From: an uncultured bacterium
GTDB taxonomy: Bacteria; Abyssobacteria; SURF-5
Assembly: GCA_964607485.1 (NCBI GenBank)
Contig: CAZSKP010000021.1
Location: 1-64,000, forward strand
Direction: 5' to 3'
Length of the DNA: 64,000 bases
The notes under the pieces were generated by a model. That model had not been told where the DNA came from, searched no databases, and saw only the letters and a list, made by a program, of their open reading frames with translations. Below are positions 1 to 64,000 of the stretch, piece after piece. Both the position numbers and the translations under genes were made by a program. Within the stretch, counting starts at the first letter, position 1. Each line of letters begins with the position of its first letter.

Positions 1-16
1 CGGGAAGGAAGGCAGA

Positions 17-946
17 ATGGGCCGCATTTACAGGAACATCACCGAGACCGTAGGAAACACCCCGCTTGTTCGACTCAATCGCGTGACGCAAGGCGTGCAC
101 GCCAACGTGGCCGCCAAACTCGAATCATTTAATCCCGTCGGAAGCGTGAAGGACCGTATCGGCATCAGCATGATCAACGCTGCGGAGGCGCAGGGGCTCA
201 TTAGTGAGAAGACGACGATAATAGAGCCCACGAGCGGGAACACGGGAATTGCCCTGGCATTTGTTGCCGCGGCCCGCGGGTACCGCCTGATACTTACCAT
301 GCCCGAAACCATGAGCGCGGAACGGCGCACGCTCCTGAAGCTTCTCGGGGCGGAATTGGTGCTGACCCCCGGTTCGGGAGGCATGAAGGGCGCCGTCGCG
401 AAGGCTGAGGAGCTCGCCGGGAAGATCGAAAATTCTTTCGTTCCGCAGCAATTCAACAATCCCGCCAACCCTGCGATTCACAGGGAGACGACGGCCGAGG
501 AGGTGTGGAGCGACACCGACGGCCAGATCGACATTTTCGTTGCGGGTGTCGGAACGGGCGGCACCATCACCGGGGTGGGCGAGGTGCTCAAACAGAGGAA
601 GGCCGGCATTCAGATCGTGGCCGTCGAGCCCGCAGACTCGCCTGTGCTGTCCGGCGGAGAGCCCGGCCCTCACAAGATCCAGGGAATCGGAGCCGGATTC
701 ATTCCCAAGGTTCTCAAACGCGAACTCATAGACGAGGTAATACGCGTGACCAACGACGAAGCAATCCGCACGGCTCGACGCCTGGCCGCCGAAGAGGGCA
801 TCCTCTGCGGGATATCTTCCGGGGCCGCATGCTGTGCCGCGCTCGAGGTGGCCCGCAGGGAAGAGAACGCGGGAAGGCTGATCGTCGTCTTGTTGCCCGA
901 TACGGGCGAGAGATATCTCTCGACGGAACTCGTCGAACGCGTCTGA
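17..946 (+). CDS. cysK: cysteine synthase A
   Basis: PLP-Lys motif [30 protein letters not shown] and C-terminal DTGERYLS. Confidence 0.95.
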
Positions 947-953
947 GGTGAGA

Positions 954-1250
954 CTAGAAGGAAGGGTCCGGTTGGGGTTGTGTCTCGCCTGTCTGAGACT
1001 GCTGCCCGCCTTCCGCTTGAGAGGCTGCTTCGGGCGATTCGTGAACCGGCACAGTCCCGATGTCCGGTGAATTGACGTTTGCATGAGACCGGGCGATTAT
1101 TGATGCGACCACAATCAACGCGCAGACGAGCAGAAGGCTTGCGAACGCAAGCAGGCTCATCTTGAGGTCCATCTTCTTTTCATCTTCTTCCGGCTGCGCC
1201 GAGAGGCTCTCACGTTCTTGCGGTGTCAGGCCCGGCTGATTCTGTTCCAA
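954..1250 (-). CDS. hypothetical single-pass membrane protein
   Basis: TTG start after a GGGGGAGAG SD-like run; one hydrophobic segment (LLAFASLLLVCALIVVASII) flanked by Q/P/E-rich sequence. Confidence 0.6.
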   Translation of the reverse strand: MEQNQPGLTPQERESLSAQPEEDEKKMDLKMSLLAFASLLLVCALIVVASIIARSHANVNSPDIGTVPVHESPEAASQAEGGQQSQTGETQPQPDPSF

Positions 1251-1271
1251 AGCTCTCCCCCCGCGACGGAG

Positions 1272-1379
1272 TCATTTCTTCTTGAGGATTTCCATGATTG
1301 TCAGGACGACGTAGGTCGTTCCCCCTACGACTACGGCCACGATGAGCACGAGAATGGTTCGTATCAAGAGGGTTCTCAT
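1272..1379 (-). CDS. 35-aa small membrane protein (not in ORF track)
   Basis: Manual translation MRTLLIRTILVLIVAVVVGGTTYVVLTIMEILKKK; TM helix plus basic tail; TTGAAA-17-TAGACT promoter upstream at ~1475-1503; no clear SD. Confidence 0.5.
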   Translation of the reverse strand: MRTLLIRTILVLIVAVVVGGTTYVVLTIMEILKKK

Positions 1380-1620
1380 TGATCAAATGTTGGCAAATCG
1401 GGAGCGGAAACCGAGCCTTCGTTCGCCTCGTTCTCACGGATGCGCATACAGCTCTTCCCAGCCGTTGCGTCGAGTCTAGCACATCGACTATGGATTTTCA
1501 ATTTCCGTTGTATTATAATGTTAATAAGGTTGCAATTACGAGAAACAGAGAATCCGCATCCGCAATGGCTCGTGCCGGCGCGGATAGCTTGGATGGAGTG
1601 AAAGAAAGGAAGGCAGTGAA

Positions 1621-2163
1621 GTGAAGCGTTGGAAGACCCGCTTAACGGGGTTACTAGTCATATCGGCGGCCTTGCTGGTATCGCCCGCAGAGCCGAGCGT
1701 TGCGGAGGGTTCGTTCAAGATTCCGGCCAAGGCCACCGCAAAAACGCTCGACGGGAAGACCGTCAGTCTGACCGATTACAAAGGCAAGGTAGTTTTTCTG
1801 AATGTCTGGAAGACGGATTGCATACCCTGCCTTGTCGAGATCCCGATCCTGAACAGACTTCAAAAGGAGTATTCGTCCGAAGACTTTACGGTCATCGGGC
1901 TCGCAATGGACAGGGGAAAAGACAAGCGCGTTGCCGCGGTAGCCGAGAAAGCGAATATAATTCATCCAATCTGGCTCGGTTATGGTCAACCAATCGCCAG
2001 ATATGTTGACGTTGGCATTACGCCGTTCCTGTGGGTCCTTGGGCCCGACGGCGAGCTGCTCTTTTCCATTCCCGGAGCGTTTCCGACGTACGACGATGCG
2101 GTGAGGGCCATGAAGTGGGCGCGTATCCTCGCCCGCTCGGCCCAACCGGCGAAACAGCCGTAA
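1621..2163 (+). CDS. TlpA/ResA-family thiol-disulfide reductase, exported
   Basis: Signal peptide, KGKVVFLNVWKTDCIPC (CxxC), cis-Pro region GITP. Confidence 0.85.
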   Translation: MKRWKTRLTGLLVISAALLVSPAEPSVAEGSFKIPAKATAKTLDGKTVSLTDYKGKVVFLNVWKTDCIPCLVEIPILNRLQKEYSSEDFTVIGLAMDRGKDKRVAAVAEKANIIHPIWLGYGQPIARYVDVGITPFLWVLGPDGELLFSIPGAFPTYDDAVRAMKWARILARSAQPAKQP

Positions 2164-2181
2164 GTGCTGTCACAAAAAGAC

Positions 2182-2210
2182 TTGACAATAGTTTTTCGGT
2201 ATGGTAGGAT
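2182..2210 (+). promoter_or_regulatory. sigma70-type promoter
   Basis: TTGACA-17bp-TAGGAT about 210 bp upstream of the cytochrome c gene. Confidence 0.65.
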
Positions 2211-2417
2211 TAACCCGAAAATAGGGTCTTATCTTCTTCCATCCGCCGGGGAAATGGGTAGGGCGGAGCGTTCGCGGGCGACTCTGCCATCCAGTGGCTT
2301 TATGCGAAGCGACCTGAGCGGAATTTTCTTTGAGCGTGCCTTCCGAATCTTGGGTCAAGGCGGCGGAGTGAACGTACAATTGGGTTAGACCGGGTCAAAA
2401 AGGGAGAAGGAAGGAAA

Positions 2418-4481
2418 ATGAATAACTCCAGAGGCTTCAGCTTAGGGGAGCGGTTTCTGTGTGGCGTCTGCGTCCTGTTTCTCTTGTTCATCTTATCCAC
2501 TCCGGCTTCGGCACAAACGTATTCCTCTGGTGGCGAAGAATTATTCAAGGAGAAGTGTGCCATCTGTCATTCGCAGGACAGGGCGCTGAACCGGTTTGAC
2601 CCCACGGAAAGTTGGGAAAAGGTCGTAGCACGTCAGCGGTCAAAAGCTCCCTTCTGGATAAGTTCCGAGGAAGCCGCCACAATCACGGAGTACCTGCAGA
2701 ACAGGGACAAGAGGATCTCCTCCGGCCGACCGGACTTGCTCCCCGAGGCGATGGCGACGCGCCAGAACCTCATTGTTGTGGAACCCGCGGCCAGGCTGAA
2801 CGACAACGTATCCGAGTCTCGATTCGATACGGCTGCCGCCGCCTATGCAGCGAACGAGTTGCTGCTGAGCGGCGTTCCTTTCTTCGAAAAAATCACGCAG
2901 CTCGGCCTCCCGACCGACAATGAGCTCGTGAGCATCACATCAGAGGAAGCCTACTGGTATTCTAGATACATCCTGTCCGCCCTCAACATGGAGTCGGGCA
3001 TGGGGCTTCATCTCCTTCAATCCCGACGCACGATATTGCAGGCGGAAGAGGAAGGGGTTTCACCCCAAGATTTCTACAACAAATTTCTCGAACGCGTCAA
3101 AGAACGAACGGGCCAGCAGACACCGCCCGAGGGGATGTATCCAATATTTGTCGAATTCGCTTCCGGCGAGCCGGAACTGACCGAGCTGCCCGATTTCAAA
3201 GACTACGCCACCCTGAGGTGGAACCCGCAGAAATTCGATAAGACCATCACGCCGGCCGCCCTGGGCCAGACCCTCTACAAGCAGGCACTGTGGGCCGAGT
3301 ATTTCTTCGGCTCGAAGCATGGCGAGAACCTGTTGGGCAATGACGCCGTTGAAGGGTATATCGGTTCGATATTGGTGGCCGAGGCCGCCGCGAAGATGCA
3401 TTTCCTGAGGTCCGAAATGGCCTACGACGGCAGAGAGCTCGGCGCAGTGAATCCTTTCACGTACGAGGCGAAGCTGCTCTACTATCCGCATCAGATACTC
3501 GTTGAGCTTTCCTATCCCGAGGGTTTGCCCCCCGTGCCGGTCTCATATCAAGTCGTCGACCCCAACAGCAGCTTGTTTGACCAGGCGTCGCTCCTGTTGG
3601 GAACGAGCGAGTTCTACCATTTCTCGGACCCCAAGATCGAGGATAACTGGGACGCCGTCTTCGGTTCACCCGCCGAGGGCGCACTGTTCCCGCCCGAGCC
3701 TCACAACACGGCCAAGGGCCTGGCGGGAGTAGTGCTGAAGAACATGGTCGCGATGCATTTCGACCCGGTTCGTCAAACGTTCGTTTCCACGTGGGCCAAC
3801 GGCGAACGGGGCAACACGATATCGTCGCTCGACGCCGGTCTGGCGCTGCTCGCGCTCGCGAACACCTACAATGCATTCCATGATGACGAGGATCTGAGGC
3901 AGGGCGCGAAAAAGATGCTCGAGCGCCAGGCGGAGTTCTTGTCAGAATACATGCAACTTTCCGACGGCGGGTTTGTCGACAGCTACAACCTCGAAACGAG
4001 CGCACATTCGGAGGTGGCTCGCACTCTCGCCTCGCAGGCAATGGCGGTGCGCGGCCTTATAGCGGCGTATCAGGTGACGGACAACTCGAGCTATCTCGAG
4101 TCGGCCATGAGCGCGCTTACCTTCATGAATAAGAACCTGTGGTCCTCCGCCGCCAAGATGTACCGGTCGGCCGAGGGCGCCGAACTTTCCCGTTACTCCC
4201 CCCTCGACGTCGGAGCGACCTTGGGCGCATTGAGGGAAATCGTGCTCGTCAAACAGGACAACGAGGCGCTCAACAGGTTCAAGATATTCTTTGTTACCGC
4301 GCTGAAGAAGAACGGCATGCAGCTTGCGGAACTGGAGCCTACGGGCGAAAAGATGGGAAGCGTGCGGGATGTGATGACGCCCGACTCCGACGGCGACGGC
4401 GTGAGAAAGCCCCAGTTTGCCGGAGGCAAGTTCGGAATTGCTCCCGTAGTTGCCGGGCAAATAGAGGTCTCGACTCCGTAG
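2418..4481 (+). CDS. exported monoheme c-type cytochrome fused to large helical (alpha/alpha-toroid-like) domain of unknown function
   Basis: Signal peptide ending ASA; CAICH at aa 47-51; helical repeat-like C-terminal half; DSDGDG Ca-binding-like motif near C-terminus; AAGGAAGG SD. Confidence 0.75.
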   Translation: MNNSRGFSLGERFLCGVCVLFLLFILSTPASAQTYSSGGEELFKEKCAICHSQDRALNRFDPTESWEKVVARQRSKAPFWISSEEAATITEYLQNRDKRISSGRPDLLPEAMATRQNLIVVEPAARLNDNVSESRFDTAAAAYAANELLLSGVPFFEKITQLGLPTDNELVSITSEEAYWYSRYILSALNMESGMGLHLLQSRRTILQAEEEGVSPQDFYNKFLERVKERTGQQTPPEGMYPIFVEFASGEPELTELPDFKDYATLRWNPQKFDKTITPAALGQTLYKQALWAEYFFGSKHGENLLGNDAVEGYIGSILVAEAAAKMHFLRSEMAYDGRELGAVNPFTYEAKLLYYPHQILVELSYPEGLPPVPVSYQVVDPNSSLFDQASLLLGTSEFYHFSDPKIEDNWDAVFGSPAEGALFPPEPHNTAKGLAGVVLKNMVAMHFDPVRQTFVSTWANGERGNTISSLDAGLALLALANTYNAFHDDEDLRQGAKKMLERQAEFLSEYMQLSDGGFVDSYNLETSAHSEVARTLASQAMAVRGLIAAYQVTDNSSYLESAMSALTFMNKNLWSSAAKMYRSAEGAELSRYSPLDVGATLGALREIVLVKQDNEALNRFKIFFVTALKKNGMQLAELEPTGEKMGSVRDVMTPDSDGDGVRKPQFAGGKFGIAPVVAGQIEVSTP

Positions 4482-4521
4482 AGAGCGAGTCGGACCCGAG
4501 CGGGGAGCGGAGAGGAGGAGA

Positions 4522-4737
4522 ATGGGCATGGCTTCCGCTCCACAGATCACAAAAGACATGAGAATCGAGGAGGTCATAAAGCGGTATCCCAAGACCATAG
4601 GCGCGTTCGAACGATTTGGCCTCAGATGCACGGGCTGTTGCGTGTCGGCATTGGAGGATATCGAAGAAGGCGCTCTCTCTCACGGCATAGATCTCGACAA
4701 TCTGCTTGATGAACTCAACCGCGTCGCGCAGGAATGA
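4522..4737 (+). CDS. DUF1858 / hybrid-cluster-associated redox disulfide domain protein
   Basis: ITKDMRIEEVIKRYP...GLRCTGC...HGIDLDNLLDELN pattern. Confidence 0.85.
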   Translation: MGMASAPQITKDMRIEEVIKRYPKTIGAFERFGLRCTGCCVSALEDIEEGALSHGIDLDNLLDELNRVAQE

Positions 4738-5664
4738 ATGTCACGCGGCCCACGCGCGATGAACAAAAATCCCAGGTCGGACCGGGCAAGGGCGCGTCCA
4801 AAGCCGAAGCGCGCTCCGTCTGAGTCGCATCTCTCCGAGCTTCAGAAGACCTCTCACACTGCAAGACTCATCACGTTCACGACCGACTTCGGAACTGCCG
4901 ACGCCTATGTGGGTGTCATAAAGGGCGTGGTCGCCGGCATCAGCCCCAAGGCGCGCGTCATCGACCTGTGCCACCATGTTCCGCCGCAGGACATACGCGC
5001 CGCGGCGTTCCTGCTGGCAGGCTCGTTTGGATACTTTCCGCCCGGAACAATTCACGTAGTCGTCGTCGACCCCACCGTCGGAGGCGAACGGCGGGCGTTG
5101 TGCGTTCAGGCGGGGCGATACTTTTTCGTCGGACCCGACAACGGCGTCCTCTCTCTCGCATGCTACCGCTCCGGTCGCCCGAAGATATTCCTGCTCGAGA
5201 ACGAGAAGTACTTCCTTGAAAACCCTAGCCGCACCTTCCATGGACGCGACGTCTTCGCACCCGTTGCCGCTCACCTCTCAGCGGGCGTTCCCGTCGAATC
5301 GTTCGGGCGCAGGGCGCGCTCGATGGTGCGGATACGTCTGCCCATGCCGGTCGTCGAGCGCGGTCGGCGCATCAAGGGCGAAGTAATCCACATCGACAGC
5401 TTCGGCAATCTCATCACCAACATCGAGGAGGCGGGTATTCGAAAGGTCTTCCAACGAGCCGACAAACGCGACCTCGTTATTGCGTGCACCGGCCATCGGA
5501 TACATGCTTTGAGCGAGACCTACGGAGACACATCGCCGGGCACGGCGGTGGCTCTTTTCGGAAGTTATGACCTCATGGAAATCGCCGTTCGTGACGGCAA
5601 CGCGTCGTCGAGGCTGGGAGCGAAACAGGGCGACCCGGTCAGCGTTGAACTGAGCGAACGCTGA
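4738..5664 (+). CDS. SAM hydroxide adenosyltransferase (DUF62; chlorinase/fluorinase family)
   Basis: TTDFG, VVDPTVG, GPDNG, TFHGRDVFAP, IDSFGNLITN motifs; start may be 4759. Confidence 0.9.
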   Translation: MSRGPRAMNKNPRSDRARARPKPKRAPSESHLSELQKTSHTARLITFTTDFGTADAYVGVIKGVVAGISPKARVIDLCHHVPPQDIRAAAFLLAGSFGYFPPGTIHVVVVDPTVGGERRALCVQAGRYFFVGPDNGVLSLACYRSGRPKIFLLENEKYFLENPSRTFHGRDVFAPVAAHLSAGVPVESFGRRARSMVRIRLPMPVVERGRRIKGEVIHIDSFGNLITNIEEAGIRKVFQRADKRDLVIACTGHRIHALSETYGDTSPGTAVALFGSYDLMEIAVRDGNASSRLGAKQGDPVSVELSER

Positions 5665-5699
5665 GCGGCGCACATTCCTCACGACAGGAGGGGGATCGC

Positions 5700-6158
5700 A
5701 TGACGGATATTCTCCGCGGCGTAGAGGCAGCGAAATTGCTCAAGAATATGATCCACGAAAAGACGCAGGTACACTCGGAGAGCGTTGACCTGACCGTGAA
5801 ATCCATAACGAGGGTGGCGACCGTCGGCAGCCTCGATTTCGGCGGAAGCGAGTTCGCTCCGGGCGAGAAGGTGCCGCTCGCTCCCAAGAAGATAAAGCCC
5901 GACGACAAATACGGCTGGTGGCTGCTGGCGACGGGCGAGTTTCTGGTGGAATACAACGAGGAACTCTCGCTGCCCCCGCATCATCTGGGAATCATTCAGC
6001 CGCATGAACGACTGATTGAGTGCGGAGTGACGCACAGCACCCGGTTTGTCACCGAGGCGGACGAAAGGCTTCTGTCTCTCATCCACGTCTGCCAGGCCGA
6101 CGTGCGCATAAAGGAGAACGCCCGGATATCGAAGCTGATTGTGCTGCAGCACGCATGA
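5700..6158 (+). CDS. divergent dCTP deaminase/dUTPase-fold protein
   Basis: SVDLTV, LDFGGSE, YGWWLLATGEFLVEYNE; lacks canonical RSS motif. Confidence 0.65.
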   Translation: MTDILRGVEAAKLLKNMIHEKTQVHSESVDLTVKSITRVATVGSLDFGGSEFAPGEKVPLAPKKIKPDDKYGWWLLATGEFLVEYNEELSLPPHHLGIIQPHERLIECGVTHSTRFVTEADERLLSLIHVCQADVRIKENARISKLIVLQHA

Positions 6159-6183
6159 GAGTGGGGCCGGCGCGGTCCCGCCT

Positions 6184-6867
6184 CTATCCCGACAGGATCT
6201 CCAGCCGAACCCTCGCGAGGCCTGTCTCCACCATCCCCAGGTCGGACGCCGCACCGTAGGACAGGTCTATGTCGCGTCCAGGTACGAACGGCCCTCGGTC
6301 GTTGATACGCACAACGCTCTGCCGGCCGTTTCGCAGGTTGGTCACACGGACAAGGGTTCCGAACGGCAGCGTCCGGTGGGCGGCGGTGTGAGCATGCATG
6401 TTATACACTTCGCCGCTGGCCGTCCGGCGTCCGTGAAACTTGCGTCCATACCACGAAGCGACTCCCGTGAAAACGCTTGTGCGTGTGCCGCTTCGCGCGG
6501 CGCGCTTGCTGAAACGGTCGCTTGAATCGGTGCGCCGTGCGCGCGTCCGCGACGTGGAGCCATAGTATCGTTTCGATTGAATCGCAGAGCCGGACGCTCT
6601 GGAGACTCGTTGGGGGGCGCTCATCCCGGCGTTGCGACGCGCTTCTTCGAGAAGCGACCCCGGTTGGCGAACCCGCTGTTCGTGGGGGAGGTAATACATG
6701 CGGATCTTCCTGGAATATGCAGGCGCCTCTGGGGTCACGCTTCGAGAATTGTATTCAGGCGATTCCAGAGATTCGGCGGTGAAGGCCTCGGCCGGGGGAG
6801 CAGCCAGGCAGATAGTCGCGAATACGCCGGCTGTTAAGAATATTTTCTTCCTTAGTTCCATCGCCAT
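6184..6867 (-). CDS. rlpA: septal ring lytic transglycosylase RlpA family protein
   Basis: GVASWYG, TASGE, TAAHRTLPFGT, INDRGPF, IDLS motifs; signal peptide; start approximate. Confidence 0.85.
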   Translation of the reverse strand: MAMELRKKIFLTAGVFATICLAAPPAEAFTAESLESPEYNSRSVTPEAPAYSRKIRMYYLPHEQRVRQPGSLLEEARRNAGMSAPQRVSRASGSAIQSKRYYGSTSRTRARRTDSSDRFSKRAARSGTRTSVFTGVASWYGRKFHGRRTASGEVYNMHAHTAAHRTLPFGTLVRVTNLRNGRQSVVRINDRGPFVPGRDIDLSYGAASDLGMVETGLARVRLEILSG

Positions 6868-7093
6868 TGTAATTAACGTTACTGTGGTCAATTTTATTCA
6901 AAACGGCAAGCAGCCCTTTCTCACGAGCAAATACCGTACCAAGACTCCAGCAGCGAGTGGCAACGAATTAACTCCGGTTCTGGCAAATAGTTAGGTGCTG
7001 CCGGCGGAAGAGGATGAGGGAGGGGACAGGCGAAAATCTGTCATAGGCTTTCCCTTTTTCGCCCACAAGCCTTCGATAACGCGAGACTCAGCG

Positions 7094-7130
7094 AAAAAAT
7101 GAGGGCGGCTCCCTGTGGAGAAACCGCCCT
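7094..7130 (-). terminator. intrinsic terminator
   Basis: AGGGCGG/CCGCCCT stem followed on the minus strand by a U6 tract. Confidence 0.7.
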
Positions 7131-7164
7131 GCGGAAACAAGGTTTTTTCAAAGCAGTGTCGTCG

Positions 7165-7338
7165 TTACTCCTCGTGTGGTTGAAGGGTGCCGCAGTGTAT
7201 GCAGCGCTGTGTGTTGAATTCTTTATCCTTCACCATTCCGAAGCGACCACAATGCCTGCAACCGCGGCTGAAGTCTTTGATCTCGACTTTAAGACCCGCG
7301 ACACTGTAGCTTTCGGTTTTTTCTTCTTCTTCGGTCAT
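7165..7338 (-). CDS. 57-aa zinc-ribbon protein (not in ORF track)
   Basis: Manual translation MTEEEEKTESYSVAGLKVEIKDFSRGCRHCGRFGMVKDKEFNTQRCIHCGTLQPHEE; two CxxCG knuckles; AAAGGTGG SD; terminator downstream. Confidence 0.8.
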   Translation of the reverse strand: MTEEEEKTESYSVAGLKVEIKDFSRGCRHCGRFGMVKDKEFNTQRCIHCGTLQPHEE

Positions 7339-7396
7339 TCTATAGAACCACCTTTCTCAATACTATTATGCAACTTGGGGTGAGATTCCCGCAAGC

Positions 7397-8194
7397 TTAC
7401 AGGCCCACACCCCCATCCACCTCGACCACCTGGGCGTTTATGCCGTCGGCCTGGGGGATCGCAAGGGCAAACACAGCGCCGGCGGCTTCCTCGGGAGTGA
7501 GGATGCGGCCGCCGCGCATCATGACAAACTGTTCGGCCATCGACCGCATCTGTTCGGGGATGCCTATGTTGGCGCCCAGTATCTTTTCGCCTCCGGTCGC
7601 CTGCGTGAGACGTGTCTCGACAAACCCGTAGGCCACGCAATTGCAGTTGACCTTCAGGCGGAGCCACTCCCTGGCGAGAACCCGCATGAGTCCGACTGCG
7701 CCGCTTTTGGCCGCTCCGTAATTCGTCTGGCCCGCGTTGCCGCGCGTTCCGGCCTCGGACGCCACAAAAATAACCCGCCTGAATTTTCCGTCCTGGCTCA
7801 GCTCTTTGAAGTGGGGATAGGCCAGTTTGCAGAGCATCCACGGAGCTTCCATGTGAACGCGCTCCATCAGCCGGAAATCATCGAGCTCCATCTTTTGAAT
7901 GACCTTGTCATTGCAGAATCCGGCCGAAGGAACCAGGATGTCCAACCCTTTGAAATTGTCGAGGGCGGCCTTTATCAGGCTTTCGTTCGTGGACTGCTCC
8001 ATCACGTTTCCCGCCACGGCGACTGCCTTCCCGCCGGCCTTCGTTATCGCGTTCGCGACCTCTTCGGCGGGCCCCTTGTCGAGGTCCGACACCACCACGC
8101 TCGCGCCTTCGCTGCCGAACATCTTCGCTGCCGCCGCGCCTATTCCCCGACCTGCGCCGGTTATCACAGCCACCTTACCGTCAAGCAAACCCAT
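7397..8194 (-). CDS. short-chain dehydrogenase/reductase (FabG-like)
   Basis: TGAGRGIG Rossmann motif, YGAAK catalytic motif, C-terminal VDGG. Confidence 0.9.
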   Translation of the reverse strand: MGLLDGKVAVITGAGRGIGAAAAKMFGSEGASVVVSDLDKGPAEEVANAITKAGGKAVAVAGNVMEQSTNESLIKAALDNFKGLDILVPSAGFCNDKVIQKMELDDFRLMERVHMEAPWMLCKLAYPHFKELSQDGKFRRVIFVASEAGTRGNAGQTNYGAAKSGAVGLMRVLAREWLRLKVNCNCVAYGFVETRLTQATGGEKILGANIGIPEQMRSMAEQFVMMRGGRILTPEEAAGAVFALAIPQADGINAQVVEVDGGVGL

Positions 8195-8445
8195 ATCCGC
8201 TGCCTCCTTCGTAATTGATGCCTAGGAAATTCCCAAACAGATTAAGGAGTGTCTTCCGCGATGTTTTGGTATGACGGGGAGCATCGCGCAGACCTCCTCC
8301 CGACGAAGCAGTGCTATTCTACCATATTTTCCGGGAATTGCAACACTTTTTTTGGCTTCGGGCACAAACGGCTCTACCGAGTATATGAGATGTGGGCATG
8401 GGGAAAAGATGGGCCGAAGCCGCGACGCACGGCAGACACGCGCGC

Positions 8446-8889
8446 TCAGCCGAAAAACTTATCGAAGTAGTCTTTGTCCGCCAGGAGATTCAGGTCAATC
8501 CTCAAGAAGTCCTGGACCTCCTCGGTCGTGATAGGTGAATCCACCTGGTTTCTTATGGACGGCGAGACGTCGCAGACGCCCTCGCTCTCACAGTGCTCGT
8601 TCTCTTCCGCTATGCGGTCTTCCGCCTCGCGTATGATTCGTTCGAGTCCGCCCTCGTCCACCGGCCCGCCGTGGGAGTTGATGTATTCCATGATGATGCG
8701 GGCAAGCGATTGGATTCTTTCCCCGAACTTGCCCTCGCCGAGCATCTTTCTCCTCAGGCCAATCACCTTGTTGTTGTACAATGCGACGGCTTCGCCGCAT
8801 ATCGGACACGGACCCATCAGGATGGTGCGTGGCGGGGGAGGAGATATGTAGCCGCTCGATTTGCAATATGGACATGTTACGCGAATCAT
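8446..8889 (-). CDS. hypothetical protein with N-terminal zinc ribbon
   Basis: CPYC...CPICG; GAGGGGGAG SD before ATG 8889. Confidence 0.7.
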   Translation of the reverse strand: MIRVTCPYCKSSGYISPPPPRTILMGPCPICGEAVALYNNKVIGLRRKMLGEGKFGERIQSLARIIMEYINSHGGPVDEGGLERIIREAEDRIAEENEHCESEGVCDVSPSIRNQVDSPITTEEVQDFLRIDLNLLADKDYFDKFFG

Positions 8890-9263
8890 TCGTTCATCTC
8901 CCCCTCTGCGATGATTACCGCTCAAAAGCCCTTTCGCACAACTATATTATAACACAAATGCTTGTGCACTTCAACACGACGCAAAAATGCGGGTAGGGCA
9001 TTGCCGGCGGGGGGGGATTTCTCTATCCGACAATGCCCTTTATGTTCGTGGTTCGTGGCCGCACGATGGGCTTAGGATCGTGCATGCACCCGCAAGTTAC
9101 TGCTGTCTCCTCATCAGGCGTCTGGCGGCTCGCGCTTCGATTGCGCAAACCTTCTGAACAGCTTTATTTCAAATTTCGCCGTCCCGTCCTGACACAACTC
9201 TCCGGCGGCGAAATGCTTGACCAAGTCCTTGAGCGATGGCCCACGCCGGTTCGATGCTGCAAG

Positions 9264-9446
9264 TCATCCGCGACCCGCCTCGTAGATTGTCAGTTTTTCA
9301 CCTGCTTTTTTCGGCGGAAAGACGATTTCTTTCTTCAAGTTTTCGATGAGTTTTTCCAATTCTTCGATCTGCTCCGAATCGAGGTCTATCGGATGAGAAG
9401 AGTTGGTATCGGATTTCATGTCCCGTAACACCGTCTTATTCCTCAT
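9264..9446 (-). CDS. small hypothetical protein
   Basis: 60 aa, charged helix EQIEELEKLIENLKKE; lies downstream of a TetR-type operator copy. Confidence 0.4.
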   Translation of the reverse strand: MRNKTVLRDMKSDTNSSHPIDLDSEQIEELEKLIENLKKEIVFPPKKAGEKLTIYEAGRG

Positions 9447-9486
9447 AGAGTTTATCTCGTAGTGACTTGTTCAGGCGGCTGCCTCA

Positions 9487-9504
9487 AAACCGACCAGTTG
9501 GTTT
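9487..9504. promoter_or_regulatory. putative TetR operator, copy 2
   Basis: AAACCGACCAGTTGGTTT; one mismatch to the palindrome at 10147-10164. Confidence 0.7.
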
Positions 9505-9523
9505 GTTGCTCGGCAAAAAATTT

Positions 9524-10132
9524 TTATGAGGCCACGCCCTCCAACAGTAGCAACCTTAGGTTCCTGAACAGCCACGATAAGTCGATATTCTTGGGGTCGA
9601 GATGTGCCATCATCGTCGTTCCCTCTAAGCTCCCGATAATCAATAACGCCAGGGAGTCAGGGTTCACATCCTTCTTAAACAGGCCTTCCCGTTTCCCCTG
9701 TTTCAGTATCTCCACTATGCTTGCCTTCCACTCGGCATATATCTTACGTAAACGCTCCGAAAAATGCTGCTCGACCTCCATCATTTCCGCGGTCAGAACC
9801 GCCAGCAGGGCACACCCATGATAGATATTGCCTTCATGAGTGTCTATCATGATCTCGAACATCCGCTCGATTCTCCTCAGTGCCCCTTTTTCCTTCGCGA
9901 CTTCCTCGAGCACGTTATGGACCCAAAAGTCTTTCATGTGGTCTATAACGGCGTCGCCCAGCTCCTCTTTGCTCTTGAAGTGGAAGTAGAACCCGCCCTT
10001 GGTGATGCCGGCGGCCTTGAGAATCTGAGAGAGCGACGTATTATGAAATCCATTTTTTCTGAACAGCTCGGCGGCCGCTTCGACGATACGCTTGCGAGTC
10101 AGCCTGCCTTTTTCCAGCGTAACGGTTGTCAT
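9524..10132 (-). CDS. TetR/AcrR-family transcriptional regulator
   Basis: HTH GFHNTSLSQILKAAGITKGGFYFHFKSKEEL; GC motif in the C-domain; GGGGGAG SD before ATG 10132. Confidence 0.92.
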   Translation of the reverse strand: MTTVTLEKGRLTRKRIVEAAAELFRKNGFHNTSLSQILKAAGITKGGFYFHFKSKEELGDAVIDHMKDFWVHNVLEEVAKEKGALRRIERMFEIMIDTHEGNIYHGCALLAVLTAEMMEVEQHFSERLRKIYAEWKASIVEILKQGKREGLFKKDVNPDSLALLIIGSLEGTTMMAHLDPKNIDLSWLFRNLRLLLLEGVAS

Positions 10133-10146
10133 TGCTCCCCCTGAGA

Positions 10147-10203
10147 AAACCGACCAGTCGGTTTCCTCACCTAAAGTGTACCATACCACCCTCGTTTTGT
10201 CAA
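10147..10203 (-). promoter_or_regulatory. tetR promoter with downstream operator
   Basis: TTGACA-17-TACACT (10203-10175) followed by inverted repeat AAACCGAC-CA-GTCGGTTT (10147-10164). Confidence 0.8.
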
Positions 10204-10443
10204 TACCCCCGACACAAAAATTCGACAAAATCTTCGGTCAACGCCGCGTACACGCCCACAACCATTACGCATCCCGCGGTAATGTTTATAACAATATATA
10301 AATACGGAGGTTACAGCACTAATGCCGTGGCAGGTGAGGACCGCCTCAGGGCGTTCCCCGCTATTTTGTAACTCATTGAATACAGAATGCTTAGAGAATG
10401 GAAAATGGAAGGATTTTGGTGGAATTACGCGTCAGAAGGGTGC

Positions 10444-10707
10444 TCAGGCGAGCATGTCGATGATGCTGCCAGGGGTCTGCGTGCCGGCATCGTTGGCCGC
10501 GCGTTCGACCGTGTTCTGCTGTTCCGGCCGATTCGGCTCAGCCGGCTCGCGGACGGTCGCCGCCTCCGCAGCCCCCGTCTGCCGGGCTTCGTTTTGGCCG
10601 GGCCTCTGCGCTCCTTGCTCGGCCGCGCGTCTTTCGAGGGCAGCCGCCTGCTGCATCTCTGCCAAGTCCGGCCTCTGCGGCTGCTGAGTTGGAAATCTGA
10701 CTCCCAT
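10444..10707 (-). CDS. small Q/A/E-rich protein with YjfB-like C-terminal motif
   Basis: Ends GSIIDMLA, resembling the G-x-x-I-D-x-x-A tail of YjfB-type proteins; SD present; own promoter. Confidence 0.65.
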   Translation of the reverse strand: MGVRFPTQQPQRPDLAEMQQAAALERRAAEQGAQRPGQNEARQTGAAEAATVREPAEPNRPEQQNTVERAANDAGTQTPGSIIDMLA

Positions 10708-10749
10708 GTCCCCCGTCCTCAGATTTTCAGACAATTACTTACCAGAGAA

Positions 10750-10818
10750 ATTTTAGCATGGATTCGGGGCGATGTCAACGGGGGCAGTTGATTCCGGGGC
10801 GTCGGCGTGTGGTATAAT
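10750..10818. promoter_or_regulatory. divergent sigma70 promoters
   Basis: Minus strand TTGACA-17-TAAAAT (10778-10750); plus strand extended -10 TGGTATAAT (10810-10818). Confidence 0.65.
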
Positions 10819-10901
10819 GAAAACTACACGTTTCGCTGGCAGAGAGCTTCGGTGAACGACCCAGGCTCGGAGTGGAAGCGCCCGAGTGTCAAATGTGAGG
10901 A

Positions 10902-11402
10902 ATGACAGACTACCAGCGAGCAATTCTGAATTTCAGCTATGTGTTGCCTAGAACCCTGGCGGGAATGGCGAGGCCGGGGCTCATCAACTCTCTGGCGGAG
11001 GATCTCGCCTTTCTCAGGTCAGAGGGGATCAGGGCGATTCTCTCGTTGTCCGAGACGCCGCTCGAGGAGGACCTCGTACGAGAGAGAGGGTTTTCATACT
11101 TTCACATACCGATCAACGACTTCACGGCGCCGACGATAGAACAAGTGGAGCAGTGCGTGGAGTTCGTCGAACGCATGCTGACTGTCGAGAAGAAGCCTGT
11201 GGTGATCCACTGCGGCGCCGGATGCGGGCGAACCGGGACGATGCTCGCCTGCTATTTTACGAAGAAGGGAAAGACAGCGGAGCAAGCGATTACAGAGGTG
11301 AGGTCCATGCGACCTTGCTCGATAGAAACAGACGGTCAAAAAGCTTTGGTGTATCAATACGAGGAACATCTGAAATACCGACCGCCCACGGAAGAAGATT
11401 GA
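10902..11402 (+). CDS. dual-specificity protein phosphatase
   Basis: CX5R motif IHCGAGCGRTG; acid loop PINDFTAP; RPCSIET..Q. Confidence 0.9.
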   Translation: MTDYQRAILNFSYVLPRTLAGMARPGLINSLAEDLAFLRSEGIRAILSLSETPLEEDLVRERGFSYFHIPINDFTAPTIEQVEQCVEFVERMLTVEKKPVVIHCGAGCGRTGTMLACYFTKKGKTAEQAITEVRSMRPCSIETDGQKALVYQYEEHLKYRPPTEED

Positions 11403-11890
11403 ACCGAAATCCTCTCCTTTCGACCTTGGTAAGACCGAAATTCCTGGCAGATCAAATGTTGGGCCGGCTTGCCAAGTGGCTGCGGCTCTTGGGTTATGAC
11501 ACGCGCTACGCGAGCGGCATCGACGATGCCGACATCCTCGACCTTGCGGAATCGGAGCGACGAACCATATTGACGCGCGACACCCTGCTCATACGGCGGA
11601 AACGCTGTCGAAATTATATCTTCATCAAGAGCGACCACTGGCGCGAGCAATTGAAGCAAGTGTACCTCGATGCCGGGCTCACCTGCGATTCGGCGCTGAC
11701 CATATGCGCGCTCTGCAACAGCCCGCTTTCTCCCGTCGATAAACGAGAGGTGGAGTCGCTTGTGCCTCCGTATGTGTACGCCACTCAGGAAACGTTTTCA
11801 AAATGCGAGAACTGCTCGCGTGTGTTCTGGTCGGCAACCCACGTGAGCCGGATACTTGACGAACTCAGAAACTTGAAGGAGGAGTCGTGA
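11399..11890 (+). CDS. Mut7-C RNase (PIN-fold plus Zn ribbon) domain protein
   Basis: FLADQMLGRLAKWLRLLGYDT, ILTRD, CALCN...CENCSRVFW; TTG start overlaps upstream stop. Confidence 0.88.
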   Translation: MNRNPLLSTLVRPKFLADQMLGRLAKWLRLLGYDTRYASGIDDADILDLAESERRTILTRDTLLIRRKRCRNYIFIKSDHWREQLKQVYLDAGLTCDSALTICALCNSPLSPVDKREVESLVPPYVYATQETFSKCENCSRVFWSATHVSRILDELRNLKEES

Positions 11891-13491
11891 CCATGCGCAG
11901 AGAGTTTTTGTGCCTTATTCTGGCGGCGCTGCTGCTGTTCGTCGGCTGTTCCGAGCGGGGACAGGACGTTGCGGGGGCCGAGCCGCAGAGCCCCGCCGTC
12001 TCGACGGCAGGCGTTCCCCCTGCCGTTCTTCCGCCGTCGGTCGCGGGCATGTTCTATCCCTTGGATGCCGAAACGCTCAGGGCCGACATAGCCCGATACT
12101 TGAAATCCGCGAATCCGCCCGAGATAGACGGAGAGATTGTGGCGGCCATTGTTCCCCATGCAGGTTACGCCTATTCGGCCCCAGTCGCCGCATACGCATA
12201 CAAGGCCATCGCACGTCAAGCCGAGAAGCAGGGGAGTGAGGCAAACAAGAAGTTGGACGCGGTCGTCATCCTCGCCTTCAGTCACAGAGGGAGTTTTGGG
12301 GGAGTGTCGGTTTACTACGATGGCGCCATGGAGACTCCTCTGGGGCGCAAGGCGGTGAATGAAAAGATCGCGCGTGCTTTCATGAACGCCGACCCGCGTC
12401 TGTCATTCGCGCTGCGCGCTTTCGTCGGCGAGCATTCCGCCGAGGTGCAGGTGCCCTTCATTCAGACGATTCTCCCCGACGTTCCCATAGTCCCCGTCAT
12501 CTTCGGTCAGCAGAATGCTTCCAACGTGGAGGCGGTCACTAAGGGGCTGGAGGAAATCGCGAAGGAAAATCACATCCTGGTCATCGCCACGACCGACCTC
12601 TCGCATTACAATCCTTACGAAAAAGCAAATTCATTGGATGCGGAGACCGTGCGGCTGATGGTGAAGGGCGATCCAAGGGAGATGGCCCAGTATGTGAGCG
12701 AGCACTACGACCGCATGTGCGGCCCCGGGCCGGTGCTCGCCGCCATGTCCTATGCGGAAAGCCAGAGAGCGACGCCGGTGCTGCTCAAGCATGCCAACTC
12801 CGGCGACACCGCCGGCGACAAGTCGGCGGTCGTAGGCTACGCCGCGGTGGTCTTTGTAAAGAAGAACGGCGCCGAGTCAACGGAAAAGAAACACGAGGCG
12901 TCGGCGGCTCACGAAAACGAAGCGGGCGAGTCGGATTCCAATTATCTCAACGAGGACGACAAAAATACTCTGCTCCAGCTCGCGCGGCGATCGCTCGAGT
13001 CCTTTGTGCGGGACAAGAGGCTTCTCGTCGTCGATGCGCCGGAGAGCGAAAGGCTGAGAGAAAACGGCGCGGCATTCGTCACACTCACGGAAAACGGACA
13101 GCTCCGCGGTTGTATCGGAAGCATGCAGCCCACGATGCCTCTGTACGAGACCGTGATTCGTATGGCTGCGGCGGTGGCATCGGAGGACCCGCGTTTCCCG
13201 CCGGTTCAGCCGAAGGAGCTGGACGACATTCGCATCGAAATTTCCGTCAATACTCCTCTCAGGGAAGTTTCAGGACCCGACGAAATCATCCTGGGAAAAC
13301 ACGGAGTCGTCGTCGCGAAAGGATTGCGACGGGGAGTCTTTCTCCCTCAGGTGGCGACGGAAACAGGCTGGACGAAGAAAGAATTTCTCGAAAACTTGTG
13401 CGCGCACAAGGCCGGACTTCCGCCCGACGCGTATAAGAAGGATGCCAAGCTGTACGTGTTCTCGTCGATAGTCTTCGATGAGAAGGATTAG
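11887..13491 (+). CDS. AmmeMemoRadiSam protein B (Memo) + protein A (AMMECR1) fusion with lipoprotein-type signal
   Basis: Memo motifs PHAGYAYS, EHSAEVQ, DLSHY, MCG, VVGY; AMMECR1 motifs LRGCIG, DPRF, FLPQV, KAGL; N-terminal LLLFVGC. Confidence 0.9.
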   Translation: MTMRREFLCLILAALLLFVGCSERGQDVAGAEPQSPAVSTAGVPPAVLPPSVAGMFYPLDAETLRADIARYLKSANPPEIDGEIVAAIVPHAGYAYSAPVAAYAYKAIARQAEKQGSEANKKLDAVVILAFSHRGSFGGVSVYYDGAMETPLGRKAVNEKIARAFMNADPRLSFALRAFVGEHSAEVQVPFIQTILPDVPIVPVIFGQQNASNVEAVTKGLEEIAKENHILVIATTDLSHYNPYEKANSLDAETVRLMVKGDPREMAQYVSEHYDRMCGPGPVLAAMSYAESQRATPVLLKHANSGDTAGDKSAVVGYAAVVFVKKNGAESTEKKHEASAAHENEAGESDSNYLNEDDKNTLLQLARRSLESFVRDKRLLVVDAPESERLRENGAAFVTLTENGQLRGCIGSMQPTMPLYETVIRMAAAVASEDPRFPPVQPKELDDIRIEISVNTPLREVSGPDEIILGKHGVVVAKGLRRGVFLPQVATETGWTKKEFLENLCAHKAGLPPDAYKKDAKLYVFSSIVFDEKD

Positions 13492-13628
13492 CATCTTTAG
13501 TGCCAACGCTCGTGACTCTGCACACTTTTCTCGAAGAAGAAATTTTTTTGTTGACAAAACATTTTTAGCTGGTATGATAGCACTGTTTTTGTTCATTCGA
13601 GGTTTGTTTCAGCTGCGCGGGAATCTCT

Positions 13629-14054
13629 ATGAAGGCACGCCCCAAGAAGTGTCGTCGCTCCTCCGAGAAACAATCCGCACCCAAGAAAAAGATTCTCATC
13701 ATCGATGCCGACCTCGTGATGACCGAGCTGTTGCGGAGTTATCTCGGACAAGAGAAGGGGTTCGAAGTATTGACGGCGGAGACGGGCGCCGATGGCATAA
13801 GGACGGCAATAGAACACCAGCCCGATCTCATCCTGCTTGACTTTCGGCTCAGCGACATGAGAGGACTGGAGGTGCATGAAAGGCTGCGACAAAACTCGAC
13901 CGCAAGGGAAACACCCGTAATCTACGTCTCCTATTTCCTCACCCTTCGCGCGATTGAAGAAGCGACAGGCAAAGGCGCCCGGGGATTCATCAGCAAACCC
14001 TTCAACCTGTCGCAAATGTACACGAAAGTGGCAAACGTCCTCAGCTCCTCGTAG
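13629..14054 (+). CDS. single-domain response regulator
   Basis: KILIID, PDLILLD, KPF; upstream TTGACA-16-TATGAT (13551-13578). Confidence 0.88.
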   Translation: MKARPKKCRRSSEKQSAPKKKILIIDADLVMTELLRSYLGQEKGFEVLTAETGADGIRTAIEHQPDLILLDFRLSDMRGLEVHERLRQNSTARETPVIYVSYFLTLRAIEEATGKGARGFISKPFNLSQMYTKVANVLSSS

Positions 14055-14061
14055 CCGCCCC

Positions 14062-14721
14062 CTAGATTTCGTTTTCGCCGAGCAGAGTTCCGACCGCGTC
14101 CCTCCGTATCGCTATACCCTTCACGCATCTGCACTGCGAACAATCCGCACAACGCTCGACGCCAAGCGACATCGCCTGCGAGCGTCTGTCCTCTTTGTCG
14201 CGTGAGTCGAGATGCAGTTGCGCGAGTCTCACGAAAACGTACGGCCCGCCGAAGCCGTCATCGTTCCAATCGAAATGGGGACAACTGGACATGCAGCCGT
14301 AACATTCCAGGCACCCAATCAATCGCTTGTAGACTTCCGCGACGGGCATGGCGGCCAGAGGCTGCTCCACGCCGGGCGAGACATAGAGACGCAGCGTCGA
14401 GATTCTCCGGTCGATGACCGACCTGTCCACGACAAGGTCTCTGATGGGCGGCAGGTTCTTCAGGGGAGAAATCCGCATTCCCTCCGTCGCCCGGGTGAGA
14501 CAGGCAAGGCGCGGGCTGCCATTTACATCGACCGCACACTCCCCGCACTTCGCCGAGCGGCACCCGTACCTGAACGCCAGCGTCGAATCGTAGTTCTCGA
14601 AGATGTGCAGGAGAGCCTGCAGCACGGTCGCGCCCTCTTCCAGCAGAACGGAGTAACTATGCCCGATGCATTTCGCTTGCTCCGGGTCATAACGCTCGAC
14701 GAACACGTTTCCGTCCTGCAT
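14062..14721 (-). CDS. SdhB/FrdB-like iron-sulfur subunit
   Basis: CRSAKCGEC...LAC (2Fe-2S), IRDLVVD, CLECYGCMSSCP, CADCSQCRC; start overlaps flavoprotein stop. Confidence 0.85.
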   Translation of the reverse strand: MQDGNVFVERYDPEQAKCIGHSYSVLLEEGATVLQALLHIFENYDSTLAFRYGCRSAKCGECAVDVNGSPRLACLTRATEGMRISPLKNLPPIRDLVVDRSVIDRRISTLRLYVSPGVEQPLAAMPVAEVYKRLIGCLECYGCMSSCPHFDWNDDGFGGPYVFVRLAQLHLDSRDKEDRRSQAMSLGVERCADCSQCRCVKGIAIRRDAVGTLLGENEI

Positions 14722-16544
14722 CACGCATCTTCTCCGAGATTCAAACGAGAGTCGAGAATTTTCGCCTGCGTTTTTCGTGGGAGCCGGCTGAGGATGAAGA
14801 ATTGGAGTCTCTCGCGATTGGGGTTCGGTCCCCCTTTGGTGCCGAGACCGAATTTCGACAACGCGACAGGTTCGGCCCTGACAGACAGCGCGTCGCCGTC
14901 CATTCGCACTATGACGTTTTGCAGCCATCTCTTGTCGTCGCGTTTGGGATGGTCGAGCCTGACGTGCCCGCCCCGCGATTCCTCGCGCGCCTTCGCGCTG
15001 CGCGCGACGACCTCGGCGACGATGAGCATCTTCTCGAGTTCCAGCGCGTCGCTCCATTCGGGATTGCAGTCTCGCCGGCTCGACACGCTCACGTCGTCGC
15101 GCTGCGTCACTATCTCCGAAATCTCTTCGAGCGCACGGTCGAGCCGCGCTGCATCCCGGATGGGCCCGACGTTTTTCCACATCGCTCTCTGGAGTCTTCG
15201 CACGAGTTCGATCGGCCTGTGCGCGCCCGACCTTCCCAGCAGGCCTTCCGCGTGCGAGCGCGACTGCTCAGCCGTATCGAAATCTGCCGCCGGCTGCTTG
15301 CGGTTCGCCGCCGCCTCGGCCGCGGCCTTGCCCGCGAGGCTTCCGAAGATAAACAGTTCTGCCAGAGACGTGGAGCCGATGCGGTTCGCTCCGTAGAGTC
15401 CGCCCTGCGCCTCGCCGACGGCGAAGAGGTTGTCAACGCCCTGCACTCGGCAATCGGTATCGACTCTCACTCCGCCCAATTGGTAGTGGCCCGTCGGAAA
15501 GACGTCCCAGGGAACCTGCCCGCGAGCGGCCTCCTCGCCGTACGCACGCCTGACGACCTCTGTCATCGACGGAAGCGTCCGCTTGAGGAATTCAAACATC
15601 TTAGCCCCGATGATTCCCCGAAAATTCGGCGACAGGTCGAGCAGCATGCCCCCGTGTTCGGTGGCGCGGCCGCGTTCTTTTGCGAGCGACATCGCCGCCG
15701 CGACCCTCGCGCGGGTCATCGTCCGAATGCGGGGCAGTACTTCCTTGCCTTTCGCGTCCAGAAGTTTGCCGTAGGGTCCGGCGATGGCGGGCTCGCCGCA
15801 GACGATGCCGATCATCGAGGCGGGGTGGGTGAGTGCGAAGGGGATGAATTGCTGGTGCTCCATGTCGGTGAGCTCGGCGCCGGCCTCGAGCGCGAGCGCG
15901 TAGCCGTCGCCCGTGAGCGCGCGCGAGTTGCTCGTGTGCGGATAGAAAATCCAGCCAAGCCCGCCCGCGGCGAGAATCGTCTGCTTCGCCGCGATGGCCA
16001 CCATCTCGCCTGTGAGCCACCTGAGACAGAGCGCCCCTTCGACGGCTCGCCCGTTTCGGAGCAACTTCACGGCGAGCGTCTCGTCGAGCACATCAACTCC
16101 TGCGCGGGCGGCGGCCGCCCTGAGGGCAGTGCCGATAGGAATCGCCTCGGAGTAACCCGGCTGGGTGCGCGGCAGGCTGTGTCCGCCCAGCGGGGCGGGC
16201 AGGGGAGCCAATTCGCCGGAAGGTTTTCGGGCGAAGATAATGCCGAACCGTTCCATCAGCTCGGTGGCAAGGTGGGCGCGCTCGCAGTATTTCTCGACGA
16301 GCGTTTGATCGTTCAGGAATCCGCCTCCGACGATGATGTCGCGCATGAGGGCATCGGGGGAGTCCTTCGGCGAGATGTTCGGCCGCAGCACCAGTCCGGC
16401 GGCGATGCGGGTGTTGCCGCAGCCGTAGGGTCCCTTTGAGATAATCAGGGCGTTCGCACCCGCCTCGGCGGCCGCGACGGCGGCCACGATTCCGGCCCCG
16501 CCGGCGCCGATGCAGAGGACGTCGCATTCGATACGCCTGACCAT
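14721..16544 (-). CDS. SdhA/FrdA/NadB-superfamily FAD oxidoreductase, non-canonical active site
   Basis: IGAGGAG, GGHS..R, TGDG, HYQLGG, GANRIGSTSL, REESRGGH. Confidence 0.85.
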   Translation of the reverse strand: MVRRIECDVLCIGAGGAGIVAAVAAAEAGANALIISKGPYGCGNTRIAAGLVLRPNISPKDSPDALMRDIIVGGGFLNDQTLVEKYCERAHLATELMERFGIIFARKPSGELAPLPAPLGGHSLPRTQPGYSEAIPIGTALRAAAARAGVDVLDETLAVKLLRNGRAVEGALCLRWLTGEMVAIAAKQTILAAGGLGWIFYPHTSNSRALTGDGYALALEAGAELTDMEHQQFIPFALTHPASMIGIVCGEPAIAGPYGKLLDAKGKEVLPRIRTMTRARVAAAMSLAKERGRATEHGGMLLDLSPNFRGIIGAKMFEFLKRTLPSMTEVVRRAYGEEAARGQVPWDVFPTGHYQLGGVRVDTDCRVQGVDNLFAVGEAQGGLYGANRIGSTSLAELFIFGSLAGKAAAEAAANRKQPAADFDTAEQSRSHAEGLLGRSGAHRPIELVRRLQRAMWKNVGPIRDAARLDRALEEISEIVTQRDDVSVSSRRDCNPEWSDALELEKMLIVAEVVARSAKAREESRGGHVRLDHPKRDDKRWLQNVIVRMDGDALSVRAEPVALSKFGLGTKGGPNPNRERLQFFILSRLPRKTQAKILDSRLNLGEDA

Positions 16545-16551
16545 TGACGCG

Positions 16552-16893
16552 CTATTCTATCTCTATTTCCTTGACGGCGAGCTCCATCCCTTCAATCACA
16601 TCCACGTCTTTCGATTCACATTCGGGACAGAGGAACTCGTAGTTCTGCACCATGAAAACGTGTTCGCAGGCTTTGCATCCCGCCTTGATGGGCACGCGCT
16701 CGACTTCAAGCGCCGCCCCCTCGGCGGGAGTGTCCTTCGTGACGAAGCCGAAGAAGAACGAAAGCTGGTCGGGCACTATGCCTCGAAGCTCGCCCGCGCG
16801 TATGCGGACCGTCCGGATTTTTGTCGCGCCGTTTCGCTGGGCCTCGGCGAGCACGATTCTCAGAATGCTTTGCGCTACCGACATCTCATGCAT
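16552..16893 (-). CDS. hypA: nickel metallochaperone HypA
   Basis: MHE N-terminus, two CxxC motifs. Confidence 0.95.
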   Translation of the reverse strand: MHEMSVAQSILRIVLAEAQRNGATKIRTVRIRAGELRGIVPDQLSFFFGFVTKDTPAEGAALEVERVPIKAGCKACEHVFMVQNYEFLCPECESKDVDVIEGMELAVKEIEIE

Positions 16894-16912
16894 GAAACAC
16901 TCGCCCTCGGCG

Positions 16913-17980
16913 CTACATCTTTCCCTTTTCCTGCATTATCGAACTCATCAGGTCGCGGAAGTTGCGTTTCGGCTCGGCGAGCTCTTCCCTTCTTCTCATC
17001 GATAGAGACTCCGTCGGGCACACCATGTTGCACAGCCCGCAGCCGAGACATTTCTCCGGATCGACTTCGGCGACCTCGTTGACCGTGAGCGCGCCGAAAT
17101 GGCACCTCTCGACGCACGCTTCGCACGCGGAGCACGTGTCGTAATCTATCTCGACGACGAAATGCGACGTGGCGACCGCGTGGGGCTTGTGCAGCCGTGT
17201 TATTCCACCCAGGATGCCGCAGCAACATCCGCAGCAGTTGCAGATGAAGTTGACGTGCTTCTGGGTGTTGTCGGAAAGATGCACGAGGCCTTCCTTTTCT
17301 GCCGTGTCGAGGACCCTGTAGGCCTCTTCCTTCGTAATCCTGCGGCCGAAGCCTCGTTCGACGACGTACCTTGCGAACGGGCCGAACTGGAGGCAGACGT
17401 CCTTCGGCCTGCCGCACGACTTGCCCAGCAGCTCCATCTCATGCCGGCAGTAGCACACCGAGAGCGCAAGCTCGTCCGCGTCCTGGATGAATTCCGAGAC
17501 GCGCTCGTACGGAAACACCTCGACGCCGCTGGGTATCTCTTTCTCCATGACGACGACGCGCGCCATCTGCGTTCTTGACGCAAAGAGGTCTTCGGCCCAG
17601 CCGGAGTGCCACATCGCATCGAAGAGGCCCGCCAGCTTCTTCGTTCTGTCGTTCACCTCGCCCTTCATAAACTGAAGCTCGAAGATGCCGGGCACGAGCG
17701 GGAACAGACTGTAGTAGTCCACCCCATCCTGCTTCCGGTGATAGGCAAGGCCCTTGTTGGCCATCGACTCGAGGATGGGCTTGAGCTCCGCCTCGTCGCG
17801 TCCGAGCGTCTCGCAGATGGAAGCGAGCGGGGAGGGGAGTATGGGCATGTCGGCCCCCACCTTTGCCTCGTCATCTGTGAAGAGTGTCTTCAGCAGCTTG
17901 ACAAATTCCTCCGTCTTCGGTGCGCCGGCGGGGAATTGGTTAAGCTTGTCGATGAGTTGTTCATACACGTTTGCAGCCAC
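16913..17980 (-). CDS. 4Fe-4S dicluster protein with winged-helix-like N-terminus
   Basis: CYCR, CNCCGCCC, CSACEACVERCH, CLGCGLCNMVCP. Confidence 0.85.
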   Translation of the reverse strand: MAANVYEQLIDKLNQFPAGAPKTEEFVKLLKTLFTDDEAKVGADMPILPSPLASICETLGRDEAELKPILESMANKGLAYHRKQDGVDYYSLFPLVPGIFELQFMKGEVNDRTKKLAGLFDAMWHSGWAEDLFASRTQMARVVVMEKEIPSGVEVFPYERVSEFIQDADELALSVCYCRHEMELLGKSCGRPKDVCLQFGPFARYVVERGFGRRITKEEAYRVLDTAEKEGLVHLSDNTQKHVNFICNCCGCCCGILGGITRLHKPHAVATSHFVVEIDYDTCSACEACVERCHFGALTVNEVAEVDPEKCLGCGLCNMVCPTESLSMRRREELAEPKRNFRDLMSSIMQEKGKM

Positions 17981-18023
17981 TGTTACCTCCTCTGAAGCTC
18001 CTCGCTGTTGCGTTTTCTCTTTG

Positions 18024-18710
18024 TTACTTCTTTCGGCCTTTCTTTGTTTGTTTCCCGCGCTTTGCTGCCAATTCTTTTGTCAACCATTCGAGCCACGCAT
18101 CGAGTCCTTCGCACGTGGTGCAGGACATCGGGAATATCGCCAGCTTCGGATTAATCTTCGAGGCATTCGTTCTGGCCTCGTCCATCTTGAAGTTCGTGTA
18201 GGGAAGAAGGTCCACCTTGTTGATGAGCATCGCGGAAGATTCGCGGAACATGAGCGGATATTTCAAGGGCTTCTCGTCGCCTTCGGTCACACTGAGCATC
18301 ATCACCTTGTGGTCCTCGCCGACCTTGAATTCGGCAGGGCAGACGAGATTGCCGACGTTTTCTATGATGAGGATGTCGATAGTCGAGCAATCGAGGTTTC
18401 CGAGCGCGCCTCTTACCATGTTGGCGTCGAGATGGCACGCGCTGCCGGTATTTATCTGGACGATGGGGACGTCGAATCCCTGAAGGCGGTCGGCGTCGCG
18501 GGTCGTTTCGATGTCACCCTCCACGATGCCCACGCGCACGCCTTGCGGCTTGAGTTTTTCGATGGTGCGTTCGAGCAGCGTCGTCTTGCCGGCTCCAGGC
18601 GAACTCATCAGGTTTATGGCAAGCACCTTGTTCGCGTCCAGCGTAGCCCGGATTTCCTCGGCGATTACATCGTTTGCTTTCAGAATGTTGTCGAGAACGG
18701 TTATCTTCAT
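18024..18710 (-). CDS. hypB: nickel-insertion GTPase HypB
   Basis: SSPGAGKT, ACHLDA, ENVGNLVCPA, KPLKYP, NKVD; no His-rich N-terminus. Confidence 0.95.
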   Translation of the reverse strand: MKITVLDNILKANDVIAEEIRATLDANKVLAINLMSSPGAGKTTLLERTIEKLKPQGVRVGIVEGDIETTRDADRLQGFDVPIVQINTGSACHLDANMVRGALGNLDCSTIDILIIENVGNLVCPAEFKVGEDHKVMMLSVTEGDEKPLKYPLMFRESSAMLINKVDLLPYTNFKMDEARTNASKINPKLAIFPMSCTTCEGLDAWLEWLTKELAAKRGKQTKKGRKK

Positions 18711-18732
18711 TTTCGTAAACTCCGCGTTGTTA

Positions 18733-19887
18733 TCATGTGAAGGCGCCTATGCCCGTGGCGAACCTGCCGATTACCAGCTTCAATATCTGGCTGGTTCCCT
18801 CGTACAGGCTGGCGACGCGCGCGTCGCGCATGTATCGCTCGACCGGATACTCGTTGGAGTAGCCGTAGCCGCCAAAGACCTGGATGGCTCGGTTGCCACA
18901 CCTGAGCGCCGCCTCGGATGCGTAGAGCTTTGCGATGGAGGTCTCGCGCGTGTTTCCCTCGCCCTTGTTCTTCAGGTGTCCGGCCTGGAAAACAAGCAAC
19001 CGAGCGGCCTCGGTGTCGACGACCATGTCGGCGATCAGCTCCTGCACGAGCTGGAAGCCCGCGATGGGCCGTCCGAACGCCGTCCGTTCCTGCGAATATT
19101 TCACGCTCGCGTCGATGCAGGCCTGGCAGATGCCCACGCAGCCCGCGGCGACGCTGTACCGCCCGTTGTCGAGCGCGCTCATGGCGACCTTGAAACCTTC
19201 GCCGACTTTGCCCAGCAGCGAGTCGTCGCTCACCTTCACGTCCTCAAGCGTGAGCGAGGAAGTGTCGGACGACTTGAGCCCCAGCTTGCCGTGTATCGGC
19301 TGCGACGAGAAGCCATCCGTGTCCGTATCGACCAGAAACGCGGCGATGCCCTTGTGCTTCAGTTTCTTGTCGGTCTGGGCGAAGATGATGGCGAGCTTTG
19401 CGACGCCGCCGTTGGATATCCACATCTTGTTTCCGTTCAGCACCCACTCGGCGCCTTTCTTCTTCGCCGAGGTGGAAAGGTTGGCGGCATCGCTTCCGGC
19501 GTCGGGCTCCGTGAGCCCGAAGCATCCGATAATCTCGCCGGAGGAGAGCTTCGGCAGGTATTTCTTCTTCTGCTCTTCGGTTCCCCATTTGAGTATGGTG
19601 AGCGCGACAAGCGAGGAGGTGACCGAGAGAACGGTGCGCACGGACGAGCAGGCGCGGCCGATTTCCTCGGTCACGAGGGCGTATGAAATGAAGTCCATGC
19701 CCGCACCGCCGTATTTTTCGGGTATCGCCGCGCCGAGGAATCCGAGGTCGCCCATCTTCTTGACGATCTCGGCGGGAAATCTTTCCTGCTCATCGTTCTC
19801 GCGCGCGACGGGCACTATTTCCTTTTCTGCGAAATCCCTCGCGGTTTGTCGCGCCGCCCTTTGTTCATCCGTCAACTCGATGTGCAT
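18733..19887 (-). CDS. acyl-CoA dehydrogenase
   Basis: FGLTEPDAGSD, KMWISNG, RTAFGRPI, GGYGY, YEGTSQI. Confidence 0.95.
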   Translation of the reverse strand: MHIELTDEQRAARQTARDFAEKEIVPVARENDEQERFPAEIVKKMGDLGFLGAAIPEKYGGAGMDFISYALVTEEIGRACSSVRTVLSVTSSLVALTILKWGTEEQKKKYLPKLSSGEIIGCFGLTEPDAGSDAANLSTSAKKKGAEWVLNGNKMWISNGGVAKLAIIFAQTDKKLKHKGIAAFLVDTDTDGFSSQPIHGKLGLKSSDTSSLTLEDVKVSDDSLLGKVGEGFKVAMSALDNGRYSVAAGCVGICQACIDASVKYSQERTAFGRPIAGFQLVQELIADMVVDTEAARLLVFQAGHLKNKGEGNTRETSIAKLYASEAALRCGNRAIQVFGGYGYSNEYPVERYMRDARVASLYEGTSQILKLVIGRFATGIGAFT

Positions 19888-19934
19888 AGACAATTCCTTT
19901 CGTTGAGCGAATCGGGTCCTGCTCTGAGAGCTCG

Positions 19935-21341
19935 CTACCTGACGAGGAGTTTATCCACTATTCGCGTGAGCTGCCGGGCGTTGCGGCATTCATGAACTTC
20001 GTCACAATATGGCATGTACTCATACATAACGCTATCGCCCAGCCGCCAGGCCGGACGCGCCTCGGGGTTCAGCCATATGACGCGTTTCGCCTTCTCGGTC
20101 ATGTCCTTGAACGCCCACACGCGGGGGTCGTTGCGATTGTTGCGCGCATCGCCCATTATAATCAACGTCGTCCTGGACGTGACGGACTCGAGAAACTCGT
20201 TGCGGAACCGGTGAAACGCGTAGCCGAAATTGCTGTGGCCGTTGTAATCGACGAGCCGCGAATGAAGCGCGAGCTCCAGCGCGGCGTTTATCTCATGTTC
20301 GGAGAACAACCGAGTGACCTCTCCGATTTCCGTCACGAACACGAACGTGCGGACCTTCGAGAAAAGCTCCTGAAGCGTGTACAGGAATTGGAGCATGAAG
20401 CGTGCGGCGTAGCTTACGGAATCCGAGATGTCGCAGAGCGCGAAAATCTGCGGCTTTTCCCGCCGCCGGTTCTTGTAGCAGAGCTCCATCGGGACTCCGC
20501 CGTACTGCATATTTTGCCGGATGACGCGCTTCACGTCTATCCGGCCGCGGGGCCTGCGCTTGTTGCGGAGCACGAGCCGGTCCTTCATTTTCCTGGCAAG
20601 CCGGGCGACGATATCCCGCATCAGTTCCATCTCACGCCTGGAGAGCTGATAGAAATTCTTGTTGAGGAGCTCCTCCTCCCTCAATCGCTCCATGTTGCTG
20701 AGCATATTCTTTTCGAGCTCGCGGCGCACGAATTCCCTGATGGCCTCAAACACACGCTGTATGCGTTGCTCGATAAATTGAATGAGCCTATCCACCTCCT
20801 CGGGCGAATAGCCCTGTCCGAGGAGTTCCTGCCTGAGTTTTTCGATCTCCTCGGCAAACAAATTCCAGCCGAGGCTGTCACGGATTTTCCTTGAAAAGAA
20901 GCCGACCTGCAGGGGATTGCTTATCTCGCTCAGGCCGGCAGCCATTCCCTGCTCCATCATTGTCATCTGAAAATCGCCTCCGAGCTGCCACTGGAACAGA
21001 TTGGCGAGATTCTCGAAGAGTTCGCGGTTTTCTTCGAGGAACGAATCGAGGAACTCCTGCATCGTGACCGAGCCGAACGGAAACAAGCCCAGGTCGGTTT
21101 CGTCGTCCTCGCCGGCGGGCGGTTTCGAAAGTGAGGTGAAGTAGAGTTCGAAAAGCTTTTCGAATATGGGAATGTCGGCGGATTTCTTCACGAGCGTGGA
21201 GCGCAGCGCGGCCTTGAACGTCGGCTTGTGCTCCAGCCCAAGTATTTCCAAGGCGCGGAAGCAGTCGATGTTCTCTGAGAGCGCCACTCTCACGCCTGAA
21301 CTGCGGAGAGCGTCGATGAATTCCAGAATTTTTTCGTCCAT
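19935..21341 (-). CDS. CoxE-like VWA domain protein
   Basis: MIDAS DISDS, GDARNN, WLNPE, ECRN. Confidence 0.9.
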   Translation of the reverse strand: MDEKILEFIDALRSSGVRVALSENIDCFRALEILGLEHKPTFKAALRSTLVKKSADIPIFEKLFELYFTSLSKPPAGEDDETDLGLFPFGSVTMQEFLDSFLEENRELFENLANLFQWQLGGDFQMTMMEQGMAAGLSEISNPLQVGFFSRKIRDSLGWNLFAEEIEKLRQELLGQGYSPEEVDRLIQFIEQRIQRVFEAIREFVRRELEKNMLSNMERLREEELLNKNFYQLSRREMELMRDIVARLARKMKDRLVLRNKRRPRGRIDVKRVIRQNMQYGGVPMELCYKNRRREKPQIFALCDISDSVSYAARFMLQFLYTLQELFSKVRTFVFVTEIGEVTRLFSEHEINAALELALHSRLVDYNGHSNFGYAFHRFRNEFLESVTSRTTLIIMGDARNNRNDPRVWAFKDMTEKAKRVIWLNPEARPAWRLGDSVMYEYMPYCDEVHECRNARQLTRIVDKLLVR

Positions 21342-21354
21342 AGAGCGGGTCGCG

Positions 21355-22281
21355 TCAGTTGAGTTTTTCGTCCGCGGCTGAGAGCAAGCTCTGCAGATTG
21401 GACCTGACCTTTTTTATGTCTCCCTCGTACTTCAGAAACAGGTTGAGCGTGGACTTCACCGTTTCCTCGTCGAGCGTGTCGATGTTCAGGATGGTAAGCG
21501 CGCGAGCCCAGTCGAGCGTTTCGCTGATGCTCGGAAGCTTCTTCAGGTCCACCTTGCGCACTTTCTGTATCACGTCGATCACCCGGGTTGCGAGCGTCTG
21601 GCTTATGCCGGGAACCTTGAGCCTCACAATCTCGGTCTCCTGCTCGGCCGACGGAAAATCGATGAACAGGTGCAGGCAGCGTCTCTTGAGTGCGTCGGTC
21701 ATCTCACGAGTGTTGTTGCTCGTGAGAACGACGTGGGGGATGTGTTTCGCCTTGAGGGTGCCCAGCTCCGGTACGCTGACCTGAAAGTCGCTGAGCACCT
21801 CGAGGAGGAACGCCTCGAACTCCGGGTCGGCCTTGTCAACCTCGTCGATGAGAAGGACCGCCCTTTCTTCGGAGAGGATGGCTCGAAGCAGGGGGCGGGG
21901 GAGTATGAACTCTTCCGAGAAGAAGACGTCCTCCTGTTTATCTATCTTATCGACGGCCTCGCTCAGGCTCTTGCAGTCGCTCAGCACCTCATTGATTTTT
22001 TCCTTGAGTATCTGCGTGTAGAGAAGCTGTTTGGCATATTCCCACTCGTACAGCGCCTTGCTCTCATCCAGCCCCTCGTAACACTGCATCCGAATCAGCC
22101 TCATGCCCGTCGCCTGAGCCCACACGCCGGCAAGGCTCGTTTTCCCCACGCCGGCGGGACCTTCGACGAGGATCGGCTTTTGCATCCGCTCCGCGAGGTA
22201 GACGACGGTCGAGATTTCCTTGCTGCAGATGTAGTCCTGCTTCTTGAATTCTCGGGCGATTTCCTCTATCGAACCGAACAT
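21355..22281 (-). CDS. MoxR-family AAA+ ATPase (CoxD-like)
   Basis: EGPAGVGKT, QCYEGLD..KALYEW.Y.KQLL, IDEVDKAD, ALKRRC. Confidence 0.92.
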   Translation of the reverse strand: MFGSIEEIAREFKKQDYICSKEISTVVYLAERMQKPILVEGPAGVGKTSLAGVWAQATGMRLIRMQCYEGLDESKALYEWEYAKQLLYTQILKEKINEVLSDCKSLSEAVDKIDKQEDVFFSEEFILPRPLLRAILSEERAVLLIDEVDKADPEFEAFLLEVLSDFQVSVPELGTLKAKHIPHVVLTSNNTREMTDALKRRCLHLFIDFPSAEQETEIVRLKVPGISQTLATRVIDVIQKVRKVDLKKLPSISETLDWARALTILNIDTLDEETVKSTLNLFLKYEGDIKKVRSNLQSLLSAADEKLN

Positions 22282-22285
22282 GCCA

Positions 22286-22879
22286 TCAGCCCTTCTTTCT
22301 GGTTGTTTTGCTCCTGGTCGAATTCTTCTTGAGCTCGCTTGCGAGCAGATCGTTTGCCCATTCGATTCTGAGTCTTTGTGTTGCGATACCGAAGTCCACG
22401 ATCTTTAGCTTATACGAGTTCAGCCCGCGTTCGCGCATTTCCTCGCGCAACTGTTCGTACTCCGTTACCTTCTGCTCTGCTCCCTCTATCTGACGCCTGA
22501 GCTTGGCCAATCGTTCGCGTTTCGGGAGATGCTCGAAGAAATTGCACTTCATGAGGAAGCTGTACTGCATGAAGAAGTCGCACTTGACCGGGTCGATTTC
22601 GTCCTCGGAGCCTTTGAGCCAATGAAAAAACTCCTCGCGGCCGCGGTCGGTGATATGGTAGAGGTTCTTGTTCGGGGATTTCTGCTGGCGGACGGTTTCC
22701 TTGCGGACGAGCTTCTCCTTCTCAAGCTGGGTCAGCACGGGATAAAGCTGTCCGTCGTTGAGACCGTTCCTGGCGACGAAGGGCGCAAATATCTTCTTTA
22801 TCCGATACCCGTGCGCCGGGCACTGCATCAACACCCCGAGGATGGCGTGCTTCGTGCTCATTTTCGGTCGGAATTTCAT
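22286..22879 (-). CDS. PadR-family transcriptional regulator
   Basis: HAILGVL..PAHGY, GQLYPVL, YHITDRG; C-terminal helical domain. Confidence 0.9.
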   Translation of the reverse strand: MKFRPKMSTKHAILGVLMQCPAHGYRIKKIFAPFVARNGLNDGQLYPVLTQLEKEKLVRKETVRQQKSPNKNLYHITDRGREEFFHWLKGSEDEIDPVKCDFFMQYSFLMKCNFFEHLPKRERLAKLRRQIEGAEQKVTEYEQLREEMRERGLNSYKLKIVDFGIATQRLRIEWANDLLASELKKNSTRSKTTRKKG

Positions 22880-23011
22880 GAAAGGCGCTCGTACCTATCG
22901 TTAAGGTATCTTACAGTTAGGTACTATCCTATCAGATTGCCCAACGGAAGTCAACTGGGACGCGGACACGCCGGCCGGACACCCGAGAGCCGCCTCGCGG
23001 TTGATAAAAAG

Positions 23012-23041
23012 ATGGCATCCGACGAATTCGTCGGATGCCAT
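23012..23041. repeat. perfect 30-bp palindrome; probable rplM-rpsI terminator or REP-like element
   Basis: ATGGCATCCGACGAATTCGTCGGATGCCAT is self-complementary and is followed on the minus strand by CTTTTT. Confidence 0.8.
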
Positions 23042-23069
23042 GGTAAACAGCAGGGCTGACAGCCCCGGT

Positions 23070-23465
23070 CTATCTCTTCGAGAACTGGAACCTCGCTCGC
23101 GCGCCCTTCTGACCATACTTCTTGCGCTCCTTCATCCGAGGGTCGCGCGTGAGGAAGCCGCCCTTCCGGAGGGCGCTTCTGAAATCCGGGTCGTAGGTGA
23201 GGAGCGCCCGGGCGATTCCGTGCCGCAGAGCGCCCGCCTGTCCGGAAACGCCTCCGCCGCTCACGTTCGCCTGAACGTCGAACTGGCCCAGAGTCTCCGT
23301 TGCTTCGAGCGGCTGCTTTATCAGCATCGACAGGGTCTCGCGACCGAAGTATTCTTCGAGCGTCTTTCCGTTCACGGAGAACGTACCGTTCCCCTTTGTG
23401 AGACGAACGCGCGCCAGAGAGCGTTTGCGTCTGCCCGTTCCGATGAATATACCCTTTTGATTCAC
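23070..23465 (-). CDS. rpsI: 30S ribosomal protein S9
   Basis: [22 protein letters not shown]...QFSKR. Confidence 0.98.
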
Positions 23466-23511
23466 TTCAGGCTGCCTCCCATATCAGCATTGACGAACGT
23501 GTGTTCGCGCT

Positions 23512-23940
23512 TCAGATGCTTATCTGTTCGGGTTTCTGCGCCTCGTGTGGATGGCTTGGGCCGGCGTACACTCGGAGCTTCCTGGTCATCGCCCTCCCGA
23601 GACGGTTGCGCGGAAGCATTCCCTTCACGGCTTTATAGACGATGCGCTCGGGGAACTTCTCCTGCACTTCCCGGTAGGTGGCGGTCTTCAGTCCGCCCGG
23701 CCATCCGGTGTGGCGGCGATACAACTTCTGCAACGGCTTCTTGCCGGTCACCCTGACCTTTTCCGCATTGATTACGATGACGTGGTCGCCGAGGTTCACG
23801 TGGGGGGAATACTCCGGCTTATGCTTTCCCCGCAACAGCTTTGCGGCTTCGCTGGCCAGTCGTCCGAGCACCTTCCCTTCGGCGTCGATCAGGTACCACT
23901 TGCTATCTATGTCGCCCGGCTTGGGCGAATACGTACGCAT
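23512..23940 (-). CDS. rplM: 50S ribosomal protein L13
   Basis: [33 protein letters not shown]; promoter TTGACA-17-TACATT upstream. Confidence 0.98.
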
Positions 23941-24148
23941 CTGCTTTCAAACCTCCAGACATGAGTTCTTCGTTTTGACGCATGGAAATTCAAGATAATG
24001 TAGCAGAAAACAGCGAAACTGTCAAGTCAGGCAGGCGTCTTGCGTGGGAAGAGGGGAAAGCGGTGACATAGAGACCGCCCGCTTTTGGCGACGGAGTCAC
24101 CCTATACGTCACAGCGGTACCCCTCCGTCGGAACGTCGATGGGGACTC

Positions 24149-24349
24149 TTATCCGGTTTCCTTGCGAGACCTTGGTCTTGCTCGGTTCCTTCCTTTCTTG
24201 TCCGCCGATTTCGTTTCGAGCGAACCGGCCGTCGGCCCGGAGGCCAATAGCGCTTCCAGTTCCCGGTTCGTTACACCGTCGTTCTGAGCGAAGCGCTTCG
24301 GCGGGACGATCCCCAGCCTGAGCTTCGTGCGTGTGAGTTTGTCGCCCAT
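24149..24349 (-). CDS. small basic hypothetical protein
   Basis: ATG 1 nt after the ExeA-like stop codon; 66 aa, K/R-rich tail. Confidence 0.5.
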   Translation of the reverse strand: MGDKLTRTKLRLGIVPPKRFAQNDGVTNRELEALLASGPTAGSLETKSADKKGRNRARPRSRKETG

Positions 24350-24350
24350 G

Positions 24351-25196
24351 CTAGATGCTGTTCTCTATGCAGCGCTCAACGACCTCTCGCGTCACCCTCG
24401 ATTCGCCCCGCATGGACGCCTCGAGGAGCGAGTTGTCGGCAAGCTTGCTTACCTCCCGGCAGATTCCTGCTGAATGCGCGTGTATGACGTCGAAGGTTTC
24501 TTGGTCGAACAACTCTTCGGTAGAGCCGGCGACCATCAGCCTGAACTTGATGTACTGCTCGGTTTCCGGGCGCGACATGGGCATCAGATATGAGGCCATC
24601 GCGATTCTGCCCCGAAGGGAGCTGTACCTCTTGTGGCGAAGGCGTCGCAGAAAAGTTTCCTCGGCGAGCATGATGACGGTGCACAGCTTTTCCTGAGGGG
24701 TTTCCATGTTCGTGAGCGCGCGTATCATGTGAAGCTGGTCCGACAACAGGAAGTGCGACTCGTCAACGATCAACACCACGCGCTGTCCCTTGCCGTACGC
24801 CGACATCAGGAAGGAATGGATGCTTTCGAGCAACGTCTGCGTGTTTTCTCTCCCGGAGGGACGGGGAACCTCCAGCTCGTCGAGTATGCATCCGAGAAGC
24901 CCCATCTTGCTCATTCCCGGATTAGCCAGAACAACCGCCGGAATGAATTCGCTCTCGCTCAATGCGCTGAGCAGCATCTGGGCGAGGAGGGTTTTCCCCG
25001 TGCCGCTGCGTCCCCACACCAGCCCGAGCGCCTTATGATGCCGTGCACACATCATCATCCGCACGAACGCCGTCTCGTGAGCCTCGGTCCTGTAGAAGAA
25101 CTCGGGATTCACGCTGTCGCTGAACGGGACTCGCGTCAAGCCGAAGTGTTCGCAATAGTCAAGCGCCATATCCAACCGCCTTGCTGCTACTTCCAT
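24351..25196 (-). CDS. ExeA/GspA/MshM-like AAA ATPase (ATPase domain only)
   Basis: Y.EHFGL...PF, GRSGTGKT, LIVDESH, YIKFRL..AG, GICR. Confidence 0.88.
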   Translation of the reverse strand: MEVAARRLDMALDYCEHFGLTRVPFSDSVNPEFFYRTEAHETAFVRMMMCARHHKALGLVWGRSGTGKTLLAQMLLSALSESEFIPAVVLANPGMSKMGLLGCILDELEVPRPSGRENTQTLLESIHSFLMSAYGKGQRVVLIVDESHFLLSDQLHMIRALTNMETPQEKLCTVIMLAEETFLRRLRHKRYSSLRGRIAMASYLMPMSRPETEQYIKFRLMVAGSTEELFDQETFDVIHAHSAGICREVSKLADNSLLEASMRGESRVTREVVERCIENSI

Positions 25197-25238
25197 ACAT
25201 AAATCTCCTGTTTGTTTGAGAAACCCCGACCCAATTAC

Positions 25239-26348
25239 CTATTCGGCTGTTGCCGCTGCCAATACGGAGCAGCGCTCAACAAACACGCCAAAACCCGTCC
25301 CCTCCATTCGAGGGCGGGGTGATGCCGTTCCCTTCTCCAACAGCGTGCGCGCGAGTCTTCTCACCGCCGCAGAGGCCCTCGACTGAGGGTATCCGACCGA
25401 AAACGGTACGCGCTCGTCCACCGCGCGCCGCACATGCGAGTCCTCCCAGATATGCCCCAGTTCAAGCAACGAGCGGGCAAGAAAGCGTCGCGTGCAATCG
25501 GAGATGCGCCCGAGGGTCGCCGCTCCCTCGCGCGCGCTTCTTACGCGGTTCGCCACCACGCCTATACGGCAATATGGGCTGCGCTGAAATGTGAGTTTGA
25601 TCAGGGCATAGGCGTCTGCGATCGCGGTCGTTTCGGGTGTCGTGACGACAAGCACGAAGTCGGAGGAAACCAAGAAGTCGAGCACGCTGCCGCCGACGCC
25701 CGCCGCTGTGTCGATGAGGATCACGTCGTACCGCGATTCAAGTTTCCTCAACCCGGCCAGCAGCGTCTGACGCCTGTGCGCCGGCAGGTTCGCCATCTCG
25801 AATATCCCCGACGAGCCGGGCACGATGTCGGGCCCACCGGGCATCCTTGCTATTATCTCGTCGATCGCGCATTCTCCCGAGATGACATGCGTGAGCGTGC
25901 GGTCGGTCGTCAGCCCGGCCAGCAGATGGAGGTTCGCCACCCCGAGGTCGGCATCCATCACCGCCGTCCGCAGGCCCTCTCTTGCCAGCTCCACGGAGAG
26001 GTTCAACGCGACGTTGCTCTTTCCGACGCCTCCCTTGCCGCTGGTTATCGCAATCAACTTGCCGGCGTTCAGGCCGTTCCGGCCTACGCCGTTCGAGCCC
26101 CCGGTCCATCCCGATGGGTCGGCGAGCATCTTGGACAGGTGGGTCCTGAGCGCAGTGGGTGCAAGGCCGTCCTTCAGCAGGCGATTCGCCGCGGCCAATA
26201 TCTTCAGGTCGCTCGTGGAATACGTGCGGGGAATCTCCAGGCGCGAGAGCGAGAGAAAATCCTGACAGTGCATCTCCAAGAATCTGAATCGGGCAGGCTC
26301 AATGCCCAGCAGCTTGGCTGCCTCGTGTGTCTTCAAGCGATTGTTCAC
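25239..26348 (-). CDS. MerR-type HTH fused to FlhG/MinD-family ATPase
   Basis: N-terminal EAAKLLGI...RTYS..DL; deviant Walker A SGKGGVGKS, DADLG, IDTAAG, TTPE...DAYALIK; amphipathic tail GFGVFVER. Confidence 0.85.
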   Translation of the reverse strand: MNNRLKTHEAAKLLGIEPARFRFLEMHCQDFLSLSRLEIPRTYSTSDLKILAAANRLLKDGLAPTALRTHLSKMLADPSGWTGGSNGVGRNGLNAGKLIAITSGKGGVGKSNVALNLSVELAREGLRTAVMDADLGVANLHLLAGLTTDRTLTHVISGECAIDEIIARMPGGPDIVPGSSGIFEMANLPAHRRQTLLAGLRKLESRYDVILIDTAAGVGGSVLDFLVSSDFVLVVTTPETTAIADAYALIKLTFQRSPYCRIGVVANRVRSAREGAATLGRISDCTRRFLARSLLELGHIWEDSHVRRAVDERVPFSVGYPQSRASAAVRRLARTLLEKGTASPRPRMEGTGFGVFVERCSVLAAATAE

Positions 26349-26404
26349 GCCGCCTCTGCGGGGATTGGTGCGGGAATGAATTCAAGATATTGTATTTCCA
26401 TAGA

Positions 26405-26433
26405 ATTGTAATACATCATATGGTATTTGTCAA
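26405..26433 (-). promoter_or_regulatory. sigma70 promoter in AT-rich repeat patch
   Basis: TTGACA-17-TACAAT. Confidence 0.7.
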
Positions 26434-26492
26434 TACCTTTTTCGGCAAAAGTTTCCCCTTTTTTCCCCGGAAGTTTTTCATTCCGAAGGGAT

Positions 26493-26566
26493 GTCGTGCT
26501 GAGCGTAGAGAAGCATCTCGTTTTGCACCAACGCGATAGGGGATTCTTCGCTACGCTCGGAATGAC
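26493..26566. repeat. palindromic REP-like element (GTCAT...ATGAC class)
   Basis: GTCGTGCTGAGCGTAGAGAAGCATCT pairs imperfectly with GGATTCTTCGCTACGCTCGGAATGAC. Confidence 0.7.
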
Positions 26567-26723
26567 GGTCAACGAGCAACCCCCCGGGCGACCCGAAACG
26601 GGCGCCGTCTTTAATTCCGGAATGGCGCCGCTTGCCGAATGCTCTCCACCTTTGACAATATTATGTTGAGAATATAGTATTGTGTCGTCGAGACAGGCAA
26701 CTTAACGAAAGGGGAGAGGAAAA

Positions 26724-26993
26724 TTGTCTTTCAAACTCGTGTGCACAACGCTGTTGGTGGTATTCCTGACGGCGTTGGGATGCGCTTCGATCGAGGAGGG
26801 CTACTCCACCCATTATGGTCTGACCAATCCGGACGTCCCGCCCGTTAATCCCGACCTGACGGACGAGAGTTACAGGGGAGGCGTTGTGGGCCAGCAAGAA
26901 ATCGAGGAATACGATAAGAAATATCACGACCAGGAGACTTTCACGCCGCCCCCGTCGGAATCGTCGGAGGAACAGGAGCAGCCGGCCGAATGA
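26724..26993 (+). CDS. small acidic lipoprotein
   Basis: Lipobox ALGC after a hydrophobic stretch; GAGGA SD. Confidence 0.7.
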   Translation: MSFKLVCTTLLVVFLTALGCASIEEGYSTHYGLTNPDVPPVNPDLTDESYRGGVVGQQEIEEYDKKYHDQETFTPPPSESSEEQEQPAE

Positions 26994-27177
26994 CCGAAGC
27001 GCATTCGAATCCTCGTCCGCTGGGCCCGTGAGCCCTTGTCCCCGCTTGGCGCTTTTCGTGAGTATTGCCCTGCCTGCAGGCAACACATTTTCAGGTCGAT
27101 TCGGTCGATGACGGAGTTGTCGACAATCCGCGCGGCTGCTCCCCATGCTTTTGTGAAGTGAGGATGGGTTGACAACG

Positions 27178-27759
27178 ATGGAGATAGAAGCTAAGGTCAG
27201 GTTGAAGAATCCCGTCGCACTCCGGGCCGCCCTGACCTCGGCGGGCGCCACTTTCGAGGGAAGGGTGCTCGAAAGGAACTGGCTATATGACCATCCCGAG
27301 CGGAGCCTTGCGGCCGCGGACAAATTGCTCAGGCTCAGAGAGAGCAGGCGAGTGTCGCTCACGTTCAAGGGACCGAGACACGAATCGGAATACAAGAAGA
27401 GAGAGGAATTGGAAATCGAGTTTCCCGACGCCTCGTCCGCAGCATCGCTGCTGAAAGCGGTCGGGTTCGTCATGTGGTTTTACTACGAAAAGATGCGTGA
27501 AACATGGAAGCTCGGTGCCGCCGAAGTCGTGCTGGACGAGCTGCCGCACCTGGGCCTGTTCGTAGAAATCGAGGCGCCGACCGAAGCGGAAATCGAGGAA
27601 GTTGTCAGGAAGCTGAAGCTCCCACACGACTATATCACCTCGACCTACGTCGAGATGCTCGATGAGCTGGCGCCGCAACCGGGCAAGCGTGTGCGCGAGT
27701 TCAAGTTCCCGAGCGGCCACGAGTCCGCCCTCGCGACGGGAGAGGACGGGGCGGCATAG
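27178..27759 (+). CDS. CYTH/class IV adenylate cyclase-like (triphosphate tunnel) protein
   Basis: ExExK motif MEIEAK, LRLR, TFKGP, REELE, YEKMRE, FVEIE. Confidence 0.88.
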   Translation: MEIEAKVRLKNPVALRAALTSAGATFEGRVLERNWLYDHPERSLAAADKLLRLRESRRVSLTFKGPRHESEYKKREELEIEFPDASSAASLLKAVGFVMWFYYEKMRETWKLGAAEVVLDELPHLGLFVEIEAPTEAEIEEVVRKLKLPHDYITSTYVEMLDELAPQPGKRVREFKFPSGHESALATGEDGAA

Positions 27760-27816
27760 CTCACGGGGAAGATCCGAGACACATCTCGACACATATTTGA
27801 CCTGCGAGGAGGAAAG

Positions 27817-28719
27817 ATGGCAGAGCGCAAGAAGAGGAAAGCGGCCGGCTCCACCCGGCGGAGAGCTCGCCCGAAGAAACAGAAGACCGCAATTATCTTT
27901 CAAGGGGGCGCTTCGCGCGGAGCGCTCCAGGTCGGCGCGATGAAGTACCTCGACGAAATGGGCGTCGTGCCCGACATCATCATCGGGAGCTCGATCGGAG
28001 TCATAAACGCCTGTCTCTACGCCACGGGCGGCATCGGCAGGATGGAGGAGTTCTGGACGTCGTTCCGGTCACGCCCGATCGTGAGCGGCGTAAGCGCACA
28101 CGAAAACATTTTTCTCGGCAACTCGCTCCTTTCGATGCGGAAGACCTTCGAGGATATCGAGAGCTATTTTGATTTTCCAGAAATCCTTCACAGCCCAATC
28201 GAGGTCTCCTTCATTCTCACCAACCTCTCCGAGGGCACGGGCGAGTTGAGGTCGAACCGGACCGAGAAGACATGGGAAGACCTTCGGACAATCGCCCGGA
28301 TCGGTTACACGATACCCGGCCTCTTTCCCCTCATAAAGTTCCGGGACGACTACTGGTGCGACGGAGGTTTCGTGTGGAACGTCCCTCTCGAATACGCTCT
28401 CCAAAAAGGAGCCACCCGCATCTTCATGCTGCTGTGCATCGGACGCAGCCTTCCGAGGCAGGACAGATTCAAGAATATCTATGAGGTGCTCACTCGTTTC
28501 TACGACGTCATGTGGGTCCACGTCGGCAGCGGAGGAATACTCCAGCGCGACTTCACGCATGCGATGTACAAGGGCGCGGAGGTACATATCGTGGAGCCGA
28601 GCACATACCTCGAAGGCTTCGGCATGATGAGTTTGCTCACGTTTCACCCGTCGAAGGCGAGGAAGTTCATCGAACTGGGATATGAAGATGCGCGTGAGCA
28701 GCTCGGAGAGCTAAGGTAG
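27817..28719 (+). CDS. patatin-like phospholipase
   Basis: GGASRG, GSSIG nucleophile elbow, DGG. Confidence 0.88.
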   Translation: MAERKKRKAAGSTRRRARPKKQKTAIIFQGGASRGALQVGAMKYLDEMGVVPDIIIGSSIGVINACLYATGGIGRMEEFWTSFRSRPIVSGVSAHENIFLGNSLLSMRKTFEDIESYFDFPEILHSPIEVSFILTNLSEGTGELRSNRTEKTWEDLRTIARIGYTIPGLFPLIKFRDDYWCDGGFVWNVPLEYALQKGATRIFMLLCIGRSLPRQDRFKNIYEVLTRFYDVMWVHVGSGGILQRDFTHAMYKGAEVHIVEPSTYLEGFGMMSLLTFHPSKARKFIELGYEDAREQLGELR

Positions 28720-28739
28720 GAGGGAGACCCTAATAAGAA

Positions 28740-28774
28740 ACGGCCTGCCCGAAGGGACAGGCCGTGCTGTTTTT
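28740..28774. terminator. terminator hairpin between convergent genes
   Basis: ACGGCCTG...CAGGCCGT stem with T-run on the right and A-run on the left. Confidence 0.6.
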
Positions 28775-28784
28775 GTGACCGAGC

Positions 28785-28982
28785 TTACGATTCTTCTACC
28801 TGGATGGCCTCCACGGGGCACTCCTCGGCAGCCTGCTTTATCAGCTCCTCGTTTGCGTTGAAATCCGCGTCGTCCTTCACGGTCGCTTGTTCGTCGCCGA
28901 GCTCGAACACGTCGGGACAGGTGGTCTCGCAGAGGCCGCAGCCGGTGCAGTCTTCAGTGATCCAGACCCTCTCAATTGCCAT
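28785..28982 (-). CDS. monocluster ferredoxin
   Basis: CTGCGLCETTCPDVF...CPVEAI. Confidence 0.92.
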   Translation of the reverse strand: MAIERVWITEDCTGCGLCETTCPDVFELGDEQATVKDDADFNANEELIKQAAEECPVEAIQVEES

Positions 28983-29222
28983 CTTCCAACCTCCTTCTCT
29001 TTTTGGTATTTTGACGAATAATCGTCAGCGGGTCGCGGACGCGTATTATACAGTTTTTCCCCTCGAAGGGCAAGTATTTTTTTCGCGCGCCTGTGATGAT
29101 GCCCGCTCTCATACCATGACAAAAAATAAACAGGCGCGCATGCGTGAGCCTGAAAAACAATGTACGTTCTGAACGGGTTCGTGCAAGGGCTAAAGGGGCA
29201 GGGGAGAGGCCCGCGCCGCCCT

Positions 29223-29453
29223 CTATATTTGTCCGGCCACGAGCGTCTCGGTCGCCTGGACGCCCTGGATGCCACGTATCTGGCGCACCACGAGCCGGGA
29301 AAGCTCGTCCAGCGTGCTGGCCTCTATGATGAGGAGGGTGTCCCAGTGTCCAAAAACGGGGTTGACCTCCACGACACCCGAAATAGTGCTGATTTGAGAA
29401 AGCGTTTTTTCTTCTAATCCGGGAACCAGGCTCAGCAGGACGTATGCTTTCAT
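29223..29453 (-). CDS. stand-alone Lrp/AsnC ligand-binding (RAM) domain protein
   Basis: MKAYVL...GV.EV..VFG.WD....I..IRGIQGV..TETL. Confidence 0.85.
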   Translation of the reverse strand: MKAYVLLSLVPGLEEKTLSQISTISGVVEVNPVFGHWDTLLIIEASTLDELSRLVVRQIRGIQGVQATETLVAGQI

Positions 29454-29469
29454 CGTTCACCTTCCTCTT

Positions 29470-32067
29470 TCACTTTTCAACCTTCTTCCTGAGTTCGACA
29501 AGTTTAGACAGAGCGTCAAGCGGGGTGAGCCTATTGATGTCGAGCTTCCTCAATTCGTCCTCCACGGCCGACACGGGGCCGGGCGCGAAGAGCTGAAGCT
29601 GATTCGACTCCGAACTGCGCCTGAGCTTTCGCCCAGGGTGGCCGCCCTCGAGGTCTGAAAGAACCTGCCGGGCGCGCACGACGACGTCGCCGGGCAGGCC
29701 CGCCAGTTTCGCCACGTGTATCCCATAGCTGTGGTCGGAGCTTCCCTCGATGAGCTTGTAAAGGAATACGACCTGGTTGTTCCATTCCCTGACCGCGACG
29801 TTCAGGTTTCTCACACGGCCCAATTCCTGGGCGAGATCGGTCAGTTCGTGGTAATGGGTCGCGAACAGCGTCTTCGCCTCCACGTTGTTGTGAATGTACT
29901 CCGCCACGGCCCAGGCGATGCTCATGCCGTCGTATGTGCTCGTGCCGCGTCCTATCTCGTCGAGAACGATCAGGCTTCGGCGCGTCGCATTGTTGAGTAT
30001 GTTCGCCGTCTCGTTCATCTCCACCATGAACGTGCTCTCTCCGCCCACGAGATTGTCCGACGCTCCCACGCGCGTGAATATCCTGTCCACCACTCCCATC
30101 CGCGTGCGCCTCGCGGGAACGAAGCTTCCCATCTGCGCCATCAACACAATGAGCGCCACCTGGCGGAGGTAGGTCGATTTGCCGGCCATGTTCGGCCCGG
30201 TTATTATCAGCAGCGAGCCAGCCTCGTCCATGTGAGTGTCGTTCGGGACGAACGGCTGTCCGAGGTTCAACTGCTCGAGAACCGGATGCCTTCCTTCCTC
30301 CACATGTATGCCGAACGAGGTCGTCACCTCCGGCCGGCAATAGTCGTTGGCCGCCGCGATGTGCGCCAGCGATTGAAGCGCGTCGGCCTCGGCGACCAGC
30401 TCTGCGTCCATCTGGATGCGGTCGGCCTGAGCGCACACCTGCTCCCTCAGTGCCTGGAACAGCTCGCTCTCCAGGCCGGCCATCTTCTCCTCCGCCCCGA
30501 GGATGGCGCTTTCGCGCTCTTTCAGTTCGGGCGTGATGAATCGCTCGGCATTGACGAGCGTCTGCTTGCGGATGTAATCGGGCGGAACGAGCGAGAGGTT
30601 GGGCTTGGTGACCTCGATGTAGTAGCCGAAGACCTTGTTGTAGCCGACCTTCAAGGAATTTATGCCCGTGCGCCGTATCTCCTTCTTTTGCAGCCGGGCG
30701 ATCCAATCCTTTCCCTCCCTGACGGAATTGCGCAGGGTGTCGAGCTCCGGGCTGTAGCCGTCCCTTATGATGTTGCCCTCGGTCGTGCTCGCCGGAGGAG
30801 CGTCAACGAGCGCCCTGGCTATCAGCGAGCTCACGTCCTCCAGCGGGTCGAGCGAACTGCTTATCGATTCAAGCAGACCCGAGGATGTTCCCGCGAGCGC
30901 CTGCTTGAGCGGAGGCATTCTCGTGAGAGAATCCTTGAGCGCCACCATGTCGCGCGCGTTGGCCGTCGGGCCCGACAGCCTGCCCAGCAGCCGCTCGATG
31001 TCATGAACACCTTTGAGCGTGTCGCGGACTTTCAGCCTCAGGCTGTTCGACTCGACAAGCTGCGCGACGGCGTCCTGCCTGGCCGTTATGCGCTCGACGC
31101 CCATCAGCGGGTGCGTTATCCACGTCCTCAGCTTGCGGCCTCCCATCGACGTGATGGTTGAATCGAGGATGCCCAGCAGCGAGCCCCTCTTGCTCTTGTC
31201 ACGGAGCGTCCAGAGCAGTTCCAAATTTCGTTGGGTGTTGGCGTCGAGCATCATGTATTCCGACCGCACAAATGGGGCGGGCCGCTTGAGATGCTGGAGG
31301 GAGGCGCGGTAGGTCTCTCCGATGTAATGAATGATCGCTCCGGCGGCCGACGTAGCCATCGGCATATCGTCGAGTCCCAGCCCGGTCAGGGAATGGAGTC
31401 CGTAATGTGAGGTGATGAGGGAAACCGCCTGCGCCATCGAGAATATCCAGTCCTCGACGGGCCTCAGCGCGATGCCGGGGCAGTTCCTGTCGAGGCATGC
31501 CTTCAGCGTCGAGTCCATCTGCGAGGTAGCGAAGAGAAGCTCCGACGGCCCGATCCTCAGCAGCTCCTCGACGATGAGTTCATGGATATTCGCGCCGTCT
31601 CGCTGCGTCGCCAGAAATTCGCCCGTCGAGACATCGGCGAACGCGACACCGATGCCGTCCTCGGATATGCAGGCGGCGGCCAGATAATTATTGACGTTCT
31701 CGTCGAGCAGTTCCGGCTCAAGCACCGTGCCGGGCGTGATGACCCTGACGACCTCGCGCCTGACGATTCCCTTCGCCTGCTTGGGGTCCTCCACCTGTTC
31801 GCACACGGCGACCGTCTTGCCGGCGCGGAGCAGCTTCGCGATGTAGCTCCTGGCGGCGTGATAGGGGACGCCGCACATGGGAACCCTGTCCTCTTTGCGC
31901 GTGGAGTCGCGGGAAGTGAGCGCGATGTCAAGGATTTCCGACGCGATTTTCGCGTCTTCAAAAAACATCTCGTAAAAGTCGCCCATGCGAAAGAACAGGA
32001 TCGAGTCCTTGTGCATGGCCTTGATACGAGTGTATTGTTTGAACATCGGGGTCAGTTCTTCACTCAC
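29470..32067 (-). CDS. mutS: DNA mismatch repair protein MutS
   Basis: GDFYEMF, GPNMAGKST, STFMVE, DEIGRGT, FATHY; clamp-binding QLQLF. Confidence 0.98.
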   Translation of the reverse strand: MSEELTPMFKQYTRIKAMHKDSILFFRMGDFYEMFFEDAKIASEILDIALTSRDSTRKEDRVPMCGVPYHAARSYIAKLLRAGKTVAVCEQVEDPKQAKGIVRREVVRVITPGTVLEPELLDENVNNYLAAACISEDGIGVAFADVSTGEFLATQRDGANIHELIVEELLRIGPSELLFATSQMDSTLKACLDRNCPGIALRPVEDWIFSMAQAVSLITSHYGLHSLTGLGLDDMPMATSAAGAIIHYIGETYRASLQHLKRPAPFVRSEYMMLDANTQRNLELLWTLRDKSKRGSLLGILDSTITSMGGRKLRTWITHPLMGVERITARQDAVAQLVESNSLRLKVRDTLKGVHDIERLLGRLSGPTANARDMVALKDSLTRMPPLKQALAGTSSGLLESISSSLDPLEDVSSLIARALVDAPPASTTEGNIIRDGYSPELDTLRNSVREGKDWIARLQKKEIRRTGINSLKVGYNKVFGYYIEVTKPNLSLVPPDYIRKQTLVNAERFITPELKERESAILGAEEKMAGLESELFQALREQVCAQADRIQMDAELVAEADALQSLAHIAAANDYCRPEVTTSFGIHVEEGRHPVLEQLNLGQPFVPNDTHMDEAGSLLIITGPNMAGKSTYLRQVALIVLMAQMGSFVPARRTRMGVVDRIFTRVGASDNLVGGESTFMVEMNETANILNNATRRSLIVLDEIGRGTSTYDGMSIAWAVAEYIHNNVEAKTLFATHYHELTDLAQELGRVRNLNVAVREWNNQVVFLYKLIEGSSDHSYGIHVAKLAGLPGDVVVRARQVLSDLEGGHPGRKLRRSSESNQLQLFAPGPVSAVEDELRKLDINRLTPLDALSKLVELRKKVEK

Positions 32068-32083
32068 CCGAACGTTCTCCTTT

Positions 32084-33190
32084 TCAGAACAGTCCGCCCT
32101 GGGGCAGAAGGGTGACTTTGAGTCCCGCTTCCTTGTTCAACCGGTCCGCCACGGCGAGCGCGGAGTCCCTCGATTCATAGGGTCCCAGCCTCACCGACAA
32201 CACCTCGCCGCGGTCTCCTTTTCTGGTGACCACATAGGCCTTGTAGCCGAGCTTTCTCAGGCGGGCTATGAGGCCCATGGCCTCGGGTTCCGCCTTAAAG
32301 GTCCCCGCCTCGATTATGTGCGCCCGGTTGCTGACGGAGAGGTCGACCTTCAGCCGCGATGCCAGCCCGGCCAGCTTCTGCCCGACGCTCTGCCGCTGAA
32401 TGGCGTCGGGGAAAACGGAGAGAAACCGGCGATACGCCTGGAAAGCGGCGTCATAGTCTCCGCTCTGTTCGTAGATCTCGGCGATTCTGATGTAGCATCG
32501 AGGCGACGCCTGCTCGGGCGACGCGACATCGGATATGACTCCCCGATATTCGTTCTGCGCCTCAAGGAATTTGCCCTCCTGGTACAGCGCGTCGGCATGA
32601 AGCTCTCTGGCGCGGGTCCGCCACGGCTCATCTCGGTATATGGCGAGATAGACTCCCAGATGCCTCTTTGCGGACTCAGTGTCGCCGTCGAGCAGCATGC
32701 ATTTCGCCATTCGCAGCCCGGCCTCGGCTTTGAGTCCATCCGCCTCGGGGCTCACGTACACCTGGGAGTAGTGCTTCAACGCCCTCGCCCGGTCTCCCTT
32801 GAGTTCGTAAATTTCTGCAAGGCTGAAATGGGCCTGGACGGAGTAGGGACCGGTTGGAAACTCGATGAGAAAGCGGCGAAACTTCACCATCGCGTCGTCC
32901 ACGTTTGTTTCCATCATGGCGTCGAGGAACTGCAGGTGCTCGACCCATCGGCTGTGCGGGTATTCGGAAAAGAACTCCTGGATGCATTCGCGCGCTTCGG
33001 CCCGCTGTTTCGCTTCATAAAGCTCGACACATTTTCGGTAATGCCTCTGGGCGCGCCCGAAGAGGAACCATTGTCCGTATGCTTCTCCGAACGGCAACAG
33101 CAGCATCGCCAGTGAGACCAACATAAGCGCGAGGGCGCGACGATGAGTTTTCATGGTCTCGGGCGCGGATTTTGGCAGGAACCGTTTCAT
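32084..33190 (-). CDS. exported TPR-repeat protein with C-terminal SPOR domain
   Basis: Signal peptide; BamD/CpoB-like repeats (FP.GPY..QA); SPOR motifs AGTF...VRLGPY.SR. Confidence 0.8.
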   Translation of the reverse strand: MKRFLPKSAPETMKTHRRALALMLVSLAMLLLPFGEAYGQWFLFGRAQRHYRKCVELYEAKQRAEARECIQEFFSEYPHSRWVEHLQFLDAMMETNVDDAMVKFRRFLIEFPTGPYSVQAHFSLAEIYELKGDRARALKHYSQVYVSPEADGLKAEAGLRMAKCMLLDGDTESAKRHLGVYLAIYRDEPWRTRARELHADALYQEGKFLEAQNEYRGVISDVASPEQASPRCYIRIAEIYEQSGDYDAAFQAYRRFLSVFPDAIQRQSVGQKLAGLASRLKVDLSVSNRAHIIEAGTFKAEPEAMGLIARLRKLGYKAYVVTRKGDRGEVLSVRLGPYESRDSALAVADRLNKEAGLKVTLLPQGGLF

Positions 33191-33193
33191 CGT

Positions 33194-34597
33194 TTACTCT
33201 TCAGAATCCTTGCGGCGGCGTTCCGCGTCGAGCGTCGCGCCGACCAGTGTCCAGCCGTCGAGGCGAGAGATGCGGACATCGATTTCCCTCCCGATGAACT
33301 CGCGGCCGGCTCGAACGCTCGCCGTCCGGTGTCCCCGCGTGCGGCCGAGCAGATGCCCGGCGCGCTTGTCGTCGGGATGCTCCGGAAGGAGCGATTGGGT
33401 CGTGTTCACAAGTTGTCCAAGCCGCTTCAAGCTAATTTTTTTCTGAAAGTCGAGCAGCGACCTGTGCCGCCTGATTATCGTCTGCTTATCCACCTCGTCG
33501 TCGAGCTGGGCCGCCGCGGTGCCGGGTCTGGAAGAATACTTGAAAGTGTAGGCGCCGTCAAATTGTGCCCGCTCGACAAGCCGGCGGGTCTGCTCGAAAT
33601 CCTCGTCCGTCTCCCCGGGGAATCCGACGATTATGTCCGTCGTGAGGCTGATGTCTGGGACGAGCTCGCGGAGCATCCCAACCTTCTCGAGGTATTGCTC
33701 CGACGAATACCGCCGGTTCATGAGCGTGAGAATGCGGGAGGAGCCCGATTGCAGAGGGAGATGCACGTGCTCGCACACTTTTGGCAGGTCACGGACGGCG
33801 CGCATCAGGTCGGTGGAGATGTCCTTCGGATGTGACGTGGTAAAGCGTATTCTGAGGATGCCGGGAATGTTGTCGAGCATCTCAAGCAGACGGGCGAAGG
33901 TGACGTCTGTCTGAAGGTCCTGCCCATACGAGTTCACATTCTGTCCGAGCAGAGTCACCTCCACCACGCCGCTTCCTGCCAGAGCGGTTACCTCTTCCAC
34001 AACCTCGTCCGGTTGTCTGCTTCTCTGAGGTCCACGGACGTACGGAACCACGCAGTAGGAGCAGTAATTGTCGCACCCGCGCATGACCGACACCCACGCG
34101 TGGATGCGCTGCCGGCCAGAACGCATGGCCTGCAGGCGCTTGGGTTCGGGGCCGTCCTCAGGCGCGGCGACGACCGGGCGTTCACCGTCCTCGACCCGTT
34201 TGAGGAGGGTCACTATCTCTGCCACCGCGTTCGGCCCGAAGACGACGTCCACGTGGGGAAACCGCTCGGCCAGCGCCGCCTTCTCCTTCTGCGCGACGCA
34301 TCCGCCGATGCCGACGATGAGCCCGGGCCTCTTCGCCTTGAGCCGCTTGAGCTGCGACACCCTGCTGTAGAGCCGCTGCTCGGCGTGAGCCCTGACGCAG
34401 CACGTGTTGAAGAGTATCACGTTGGCGGTATCGGCATCCTCAGTCATCGCATATCCGGCTTCTTCCAGAAGCCCCGCCGCCATCTCGGAATCATGCTGGT
34501 TCATCTGGCAGCCGAAGGTGATGATATGGACAGATTTCCCCCCGTTTCCCCCGCGTGGGAGTCGGACTGGGCTCTCGGGATTTCTCTTTTCTTCCAT
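33194..34597 (-). CDS. miaB: tRNA-2-methylthio-N6-dimethylallyladenosine synthase
   Basis: TFGCQMN, NTCCVR..AE, CDNYCSYC, FTTSHP, DIIVGFPGET, TRAM domain. Confidence 0.95.
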   Translation of the reverse strand: MEEKRNPESPVRLPRGGNGGKSVHIITFGCQMNQHDSEMAAGLLEEAGYAMTEDADTANVILFNTCCVRAHAEQRLYSRVSQLKRLKAKRPGLIVGIGGCVAQKEKAALAERFPHVDVVFGPNAVAEIVTLLKRVEDGERPVVAAPEDGPEPKRLQAMRSGRQRIHAWVSVMRGCDNYCSYCVVPYVRGPQRSRQPDEVVEEVTALAGSGVVEVTLLGQNVNSYGQDLQTDVTFARLLEMLDNIPGILRIRFTTSHPKDISTDLMRAVRDLPKVCEHVHLPLQSGSSRILTLMNRRYSSEQYLEKVGMLRELVPDISLTTDIIVGFPGETDEDFEQTRRLVERAQFDGAYTFKYSSRPGTAAAQLDDEVDKQTIIRRHRSLLDFQKKISLKRLGQLVNTTQSLLPEHPDDKRAGHLLGRTRGHRTASVRAGREFIGREIDVRISRLDGWTLVGATLDAERRRKDSEE

Positions 34598-34899
34598 CGT
34601 CAAGAGATTTGTATGCTGGAGCTTACGCGGTAATGGTTCACTCGGAGAGCTGCAAACAAACTCGGAATGGGCGTGCATCCGGCCTGCGTGGAGTGTAGCA
34701 CAGAGGTCTCTCCCATTGCAAGCGCGTTACCGCCGTCCGGAAGGCATTTCGGGGAACCGGTTGCGTCCGCCGCCCCCTCCATCGGCCCGCTCACTTTGAC
34801 TATTGAGCTGTTTCATGGTAAAATACTTCTGAGTAAAGCACTTAGGATGAGCTATTCCAATATGAAGGGAGCGCACAACACCCACCATGGAGGGAGAAG

Positions 34900-35925
34900 A
34901 TGAAGTGCCCCGTTCACAGCGATAGGGATGTAGTCGGATACTGTACCGATTGCGGCGCGTTCGGCTGTGACCGCTGTCTGTCGTCGAAAGGCTCGGGCGA
35001 CACGCTTTGCAAGAAATGTGAAAAGGCCAGGGCCGCCAAGAGCGAGAAGAAGGGGCTCGTCTCGAAACTGCTGGGCGACAAGAAGTCGCCCCCACCCGCT
35101 TCCAGACGCACGCCGCACGGCCGCGCAAGCGTTGCTCGCAAGGCCGCGACAAGCCGGAAGCTCGTCCTCCACTTCAGGAACAAGAAAATCATCAAAGGAA
35201 CGACCTACAAGCTCGATACGCATTCGCTCGGGTTTCACCTCGTGCCCGTCGAACCCGCGGGAAACGACGAGCGGATGTACGTTCATTTTTCCGACCTGAA
35301 AGCCATATACTTCGTGAGAGACTTCGAGGGCAAGTTCGACCCCTCGGAGGCGGTCCATGATTATCCGGCGGAAGGACAGGAGGCCAGGGTCATGTTCGAC
35401 GACGGCGAGATCATCGAGGGCCGGACTCTTCACCATTTCGACCCGTCCTGCCTGCGCTTCTTCATAGCGCCGAAGGAGAACAGGGGAAACAACATCAGCG
35501 TCCTCGTCGAAAGGTCCTGTCTCAAGGGCCTCGAGATAGGCGATTACAAAGAGGGGTCGTTCGCCGAGGAGGAAGAAGTGCTCAACGTTTCCGCTGCCGG
35601 GCCCGCCACCGGGAAAAAGGGCAGAGCTCCGCTCAGCCAGAACGAGTCGATGGGCGACCTCTATTTTTCGATGAAGAACTACGACGCGGCGTTGACTGAA
35701 TACGAGAAGGTCAGGCAGGAATACGCCCACGACAAGCGTCTGGGCTTGAAGATATCCGTCTGCAACTTTAACCGAGGCGTCAACTTCATTAAATCGCGAA
35801 AGTATCTCGAAGCCAAGGCCGAGTTTGAGAAGATAGGCGAAGACGACCCCATATTCGAAAAAGCCAAGAAGAAGATTCGGAAGATAGAGAAGATACTCAG
35901 GGAGGTGGAAAGCATGGGCACGTAG
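34900..35925 (+). CDS. B-box-like Zn finger + DUF6982-like domain + TPR protein
   Basis: CPVH..CTDC..CDRC..CKKC; DLKAIYFVRDFEG and FDDGEIIEG duplicated beta unit; C-terminal TPR helices. Confidence 0.7.
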   Translation: MKCPVHSDRDVVGYCTDCGAFGCDRCLSSKGSGDTLCKKCEKARAAKSEKKGLVSKLLGDKKSPPPASRRTPHGRASVARKAATSRKLVLHFRNKKIIKGTTYKLDTHSLGFHLVPVEPAGNDERMYVHFSDLKAIYFVRDFEGKFDPSEAVHDYPAEGQEARVMFDDGEIIEGRTLHHFDPSCLRFFIAPKENRGNNISVLVERSCLKGLEIGDYKEGSFAEEEEVLNVSAAGPATGKKGRAPLSQNESMGDLYFSMKNYDAALTEYEKVRQEYAHDKRLGLKISVCNFNRGVNFIKSRKYLEAKAEFEKIGEDDPIFEKAKKKIRKIEKILREVESMGT

Positions 35926-36273
35926 CCGGCAGCGGCTTGCAGCGCTTTTCCGGGCGCCGGAGCTTGAAGGAGGAGAAACGCTTGTCTTTATTTCCGAATA
36001 TTATGCCTTCGCTCTCATATTTGCCCTCCCGGCTCGGCGACGGTTGAGTCAAGTTGTTTCACCATTTCCCCGGTTTCCGCAGCGGCGGGATTGGAGTGTG
36101 CGAAGGGCGAATTGCAGAGCAGATTGTGCTTGAATTTGGCGGATTTTGTGCTATAATGAGTCTTCTTGTGAAATTGACTTCATCGAATAAATTCAATTCA
36201 TCTGCCCGTGTGAATCGAAACGCTTTCATCATTTATACTGCTCTCTTGATGAGGGGGAGTGTGGGGAGCACAA

Positions 36274-37005
36274 ATGCGGTATGCAGTCATATGCGATGTT
36301 CACTCCAACCTTGAAGCGTTAGAGGTTGTTCTGGCCGAAATAAAGCGTCAAAGGGCGGATTGCATCGTACATCTCGGAGATATCGTCGGCTACAATGCGA
36401 ACCCTAATGAATGTATCGATATATTCATGAAGGAAAACATCACTTCGATCATGGGAAACCACGATGCGGCCGCAAGCGGGTTGGACGACCCCTTGTGGTT
36501 CAACTCCGCCGCCAAGCAGGCCATCATCTGGACGCGGGGGAAGCTCGACCCCAAGAACAGAAAATATCTGCGCAATTTGCCGGAGCAGTTGATATTCGAG
36601 GAGACGATCCTGCTGTCCCACGGTTCTCCCGAAAACCGGGACAACTACATACTCGACTGGATGGACGCAATGCGTCAATTCGCAGTAATGGAAAAGATGT
36701 CGGTTAACGTCTGCTTCTTCGGGCACAGCCATCTTCCCGCGCTGTTTGCCTTTCGGGGTTTCAACCACGACCTGGCTCAACACGGCAAACACAATCTCGA
36801 CAAGAACAACCGCTACCTCGTCAATTTCGGAGGACTGGGCCAGCCTCGTGACGGCGACGCACGAACCTGTTTCGGCATCTTCGACTCCGAAGAGATGACC
36901 GTCGAATTCTTCAGGCTGAGGTATGATGTGATCAAGTCCGCCAAGAAGGTCGAAAACTCCGGCCTCGACATCTATCTGGCCGAGCGGCTGATGGCGGGTG
37001 TCTGA
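36274..37005 (+). CDS. metallophosphoesterase (calcineurin-like)
   Basis: DVHSN, LGDIVGY, GNHD, HGSP, GHSH, GQPRDG. Confidence 0.92.
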   Translation: MRYAVICDVHSNLEALEVVLAEIKRQRADCIVHLGDIVGYNANPNECIDIFMKENITSIMGNHDAAASGLDDPLWFNSAAKQAIIWTRGKLDPKNRKYLRNLPEQLIFEETILLSHGSPENRDNYILDWMDAMRQFAVMEKMSVNVCFFGHSHLPALFAFRGFNHDLAQHGKHNLDKNNRYLVNFGGLGQPRDGDARTCFGIFDSEEMTVEFFRLRYDVIKSAKKVENSGLDIYLAERLMAGV

Positions 37006-37044
37006 AAGCCGACACATTATCCACCGACGTCTTGGGAGAATCCA

Positions 37045-37632
37045 GTGCGCACGGCAACCATCAAGAGAAAAACAACAGAGACCGACATCGAGGTCAACCT
37101 CGTCATCGACGGCAAGGGCGACTACAAGGTCGAAACCGGCGTAGCCTTTCTCGATCACATGCTTTCCCTGATGGCCAGGCACGGCCTGTTCGATGTCTCC
37201 ATCAAGGCCAAGGGCGACCTGAACGTTGACAGTCATCACACGGTCGAGGATGTGGGCCTGTGCCTGGGCACCGCCTTTTCGAATGCGCTCGGGAACAAGG
37301 AAAAGATCGCGCGATACGGCTCCGCCCGCGTTCCGATGAATGAGGCGCTCGCACAGGTTGACGTCGATATTTCCTCCCGGCCTTTCATGGTGCTCAACGC
37401 CGACCTTCCCAGGACGAAGGTGGGGACACAGTTCGACGCGGAGCTCACCCGCGAGTTCCTGCACGCGTTTGCCAATGCGGCTCAATTGACGCTCCACGTC
37501 AACCTCGTGTACGGCGACAATGTGCACCACTGCATAGAGGCAATATTCAAAGCCCTCGGGCGCGCGCTCTCGCAGGCCGCCCGACTGGACGACCGCATAG
37601 AGGGCGTGATGTCCACGAAGGGGGAGTTGTAG
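37045..37632 (+). CDS. hisB: imidazoleglycerol-phosphate dehydratase
   Basis: FLDHML, DSHHTVED, NVHHCIEA, STKG. Confidence 0.97.
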   Translation: MRTATIKRKTTETDIEVNLVIDGKGDYKVETGVAFLDHMLSLMARHGLFDVSIKAKGDLNVDSHHTVEDVGLCLGTAFSNALGNKEKIARYGSARVPMNEALAQVDVDISSRPFMVLNADLPRTKVGTQFDAELTREFLHAFANAAQLTLHVNLVYGDNVHHCIEAIFKALGRALSQAARLDDRIEGVMSTKGEL

Positions 37633-37636
37633 TCAG

Positions 37637-38311
37637 GTGATTGCCATAATCGACTATCAGATGGGCAATCTGAGGAGCGTGCAGAAGGCGTTCGAGCACA
37701 CGGGATACGAAGCCGTCATCACCGACGACGCGGGAGCGATCGCGGCCGCCGACGGAGTGGTGCTCCCGGGTGTCGGCGCGTTCGGCGATTGCTATCGGGA
37801 GCTCGAATCGCGCCGCCTCGTCGGGCCGCTGCTCGAGTGGATCGATTCGGGGCGTCCCTTCCTCGGAATATGTCTGGGGCTGCAGATTCTGTTCGGCTCC
37901 AGCGAGGAGAGCAAGAGCACGCCCGGCCTCAACGTGGTGCCCGGTCAGGTCCGACGATTCGCCAACGGAAGTCTCAAAGTTCCCCACATGGGATGGAACC
38001 GGGTGAGCTACTCCGCTCCCCGCGCCGGGTCGGAGGAAGGCCGGAGATGCCCGCTCTTCGAGGGGATCCCCGACGGGACATATTTCTATTTCGTTCACTC
38101 ATACTACGTCGTGCCCGACGATTCCACTGTCGTGGCGGGGATGACGGATTACGGCATTTCATTCGCCTCAGCCGTCTGGCGAGACAACGTTTTCGCCACG
38201 CAGTTTCACCCCGAGAAGAGCCAGGAGGCGGGGCTTAGGCTGATAGAAAATTTCGGCAGGCTGGTCGAAGACGCCCGCGAACGGACACGCACAAAGACAG
38301 GCACGAAATGA
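37637..38311 (+). CDS. hisH: imidazole glycerol phosphate synthase subunit HisH
   Basis: GNLRSV, PGVG, GICLG, VPHMGWN, YFVHSY, QFHPEKS. Confidence 0.97.
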   Translation: MIAIIDYQMGNLRSVQKAFEHTGYEAVITDDAGAIAAADGVVLPGVGAFGDCYRELESRRLVGPLLEWIDSGRPFLGICLGLQILFGSSEESKSTPGLNVVPGQVRRFANGSLKVPHMGWNRVSYSAPRAGSEEGRRCPLFEGIPDGTYFYFVHSYYVVPDDSTVVAGMTDYGISFASAVWRDNVFATQFHPEKSQEAGLRLIENFGRLVEDARERTRTKTGTK

Positions 38312-40353
38312 ATGACCGACAAGCGCCACTCAAGAAGGGACCCAGAATAAGCCTTCGCGTAAAGACGTTCGTCGCGCTCCTGTTCGTCGGTGTGCCGACG
38401 CTTGTCGTCACGTTGGTGGCGGCGTATTTCGCGGGCACCGGCATCAGTCGCTACAGCATCGGAACGAGGTTTCAGACCGTCGCCGAATGGATGTCCGACG
38501 AGATCGAATCGAGCCTCTCCTCCGAGATAACTGAAGCCCGAAGCCTTGCCTTGACGCCGACGCTTCTCACGGCGGTCGCAGACGCAAACAAGTCATATGA
38601 GGGCAAGGACGAGGACACGATCCGCGAAGAGATAATGCGTGTGGACGAACAATGGCGGGCAGAGCCGGCTATCAGCGACACGATCCGCGAATACCTGAGC
38701 AACCCGGTTTCGCGTTATCTTCACAGCATTCTCATGTTACGCGCAAACAAGTATGCGGAGATATTCGTCACGGACGAACAGGGAGCGATCGTCGGCGCTA
38801 CGGGCAAGACATCCGACTTCTACCAGGCCGATGAGAACTGGTGGGTGAGGACGTATAACCGGGGCAACGGCCGCAACATCGTCGAAGGCGTCGAGTTCGA
38901 CGACAGCACGCAGCTTCGGTCGATGACGATCGCGGTGCCCGTTCGCGACCCGACCAGCAACACCGTGATCGGCGTCCTGAAGGTCGTGATGAAGGCAGAA
39001 TACCTTTTCGATGCCGTCAGCTCTCTGCGCATAGGGGAAAGCGGATATACGGGCCTGGCAACCAAAGATGGAGAACTGCTCGCCACCTCGGCGCCGTCCC
39101 GGCCCGCTCGAGTGACGGACACCTTCTGGCGCGCCATCGTGGGAGAAGCCAACGGGTGGACGACGGCCGACGACGCAATGGGCGAGGAGAATGTGCTCAG
39201 TTTCGCCGTAGTAGGCACAAGAAAGATAGACGGCGAGGTCACCCTCACGGGCGGCAAGTGGCACGTGTTCTTCTATCAGAACGTCCGTGAGGCGTATGCG
39301 CGCATCTCGGCGGCCGTCTATAAACTCTTTTCCCTCGGCCTCGGCCTCATTCTGGTCGTGAGCGTACTCGGATTCTATGCGACCAACTGGATTGTGATGC
39401 CAATCCGTCTTCTTCGCGAAGAGGCCCAGTACATCGCGCAGGGCGACCTCGGCCGCCGTGTGGAGGTGCACACGAACGACGAGATCGAGCTGCTGGCCGA
39501 AGAAATCAACATCATGTCGCAGAAGCTCAAGGAAACTCACTCCAACCTCGAGCAGAGAATCGAAGAGCGCACGGCGGAGCTTTCCGAGGCCAACAAGAAG
39601 CTCGAGGCGCAGAGAGAGGTGCTCCTGAAAGTTAACAAACAGCTCATGAAAGCCAGCACGCTCAAATCGCAGTTCCTGGCTGATATCTGCGACGGGCTGA
39701 ACAACCCCGTCCTGAACATCGTCCGACTGGCGGAGGTGGTGACACAACAGGACGCCGAAGGGCTGAACGAGGTGCAGAGGAATTATCTCAGCGACATACT
39801 CGCCAACGCAAAACACCTCCACCAATTGCTGAACGAGGTGTTCACGCTCGCCAAGGCGACGTCGGGAAAGATGGAGATGACCCTCTCGGAGTTTTCCGTG
39901 GAGAACATCCTTCGGGAAGTGCAAGACACCGTCAGGGCGCTTGCCTCCGAGAAGAATATCAAGTTTGAATTCGACATCGCCGACGACATGGGCGTCATCA
40001 CGGGAGACGTCAACCTGTTCAAGCACATCATTTTCAACCTGTACACCAACGCCATCAAGTACAATAAGATAAACGGAAAGGTGCTCGTTGCCGCCAGTCG
40101 CGTCGGCGGCTTTGCGGAGATATCCGTGTCAGATTCGGGAGTGGGCATACGGCGGGAGGACCAGGAACGAATCTTCCGCGAATTTGAACGGGTGGAGGAT
40201 GCGCAGGAGCCGTACTACGAAGGCGCCGGAATGGGCCTGACCCTCGCGCAGCGGTTTGTCGAGATGCACGGAGGCGAGATCCGGGTCGAGAGCGAGTACG
40301 GCAAAGGAAGCAAATTCATATTCACAATCCCCCTGACGCAGCGGCAGGGCTGA
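38308..40353 (+). CDS. Cache-HAMP sensor histidine kinase-like protein lacking the phospho-His
   Basis: Two TMs, periplasmic Cache-like domain, HAMP, H-box KSQFLADICDGLNNP, intact N/G1/F/G2 boxes. Confidence 0.85.
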   Translation: MNDRQAPLKKGPRISLRVKTFVALLFVGVPTLVVTLVAAYFAGTGISRYSIGTRFQTVAEWMSDEIESSLSSEITEARSLALTPTLLTAVADANKSYEGKDEDTIREEIMRVDEQWRAEPAISDTIREYLSNPVSRYLHSILMLRANKYAEIFVTDEQGAIVGATGKTSDFYQADENWWVRTYNRGNGRNIVEGVEFDDSTQLRSMTIAVPVRDPTSNTVIGVLKVVMKAEYLFDAVSSLRIGESGYTGLATKDGELLATSAPSRPARVTDTFWRAIVGEANGWTTADDAMGEENVLSFAVVGTRKIDGEVTLTGGKWHVFFYQNVREAYARISAAVYKLFSLGLGLILVVSVLGFYATNWIVMPIRLLREEAQYIAQGDLGRRVEVHTNDEIELLAEEINIMSQKLKETHSNLEQRIEERTAELSEANKKLEAQREVLLKVNKQLMKASTLKSQFLADICDGLNNPVLNIVRLAEVVTQQDAEGLNEVQRNYLSDILANAKHLHQLLNEVFTLAKATSGKMEMTLSEFSVENILREVQDTVRALASEKNIKFEFDIADDMGVITGDVNLFKHIIFNLYTNAIKYNKINGKVLVAASRVGGFAEISVSDSGVGIRREDQERIFREFERVEDAQEPYYEGAGMGLTLAQRFVEMHGGEIRVESEYGKGSKFIFTIPLTQRQG

Positions 40354-40398
40354 GCGCAACTTCCGTCCCAAATCCGGCCAAACCGAGAACCCATCCAG

Positions 40399-41859
40399 AT
40401 GCAGAGCTCCGGGCGTTGCGTCGCCGCGAATCGTTTCTTTTCCTCGCCCATCGTTCGCAGATACCTGCTCGCGCTCCTTTGCGCCGTCCTCGCCGCCAGA
40501 GCCATCCTTTTCTTCAGCCGGGCCGCCCGCGTAATCCTCTACCCCTACGAGTGGTCCACGATGGACGGGTATTTTGTGTACCACGGCTTGCGGCTGCTCT
40601 CGGGCCGGCCGATCTATTTCGGGTACGAGTCGATCTTGACGCCGTTTGAGTATGTGCCCCTCTATCCGGCCGTCATAGGGCTTCTGGCGAAAGTGTTCGG
40701 CGTCGGAGTCTGGTACGAGCGCGCCTTCGGCGTGGCGTGCGCGACGGCCATGGCCGTCATCATCTACCTTGTGGTCATGAAATCACGCCCGAACACGACC
40801 GCCGCCCTCTGCGCCGCGCTGATGCTTTTCGCGCCCGCCGCGCTTTCGGTCTGGTTCCTCGTGAGGGCGATAGACATCCTTGCGGCCCTCCTGGCGCTCG
40901 CCGCCGTGGCGGTGGCGGCGAACGAGGGCAAGCTGGGAACACACCGCTTAATCTGGGCCGCGATACTGTTCGTCCTCGCCTTCTACGCGAAGCAGACGAC
41001 GCTGCTCCCGGCGGCGGGCGTCGTCGTTTATGTGATGAGCCGGGACCTCAAGCGGGGGGTGGCGATGGGGCTGGGCTTCGGGCTGGCGATCGCCGGACTC
41101 CTTCTGCTGTTCCAATACATGAGCGGGGGATGGTTTTTCGAAAACGCCTTCGTGACCACTTCGATGAATCCCTACTATCCCCGGCAGCTCGTCCACTTCT
41201 ATCGAGATTTTTCGCTCATCCTCTTCGTCGCGCTTCCGGTGGCTCTCGCGCGGGCATGGCGGGGAGTCGGCCGCAGGCCCAACATCTGGACCCTATATTT
41301 TCTGTTCACCCTGCTTTCGACCCTTCTCGCGGCAAAGGTCGGGGCGGCGCTGAGCTACTTCGTCCCGCTGCTCTCCGCGGTCTGCATCCTTGTCGGACTT
41401 TGGCTGAGCGACGACGGTTTGTTCGAGCGCCGGCCGGGCGTCTATGGGTGCGTCGTGCTCCTGCTTCTGGTTCAGTCCTTCTGTTTCTTTGCCGACCGCA
41501 TCCCGGTTCCCACTCGGGAGGATTACCTCCAGGCCGAGAAGCTCGACGCCCAAATAAGGGCTCATCCCGGCCCCTTGCTCATCGAGCGCATCGACAGTTT
41601 CGCGACGCGAAACGGGAGAGAGTTGAACGTGGAGGCGGTACAACTGCCCGTGCTCATCATGCGGAGAACATTCGACCCCTTGCCCCTCCTCAACGCCGTG
41701 GACGACGAGGAGTTCTCGCTGATCGTTTACAGCGGAGTCTATTTCGGCGGCATACCGGCCCTGAAGCAGTCGATATTCGAACACTATCGGGTGATCGACC
41801 AGGTTCGGATCGGGCTCTTCGTCGGCGGGATGACGTTCTTGGTGCTAGCTCCCTCATAA
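40399..41859 (+). CDS. polytopic GT-C (ArnT/PMT-like) glycosyltransferase
   Basis: Many TM segments, acidic first loop YPYEWSTMDG, Y.PLYP, RAID, YAKQT; start uncertain. Confidence 0.7.
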   Translation: MQSSGRCVAANRFFSSPIVRRYLLALLCAVLAARAILFFSRAARVILYPYEWSTMDGYFVYHGLRLLSGRPIYFGYESILTPFEYVPLYPAVIGLLAKVFGVGVWYERAFGVACATAMAVIIYLVVMKSRPNTTAALCAALMLFAPAALSVWFLVRAIDILAALLALAAVAVAANEGKLGTHRLIWAAILFVLAFYAKQTTLLPAAGVVVYVMSRDLKRGVAMGLGFGLAIAGLLLLFQYMSGGWFFENAFVTTSMNPYYPRQLVHFYRDFSLILFVALPVALARAWRGVGRRPNIWTLYFLFTLLSTLLAAKVGAALSYFVPLLSAVCILVGLWLSDDGLFERRPGVYGCVVLLLLVQSFCFFADRIPVPTREDYLQAEKLDAQIRAHPGPLLIERIDSFATRNGRELNVEAVQLPVLIMRRTFDPLPLLNAVDDEEFSLIVYSGVYFGGIPALKQSIFEHYRVIDQVRIGLFVGGMTFLVLAPS

Positions 41860-41948
41860 ACTTCCCCGCAAAGAAAAAACTTGATTCTGGTTTGCGTCGG
41901 TGGTAACATTATTCAAAATTCCGACCGGCATTGGCACGTGATGAGATT

Positions 41949-44900
41949 ATGGACGACCACAACAAGGAACGGAAAACCCGAAAGATTGAGTTTCTCGGGA
42001 CGAAGAAGCACATGAGGCGCGGACTCCTCTTTTTCAAGAAGGGAGAATATCAGCTTGCGATCGAGCAATTCGAGCTGATACTGCTGCACGACAAGAGCTA
42101 TGTCAGGGCGTACAATAATCTCGGCTATGTCTATCGGATGATTGGAGACTATGATAAGGCGCTGGAAGTATGGGAAAGGGGACTGGGGGTCAACGCGTCG
42201 TACAGGAGACTCCAGAAGAACATCTCCAGCCTGCAACGGTTTCTGAAAACGAACAACAAAAAGGCCGGGCCGCCGCCGGTCGGGATAGAAGACTTCGAGG
42301 TCGGCGTGGAATGGCTGTCGGAAAACGCCGAGCTGGCAGAGATACGCGAAGGCAGCCTTTTTGACACCTATGTGATCGAAGACGGCGGAGCCTGGTTTGC
42401 GCTCAAAACGCCCAGGAAAATCCTCTCTGCGAACCCGGAAATGTCCCGAGCGTTCGAGCAGGCCTGTTCGGCTTGGCTCCGCCTCGGCCGGAACGAGTGC
42501 GTGGCTCACGCGCGTTCGCTCGAGCGGGTCTCGGGCCAATCGTTCCTCGCGCTGGAGTACATGCGCGAGGGGTCGCTCCGCGGCCTTCTTGAGCGGGAAA
42601 AGACGCCGCGCCGCGCGGGCCTTTCCCTCGGTCATGCGCTTGAGCTGGCGTTGCAGCTCTGCATCGGCGGGCACTTCATCCACACGCAACTGGGCGCCCC
42701 TCACGGCGACATCAGGCCGGAGAACATCATGCTTTCGATGCCCACTGAGGGGAGGGGAGGGCAGGCGATTGCAGACAGGCCGGACCGCTATTTCCTGAAA
42801 ATCTCGGACGTTGGACAGTGGGCGGTCTTTGAAACGGCGGAGCTGTTCTGCAATTCGGAAGGCGAGGTTCTTTCGGAGTTCGCACGTGAAGGACTCGTTC
42901 GAACGGCATCCGGATTCCTGACACCCTCGCTGCACTCGTGTGCGCCCGAGTTGCTCAACTCGCTCCGCGCCCCAAACGTAAGCACCGACGTGTACGCGTT
43001 CGGAGTCGTGCTCTACGAGATGCTCACCGGAACGCTTCCTTTTTCCGGTTTGGGCAAGGCCGAGCTGGCGAAGCGAATTTCCGAAAGCCGCCCCGAGCAC
43101 CCATCGGTCGTAAACCCCAGAGTTCCGCCGCCGGTGGGCAGCATCTGCATGCGTTGCATGGAACGCAGCCCGGAGGCCCGGTTCAGCGGTTTTCCCGAGA
43201 TAGCCGATGCGCTCATCAACTACCTGGACGCCGCCGGGTCGGCCCTCTCGGAGTTGCGCGAATTGTGCAGGCGATATAAGAAGATATCGAGGTTGCAGTT
43301 CCACGACGATGAGAGGAATTCCTCGGTGATGATCGTCGGCGGAACCGAGTTTTCCTCCGAGGTGGGTCAGCTCTGGGAAATACTCAACCGCCGCGCCGAA
43401 GAGGAGCGCGACCTCGGGCTTCGGAAGCAGCTTGCGCGCATAGAGGACGCCCTGCTCGTGCCCGGATTGTCAATCGGCACACTGTACCCCACGACTGCAA
43501 GCCTGGCGGACGGACTAACGCTCATCCCTCTCGAAACCTATCGGAACGAACTGAACGCCCTGCGACATGCAGACAGCGCCCCCGGCACGGCCGACAGGGC
43601 CATGAGCGAGGCCTCGACGCCGGACGTCTCCGTCGAACCGCCCGCCGACCGGGTTCGCAGCGTTCCGGATTCGGTGAGCGAAGTGTTCGGCCCCGGCGTG
43701 GCGGAAGAGTATTCTTCCCTTTTGAAGGCGGGCGACCCGGGCCGGGCCGCGCGTCTTCTGTCGGATGGACTGAAGTTCCGTGCCGGGACGGTCCTGCTGC
43801 AATCGAACAATGGCCCCGACCTGTTGAGCGCATTTGAGTCCGTCGCACGGTCGGAATCGTTCCACCAGTGGCTCGACGCTGTTTTTGAGCAGCTCGCCTT
43901 CCTCTCCGCCTGTCCCCGCCCCGAAGAATTTCTAAAAGAGGGGATGGAAGTCCCTAACGAAATAATCGCCGCGATCTCCGGATTTCTGCTGATGCAGGCC
44001 GGCGAGCACGCCGCCGCTCTCGAGGCGTTCAACATGATTCCGGATGAACGGTGGCTGCCGGCGCTCGACATCTACCTGTGGACCATGGCGAAATTTCAAT
44101 CGCCGAAGATGGAAGAGATTCGGCTCAACAGCTTGAAAAACGCAGGCCGCCTCCTCAGGGAAATCATCATCGCCAACAAGAAGTCAAACAAACGGAGCAC
44201 GATCGTTCTATCCACGCATCCCAACGGCGCACTCGCAGACGCCTTCTTCCTTCGAGCGCTCGTGCTGGAGCAGTTGGGCGAGCACAGCCACTCCATCGCA
44301 CATTTTCGCGCATGGAAAAAACTCCTGTCCGCGGAGCCTGCGCTTCCTCAGAAGAACATCCCATGGGCGGACATGATGCAAGGCAAGTGCATGCGCGACT
44401 TGGGCATGCCGAGCGAAGGCTTCATGCGGTGGCAGCGAATGCTCACGCAGGAACTCGACGCGCCTTTTTTCCCCTTCCTCGAGCTCGGCGCCCAAAAGCC
44501 GCGAGCGCTTCTGGCCGGGTACCTTCTCCCGTGTTGCAGCGACGCCATTTCACGATACGCCGACAACGCAATGCTGTGGTGTGTGAAGGGCAAGCTTCTC
44601 AACTGCACCGGCCAACCCACCGACGCGGTGGATTGCTCGCACCGTGCGACCGCGATTGCGGAGGATTTTTACCCCGCATATTTCGTGAGAATGGAAGCGA
44701 TGCTGTCGATGGAACAACACGAGGAGGCGCTCGACGCTCTCAGGGCATGCACGATTCGCGAGCCGTATGAGCCGCTGTTTATGCTCCGCGAGGCGGAACT
44801 CTTGTGCTGTCTCTCCGAGCCCGAAAAGGCTTTCACCGAGTTGAAGAAGGCCATCGCTCACGGACTCGATCTCTCACAGCTCAAGACGAGCATCCGGAAG

Positions 44901-44969
44901 AAGCGGCTGACCCCCCTTGGGGGATTTGATGATTTCAGATCCATATGCGCACACCTGGGCGAAGCATGA
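41949..44969 (+). CDS. TPR - Ser/Thr kinase-like - TPR protein (degenerate kinase motifs)
   Basis: AYNNLG TPR; FALK, HGDIRPEN, DVG, CAPE, DVYAFG; promoter TTGATT-17-TAACAT at 41881-41909. Confidence 0.8.
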   Translation: MDDHNKERKTRKIEFLGTKKHMRRGLLFFKKGEYQLAIEQFELILLHDKSYVRAYNNLGYVYRMIGDYDKALEVWERGLGVNASYRRLQKNISSLQRFLKTNNKKAGPPPVGIEDFEVGVEWLSENAELAEIREGSLFDTYVIEDGGAWFALKTPRKILSANPEMSRAFEQACSAWLRLGRNECVAHARSLERVSGQSFLALEYMREGSLRGLLEREKTPRRAGLSLGHALELALQLCIGGHFIHTQLGAPHGDIRPENIMLSMPTEGRGGQAIADRPDRYFLKISDVGQWAVFETAELFCNSEGEVLSEFAREGLVRTASGFLTPSLHSCAPELLNSLRAPNVSTDVYAFGVVLYEMLTGTLPFSGLGKAELAKRISESRPEHPSVVNPRVPPPVGSICMRCMERSPEARFSGFPEIADALINYLDAAGSALSELRELCRRYKKISRLQFHDDERNSSVMIVGGTEFSSEVGQLWEILNRRAEEERDLGLRKQLARIEDALLVPGLSIGTLYPTTASLADGLTLIPLETYRNELNALRHADSAPGTADRAMSEASTPDVSVEPPADRVRSVPDSVSEVFGPGVAEEYSSLLKAGDPGRAARLLSDGLKFRAGTVLLQSNNGPDLLSAFESVARSESFHQWLDAVFEQLAFLSACPRPEEFLKEGMEVPNEIIAAISGFLLMQAGEHAAALEAFNMIPDERWLPALDIYLWTMAKFQSPKMEEIRLNSLKNAGRLLREIIIANKKSNKRSTIVLSTHPNGALADAFFLRALVLEQLGEHSHSIAHFRAWKKLLSAEPALPQKNIPWADMMQGKCMRDLGMPSEGFMRWQRMLTQELDAPFFPFLELGAQKPRALLAGYLLPCCSDAISRYADNAMLWCVKGKLLNCTGQPTDAVDCSHRATAIAEDFYPAYFVRMEAMLSMEQHEEALDALRACTIREPYEPLFMLREAELLCCLSEPEKAFTELKKAIAHGLDLSQLKTSIRKKRLTPLGGFDDFRSICAHLGEA

Positions 44970-45049
44970 TTGCTTTCGTTCTTTCGCGTTTCAACCTTTG
45001 CCGGCCGGTTGCCCAAATTGCTCCTCACCGGACAACATTCCCCTGACCG

Positions 45050-45148
45050 GTCATTGCGAGGAGCCATGCAACGAAGCAATCCCGATGGCAACGGGGGAGC
45101 GCCTTTAAGATTGCTTCAGTCGAGTCTGTGACTCTCTCTCGCAATGAC
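45050..45148. repeat. palindromic REP-like element (GTCATTGCGAG class)
   Basis: Perfect 11-bp terminal inverted repeat GTCATTGCGAG/CTCGCAATGAC and internal GAAGCAATC/GATTGCTTC. Confidence 0.8.
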
Positions 45149-45252
45149 TTCGAAATTATTTCGACAACATGCCGGTGAAAATACTCTCGAAGGCCTGTGA
45201 CCGCTTTCGTACGAGGGAGAAAAAAACTGCCGCTGATGGAGAGCGATTTGAC

Positions 45253-45281
45253 TTGCAAATTTACTCAATCTATGGTATAAA
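45253..45281 (+). promoter_or_regulatory. sigma70 promoter for 6S-like RNA
   Basis: TTGCAA-17-TATAAA with extended -10 TG. Confidence 0.65.
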
Positions 45282-45304
45282 TTAAGGAGATGGCTGGAAC
45301 AAAA

Positions 45305-45488
45305 GAAATCCCTGCCATGCTCGTGAAGACACGACAATTTTGAGCCAACACACCAAAGAACGGGAGCCCTAAATTTTCGGGTAGATTGCACGCCGCCTCG
45401 GCGCGGAAGCACGAAGCTTGGATGCGGGCGCCCACGTGAACCGCAAGGTTCAACACGTCTCGTCTCACGGCATAACGGCGGGGATTTT
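45305..45488 (+). ncRNA. ssrS: 6S RNA
   Basis: ~185-nt rod: ATCCCTGCC-ATGC-CGTGA pairs with TCACG-GCAT-GGCGGGGAT; TTGAGCC/GGTTCAA and GGGAGCCC/GGGCGCCC flank an A-rich central bubble. Confidence 0.8.
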
Positions 45489-45557
45489 TATTTCAAGGGC
45501 AATCGGAAAACCGGCGGCGGAGACGCCGCACTCGCCTTTATCAATCGGCCGGCTGAA

Positions 45558-46724
45558 TCACGGGCCGTACCTCATGAGCACGCCCATGGCCTGCGGATCT
45601 CCGTCGGGCGTGGCGAAAACATTTCCCTTTCGTCGTCGCTCGTGTCTCACGTCGTAGCTGAAGACGGGCTTACCGTCGGCATTGTCGAGTACTCCGGGCG
45701 TTCCCGACGGTTCGAGGTCGCTTTCGTTCATACCGCTCAGTGACACCGTCCACCCGGTCTCTCGCATCGTGACCGATGCCGACAGCGCGTCATCGATTCC
45801 GTTGCTCTCCTCGGGGTTACCGTCGTTATCCGCATCACTCATCTCGAACAGGATGCGGTCACCGTCCTGGTCGGCGGGATCGCTCGCATATCCGTCCTTT
45901 CCAAGGTCCTCGCCATTCTGCATAGTCAGGTAGTAATTGTGCAGGCCGTGGTCTTTTTCGTCGGGACCCACGCTGTAAATGACCCAGCGGTTGTAATACG
46001 ACGGCGAGTCTGCCTTATACTCACCCAGCGCGTCGGTACCCGCGTCGGCGCCGTCGGTCCAAGAGGGGAAAATGGGCGTTCCATATTCCCCCTTTCCGGT
46101 CACACAACCCGCATAATAGTGGAAGTAGGTATTGTTGGCGTAAGGGTCGATGAGCGCCTGTATATCGAGGTCGGTGAACATGCCCAGACGGTCGTAATAC
46201 GTGCCGTCAAGCCGACCGTTTCCTTCTTTCGGACTTGGGTCGTTAACGTCCGAGTCGCCGTCCTGGTCAAACGGGTCGTTGGGCTCTAAATCCAGGCCGA
46301 TATCCTCGCCTTGATCGAGCCGGTAGTTTCCTTCGGTGCCGTTAGCATCGGGACCCGGATACGTCGGCCTTCCGCCCTGGCCGTCGTTCGGCATCCATTC
46401 TTGCGCAGCGTTATCCCAACTGAACGGACCTATCCCGTCCGTCCCGATATCCTCGCTCGGGTAGAAAACTCCGCCGACCCAATCGTTGCCCATAGGGGGA
46501 TAGGTATCGTTTTCAGCGTAGTAGTCTTCGAGGGCGGGCTCAATTTCCGCGAGCTGTGCCTTGGCGGCGCCGAGCCGCGCACGCGCGTGCATCCTCGAAA
46601 TCGCCGGAAGCGCAATTGCTGCGAGCAGGCCGATGATGCTGATCACGGCAAGCAGTTCCACGAGCGTGAATCCATAGTCAGGCTTGGTTGGACGGTGGCG
46701 CTGCGATTCCCCCTTGCGTTTCAT
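45558..46724 (-). CDS. type IV pilin/pseudopilin-like protein (GspG-like) with large Asp/Gly-rich insertions
   Basis: Class III signal G|FTLVELL...; ALEDYY....YP; DPY; YSVGPD; AAGGAGG SD. Confidence 0.85.
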   Translation of the reverse strand: MKRKGESQRHRPTKPDYGFTLVELLAVISIIGLLAAIALPAISRMHARARLGAAKAQLAEIEPALEDYYAENDTYPPMGNDWVGGVFYPSEDIGTDGIGPFSWDNAAQEWMPNDGQGGRPTYPGPDANGTEGNYRLDQGEDIGLDLEPNDPFDQDGDSDVNDPSPKEGNGRLDGTYYDRLGMFTDLDIQALIDPYANNTYFHYYAGCVTGKGEYGTPIFPSWTDGADAGTDALGEYKADSPSYYNRWVIYSVGPDEKDHGLHNYYLTMQNGEDLGKDGYASDPADQDGDRILFEMSDADNDGNPEESNGIDDALSASVTMRETGWTVSLSGMNESDLEPSGTPGVLDNADGKPVFSYDVRHERRRKGNVFATPDGDPQAMGVLMRYGP

Positions 46725-46786
46725 TCGGCAACCTCCTTCGAATGTGATGGGCTGTGAGTCATCGTAATGACTGTTCCCGGACAAAC

Positions 46787-46876
46787 AAAAAATCTTACCC
46801 GCTTCCCCGGATAAGATCACACTTGTAAACATATTATTTCCACTACAATTCTACACCATACACGGCCTTGTGTCAA
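46787..46876 (-). promoter_or_regulatory. promoter and leader terminator-like hairpin upstream of pilin-like gene
   Basis: TTGACA-17-TAGAAT (46876-46848); then ATCTTATCCG-GGGAAG-CGGGTAAGAT-TTTTT. Confidence 0.6.
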
Positions 46877-46979
46877 GCCATTTTTTCATTGATTTGACGC
46901 CGTTCCATCGGCTATACTATGTTTTTGATGAGAAGCATATCGCTCCTATTTGGGGGTACAGCCGAAAATATACCACAAC

Positions 46980-49136
46980 ATGCGGAATCTTCTGGAAGAC
47001 CTCAACGAACCACAGCGACGGGCGGTTACCGCCACGGAGGGCCCCGTCGTCGTCATTGCGGGCGCCGGCAGCGGGAAGACAAGGGTGATAACGTACCGTG
47101 TGGCGTACCTCATAGGGGCGAAACATGTTGCGCCACGCAACATACTCGCCGTCACCTTCACGAACAAGGCGGCCGAGGAAATGCGCGGCCGCATCTTCAG
47201 GCTCCTCGGCACGACCAAGCTGGAGTCGTGGATCGGTACCTTCCACGCCACGTGCGCGAATCTCCTGAGACGCGAGGCCGACCGGCTGGGCTACAAACGC
47301 AACTTCGCCATTTACGACGAATCCGACCAACTGTTGCTGATCAAACGCTGCATGAAGAAGCTCTCACTGCCGGAACGCGACTACAATCCGCATGCGATTC
47401 TGTCGCGCATCAGCCTGGCGAAGAACGACATGACCGCTCCGAAGGCATTTGAAAGCGCGGCGACCGACCACTTTGAGGAACAGGTCGGCCGCGTGTATCG
47501 GTCCTATCAAGAGGCGCTCCGCGAAAACAATGCGATGGATTTCGACGACCTGTTGAACAATGCGCTCGCAGTGCTGCTCGACTATCCCGACTGCGCGCAG
47601 AAGTATCGCAAATATTTCAGGTATATCCTTGTTGACGAATTTCAAGACACCAACCGCGTGCAGTACGGGCTCGTGCGCGAGCTGGCCAGAGAACATCGCA
47701 ACCTGTGCGTGGTCGGCGACGACGACCAGAGCATCTATAGTTGGCGCGGGGCGAACATCGACAACCTGCTCGATTTTCAGAAGGATTTTGCCGAGGCGTC
47801 AACCGTGTTCCTGGAGGAAAACTATCGCTCCACCCAATTGATCCTCGATGCCGCCAACGCGGTCATTGAAAACAACGAGAGAAGGAAACCGAAGAAACTC
47901 TGGACACAAAACGAACGGGGCGAGCAGATAGTGTGGTACGCCGTTTCCAACGAACGCGCCGAGGCGCGGCACGTGGTCGAAGAGATGTTCCGGCTTAAGA
48001 ACGATTTGCCGGAACTGAGGAACGGCGACTTCGCCGTATTCTACCGTACCAACGCTCAGTCTCGCGTGCTCGAGGACGAGTTGCGCGGCGAGGGCGTCCC
48101 CTACATCATCGTGGGCGGCCTCAGATTCTATGATCGCAAGGAGATAAAGGACGCCCTGGCATATCTCAGGGTGATATCGAACGCGAACGACAGCGTGAGT
48201 CTGAGGAGAATAATCAACACGCCCCCCCGAGGGATAGGGAAGGCAACACTCGAGAAGGCCGACCAGTTTGCGTCGAAGCAGAGAGTTCAGCTGTTTGAAG
48301 CGATAGGCCGGGCGTCGGAAATCCCTGAGCTGCGCGCCAACGCCCGCGAGAGCCTTCTTGCGTTTCACAAGTATATTTCCCATCTGATGGAGAGGAAGGA
48401 TAAGCTGTCGGCGGCCGAACTGATCAAGGAAGTTCTCGAAACGAGCGGTTACGCCCGGGTGCTCCGGCAGGACCCCACGTTTGAGGCGCAGGCGCGCATT
48501 GAAAACCTCGACGAGCTCGTGTCCGCGGCCACAGAGCTCGCGGAAGAAACGGGCGACGCCTCTCTTGAAACATTCCTTGAAAACGTATCGCTGCAGACCG
48601 ATATCGACGAATGGGACGATACGAGCGACATGGTTACGCTCATGACCCTCCACATGGCCAAGGGACTGGAGTTCCCGGTCGTCTTCATAGCGGGCATGGA
48701 GGAAGGCCTGCTTCCTCACGCCAACTCGCTCACCTCCGACAAAGGGCTCGAGGAAGAGCGGCGGCTGTGCTACGTCGGGATTACGCGCGCGAAGAAGCGC
48801 GTTGTCCTCACCTCGGCCGATACCCGGCACATGAGAGGCATGACCACCGTGCAGGTTCCTTCGAGATTCCTGGACGAGATCCCCGAGGAACTTGTCCATT
48901 GCGTCGAGCCGTCCAACGGAGGCTATCAACACACCGACGAGTACTGCCAGGTGGTGCCCGACTACGAGGGCGGTGAGTTCGAGGTCGGCGACGTGGTGGA
49001 GCATTCAGCCTTCGGAACGGGCAGAATCGACGCCGTCAGCGGAAGCGGGGACAAGCTGAAGGTAGCCGTCCGTTTCTTTCGCGACAACAAGCAGAGAGAC
49101 CTGTTAATCAAATATGCGTGCCTCAGAAAGAGATGA
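46980..49136 (+). CDS. pcrA: ATP-dependent DNA helicase PcrA/UvrD
   Basis: AGAGSGKT, TFTNKAA, DEFQDTN, GDDDQSIY, NYRS, KGLEF, EERRLCYVGITRA, C-terminal Tudor-like domain. Confidence 0.95.
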   Translation: MRNLLEDLNEPQRRAVTATEGPVVVIAGAGSGKTRVITYRVAYLIGAKHVAPRNILAVTFTNKAAEEMRGRIFRLLGTTKLESWIGTFHATCANLLRREADRLGYKRNFAIYDESDQLLLIKRCMKKLSLPERDYNPHAILSRISLAKNDMTAPKAFESAATDHFEEQVGRVYRSYQEALRENNAMDFDDLLNNALAVLLDYPDCAQKYRKYFRYILVDEFQDTNRVQYGLVRELAREHRNLCVVGDDDQSIYSWRGANIDNLLDFQKDFAEASTVFLEENYRSTQLILDAANAVIENNERRKPKKLWTQNERGEQIVWYAVSNERAEARHVVEEMFRLKNDLPELRNGDFAVFYRTNAQSRVLEDELRGEGVPYIIVGGLRFYDRKEIKDALAYLRVISNANDSVSLRRIINTPPRGIGKATLEKADQFASKQRVQLFEAIGRASEIPELRANARESLLAFHKYISHLMERKDKLSAAELIKEVLETSGYARVLRQDPTFEAQARIENLDELVSAATELAEETGDASLETFLENVSLQTDIDEWDDTSDMVTLMTLHMAKGLEFPVVFIAGMEEGLLPHANSLTSDKGLEEERRLCYVGITRAKKRVVLTSADTRHMRGMTTVQVPSRFLDEIPEELVHCVEPSNGGYQHTDEYCQVVPDYEGGEFEVGDVVEHSAFGTGRIDAVSGSGDKLKVAVRFFRDNKQRDLLIKYACLRKR

Positions 49137-49153
49137 AAGGGGAATGCCCTGCC

Positions 49154-50215
49154 ATGTCGCTCGAGGAAATTCGCAAGAAAATCGACGAAATCGATAACGA
49201 GATCATCCGGCTCCTGAACGAGCGCGCCAGGGCCGCCATAGAAATCGGAAAAATCAAGGAGCAGGCGAACGCGCACGTGTATGCGCCCGCTCGCGAGAAG
49301 CAGGTCATCGAACAACTCTGCGCGAAGAACACCGGCCCCCTGACCGCCGACGCGCTGAAGTCGATCTACAAGGAAATCATCTCTGCAAGCCGCAGCATGG
49401 AGAAGCCGCTCACGGTGACCTACCTCGGCCCCCGGGCCACGTTCGCTCACCTGGCGGCGCTGCAGAAGTTCGGCAGCTCGACGAACTACGTTTCCGCGCG
49501 GACCATATCCGACGTGTTCATCGATGTGAAGAAAGGGCACGCCGATTACGGGGTGGTGCCCATCGAAAACTCGACCGAAGGAATCGTCAGCTACACGCTC
49601 GACATGTTCATGGAATCCGACCTGAAAATTTTCTCCGAGGTAATGCTCGAGGTCTCTCAGAATCTCATGTCGAAAGGCCAGTTGACGGACATCAAAAAGG
49701 TGTACTCGCATCCGCAGGCGCTCGGCCAGTGCCGCCGATGGCTCGAGGCGAACATGTCTCACGCCGAGCTCATTGCTACGTCGAGCACGGCGCAGGCGGC
49801 GGAGCTCGCCGAAAAGGACCCCGCGGCGGCGGCCATAGCGAACGAGCTGGCCGCCGAAATATACCACCTGAACCTGCTCGTACGGAGAATCGAGGACAGC
49901 CCGAACAACTACACGCGCTTCCTGATCGTCGGGCACTCGACGGCACAAAGGAGCGGACACGACAAGACATCCATCATGTTTTCCATCCGGCACAAGGTGG
50001 GCGCTCTCTCGGAGATTCTCAAAACATTCGCCTCTCACAATATCAACCTCACGCGAATCGAGTCCCGACCTTCCAGACAGAGGGCATGGGAGTACGTTTT
50101 CTTCGTCGATCTGGAGGGGCACACGAACGACGCGCACGTCGCTCAGGCTCTCGAAGAGGCGGGCGCGAATTGCATCTTCCTGAAAACCCTCGGTTCCTAC
50201 CCGAGCGGAGAATGA
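49154..50215 (+). CDS. pheA: chorismate mutase/prephenate dehydratase (P-protein)
   Basis: IRKKIDEID, PIENSTEG, SHPQAL.QC, NYTRF, IESRP. Confidence 0.97.
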   Translation: MSLEEIRKKIDEIDNEIIRLLNERARAAIEIGKIKEQANAHVYAPAREKQVIEQLCAKNTGPLTADALKSIYKEIISASRSMEKPLTVTYLGPRATFAHLAALQKFGSSTNYVSARTISDVFIDVKKGHADYGVVPIENSTEGIVSYTLDMFMESDLKIFSEVMLEVSQNLMSKGQLTDIKKVYSHPQALGQCRRWLEANMSHAELIATSSTAQAAELAEKDPAAAAIANELAAEIYHLNLLVRRIEDSPNNYTRFLIVGHSTAQRSGHDKTSIMFSIRHKVGALSEILKTFASHNINLTRIESRPSRQRAWEYVFFVDLEGHTNDAHVAQALEEAGANCIFLKTLGSYPSGE

Positions 50216-50231
50216 GGCCCGGCGATTTGTC

Positions 50232-50660
50232 ATGGCGGCGGACGAAAAAATCTACAGGATACTGGACGCAAACGCGAACCGTGCCCGGGAAGGGCTGCGT
50301 GTCGTCGAAGAATTCCTCCGAATGGTCCGCGACGACGCCGAATTTACGCTCCGCCTGAAGAACCTTCGGCACAGCGTCACCGACGCCGTCGGCTCCATGA
50401 ACGTGGACGAGAAGCTCATCGAGGCGCGGCAGAGCGACGCCGACGTGGGCGCCACCGAGCCCGCGGGGTCCGAGGGAAACCGGGACGATTTCGGCCACAT
50501 CGTCACGGCGAACCTCCGACGCTCGCAGGAGGCATTGCGGGTGTTGGAAGAATACTCCAAACTAATATCGGAAAAGGCGTCGGCCGAATTTAAGCGCCTA
50601 CGCTTCGAAACGTACACGCTCGAAAAGGACATCAGGCTCGACGCGAACACGGAGAAATGA
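50232..50660 (+). CDS. stand-alone ThiD2-like domain (thiamine-phosphate synthase N-terminal domain)
   Basis: RILDANANRAREGLRVVEE...ANLRRSQEALRVLEE...RFETYTLEK. Confidence 0.85.
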   Translation: MAADEKIYRILDANANRAREGLRVVEEFLRMVRDDAEFTLRLKNLRHSVTDAVGSMNVDEKLIEARQSDADVGATEPAGSEGNRDDFGHIVTANLRRSQEALRVLEEYSKLISEKASAEFKRLRFETYTLEKDIRLDANTEK

Positions 50661-50687
50661 GAAAGGGCGAAGTCCCTCAGACCTGCT

Positions 50688-51485
50688 ATGGCGAACCGTC
50701 ACACGAATCCAATCATAGAAACGAGGAATCTGACCAAGGTGTTCGGCACCACGAGGGCGGTCGATAACCTCACTCTGGAAGTGGAAAAAGGAGAGTTCTT
50801 CTGCTTCCTCGGCCCGAACGGAGCCGGAAAGACCACGACGATAAAGATACTCACCGGGCTGCTCCGGCCCACGTCGGGCTCGGCGCTCATTTCCGGATAC
50901 GATATCACCACGAACCCGGTGGAGGCCAAGCGCCTCATCGGCTATATCCCCGACCATCCCTACCTTTACGAAAAGCTCTCCGGACGCGAGTTCATGAGGT
51001 TCATGGCGGGCATGTACCAGCTCGACGGGAGCGTGCTCGACCGAAGGATAGATGAACTGCTCGAACTCTTCGGAATCCTCGAATATGCAGACCAGCTCAC
51101 CGAAGACTATTCCCACGGGATGCGTCAGAAGCTCATCTTCAGCGCCACGTTCCTTCACTCTCCCAAGGTCGTGATTGTGGACGAACCGTGGGTTGGCCTC
51201 GACCCGAAGAGCATCCGCTTCGTCAAAGACTATCTGACCTCCAGGACCCGCGAGGGGGTCAGCATATTCATGTCAACTCACACGCTCAGCATCGCCGAGG
51301 AAATCGCCGACAGAATAGGCATAATCCACAAGGGAAAGCTCATAGCGCTCGGGACGGTGGAGGAAATAAGGGCGAGCGATGTCCGCAACCTCGAAGATGT
51401 GTTCCTCGAGCTCACGGCGGAGGAGCCGGAGATTTCCCCGCTCAAACTCGAGGAAGGAGAGCCCGGCCGCGGAACGAGCGGCTGA
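50688..51485 (+). CDS. ABC transporter ATP-binding protein
   Basis: GPNGAGKTT, YSHGM signature, VDEP, STH. Confidence 0.92.
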   Translation: MANRHTNPIIETRNLTKVFGTTRAVDNLTLEVEKGEFFCFLGPNGAGKTTTIKILTGLLRPTSGSALISGYDITTNPVEAKRLIGYIPDHPYLYEKLSGREFMRFMAGMYQLDGSVLDRRIDELLELFGILEYADQLTEDYSHGMRQKLIFSATFLHSPKVVIVDEPWVGLDPKSIRFVKDYLTSRTREGVSIFMSTHTLSIAEEIADRIGIIHKGKLIALGTVEEIRASDVRNLEDVFLELTAEEPEISPLKLEEGEPGRGTSG

Positions 51486-51528
51486 TTTTGACAAAGCACG
51501 TTCTCGGTGTGATATAATTTGGCGAGCG

Positions 51529-52038
51529 ATGACCGTCTCCGTGCTGAAAACGACTGCATTGGCCGCTGTTTTGGCGCTTCTGAGCGCTTCCGTCGGTCTT
51601 GCCCAGGACCAAGATATCGACATACTGAAACGGGCGCTCACGAACTCGCTCGGCGAGAAGACGAACTCCGGCGCCCTCCGCGTCGCGTCGGTGAAGAAAG
51701 AGGTGAGGCGGGGCGGCGAGACCTTGCTCATAGTGCTCAACGCAAACAACGGTCCCACTCCGGCGGCCGTGCGCTACGGCATTTTCACGGACGCGGTGAA
51801 GGTTTTCAAGATTCTGAAAAGCTGGGAGTGGCCCGACCGGGTCGAGCGTGTGGTGCTCGGCGAGCAGTGCCTCACCGGCGACGGAAGCAGCCGCAAGACA
51901 TCGGAGCTTGTGTTTATGGGGCAAATCTCTTCCGACAAGGTCCGCGAGACGGATTGGGAATCGTTCAACCCGGGGAAAATCCCGGACATCATGGATTCCG
52001 TCCAGTTTCGCGGCGCTGCGGAAAAGAGTCAACCATGA
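51529..52038 (+). CDS. exported hypothetical protein
   Basis: Signal peptide ending GLA; extended -10 TGATATAAT just upstream. Confidence 0.65.
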   Translation: MTVSVLKTTALAAVLALLSASVGLAQDQDIDILKRALTNSLGEKTNSGALRVASVKKEVRRGGETLLIVLNANNGPTPAAVRYGIFTDAVKVFKILKSWEWPDRVERVVLGEQCLTGDGSSRKTSELVFMGQISSDKVRETDWESFNPGKIPDIMDSVQFRGAAEKSQP

Positions 52039-52064
52039 GGACTCATTAGGAAAGGAAGGAAAAT

Positions 52065-52415
52065 ATGAAATCCGGGAAAATGACGAACGTGCTTCTGGCG
52101 GTGATCGCTCTCCTCCTGCTGGGAAACCTGCTGCTCCCTATGCTTAAGACAGCAGAGGCGGCCGCCGCCGGCGACGATGCGGTCTCGCCGGCTGTTGTTG
52201 CGGAGAAGGCGCAGGTTCTGGCGCTCAATGAAGCCGCCGACCAGATAGGCGGGGGGCTCAGAGAGATTGCCCAATCCAATCGGATGATCGCCAACGCCAT
52301 CGGCGACTCCATCAGGGAACTTGCGCGCTCGAACGAACGCATTGCGTATTCTCTCGACAATCTCACCGTCGAGCTGAAGCCCGAACAACAAGTCCAAGAA
52401 GAAGAAGAGCAATAA
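52065..52415 (+). CDS. membrane-anchored coiled-coil hypothetical protein
   Basis: N-terminal TM; repeated REIAQSN/RELARSN; AAGGAAGG SD. Confidence 0.7.
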   Translation: MKSGKMTNVLLAVIALLLLGNLLLPMLKTAEAAAAGDDAVSPAVVAEKAQVLALNEAADQIGGGLREIAQSNRMIANAIGDSIRELARSNERIAYSLDNLTVELKPEQQVQEEEEQ

Positions 52416-52538
52416 GAAAAGCCTTGAGTCGAGCGACCGCCGGGAGCACGGCGAGCCGTTCTTTGTTCCGACAGTAGAAGGCCGCCCTTTTTCTTTTTAC
52501 TTGCGGCACGGCGACACAATCTGTAATATGAACTACTA

Positions 52539-53570
52539 ATGGAGTCATCTCTGATGAAAAAGCTTCGGGTGGCAATTGCGGTGGCTGGCATGGTCGTCCT
52601 GTCGGGTTGCGGTTCTCTCTCGAACCTGAAGGCGCCGAAGATCTCCGACGTCAATCTGCTGAAATCATCCAAAAACCAGCGTACCTACCAGGCCGATTAC
52701 GACACGACCTTCAGGGCCGCGGTGGATGCCCTCAGACAGACCGACAACGGCAGCGCCAAGCTGGTCAAATATGATGAAGGGCTCATCATTTTCAACAAGC
52801 CCAACGACACCGGTTCAACAACCGCTAACGTCACAAAGATCGACGAGGGAACCACCCGCGTCGAACTCCTCGCAAAAGTCAAGCGCAGGTTCTGGTTGGA
52901 CAGTACCGACGAAGCGGCGCGAGACGCCTTCTTCGCCGAAATGGACCGACGACTCGGCTCGACTTCGGCGACAGAGTCCGCCGCCGAGGCGGGTCAACCG
53001 GAGCAGCCCGCCCCGGCCGAAACGCAGGCTGCGACTCAGAACGAGGTTCAACAGGACAGGAGCCTGCTTCTCGCCGACCTCAGGCAGCAGTTGCGGCTCG
53101 GTGAAGATAACGCCTTCCTCGACAAGCTTTCGTACGACGACCTCGTGATACTCGACCGGAAGCTCGAAACGCTCCACTCCGTCGCCGCAGAAAAGAAGGA
53201 ACTCGCCGGGACGTGCGCCGCATGCTACATAGACCTCGCCCGCGTTTACCACGATGCCGGCGAGTACGCCCGCTCGGCGGAGGCGCTCAAGACAGCCATC
53301 GGCGTCGAGCCCGACAACGCGGTGGCGCACTGCAATCTGGGCGAAATCTACAAACATATGGGCGTGTTCGACGACGCGATCCGCGAACTCGACGAGGCGA
53401 AAAGGCTCAATCCCGACCTTCCCGACACATACATCAATCTCGGCATAATCTACGACGATTACGTCGTGGACGATCAGAAAGCGCTGGGATACTACAAGAA
53501 ATACCTGGAATTGGGCGGCTCCGACGAACAAGTGAAGGATTGGATCGCCGCAATAGAGAAAGGTTCCTGA
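52539..53570 (+). CDS. TPR-containing lipoprotein
   Basis: Lipobox LSGC; TPRs AHCNLG and TYINLG. Confidence 0.8.
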   Translation: MESSLMKKLRVAIAVAGMVVLSGCGSLSNLKAPKISDVNLLKSSKNQRTYQADYDTTFRAAVDALRQTDNGSAKLVKYDEGLIIFNKPNDTGSTTANVTKIDEGTTRVELLAKVKRRFWLDSTDEAARDAFFAEMDRRLGSTSATESAAEAGQPEQPAPAETQAATQNEVQQDRSLLLADLRQQLRLGEDNAFLDKLSYDDLVILDRKLETLHSVAAEKKELAGTCAACYIDLARVYHDAGEYARSAEALKTAIGVEPDNAVAHCNLGEIYKHMGVFDDAIRELDEAKRLNPDLPDTYINLGIIYDDYVVDDQKALGYYKKYLELGGSDEQVKDWIAAIEKGS

Positions 53571-53735
53571 CAACGGTCTTTCTGTCCGACCCGCTTTCGG
53601 GTCCCCCGTCAATAAGCGATAGTCTCACGGCCACAACACGTTCTCTGGGCAGAGCACTGTTTCACGTCGCGTGAATCCGTGACATAGTTGGCGCACTAGA
53701 CAGGGCAGGGGAGTGGAAAAAACGGAGGTGAACAC

Positions 53736-53939
53736 ATGGCAGTAGCGAGAGTGACACAAATCGTTGCATCATCACAGAAAGGTTTCGAGGATGCTATCAA
53801 AGAGGGGCTGAAGCGCGCGAACAAGACTCTCCGCGGACTCACGGGCCTCGAGGTCACCAAGATGAACGCGAAGATCGAGAAGGGCAAAATCATGGAATAC
53901 CGCGCGCACATGAACATAACCTTTATCCTGGAAGAATAA
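53736..53939 (+). CDS. dodecin-family flavin-binding protein
   Basis: ASS..GFEDAI..G..RA.KTLR...EYR....ITF; GGAGG SD. Confidence 0.92.
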   Translation: MAVARVTQIVASSQKGFEDAIKEGLKRANKTLRGLTGLEVTKMNAKIEKGKIMEYRAHMNITFILEE

Positions 53940-54038
53940 TCGGCGGAAATGGCGAAGGGCGGCGAGTCACCGAGAAACCACTCCCCTGTGATTCCCGCCG
54001 CCCCTCTCGAGTAGGGAGAAGAGTTCTTTCGCCGTCGC

Positions 54039-54332
54039 TCAGGCCGATTGAATGAACTCGTAAACCAGAAGCAGCAACAGAAAAATCGAGACACCGGCGA
54101 AGGCTGCCGCGTAAACGAGCGGAATCATGAGGACGTTGTATTCCGCAAACACATAGTAATTCGCGAAACACAACGCCGCCCCGAAGGCCAGCATCAGCGC
54201 GGCCCGAAACTTTCGATGGGTTAATAGGTAGAGCATCAGGCCGGCGACAAGAACCAATTCGGGGTGGGTGACGCCATACTCGCACGCCACCGAAAGATAC
54301 TCTGAACCCTGAAATAATTCTGTCCAACCCAT
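54039..54332 (-). CDS. small three-TM membrane protein
   Basis: Three hydrophobic segments; GGAGG SD; sigma54-like promoter upstream. Confidence 0.7.
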   Translation of the reverse strand: MGWTELFQGSEYLSVACEYGVTHPELVLVAGLMLYLLTHRKFRAALMLAFGAALCFANYYVFAEYNVLMIPLVYAAAFAGVSIFLLLLLVYEFIQSA

Positions 54333-54383
54333 AGGAAACCTCCGTGTTAAGATTCAACCGGGGTACTAACCATGGGGTGTCAT

Positions 54384-54399
54384 AGCATTACTCGTGCCA
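54384..54399 (-). promoter_or_regulatory. sigma54 (-24/-12) promoter
   Basis: TGGCACGAGTAATGCT matches TGGCAC-N5-TTGC with exact GG/GC spacing. Confidence 0.7.
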
Positions 54400-54605
54400 G
54401 AAAAACGGAATTTTAATACAAACACAACCTCCGACGTCCAAAGCACTTACACCGAAGGGGCGTTCCGCCCGCGATTTCAGAATCGTTAAACCGCTCTCCC
54501 CGAATTACAGCATCGTTATCGACTGTTTAGAACGGGCCGATTTCAAAATCCCGTCCAGTGAATGGTCACAATCGTATTCGGGGGTATATGACTCAATAAT
54601 CACGA

Positions 54606-54629
54606 AGGGGCGCACGACCGTGCGCCCCT
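54606..54629. repeat. GTAG-class REP-like hairpin
   Basis: AGGGGCGCACG-AC-CGTGCGCCCCT perfect 11-bp stem. Confidence 0.65.
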
Positions 54630-54670
54630 GCAAGAGTGGACAAGAAAAAGGGTGAAAAGCCGCTAGGCTC

Positions 54671-55147
54671 TCAACCAAAAAGCTTTTTCGCAAGCGAAGC
54701 CGTGCGCCTTCCCAGGGCTTCGCATTGAGTCTTCACGCGGTCATCGGGCGCGTCCACCGAGACCGGTCCATAGTGGTCACCCTCGGCGGTCCCCTGCACA
54801 ATCATCCCATGAATCAACATGGCATGCAGGATGGTGAGAACCGTCGTCTCGTTCCCTCCGCCGATATTCGCCGACGATGAGAATGCCCCGCCCACCTTGC
54901 CCGACAGCTTGCCATGATGGGAGACGCTGAAATCGAAGAAGTCCTTCATCTTTCCCGCCATGCCTCCGTAATACGTCGGAGAACCAGCCACAATGGCGTC
55001 GAAATCGAGCATTTCGTCGGGCTTTGCGTCCTCGACATCTTTCAATACCACCTCCGCGCCTTCCTTTTCGGCTGCATCGGCGACAATCTCCGCCATCGCC
55101 TTCGTGTTGCCGGTGCGGGTGAAATAGAGAACAAGCACTCTCGCCAT
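54671..55147 (-). CDS. flavodoxin/WrbA-like FMN protein
   Basis: TRTGNT, GSPTYYG, GKVGGAFSS...GGGNETT. Confidence 0.9.
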   Translation of the reverse strand: MARVLVLYFTRTGNTKAMAEIVADAAEKEGAEVVLKDVEDAKPDEMLDFDAIVAGSPTYYGGMAGKMKDFFDFSVSHHGKLSGKVGGAFSSSANIGGGNETTVLTILHAMLIHGMIVQGTAEGDHYGPVSVDAPDDRVKTQCEALGRRTASLAKKLFG

Positions 55148-55290
55148 ATGTCGCCTCCTCTTCTGCTCGGTTCATGAATAAGAATGCGGCCTTCCTCGAT
55201 GGAATTCTAACACACACCGACGGCCGCGGTCATCAGAAAACCCCTCGCACAATGCGGACATGATTCTGAACGGGCAATTCTCTAGAACCA

Positions 55291-56610
55291 TCAGAAAACC
55301 GTGATATCGGAAGCTATGTCGCGATAAACATCCAGCGTTTTTCGAAAGGCGCCTTCCGACATGTGAAGAACGTTCAAAGCCTCCAGGACGTTGTCATCGA
55401 AAGCGGTTGCCTTCTCGAATTCGGATGCGCTCAATTTGCAGAAAGTGTTCGCCAGGGACACTCCGCTTGCAGGCCCTCGGGGCTCGGGCTCCAATTCGGG
55501 CAGGTGGTGATACCGAATCGCGTTGGCCAAAGCGGTGGGCAGCAACCAGTGGTCGGCGAGGAGATAGCCGACCTCGGCATGAGTTATCCCCAGCACCGTC
55601 TCCTCCGCCTCCAGGGCCGTCGTGCCGGTGGTCGAGCGGAGCGACGTCGCCCTGGCCTGCTTGCCGTGCATGCTCATCGCGAGCACGACTTTGCCCACGT
55701 CATGAAGCAGGCCGGCGACGAAGGCCGAATCCGTCATCCGCGCCTCATGGCCGAAAGAAATCAACCTCGCCATCGTGGCACAGGTAAACGAATGATTCCA
55801 GTATGCCTTGAAGTCGAGGTCGGTCTTGTCGATCAAATAGTTGAAGACCGAGACCGACATGGCAAGCGCCTGAGTCTCTTTGAAGCCGAGAAGGGCGACG
55901 GCATGCTTGATGTCCGTAACCTTCCTCGAGAAACCGAAGGCGGGCGAGTTTGCGAGCTTGAGTATTTTCGCCGAGAGAGCGCCGTCTGTCGCTATTATCT
56001 TTGCCACATCCGCCGAGGACGAATTGGGATCGTTGGCGGCCAGCGAAATCGCGTTCACGATGTCGGGAAGGGTGGGAAGTTCCTCGATTTCTTCGACGAG
56101 CTTCGCCACTCTGCGAAGCTTCAACGGCCCCTCCAAGACCGAAGTGTCGGCCTCCTCTACGGGCGGTTTCTCGACCTCCTTCGTCCTTCCATAGTACCTG
56201 TCAAGCGCTTTATACACGGCCCCGCGCGAGCAGAGCACGGGCTTCACCGTCAATCCTGTGACCTCCTCCAATTCGTTTCGGCCGGCTTCGTCCAACGGGC
56301 AGACCATCGCGACAGTCAGGAGGTTGCGCATCCTCCCGATGGGAACCAATTCGAGCCTCACTCCCAACTCGCTTGGAACAAGGTCGAGAACCTCCCGGTC
56401 GATTTCGCAGTGCGATAATTCGACGCTGGCCGTGCCCGGGAACTCGCTCAGAAACTTCAGAAAACTCTCCTCGCTCAGATAACCGAGGTCCATCAAGATG
56501 TTGCATATCCGCTCCCGCTTCGTCTTCTGAATTTCGAGCGCCTGCTCCACCTGTACCGGAGTGACGTAACCCCTCTCCACCAGGAGCTCGCCTATCCTCT
56601 TCTTCGACAT
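55291..56610 (-). CDS. MshEN (GSPII_N) + HDOD domain protein
   Basis: RIGELLVERGYVT...ALEIQ; LPTLP, AGLLHDVGK, HAEVG, W.LP, HH; promoter TTGACA-17-TAGCCT (56688-56660). Confidence 0.88.
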   Translation of the reverse strand: MSKKRIGELLVERGYVTPVQVEQALEIQKTKRERICNILMDLGYLSEESFLKFLSEFPGTASVELSHCEIDREVLDLVPSELGVRLELVPIGRMRNLLTVAMVCPLDEAGRNELEEVTGLTVKPVLCSRGAVYKALDRYYGRTKEVEKPPVEEADTSVLEGPLKLRRVAKLVEEIEELPTLPDIVNAISLAANDPNSSSADVAKIIATDGALSAKILKLANSPAFGFSRKVTDIKHAVALLGFKETQALAMSVSVFNYLIDKTDLDFKAYWNHSFTCATMARLISFGHEARMTDSAFVAGLLHDVGKVVLAMSMHGKQARATSLRSTTGTTALEAEETVLGITHAEVGYLLADHWLLPTALANAIRYHHLPELEPEPRGPASGVSLANTFCKLSASEFEKATAFDDNVLEALNVLHMSEGAFRKTLDVYRDIASDITVF

Positions 56611-56858
56611 TTGCGCTTCTCTCAATCTGTTGTCTTCTTGGGAAAGTCCGCTACCGGCTAGGCTAGCACATACAACCTGCATTGTCAAACAGCTATACGC
56701 CGACATTCTCGGGGGTGCGACCGGCGCGCGGGCCTCGCTTGCCCCGCCTCACGCAGTTGACAATACTCGCATGTTTTGATAACATAATTTGATTAACGTA
56801 GAGTCGGGTTGCGGGCTAAAACCCTATCAGCCTGCGGCTTAGCGGCTTAATCACGTTG

Positions 56859-56930
56859 TGGGGAGTCGCCAAGCGGTAAGGCATCGGCCTTTGGAGCCGA
56901 CATGCGCAGGTTCGAATCCTGCCTCCCCAG
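56859..56930 (+). tRNA. tRNA-Gln (anticodon UUG)
   Basis: Acceptor TGGGGAG/CTCCCCA, anticodon arm TCGGC-CTTTGGA-GCCGA, T-loop GGTTCGAATCC; 3' end reads CCG so CCA is not encoded; promoter TTGACA-17-TAACAT at 56757-56785. Confidence 0.97.
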
Positions 56931-57016
56931 CCGATTCTCGGCACAGCCAAGAATCGGCTGAGCAATCGAAAATCGAGAACAGACAAGAACAGATTGAAAA
57001 TGGTGAGCGTGCCCTG

Positions 57017-58396
57017 ATGGCGAAAAAAGAAGAGAGGCCTTTTGTCTGCGTCATACTCGCGGCCGGACAAGGCACCCGCATGAAATCGGAAACGCCGAAG
57101 GTGCTGCACAAGCTTTGCGGCAGGCCGATGGTGGACTATATCGTGCGGACGGTTCGCAAGCTGGAACCCGAGCAGATATATCTCGTCGTCGGATTCGAGG
57201 AGAAACTCGTGCGCCAATTTTTCGGCGACGGCGTTCGCTACGTCACTCAGAGCGAACAGCTCGGGACAGGACACGCGGTGCTGCAGGCCCACCGGGAGCT
57301 CTCCGGCTACGAGGGCGACGTGCTCGTCCTGTACGGCGACGTGCCGCTCGTTAAGGAGGAAACCCTGCGCGCGCTGCTCGAAAAGCACAGGAAAGCCCGT
57401 GCCTCCGCCACCCTTGTGACGACGCGGGTCTCCGACCCGACCGGCTTCGGCCGCATTGTGCGCAACCGTTCGGGCAAGATCGCCAAGATCGTCGAGGAAA
57501 AAGACGTCACGCCGGCTCAGAGGCGCATACGAAAAATCAATCCAGGCATCTACTGCTTCAGGGCTTCATCGCTGTTGGAAGCCCTCGCGAAGGTCGGCAG
57601 AGCGAACAAGCAGCAGGAGTATTACCTGACCGACGTGATAGAGATACTGGCCAAGCGGCGGAGGAAGGTCGAGACGATTACGACCGACGACGAGATCGAA
57701 ATCATGCAGATCAACACCCGCAGGCAGCTCGCGCGACTGAACAGGATCATGCACCAGCGGGTGCTGGATCGGTTGATGGACGAGGGAGTCACGATAATCG
57801 ACCCGCAGACCACCTTCGTGTCCGAGACAGTGAGGGTCGGGCGCGATGTGATTATCTATCCCTTCACCTACATCGAGGGATACACTCGTATAGGCGAGGG
57901 CAGCGTCATCGGCCCGCAGACGTACATCACCGACAGCGAGATCGGCCCGGGCGTCGTCATCGTCATGTCCTATCTGTCCTCGTGCGTCGTCCGCGACAAC
58001 AGCCGCATCGGCCCGTACTCGCACCTGAGACCCGAGGCGCTCATCGGCGAGAACGTCCACATAGGCAACTTCGTCGAGGTGAAAAAATCGCTCATCGACG
58101 ACGACTCGAAGGCGAACCATCTGACCTACATCGGCGACGCAAAGATCGGCAGGGGCGTAAACATCGGCGCCGGCACCATAACCGCCAACTACGACGGCGT
58201 GAGGAAAAGCGAAACCGTCATAGAGGACGGCGCCTCAATCGGAAGCGGCACCGTGCTGATTGCTCCCGTTCGCGTCGGAAAACGAGCGGTGACGGGCGCG
58301 GGCGCCATCGTTCCGAAGCGGCACGACATCCCGGCATACGCCGTGTTCGTGGGTATGCCGGCGCGTGAAATAAAAAAGGAAGAGGGGAAGGCCTAG
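57017..58396 (+). CDS. glmU: bifunctional UDP-GlcNAc pyrophosphorylase/GlcN-1-P acetyltransferase
   Basis: LAAGQGTRMKS..PKVLH, QLGTGHA, YGDVP, EYYLTD, GNFVEVK, hexapeptide repeats. Confidence 0.97.
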   Translation: MAKKEERPFVCVILAAGQGTRMKSETPKVLHKLCGRPMVDYIVRTVRKLEPEQIYLVVGFEEKLVRQFFGDGVRYVTQSEQLGTGHAVLQAHRELSGYEGDVLVLYGDVPLVKEETLRALLEKHRKARASATLVTTRVSDPTGFGRIVRNRSGKIAKIVEEKDVTPAQRRIRKINPGIYCFRASSLLEALAKVGRANKQQEYYLTDVIEILAKRRRKVETITTDDEIEIMQINTRRQLARLNRIMHQRVLDRLMDEGVTIIDPQTTFVSETVRVGRDVIIYPFTYIEGYTRIGEGSVIGPQTYITDSEIGPGVVIVMSYLSSCVVRDNSRIGPYSHLRPEALIGENVHIGNFVEVKKSLIDDDSKANHLTYIGDAKIGRGVNIGAGTITANYDGVRKSETVIEDGASIGSGTVLIAPVRVGKRAVTGAGAIVPKRHDIPAYAVFVGMPAREIKKEEGKA

Positions 58397-58425
58397 AGCC
58401 TTCGCCCGCAAAAGGAGAAGACCAA

Positions 58426-59157
58426 ATGGAAATGGTTGAACTGAAGGCGAACGTTCGACCTCAAACGGGCAAGAAGGGCGCGAGAGAATGCAGAAAGAAG
58501 GGCCTGCTGCCCGGGATACTCTACGGTAAGAGCGACCCGACGACCCCCGTGACGGTGAACCCGAAGGAGCTCGACCGCGTCCTCCACACACACGCGGGCG
58601 GCAACGTCATCATAAAGCTGTCCGTCGAGGAGCGGGGCGGCGAGCCTGTGACCGTCGTGGTCAAGGAACTGCAGGTGGACCAAATCCGCGGAACGATGAG
58701 CCACGTCGATTTCTGTCATATATCGCTCGACGAGATGATACGCACCGAGGTGCCGTTCAGGGTCGTCGGAGAAGCGCCCGGAGTCAAGATGGGAGGCATC
58801 CTGGAGCACATCCTCTGGGAGCTCGAAATCGAGAGCCTGCCGCTGGATATTCCCGACTACATCGAGGTGGACGTGAGCGAACTGAATATCGGCGATTCCA
58901 TCGCTGTCTCCGCCCTCAAGGTGCCCGAAAGCGTCACCGTATTGACCGACTGGGATACGACAGTCGTCGCGGTCGCCGCGCCACGGGTCGAGGAAGTGGT
59001 CGAAGCCGCTCCGGAGGCCGAGGAGGTTGAAGGCGCCGAACCGGAGGTCGTGGGCGCTAAGGCCGAAAAGGAGGCCGAGGGCGCCGAGGGGAAAGAAAAA
59101 GCTGAGTCAGCCGAAGAGAAGAAAAAGCCGGCGGAGAAACGGAAATCTAAAGAGTGA
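58426..59157 (+). CDS. rplY: 50S ribosomal protein L25/Ctc
   Basis: PGILYG, KELQ, HVDF, GVKMGG; acidic tail. Confidence 0.95.
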   Translation: MEMVELKANVRPQTGKKGARECRKKGLLPGILYGKSDPTTPVTVNPKELDRVLHTHAGGNVIIKLSVEERGGEPVTVVVKELQVDQIRGTMSHVDFCHISLDEMIRTEVPFRVVGEAPGVKMGGILEHILWELEIESLPLDIPDYIEVDVSELNIGDSIAVSALKVPESVTVLTDWDTTVVAVAAPRVEEVVEAAPEAEEVEGAEPEVVGAKAEKEAEGAEGKEKAESAEEKKKPAEKRKSKE

Positions 59158-59711
59158 AGGTCGTCGTCGGACTTGGGAATCCGGGACGAGAGTACGCGCT
59201 CACGCGCCACAACCTCGGCTTTATGGTGGTGGACAGATTCGCTGCGGCCCACCGTCTCTCATTCTCACGGCAGAAGTTCAAGTCGAAAATAGCCACCGGC
59301 ACGGTCGAAGGCGAAGACGTCGTTCTGGTGAAGCCTCGGACGTTCATGAACCTAAGCGGCGATGCAGTCGGGCCGCTTGTTCGTTTTTACAAACGGCCTC
59401 TGTCGGAGCTGCTGGTGGTATATGACGACATCGACATCCCTTTCGGGAACGTCCGGCTCAGGCCATCGGGAAGCTCGGGCGGTCACAAGGGGATGAAGTC
59501 GATAATAACGAATCTCGGCAGCGACGAGTTTCCCCGGCTGCGGGTCGGCATTCGCGGAGATGTTCCGGCGGGCGACCTGAGCGACTATGTGCTCGACCGA
59601 TTTACGGCCGAGGAGAAGGCTGAGCTCGAGGGAATCATTCAGAGGGCCTGCGACGCCGTCGAGGCGGTGATAAGCGGCCCCTTTGAAAAAGCAATGAGTC
59701 GGTTCAACTGA
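59154..59711 (+). CDS. pth: peptidyl-tRNA hydrolase
   Basis: VGLGNPG..Y..TRHN, FMNLSG, DDID, GGHKG. Confidence 0.97.
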
Positions 59712-59721
59712 GGTGGAAAAA

Positions 59722-61413
59722 ATGAAAAAAGCCGCGAGAAGGAAAGGTAACGAGAGAAGTCGGGAGATGGTGGAAGGAGTGGCGAAAGGACCCCACCGGT
59801 CTCTGTTCAAGGCCATGGGCCTCACCGACAAGGAACTGTCTGCGCCACTCGTGGGTATCGCGTGCTCATACAACGAGATAATACCCGGACACATCCACCT
59901 CGACAAGATAGCGCAGGCGGTCAAAGACGGCGTGCGCATGGCGGGGGCCACGCCCATCATGTTCGGAACGATAGGAGTGTGCGACGGCATCGCCATGAAC
60001 CACGAGGGCATGAAATACTCTCTCGGAAGCCGCGAGCTGGTGGCCGACTCGGTCGAGATAATGGCGCGCGCCCATCCGTTCGACGGGCTGGTGCTCGTGC
60101 CCAACTGCGACAAGATAGTCCCCGGCATGGTGATGGCCGCAGCCAGGCTGAACATCCCCGCCGTTATCTGCAGCGGCGGCCCGATGCTGGCCGGCAGGCT
60201 CGACGGAAATGCGATCGACGTCAACACGATGTTCGCAGGCATCCCGAAAGCCTCGAGCGGCGAAATAAGCGAGATGGTCTGGAAGGAGATGGAAGACTGC
60301 GCCTGTCCGGGCGCGGGCTCTTGCGCGGGCATGTTCACGGCCAACACAATGAACTGCCTGTGCGAGGGGCTCGGCATCGCGCTGCCGGGCAACGGGACGA
60401 TACCGGCCGTGTTCGCCGAACGCTACCGGCTGGCGAAGGAAGCCGGCATGGCGGTCGTGAACCTCATAAAAAGGGGCATTCGTCCGCGCGACATCATGTC
60501 GAAGAAGGCCGTAGGAAACGCGATCGCGCTCGACATGGCCTTCGGAGGTTCGTCGAACTCGGCGCTCCACCTGCCGGCAATCGCGCATGAGCTCGGCATC
60601 GTCCTGCCGCTTCGAGAATTCAACAGGGTATCCGAGCGGACGCCTCACATATGCAACATGGCTCCCGGCGGGCCGCATCACCTCGAAGACTTGTACTACG
60701 CCGGCGGAGTGCAGGCGATACTCAAGACACTGCTCGGCGGACGGCTGGTAGATGGCAGCGCGGTGACGGTCACCGCCAAGAGCCTCGCAGCGTCCGTGCG
60801 AACGGCGGGCGTCAAGGACGCCAATGTCATCAGGCCGCTGAGCGACCCCTATCACAAGACGGGCGGGCTGGCGGTACTTTTCGGAAACCTCGCGCCCGAG
60901 GGAGCAATCGTGAAGCAGTCGGCGGTCGCGCCTGAGATGCTCAAGCACAGCGGGCCGGCTCGCATATTCGAGAGCGAACACGACGCGGCGGAAGCCATTA
61001 TCGCCAGAAAGATTCGGGCGGGCGAGGTGCTCGTGATACGCTACGAGGGCCCGAAGGGAGGCCCCGGCATGCAGGAAATGCTCACGCCGACCGCCGCAAT
61101 AAAAGGAATAGGAATGGATAAGGACGTCGCCCTGATAACGGACGGCCGCTTCTCTGGCGCGACGACCGGAGCTTCGATCGGACACGTCTCGCCCGAGGCC
61201 ATGGCGGGCGGACCCATCGCCGCGCTTCGCAACGGTGATACCATTCAGATAGACATTCCGGCAAAGAAGCTTAACGTCCGGCTCACGAAAGCCGAGATAA
61301 AGAAGCGTTTGAAGGCTTGGCGACCGCCGAAGCCGAAGATATCCACCGGATACCTGGGCCGCTATGCAAGGCTGGTGACGTCGGGCGGCACGGGTGCGGT
61401 TTTCGAGGACTGA
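59722..61413 (+). CDS. ilvD: dihydroxy-acid dehydratase
   Basis: [37 protein letters not shown]. Confidence 0.97.
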
Positions 61414-61440
61414 TAGAGGAAAGGTACGGGTTTGGTTCGT

Positions 61441-63117
61441 ATGTCAACTATGTCGGGTGCGCAGATATTCGTTGAATCGCTCTTGAAGGAAAAGGTCGAT
61501 GTCATTTTCGGGATACCCGGAGGAGTGGTGATTCCCGTGTTCGACGCGCTGTTCGACGCGCCGATAAGAATGATTCTCACGCGTCATGAGCAGGGCGCCG
61601 CGCACGCGGCCGACGGCTACGCGCGCGCGACGGGCAGGGTAGGGGTGTGCCTCGTCACATCCGGGCCGGGCGCATGCAACACCGTCACGGGCCTGGCCAC
61701 GGCCAACATGGACTCCGTCCCGATAGTTGTCATCACCGGCCAGGTGCCTACTCCCATGATCGGCAACGACGCGTTCCAGGAGGCCGACATCGTCGGAATC
61801 ACCCGGCCCGTCACGAAGCACAACTTCCTGTTGCGAGACACGAAAGACATCGCGAGAGTGATGAAGGAGGCGTTCCACATCGCGTCCACGGGCAGACCCG
61901 GCCCCGTGCTCATAGACCTGCCGAAGGATGTCGCAACCGGCGAGGCCGAGTTTCACTATCCTTCGAACGCCGCCATCAGAGGATACAGGCCGGTCGTCGA
62001 GGGCAACATGAAGCAGATAAAGCGCGCCGCCGAGTTGATAAATTCGTCCCGCAGGGCCGTCATCTATGCGGGCGGCGGCGTGATATTGTCGAATGCGGCG
62101 GCGGAACTCGCGCAGCTCGCTCATAAGACGAAGATACCCGTGACCACAAGCATGCTCGGGTTGGGCGGCTTTCCCGCCGACGACGAGCTGTTTCTCGGCA
62201 TGCCCGGGATGCACGGCACGCGTTACGCCAACTACGCGCTTTCCGAGTGCGACCTCATCGTCGCCGTCGGAACGCGTTTTGACGACCGAGTCACGGGGAA
62301 TATCAAGGAGTTTGCGGTTCACGCGCAGGTGATCCACATCGACATCGACCCGACGGCCATAAGCAAGAGCGTGCGGGTGCATGTGCCCATCGTCGGGGAC
62401 GCCGGCAGAGTTCTTGCCAAGCTGGTTCCTCTGGTCAAGCGGGTGAACAACAAGGAGTGGCTGAAACAGATCGACGAGTGGAAGAAGAAATATCCGCTCG
62501 TGTATAAAGACACCGGCTCGGAAATCAAGCCCCAGTATGTCGTCCAGCAGATTTGCGAGGCCACCCGGGGCAAGGCGATCATAACTACCGAGGTCGGCCA
62601 GAATCAGATGTGGGCGGCGCAATATTATAAGTTCAACTCGCCCCGCACGTTTCTCTCGTCGGGAGGGCTGGGCACGATGGGGTACGGCCTGCCCGCCGCC
62701 ATCGGAGCGCAGATAGGTTGTCCCGACAAGGTCGTGTTCGACATAGCGGGCGACGGCAGCATACAGATGAACATCCAGGAGCTGGCGACGGCGGTCCACA
62801 ACAAGCTGCCCATCAACGTCGCCATACTCAACAACCATTTCCTGGGCATGGTCAGGCAGTGGCAGGAGTTGTTCCACAACCGGCGATATTCCTCCACATG
62901 CCTCATCGACAATCCCGATTTTGTGAAACTCGCCGAGGCGTACGGAGCGAAGGGCGTTAGGGTCACCAAGAAGAAAGACGTGCGGCCGGCCATCGAGGAA
63001 GCGGTGAAGACGCCCGGGCCGGTCATCCTCGACTTTGAAGTGACGCGCGAAGAGAACGTGTATCCGATGGTTCCAGTCGGCGCGGGCATTCATGAGATGA
63101 TCGGGGGGCTTGCATGA
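61441..63117 (+). CDS. ilvB: acetolactate synthase large subunit
   Basis: RHEQGA, TSGPG, FQE, GMHG, GDGS..MN TPP motif, GMVRQWQ. Confidence 0.97.
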   Translation: MSTMSGAQIFVESLLKEKVDVIFGIPGGVVIPVFDALFDAPIRMILTRHEQGAAHAADGYARATGRVGVCLVTSGPGACNTVTGLATANMDSVPIVVITGQVPTPMIGNDAFQEADIVGITRPVTKHNFLLRDTKDIARVMKEAFHIASTGRPGPVLIDLPKDVATGEAEFHYPSNAAIRGYRPVVEGNMKQIKRAAELINSSRRAVIYAGGGVILSNAAAELAQLAHKTKIPVTTSMLGLGGFPADDELFLGMPGMHGTRYANYALSECDLIVAVGTRFDDRVTGNIKEFAVHAQVIHIDIDPTAISKSVRVHVPIVGDAGRVLAKLVPLVKRVNNKEWLKQIDEWKKKYPLVYKDTGSEIKPQYVVQQICEATRGKAIITTEVGQNQMWAAQYYKFNSPRTFLSSGGLGTMGYGLPAAIGAQIGCPDKVVFDIAGDGSIQMNIQELATAVHNKLPINVAILNNHFLGMVRQWQELFHNRRYSSTCLIDNPDFVKLAEAYGAKGVRVTKKKDVRPAIEEAVKTPGPVILDFEVTREENVYPMVPVGAGIHEMIGGLA

Positions 63118-63620
63118 AACACACAATCTCGGTTCTGGTGGAAAACCAGTTCGGCGTGCTGGCACGCATCTCGGGCCTGTTCAGCGGACGCGGCTTCAAT
63201 ATCGACAGCCTGTCGGTCGGCGAGACCGAAGACCCGACGGTCTCCCGCATCACGCTCGTCGTCAAGGGCGACGACGTGATAATCGAGCAAATCATGAAAC
63301 AGCTCAACAAGCTTGTGGACGTGATAAAGGTCAACGACCTGACCGAAGACGAATTCATCGACAGGGAGCTCGCGCTCATCAAGGTCCGTTCCGACGGCAA
63401 GACTCGGTCCGAGATCATGCAGGTCGTCGATATATTCAGGGGCAAGATAGTGGACGTGGCGCCTCAGTCGCTCACCGTCGAGGTGACCGGCACGGAGGAT
63501 AAGGTTCAGGGAATGATGGACCTGCTGCGCGAGTTCGGCATAAGGGAAGTCGTGCGGAGCGGCAAGATAGCCATCTCTCGCGACAAGAAGACAATACCGC
63601 GCGGACGAAAACAGGGCTGA
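63114..63620 (+). CDS. ilvN: acetolactate synthase small subunit
   Basis: ACT domain VEN.FGVLARISGLFSGRGFNIDSL. Confidence 0.97.
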   Translation: MKHTISVLVENQFGVLARISGLFSGRGFNIDSLSVGETEDPTVSRITLVVKGDDVIIEQIMKQLNKLVDVIKVNDLTEDEFIDRELALIKVRSDGKTRSEIMQVVDIFRGKIVDVAPQSLTVEVTGTEDKVQGMMDLLREFGIREVVRSGKIAISRDKKTIPRGRKQG

Positions 63621-63748
63621 AAGAAGCCGGATTCGTGGCCTGTCCGCCGACCCGGTTGGCAAACCGGCCAAACAAATGATAGAATAGCTTGAACAGGGGA
63701 AGCTGACCTGGCGGATACAACGATGCCTTATCATATAAAAGAAAGTCT

Positions 63749-64000
63749 ATGCCTTCGACAATTGCCGAGAAAATACTGGCGAAGCATGCCGGTGTGGAGG
63801 AAGTTTCACCCGGCGAACTGATCAACGCCGCAGTTGATTTCGCGCTGGGAAACGACATTACTGCTCCGATTGCAATTGAAGCGTTCGAACAAATAAACGC
63901 CCCCAAGGTCTTCGACCCCTCCCGAATCGCCCTCATCGCCGACCACTTCGTTCCCAACAAAGACATCCAGACGGCCGAGCAAGTGAAACGAATGCGCACG
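63749..64000 (+). CDS. leuC: 3-isopropylmalate dehydratase large subunit (partial, runs off window)
   Basis: Manual translation MPSTIAEKILAKHAG...GNDITAPIAI...DHFVPNKD. Confidence 0.88.
   Translation, partial: MPSTIAEKILAKHAGVEEVSPGELINAAVDFALGNDITAPIAIEAFEQINAPKVFDPSRIALIADHFVPNKDIQTAEQVKRMRT

Follow-up and report, generated by a model that had tools for sequence, protein, structure and literature searches.

Nine co-directional genes on the minus strand of the window (the whole 64,000-nt stretch analysed), from position 14062 to 22879, form an operon in which a gene for a 355-aa Fe-S protein lies between hypB and hypA and is followed by an SdhAB-like pair. In sequence, the Fe-S protein is homologous to the first ~325 residues of IsrA-like flavoproteins but stands alone; these flavoproteins are named after the putative isoprene reductase of Acetobacterium wieringae ISORED-2 (Kronen et al. 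2023, PMC10134865). At about even probability, the operon core is an isr-type cassette in a variant form whose subunits are split, the Fe-S protein being the nickel client of HypAB and the SdhAB-like pair its partner. Families were assigned with Pfam and NCBIfam, giving the following features in the order of transcription.

23012..23041, minus strand: hairpin resembling a terminator (13-bp stem, 8 GC, T tail) at the end of the upstream rplM-rpsI unit, setting the 5' limit of the operon
22926..22954, minus strand: promoter-like site ahead of padR, TTGACT-17-TAGGAT, agreeing with the sigma-70 consensus at 9 of 12 positions (identified by consensus only)
22286..22879, minus strand: PadR-family regulator, 197 aa (PF03551, 62 bits; PF10400, 34 bits)
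21355..22281, minus strand: MoxR/CoxD-type AAA ATPase, 308 aa (PF07728)
19935..21341, minus strand: VWA_CoxE-domain protein, 468 aa, single copy (PF05762, 133.7 bits)
18733..19893, minus strand: acyl-CoA dehydrogenase, 386 aa, butyryl-CoA-dehydrogenase-like (three ACAD Pfam domains)
18024..18710, minus strand: HypB GTPase, 228 aa, only genomic copy (TIGR00073, 268.6 bits, cut-off 121.2)
16913..17980, minus strand: Fe-S protein, 355 aa (winged helix, nine-Cys domain and 2x[4Fe-4S] ferredoxin domain)
16552..16893, minus strand: HypA, 113 aa, only genomic copy (PF01155, 120.8 bits; TIGR00100, 101.6 bits, cut-off 88.1)
14721..16544, minus strand: SdhA/FrdA-like flavoprotein, 607 aa (PF00890 and PF02910; below all NCBIfam cut-offs)
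14062..14724, minus strand: SdhB-like Fe-S subunit, 220 aa (PF13085, 91 bits; TIGR00384, 150 bits, cut-off 88)

Successive genes are separated by 4, 13, 41, 22, 43, 19, and 7 nt, and the last two overlap by 4 nt. With a maximum gap of 43 nt, this bears out the preliminary description, which had given nine co-directional genes with gaps under 50 bp and the Fe-S gene between hypB and hypA; all coordinates matched. The ORF listed at 14062-15180 is an over-extended frame, the true sdhB start being the internal ATG at 14724. The unit upstream of the operon consists of the rpsI and rplM ORFs, and a consensus scan found no minus-strand terminator of comparable strength inside the nine-gene unit. Scanning of the 45 other ORFs in the window detected no hydrogenase, CODH, urease, Mo-hydroxylase, or hypCDEF gene, in agreement with the earlier statement that the window holds no structural Ni or Mo enzyme gene and no hypCDEF.

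Comparison of the hypB-FeS-hypA-flavoprotein neighborhood, proposed earlier as a check, showed that the core order hypB-FeS-hypA-sdhAB is constant across genera, with Fe-S identity down to 74%; the arrangement is therefore more than chance. All 10 hypA loci of the phylum (9 genomes) directly adjoin an Fe-S family gene. Six of the 10 other genomes carry the VWA gene, the Fe-S orthologue, and hypA on one contig within ~5.5 kb, and a VWA_CoxE orthologue is present in 9 of 11 genomes. A fixed nine-gene unit, as first described, does not hold: the MoxR/VWA pair is missing from the whole G002 genome and is thus dispensable for the core, the dehydrogenase is missing in L152, and the hyp-FeS-sdh part is missing in G001.

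Both Hyp proteins resemble those maturing [NiFe]-hydrogenase and Helicobacter urease in exceeding the equivalog cut-offs and in their motifs. HypA has the N-terminal MHE motif and two CxxC pairs (Zn-site cysteines), invariant in 10 of 10 aligned sequences, and HypB keeps the G-domain C-H...C motif without an N-terminal Cys or His metal site. They differ from those systems in that the gene between hypB and hypA does not encode a known client, and in that neither a [NiFe]-hydrogenase large subunit, HypD, urease, nor a xanthine-oxidase-family domain was found in the genome (4.70 Mb, 97.5% complete). The genome-wide search suggested earlier yielded, among nickel and molybdenum enzymes, a CODH/ACS cluster on contig C60, with no CooC adjoining. 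The possibility that HypAB serve a hydrogenase encoded elsewhere, raised at the same time, fails since the genome has none; in the phylum, the NiFe large subunit occurs in 1 of 11 genomes.

The Fe-S protein has a winged-helix domain at residues ~15-130, resembling ArsR/SmtB/MarR proteins (Z ~6) with a weak TrmB match, and a 2x[4Fe-4S] ferredoxin domain at ~275-330. The middle domain contains nine cysteines (C176, C178, C189, C196, C247, C249, C250, C252, and C254), which include the previously noted motifs CYCR (residues 176-179) and CNCCGCCC (247-254). Used as query, residues 1-275 matched 79 longer proteins (E 8e-30 to 2e-14), nearly all of ~845-940 aa and every one bearing PF14691 and PF07992; BLASTP against one IsrA-like flavoprotein aligned residues 8-339 with 9-325 (E 7e-39). 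The nine cysteines, together with R179 and N248, are conserved in every aligned sequence, both the 13 IsrA-like N-termini and the 7 stand-alone proteins. Structure and family searches with the nine-Cys domain gave no match indicating a bound cofactor, and the literature search found no experiment or metal analysis on the family. In acetyl-CoA synthase, the A-cluster is a Cys-Gly-Cys nickel site bridged to a [4Fe-4S] cluster. The C-C-G-C stretch of the Fe-S protein, with its nearly invariant Gly in a Cys-rich Fe-S site, recalls it by analogy, although no sequence or fold similarity between the two proteins was detected; Kronen et al. also liken cluster V of IsrA to the A-cluster (PMC10134865).

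According to the same paper, the isr operon reads isrA-hypA-hypB-350-aa ferredoxin-hypA and its host genome lacks NiFe hydrogenase; IsrA and the ferredoxin can be aligned over their first ~270 aa; the proposed Ni site of IsrA is the Cys-rich 'cluster V', with CxC at 180-182 and 254-256; and 73% of 988 IsrA homologues lie within 5 genes of HypA (PMC10134865). The two operons have in common the order hypB, ~350-aa Fe-S, hypA, a host lacking NiFe hydrogenase, the short type of HypB without the N-terminal metal site, and an Fe-S protein whose opening ~270 aa are shared with IsrA, CxC motifs near 180 and 254 among them. The link between our Fe-S protein and the A. wieringae ferredoxin is that each aligns to IsrA-type N-termini, rather than a pairwise alignment. 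The operon differs in having one hypA instead of two, an SdhAB-like pair in place of the NfnB/GltD-like flavin domain of IsrA, and additional acyl-CoA dehydrogenase, MoxR/VWA, and PadR genes, and no fused IsrA-type gene was found in the host genome. Hyp association is a minority feature of the family here; for homologues of the isr ferredoxin, no general link to Hyp genes is described in the available portion of the paper (PMC10134865).

Outside the phylum, hypA was immediately adjacent at 5 of 76 distant Fe-S loci, with other neighbors differing at each. Conversely, the Fe-S domain adjoined 3 of 16 further hypA loci in genomes not selected for adjacency, and, in another phylum sampled with 121 genomes, lay within 1.5 kb at 5 of the top 30 hypA loci (4 of 29 once an already known genome was left out). 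Three hydrogenase-bearing genomes hold two hypA genes, one by the hydrogenase genes and the other by the Fe-S gene. In a quick HypA tree, Fe-S-linked HypAs clustered apart from the second copies; the number of label changes was 5, compared with a mean of 10.0 after shuffling, and 1 of 500 shuffles gave a value as low. Among the four hypA-Fe-S genomes newly found, three combine a NiFe hydrogenase with a single hypA, and the same HypA may serve the hydrogenase there; the adjacency at L143 is to a canonical cluster including hypF. Members of the Fe-S family do not in every case depend on HypA: hypA is lacking in 7 of 26 carriers from other phyla (including two isolates) and in G001, which has one Fe-S paralogue. 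The family's neighbors are mostly unrelated to nickel, its tree contains a 39-row clade without any hyp adjacency, and of 9 paralogues in the host genome one is hyp-linked.

The SdhAB-like pair keeps the domain architecture of SdhAB and TfrAB, the equivalents of Arg287, His355, and Arg390, and in SdhB the 2Fe-2S motif and two Cys-cluster motifs; TfrA and TfrB are its best NCBIfam matches. Alignment of the SdhA-like protein with E. coli FrdA and M. smegmatis SdhA showed the covalent-FAD His replaced by Asn, the TEGxRGEGG loop replaced, and the fumarate site altered (His232 to Ile and Thr234 to Phe, in E. coli FrdA numbering). Different from SdhAB, the operon has no membrane anchor, and the SdhA-like protein scores below every cut-off of the SdhA-type models. 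Of the 488-position TfrB model, the SdhB-like protein covers only positions 5-212, the C-terminal half being absent.

The AAA_5 ATPase followed by a VWA_CoxE protein resembles CoxD/CoxE-type pairs, from which it differs in that the host genome has no Mo-hydroxylase. The best NCBIfam matches are MadB (345 bits) and MadC (166 bits), both below the cut-offs (475 and 600, respectively); the ATPase is single in the genome by tblastn. The acyl-CoA dehydrogenase carries the YEG catalytic-Glu motif and has ~30 paralogues in the genome, with its best NCBIfam matches, AcrC (425 bits, cut-off 640) and non-decarboxylating glutaryl-CoA dehydrogenase (391 bits, cut-off 470), also below threshold. A role of the operon in acyl-CoA or aromatic-acid catabolism is plausible.

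Several other explanations were weighed. HypAB might mature the CODH and acetyl-CoA synthase of C60, with the Fe-S protein a mere electron carrier for flavoenzymes and the gene order historical. We consider this rather unlikely. It is favored by the CODH/ACS cluster having no adjacent CooC, by G019, which has one hypA, one CODH, and no hydrogenase, and by the phylum at large, where CODH and ACS each occur in 10 of 11 genomes and hypA in 9, all three being missing in G001; as hypA presence tracks CODH/ACS, co-occurrence cannot separate the Fe-S protein from CODH/ACS as client. Position argues differently: the hypA genes of the phylum all adjoin the Fe-S family, none being close to CODH/ACS, and G017 and G018 hold the hyp-Fe-S pair without CODH. 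Moreover, three ATPases with P-loop, CxC, and EAGxE, which we take to be CooC/AcsF-like motifs, are encoded elsewhere in the genome, their NCBIfam matches being weak and of MinD type only. The hypA-Fe-S adjacency also recurs in other phyla and in the isr operon, for whose host Kronen et al. argue that CODH/ACS has its own maturases (PMC10134865).

That the nickel client is instead the SdhAB-like flavoenzyme or the acyl-CoA dehydrogenase, with the Fe-S protein a ferredoxin-like redox partner, appears improbable. SdhAB-like genes do follow hypA in every relative with a sufficiently long contig and the SdhA-like active site is altered, but eight hypA-Fe-S loci outside the phylum (L009, L013, L018, L070, L077, L129, L141, and L142) have neither SdhAB-like nor dehydrogenase genes, the SdhAB-like paralogue with 47% identity lies at C2 with neither a hyp nor an Fe-S gene next to it, L152 lacks the dehydrogenase, and the nine-Cys module is the sole element in common with the IsrA loci. 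The winged helix, as well as the L018 locus, where the gene has an ArsR regulator and a heavy-metal P-type ATPase as neighbors, could point to a redox- or metal-sensing regulator acting with HypA and HypB in metal homeostasis rather than enzyme maturation. This we hold to be very improbable: with Z <8, the structural similarity is weak, IsrA-like proteins carry this module fused to a flavin oxidoreductase, each genome in the window's own family within the phylum has 7 to 19 paralogues, beside many redox enzymes, and the operon already encodes PadR as a regulator. One of the two options first offered, that unrelated genes stand together by chance or mere synteny, would suit the modular absences in relatives; with tight gaps, a single promoter-like site ahead of the unit, a core kept across genera, and hypA-Fe-S adjacency recurring across phyla, it is rejected as extremely improbable. 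The other option, an undescribed redox module, is the better reading as to a redox module with an Fe-S client or carrier and falls as to 'undescribed', the isr block being already known (PMC10134865).

For the isr-type reading, nickel insertion, complex formation, the direction of electron flow, and the substrate are inferred. HypB, as GTPase, and HypA would load nickel into or beside the nine-Cys cluster site. The matured Fe-S protein and the SdhAB-like pair, with non-covalent FAD and three Fe-S clusters, would form a soluble complex in which the pair replaces the flavin module fused in IsrA and moves electrons between its own substrate and the nine-Cys site; the latter may be where a poorly activated substrate undergoes a redox step at a C=C or C-C bond. 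The acyl-CoA dehydrogenase, the MoxR-VWA chaperone pair, and PadR would be lineage-specific additions linking the module to acyl-CoA or phenolic-acid metabolism, assembly, and regulation. Between metal client and electron carrier, the two roles initially considered for the Fe-S protein, the client is favored because of the IsrA-like N-terminal homology and the recurrence of hypA beside the family in several phyla. The view that no client enzyme is in sight is therefore probably wrong, the client probably being the Fe-S protein itself. It probably represents a novel type of subunit for nickel-dependent redox enzymes.

The nine genes that the preliminary description had reported at 14062..22879, all on the minus strand, were confirmed, and their families were assigned by Pfam and NCBIfam as follows:

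22286-22879, minus strand, padR (Pfam/NCBIfam)
21355-22281, minus strand, MoxR-type AAA ATPase (PF07728, 45.9 bits)
19935-21341, minus strand, VWA_CoxE protein (PF05762, 133.7 bits)
18733-19893, minus strand, acyl-CoA dehydrogenase (PF02771, PF02770 and PF00441)
18024-18710, minus strand, hypB (TIGR00073, 268.6 bits)
16913-17980, minus strand, Fe-S protein of 355 aa (Pfam/NCBIfam)
16552-16893, minus strand, hypA (PF01155, 120.8 bits; TIGR00100, 101.6 bits)
14721-16544, minus strand, SdhA-like flavoprotein (TIGR01812, 321 bits, below cut-off)
14062-14724, minus strand, SdhB-like Fe-S subunit (TIGR00384, 150 bits)

From padR to the sdhB-like gene, the intergenic gaps were 4, 13, 41, 22, 43, 19 and 7 nt, followed by a 4-nt overlap. 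Consensus scans showed a promoter-like site 5′ of padR and, closing the rplM-rpsI unit upstream, a strong terminator-like hairpin; they detected no minus-strand terminator of comparable strength inside the operon. In the mechanical ORF list, a frame of 372 aa (14062-15180) overlapped sdhA by 460 nt; the true start of the sdhB-like gene is an internal ATG at 14724, which gives the 4-nt overlap with the sdhA stop. Scanning of 45 other ORFs in the window bore out the earlier statement that it holds no such structural gene (no hydrogenase, CODH, urease, Mo-hydroxylase or hypCDEF), and no ETF gene was found among them. An Rfam scan of the window detected no RNA family or metal riboswitch near the operon; its only two matches were a 6S RNA (95.9 bits) and a tRNA, at 45306-45488 and 56859-56930. 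A Memo-AMMECR1 fusion of 534 aa is encoded together with a stand-alone response regulator at 11887-14054, beyond the 3′ end of the operon and convergent with it, and the same pair occupies the same place in G002, another genome of the phylum. Directly upstream of rplM and on the same strand, an AAA_22 ATPase and an Mrp/NUBPL-like P-loop NTPase, the latter a possible Fe-S cluster carrier, are encoded at 24351-26348.

HypA scored above the curated cut-offs of PF01155 (120.8 versus 28.9 bits) and TIGR00100 (101.6 versus 88.1 bits), and its MHE nickel motif (M1, H2 and E3) and the two CxxC motifs of the Zn site (C73, C76, C89 and C92) were invariant in 10 of 10 sequences. HypB exceeded the equivalog cut-off of TIGR00073 (268.6 versus 121.2 bits), and the Cys-His metal site of the G3E GTPase was present in its sequence (GSACH...VCPAEF). 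Both genes are single-copy in the genome, which is assembled in 93 contigs of 4.70 Mb in total and is 97.5% complete. The genome contained no match to the [NiFe]-hydrogenase large subunit (PF00374) and none to HypD (PF01924), and, judged by these two components, a [NiFe]-hydrogenase maturation system is not represented. Service to a hydrogenase encoded elsewhere, named in the preliminary description as a finding that would overturn it, is therefore not what the genome shows. No urease alpha subunit was found in the genome. The xanthine-oxidase-family domain (PF02738) had no matches there either; therefore, the MoxR and VWA proteins, which carry the AAA MoxR and VWA_CoxE domains of a CoxD/CoxE maturation pair, form a CoxD/CoxE-like pair without the canonical Mo-hydroxylase client.

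An alignment of 50 relatives revealed that the central part of the Fe-S protein holds nine invariant cysteines (C176, C178, C189, C196, C247, C249, C250, C252 and C254) and a nearly invariant G251; the 2x[4Fe-4S] domain at the C-terminus accounts for eight more cysteines. The AlphaFold model was confident (pLDDT 94). Similarity to winged-helix proteins (Z about 6) was seen over the N-terminal ~130 residues and to ferredoxin domains at the C-terminus, and these were the only parts matched when the whole-protein model, including the nine-Cys domain, was compared with the PDB by Foldseek and wide structural alignment. A profile of the nine-Cys domain gave no match at E up to 10 among PDB sequences; Pfam, also at E up to 10, gave none for this domain, and the named clusters of the Atlas no usable one. 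The family has at least 6873 relatives, annotated merely as "4Fe-4S binding protein" or similar. It is strongly expanded here: nine paralogues are encoded in this genome, only one of which is hyp-linked, and among the genes next to them are those for radical-SAM/SPASM, TetR, GMC oxidoreductase and NMO proteins. Genomes of the window's own family within the phylum carry 7-19 paralogues each.

A hypB-Fe-S-hypA block of this kind is known from the isr operon of Acetobacterium wieringae. According to Kronen et al. (2023; PMC10134865), this operon has the order isrA-hypA-hypB-350-aa ferredoxin-hypA in a host without NiFe hydrogenase, IsrA being a putative isoprene reductase; the first ~270 aa of IsrA align with those of the operon's ferredoxin; the proposed nickel site is a Cys-rich "cluster V" in IsrA that has CxC motifs at 180-182 and 254-256; and HypA lies at most five genes away for 73% of 988 IsrA homologues. 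Database proteins of IsrA-like architecture were used here as stand-ins for IsrA itself. Residues 1-275 of the Fe-S protein as query retrieved 79 longer proteins, nearly all of ~845-940 aa and all with PF14691 and PF07992, the IsrA architecture; BLASTP against one of them gave E 7e-39 over residues 8-339 of the window protein, and all nine cysteines were conserved in 13 of 13 IsrA-like N-termini aligned. The N-terminal ~270 aa, with the Cys-rich site, are thus homologous to those of IsrA-like proteins. Taken together, these matches argue that the Fe-S gene flanked by hypB and hypA encodes a stand-alone version of the module proposed as nickel receiver in IsrA. The operon shares with the isr-type cassette the hypB gene, the ~350-aa Fe-S protein with its homologous N-terminus, and hypA, but differs in that its genome has no fused IsrA-type oxidoreductase (~900 aa with an NfnB-like FAD/NAD(P)H domain), no single ORF matching both halves of an IsrA-like query.

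The GTDB phylum comprises 11 genomes in total, of which 9 have the VWA orthologue, 9 have hypA and 1 has a NiFe large subunit. The VWA gene, the Fe-S orthologue and hypA share one contig, within ~5.5 kb, in 6 of the 10 genomes other than the window's. The operon is modular. G002 has ACAD-hypB-FeS-hypA-sdhA-sdhB and lacks the VWA gene genome-wide; in G001, which belongs to a different family of the phylum, MoxR-VWA-ACAD is present without hypA, and tblastn detected no further operon gene in 14 kb around that locus; in the metagenome contig L152, MoxR-VWA is followed directly by hypB-FeS-hypA-sdhA, the dehydrogenase being gone. The constant core is thus hypB-FeS-hypA-sdhAB. The arrangements in G001 and G002 had suggested the acyl-CoA dehydrogenase as a hub served by both maturation kits; this idea was dropped because L152 lacks the dehydrogenase. 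Cys motifs of the dehydrogenase were also considered as a cluster site and rejected, since reading of the sequences showed that they are not conserved between this genome and G001. Several relatives (L007:5284-6084, L006 and L150) have an extra Cys-rich ORF of 266 aa between the VWA and dehydrogenase genes, with two CxxCxxxCP-like motifs and no Pfam match at 1e-6; it is absent from the window, and L152:2448-2889 retains frame-shifted remnants alone. All 10 hypA loci in the phylum directly adjoin a gene of the Fe-S family. One of the ten is a second cassette in G008, which consists of genes for a CooC-like ATPase, an SDR, a CoA ligase, an Fe-S paralogue, HypA and two OYE-type reductases. The more distant relatives of the VWA_CoxE protein (L153-L155, at 35-39% identity) lay in unrelated contexts and were uninformative on function.

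Beyond the phylum, HMM scans of 80 loci with the Fe-S protein detected hypA in 9 and hypB in 6. Setting aside the four of the nine hypA loci that belong to the window's own clade left 5 among 76 distant loci; their sources are Dehalococcoidales, a "Nitrospinae" MAG, Syntrophothermus and two related delta-proteobacterial MAGs. In all five, hypA directly adjoins the Fe-S gene and the remaining neighbours vary, including methylmalonyl-CoA-mutase-like, 2-hydroxyacyl-CoA-dehydratase-like, ArsR plus P-type ATPase, and FMN-reductase/SCP2 genes. Among 16 hypA loci of genomes not picked for adjacency, 3 adjoined a gene with the nine-Cys domain. A sample of 121 genomes evenly drawn from one other phylum contained 87 with hypA; among the 30 best hypA loci, 5 had such a gene within 1.5 kb (4 of 29 after removal of a previously known genome). 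Seven of 26 family carriers from other phyla, including two isolates, had no hypA. In a quick family tree, hyp-linked Fe-S proteins were scattered over at least six places, and a 39-row clade showed no hyp adjacency at all. The phylum of G019, one of the genomes compared, holds 2 genomes only.

Three hydrogenase-bearing genomes had two copies of hypA, of which one neighbours the hydrogenase genes and the other the Fe-S gene. A quick tree of HypA separated the Fe-S-linked proteins from the hydrogenase-linked second copies; it needed 5 label changes, where shuffled labels averaged 10.0, and 1 of 500 shuffles reached so low a value; branch support for this short protein was weak. Three of the four newly found genomes with hypA-Fe-S adjacency had a hydrogenase and a single hypA, and the adjacency there is therefore compatible with hydrogenase service; the adjacency at locus L143 was that of a canonical cluster including hypF. 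Some cassettes had corrinoid-linked neighbours: that of L141, from a genome without NiFe large subunit (G028), lies beside genes for a URO-D-type methyltransferase and a B12-binding protein, and those of L009 and L013 beside methylmalonyl-CoA-mutase-like and B12-binding genes.

The SdhA-like protein could be aligned throughout with FrdA of E. coli and SdhA of M. smegmatis (3p4p_A and 7d6v_A). It scored 321 versus 567 bits with TIGR01812; the covalent-FAD His is replaced by Asn, Ile and Phe stand where the HPT motif has its dicarboxylate-binding His and Thr, and the TEGxRGEGG loop is replaced, while the equivalents of Arg287, His355 and Arg390 are retained. With these replacements, a fumarate or succinate enzyme is unlikely; a mono-carboxylate enoate or a thioester would be a reasonable guess for the substrate. 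The SdhB-like protein belongs with SdhB/FrdB (TIGR00384, 150 versus 88 bits), and has the 2Fe-2S and 4Fe-4S Cys motifs; its match to the TfrB model is confined to the model's N-terminal half. The acyl-CoA dehydrogenase has all three ACAD domains and the catalytic Glu (YEG) in LYEGT; it reached no named NCBIfam equivalog and has ~30 paralogues in the genome. The MoxR and VWA proteins scored below the NCBIfam cut-offs for MadB (345.2 versus 475) and MadC (166.4 versus 600), names whose meaning was not found in the literature.

Based on these observations, a joint mechanism can be proposed, to which we give about an even chance. HypB and HypA would insert nickel into the Fe-S protein at its nine-Cys site, and the matured protein would bind the SdhAB-like pair, standing in for the fused NfnB-like flavin module of IsrA. 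Electrons would pass from FAD through the three SdhB clusters and the two ferredoxin clusters to the nine-Cys site, or in reverse; the acyl-CoA dehydrogenase would supply or remove a CoA-ester substrate, MoxR and VWA would aid assembly, and PadR may respond to a phenolic or hydrophobic effector.

The main rival is that HypA and HypB serve CODH/ACS, which we consider improbable. Nickel enzymes are indeed encoded in other parts of the genome: a CODH/ACS cluster is present on contig C60 (CooS-type protein of 660 aa, CooF-like polyferredoxin, AcsB, AcsD, RACo and AcsE), and no CooC gene adjoins it. Encoded away from it are three MinD-family ATPases with P-loop, CxC and EAGxE motifs, which, from these motifs, we take to be CooC/AcsF-like; in NCBIfam they score only as weak MinD-type matches. 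CODH and ACS are each present in 10 of the 11 phylum genomes, and the sole genome without both also lacks hypA; because the two absences coincide, co-occurrence favours neither possible client. G001, from the sister family, carries one Fe-S paralogue and no hypA. Three LarA-like genes were also found in the window's genome. A second odd metallo-cluster locus lies on its contig C14:82000-93000 (L106), with genes for a GMC-type oxidoreductase, a CooC-like ATPase, a double-cubane-cluster-type reductase, a HadB-like subunit, an activase ATPase and a 257-aa protein matching the A-cluster part only of acetyl-CoA synthase (CdhC, 58 bits). Of the phylum's 10 genomes with ACS, 9 have similar short CdhC-like ORFs (~260-306 aa), G003 being the exception.

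Delivery of nickel to the Fe-S protein may have a wider bearing. HypA and HypB are the textbook maturases of hydrogenase and urease, and only a handful of nickel enzyme classes have been described. More tentatively than the mechanism itself, the nine-Cys domain shared with IsrA might hold a new nickel-iron-sulfur cofactor fitted by dedicated HypA/HypB paralogues. It would then define a new class of nickel enzymes, modular reductases with varied flavin or molybdenum partners that reduce or oxidise unactivated C=C/C-C bonds, are widespread in anaerobes and are the main reason for hypAB in this phylum; we regard this as possible, on the doubtful side. A literature search centred on IsrA and Hyp found no metal analysis of any member of the Fe-S family, and two 2026 Pelotomaculum preprints contribute transcript data only.

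The operon is a variant of the type proposed in 2023, not a new type. New are the division into separate subunits with an SdhAB-like pair as partner, for which the same search, aimed at IsrA and Hyp, found no paper; the phylum-wide pattern in which hydrogenase is almost absent and every hypA lies beside the Fe-S family; and the direct showing that the nine cysteines are common to the Fe-S protein and IsrA-like proteins. A lineage without hydrogenase holds its sole hypAB around the isolated front end of a proposed isoprene reductase, a small, separable object for testing the question raised in 2023, whether nickel sits in the Cys-rich site of IsrA-type enzymes. If it does, thousands of entries named "4Fe-4S binding protein" would need re-annotation, and the use of hypAB as markers of hydrogen metabolism in metagenomes would need rereading.
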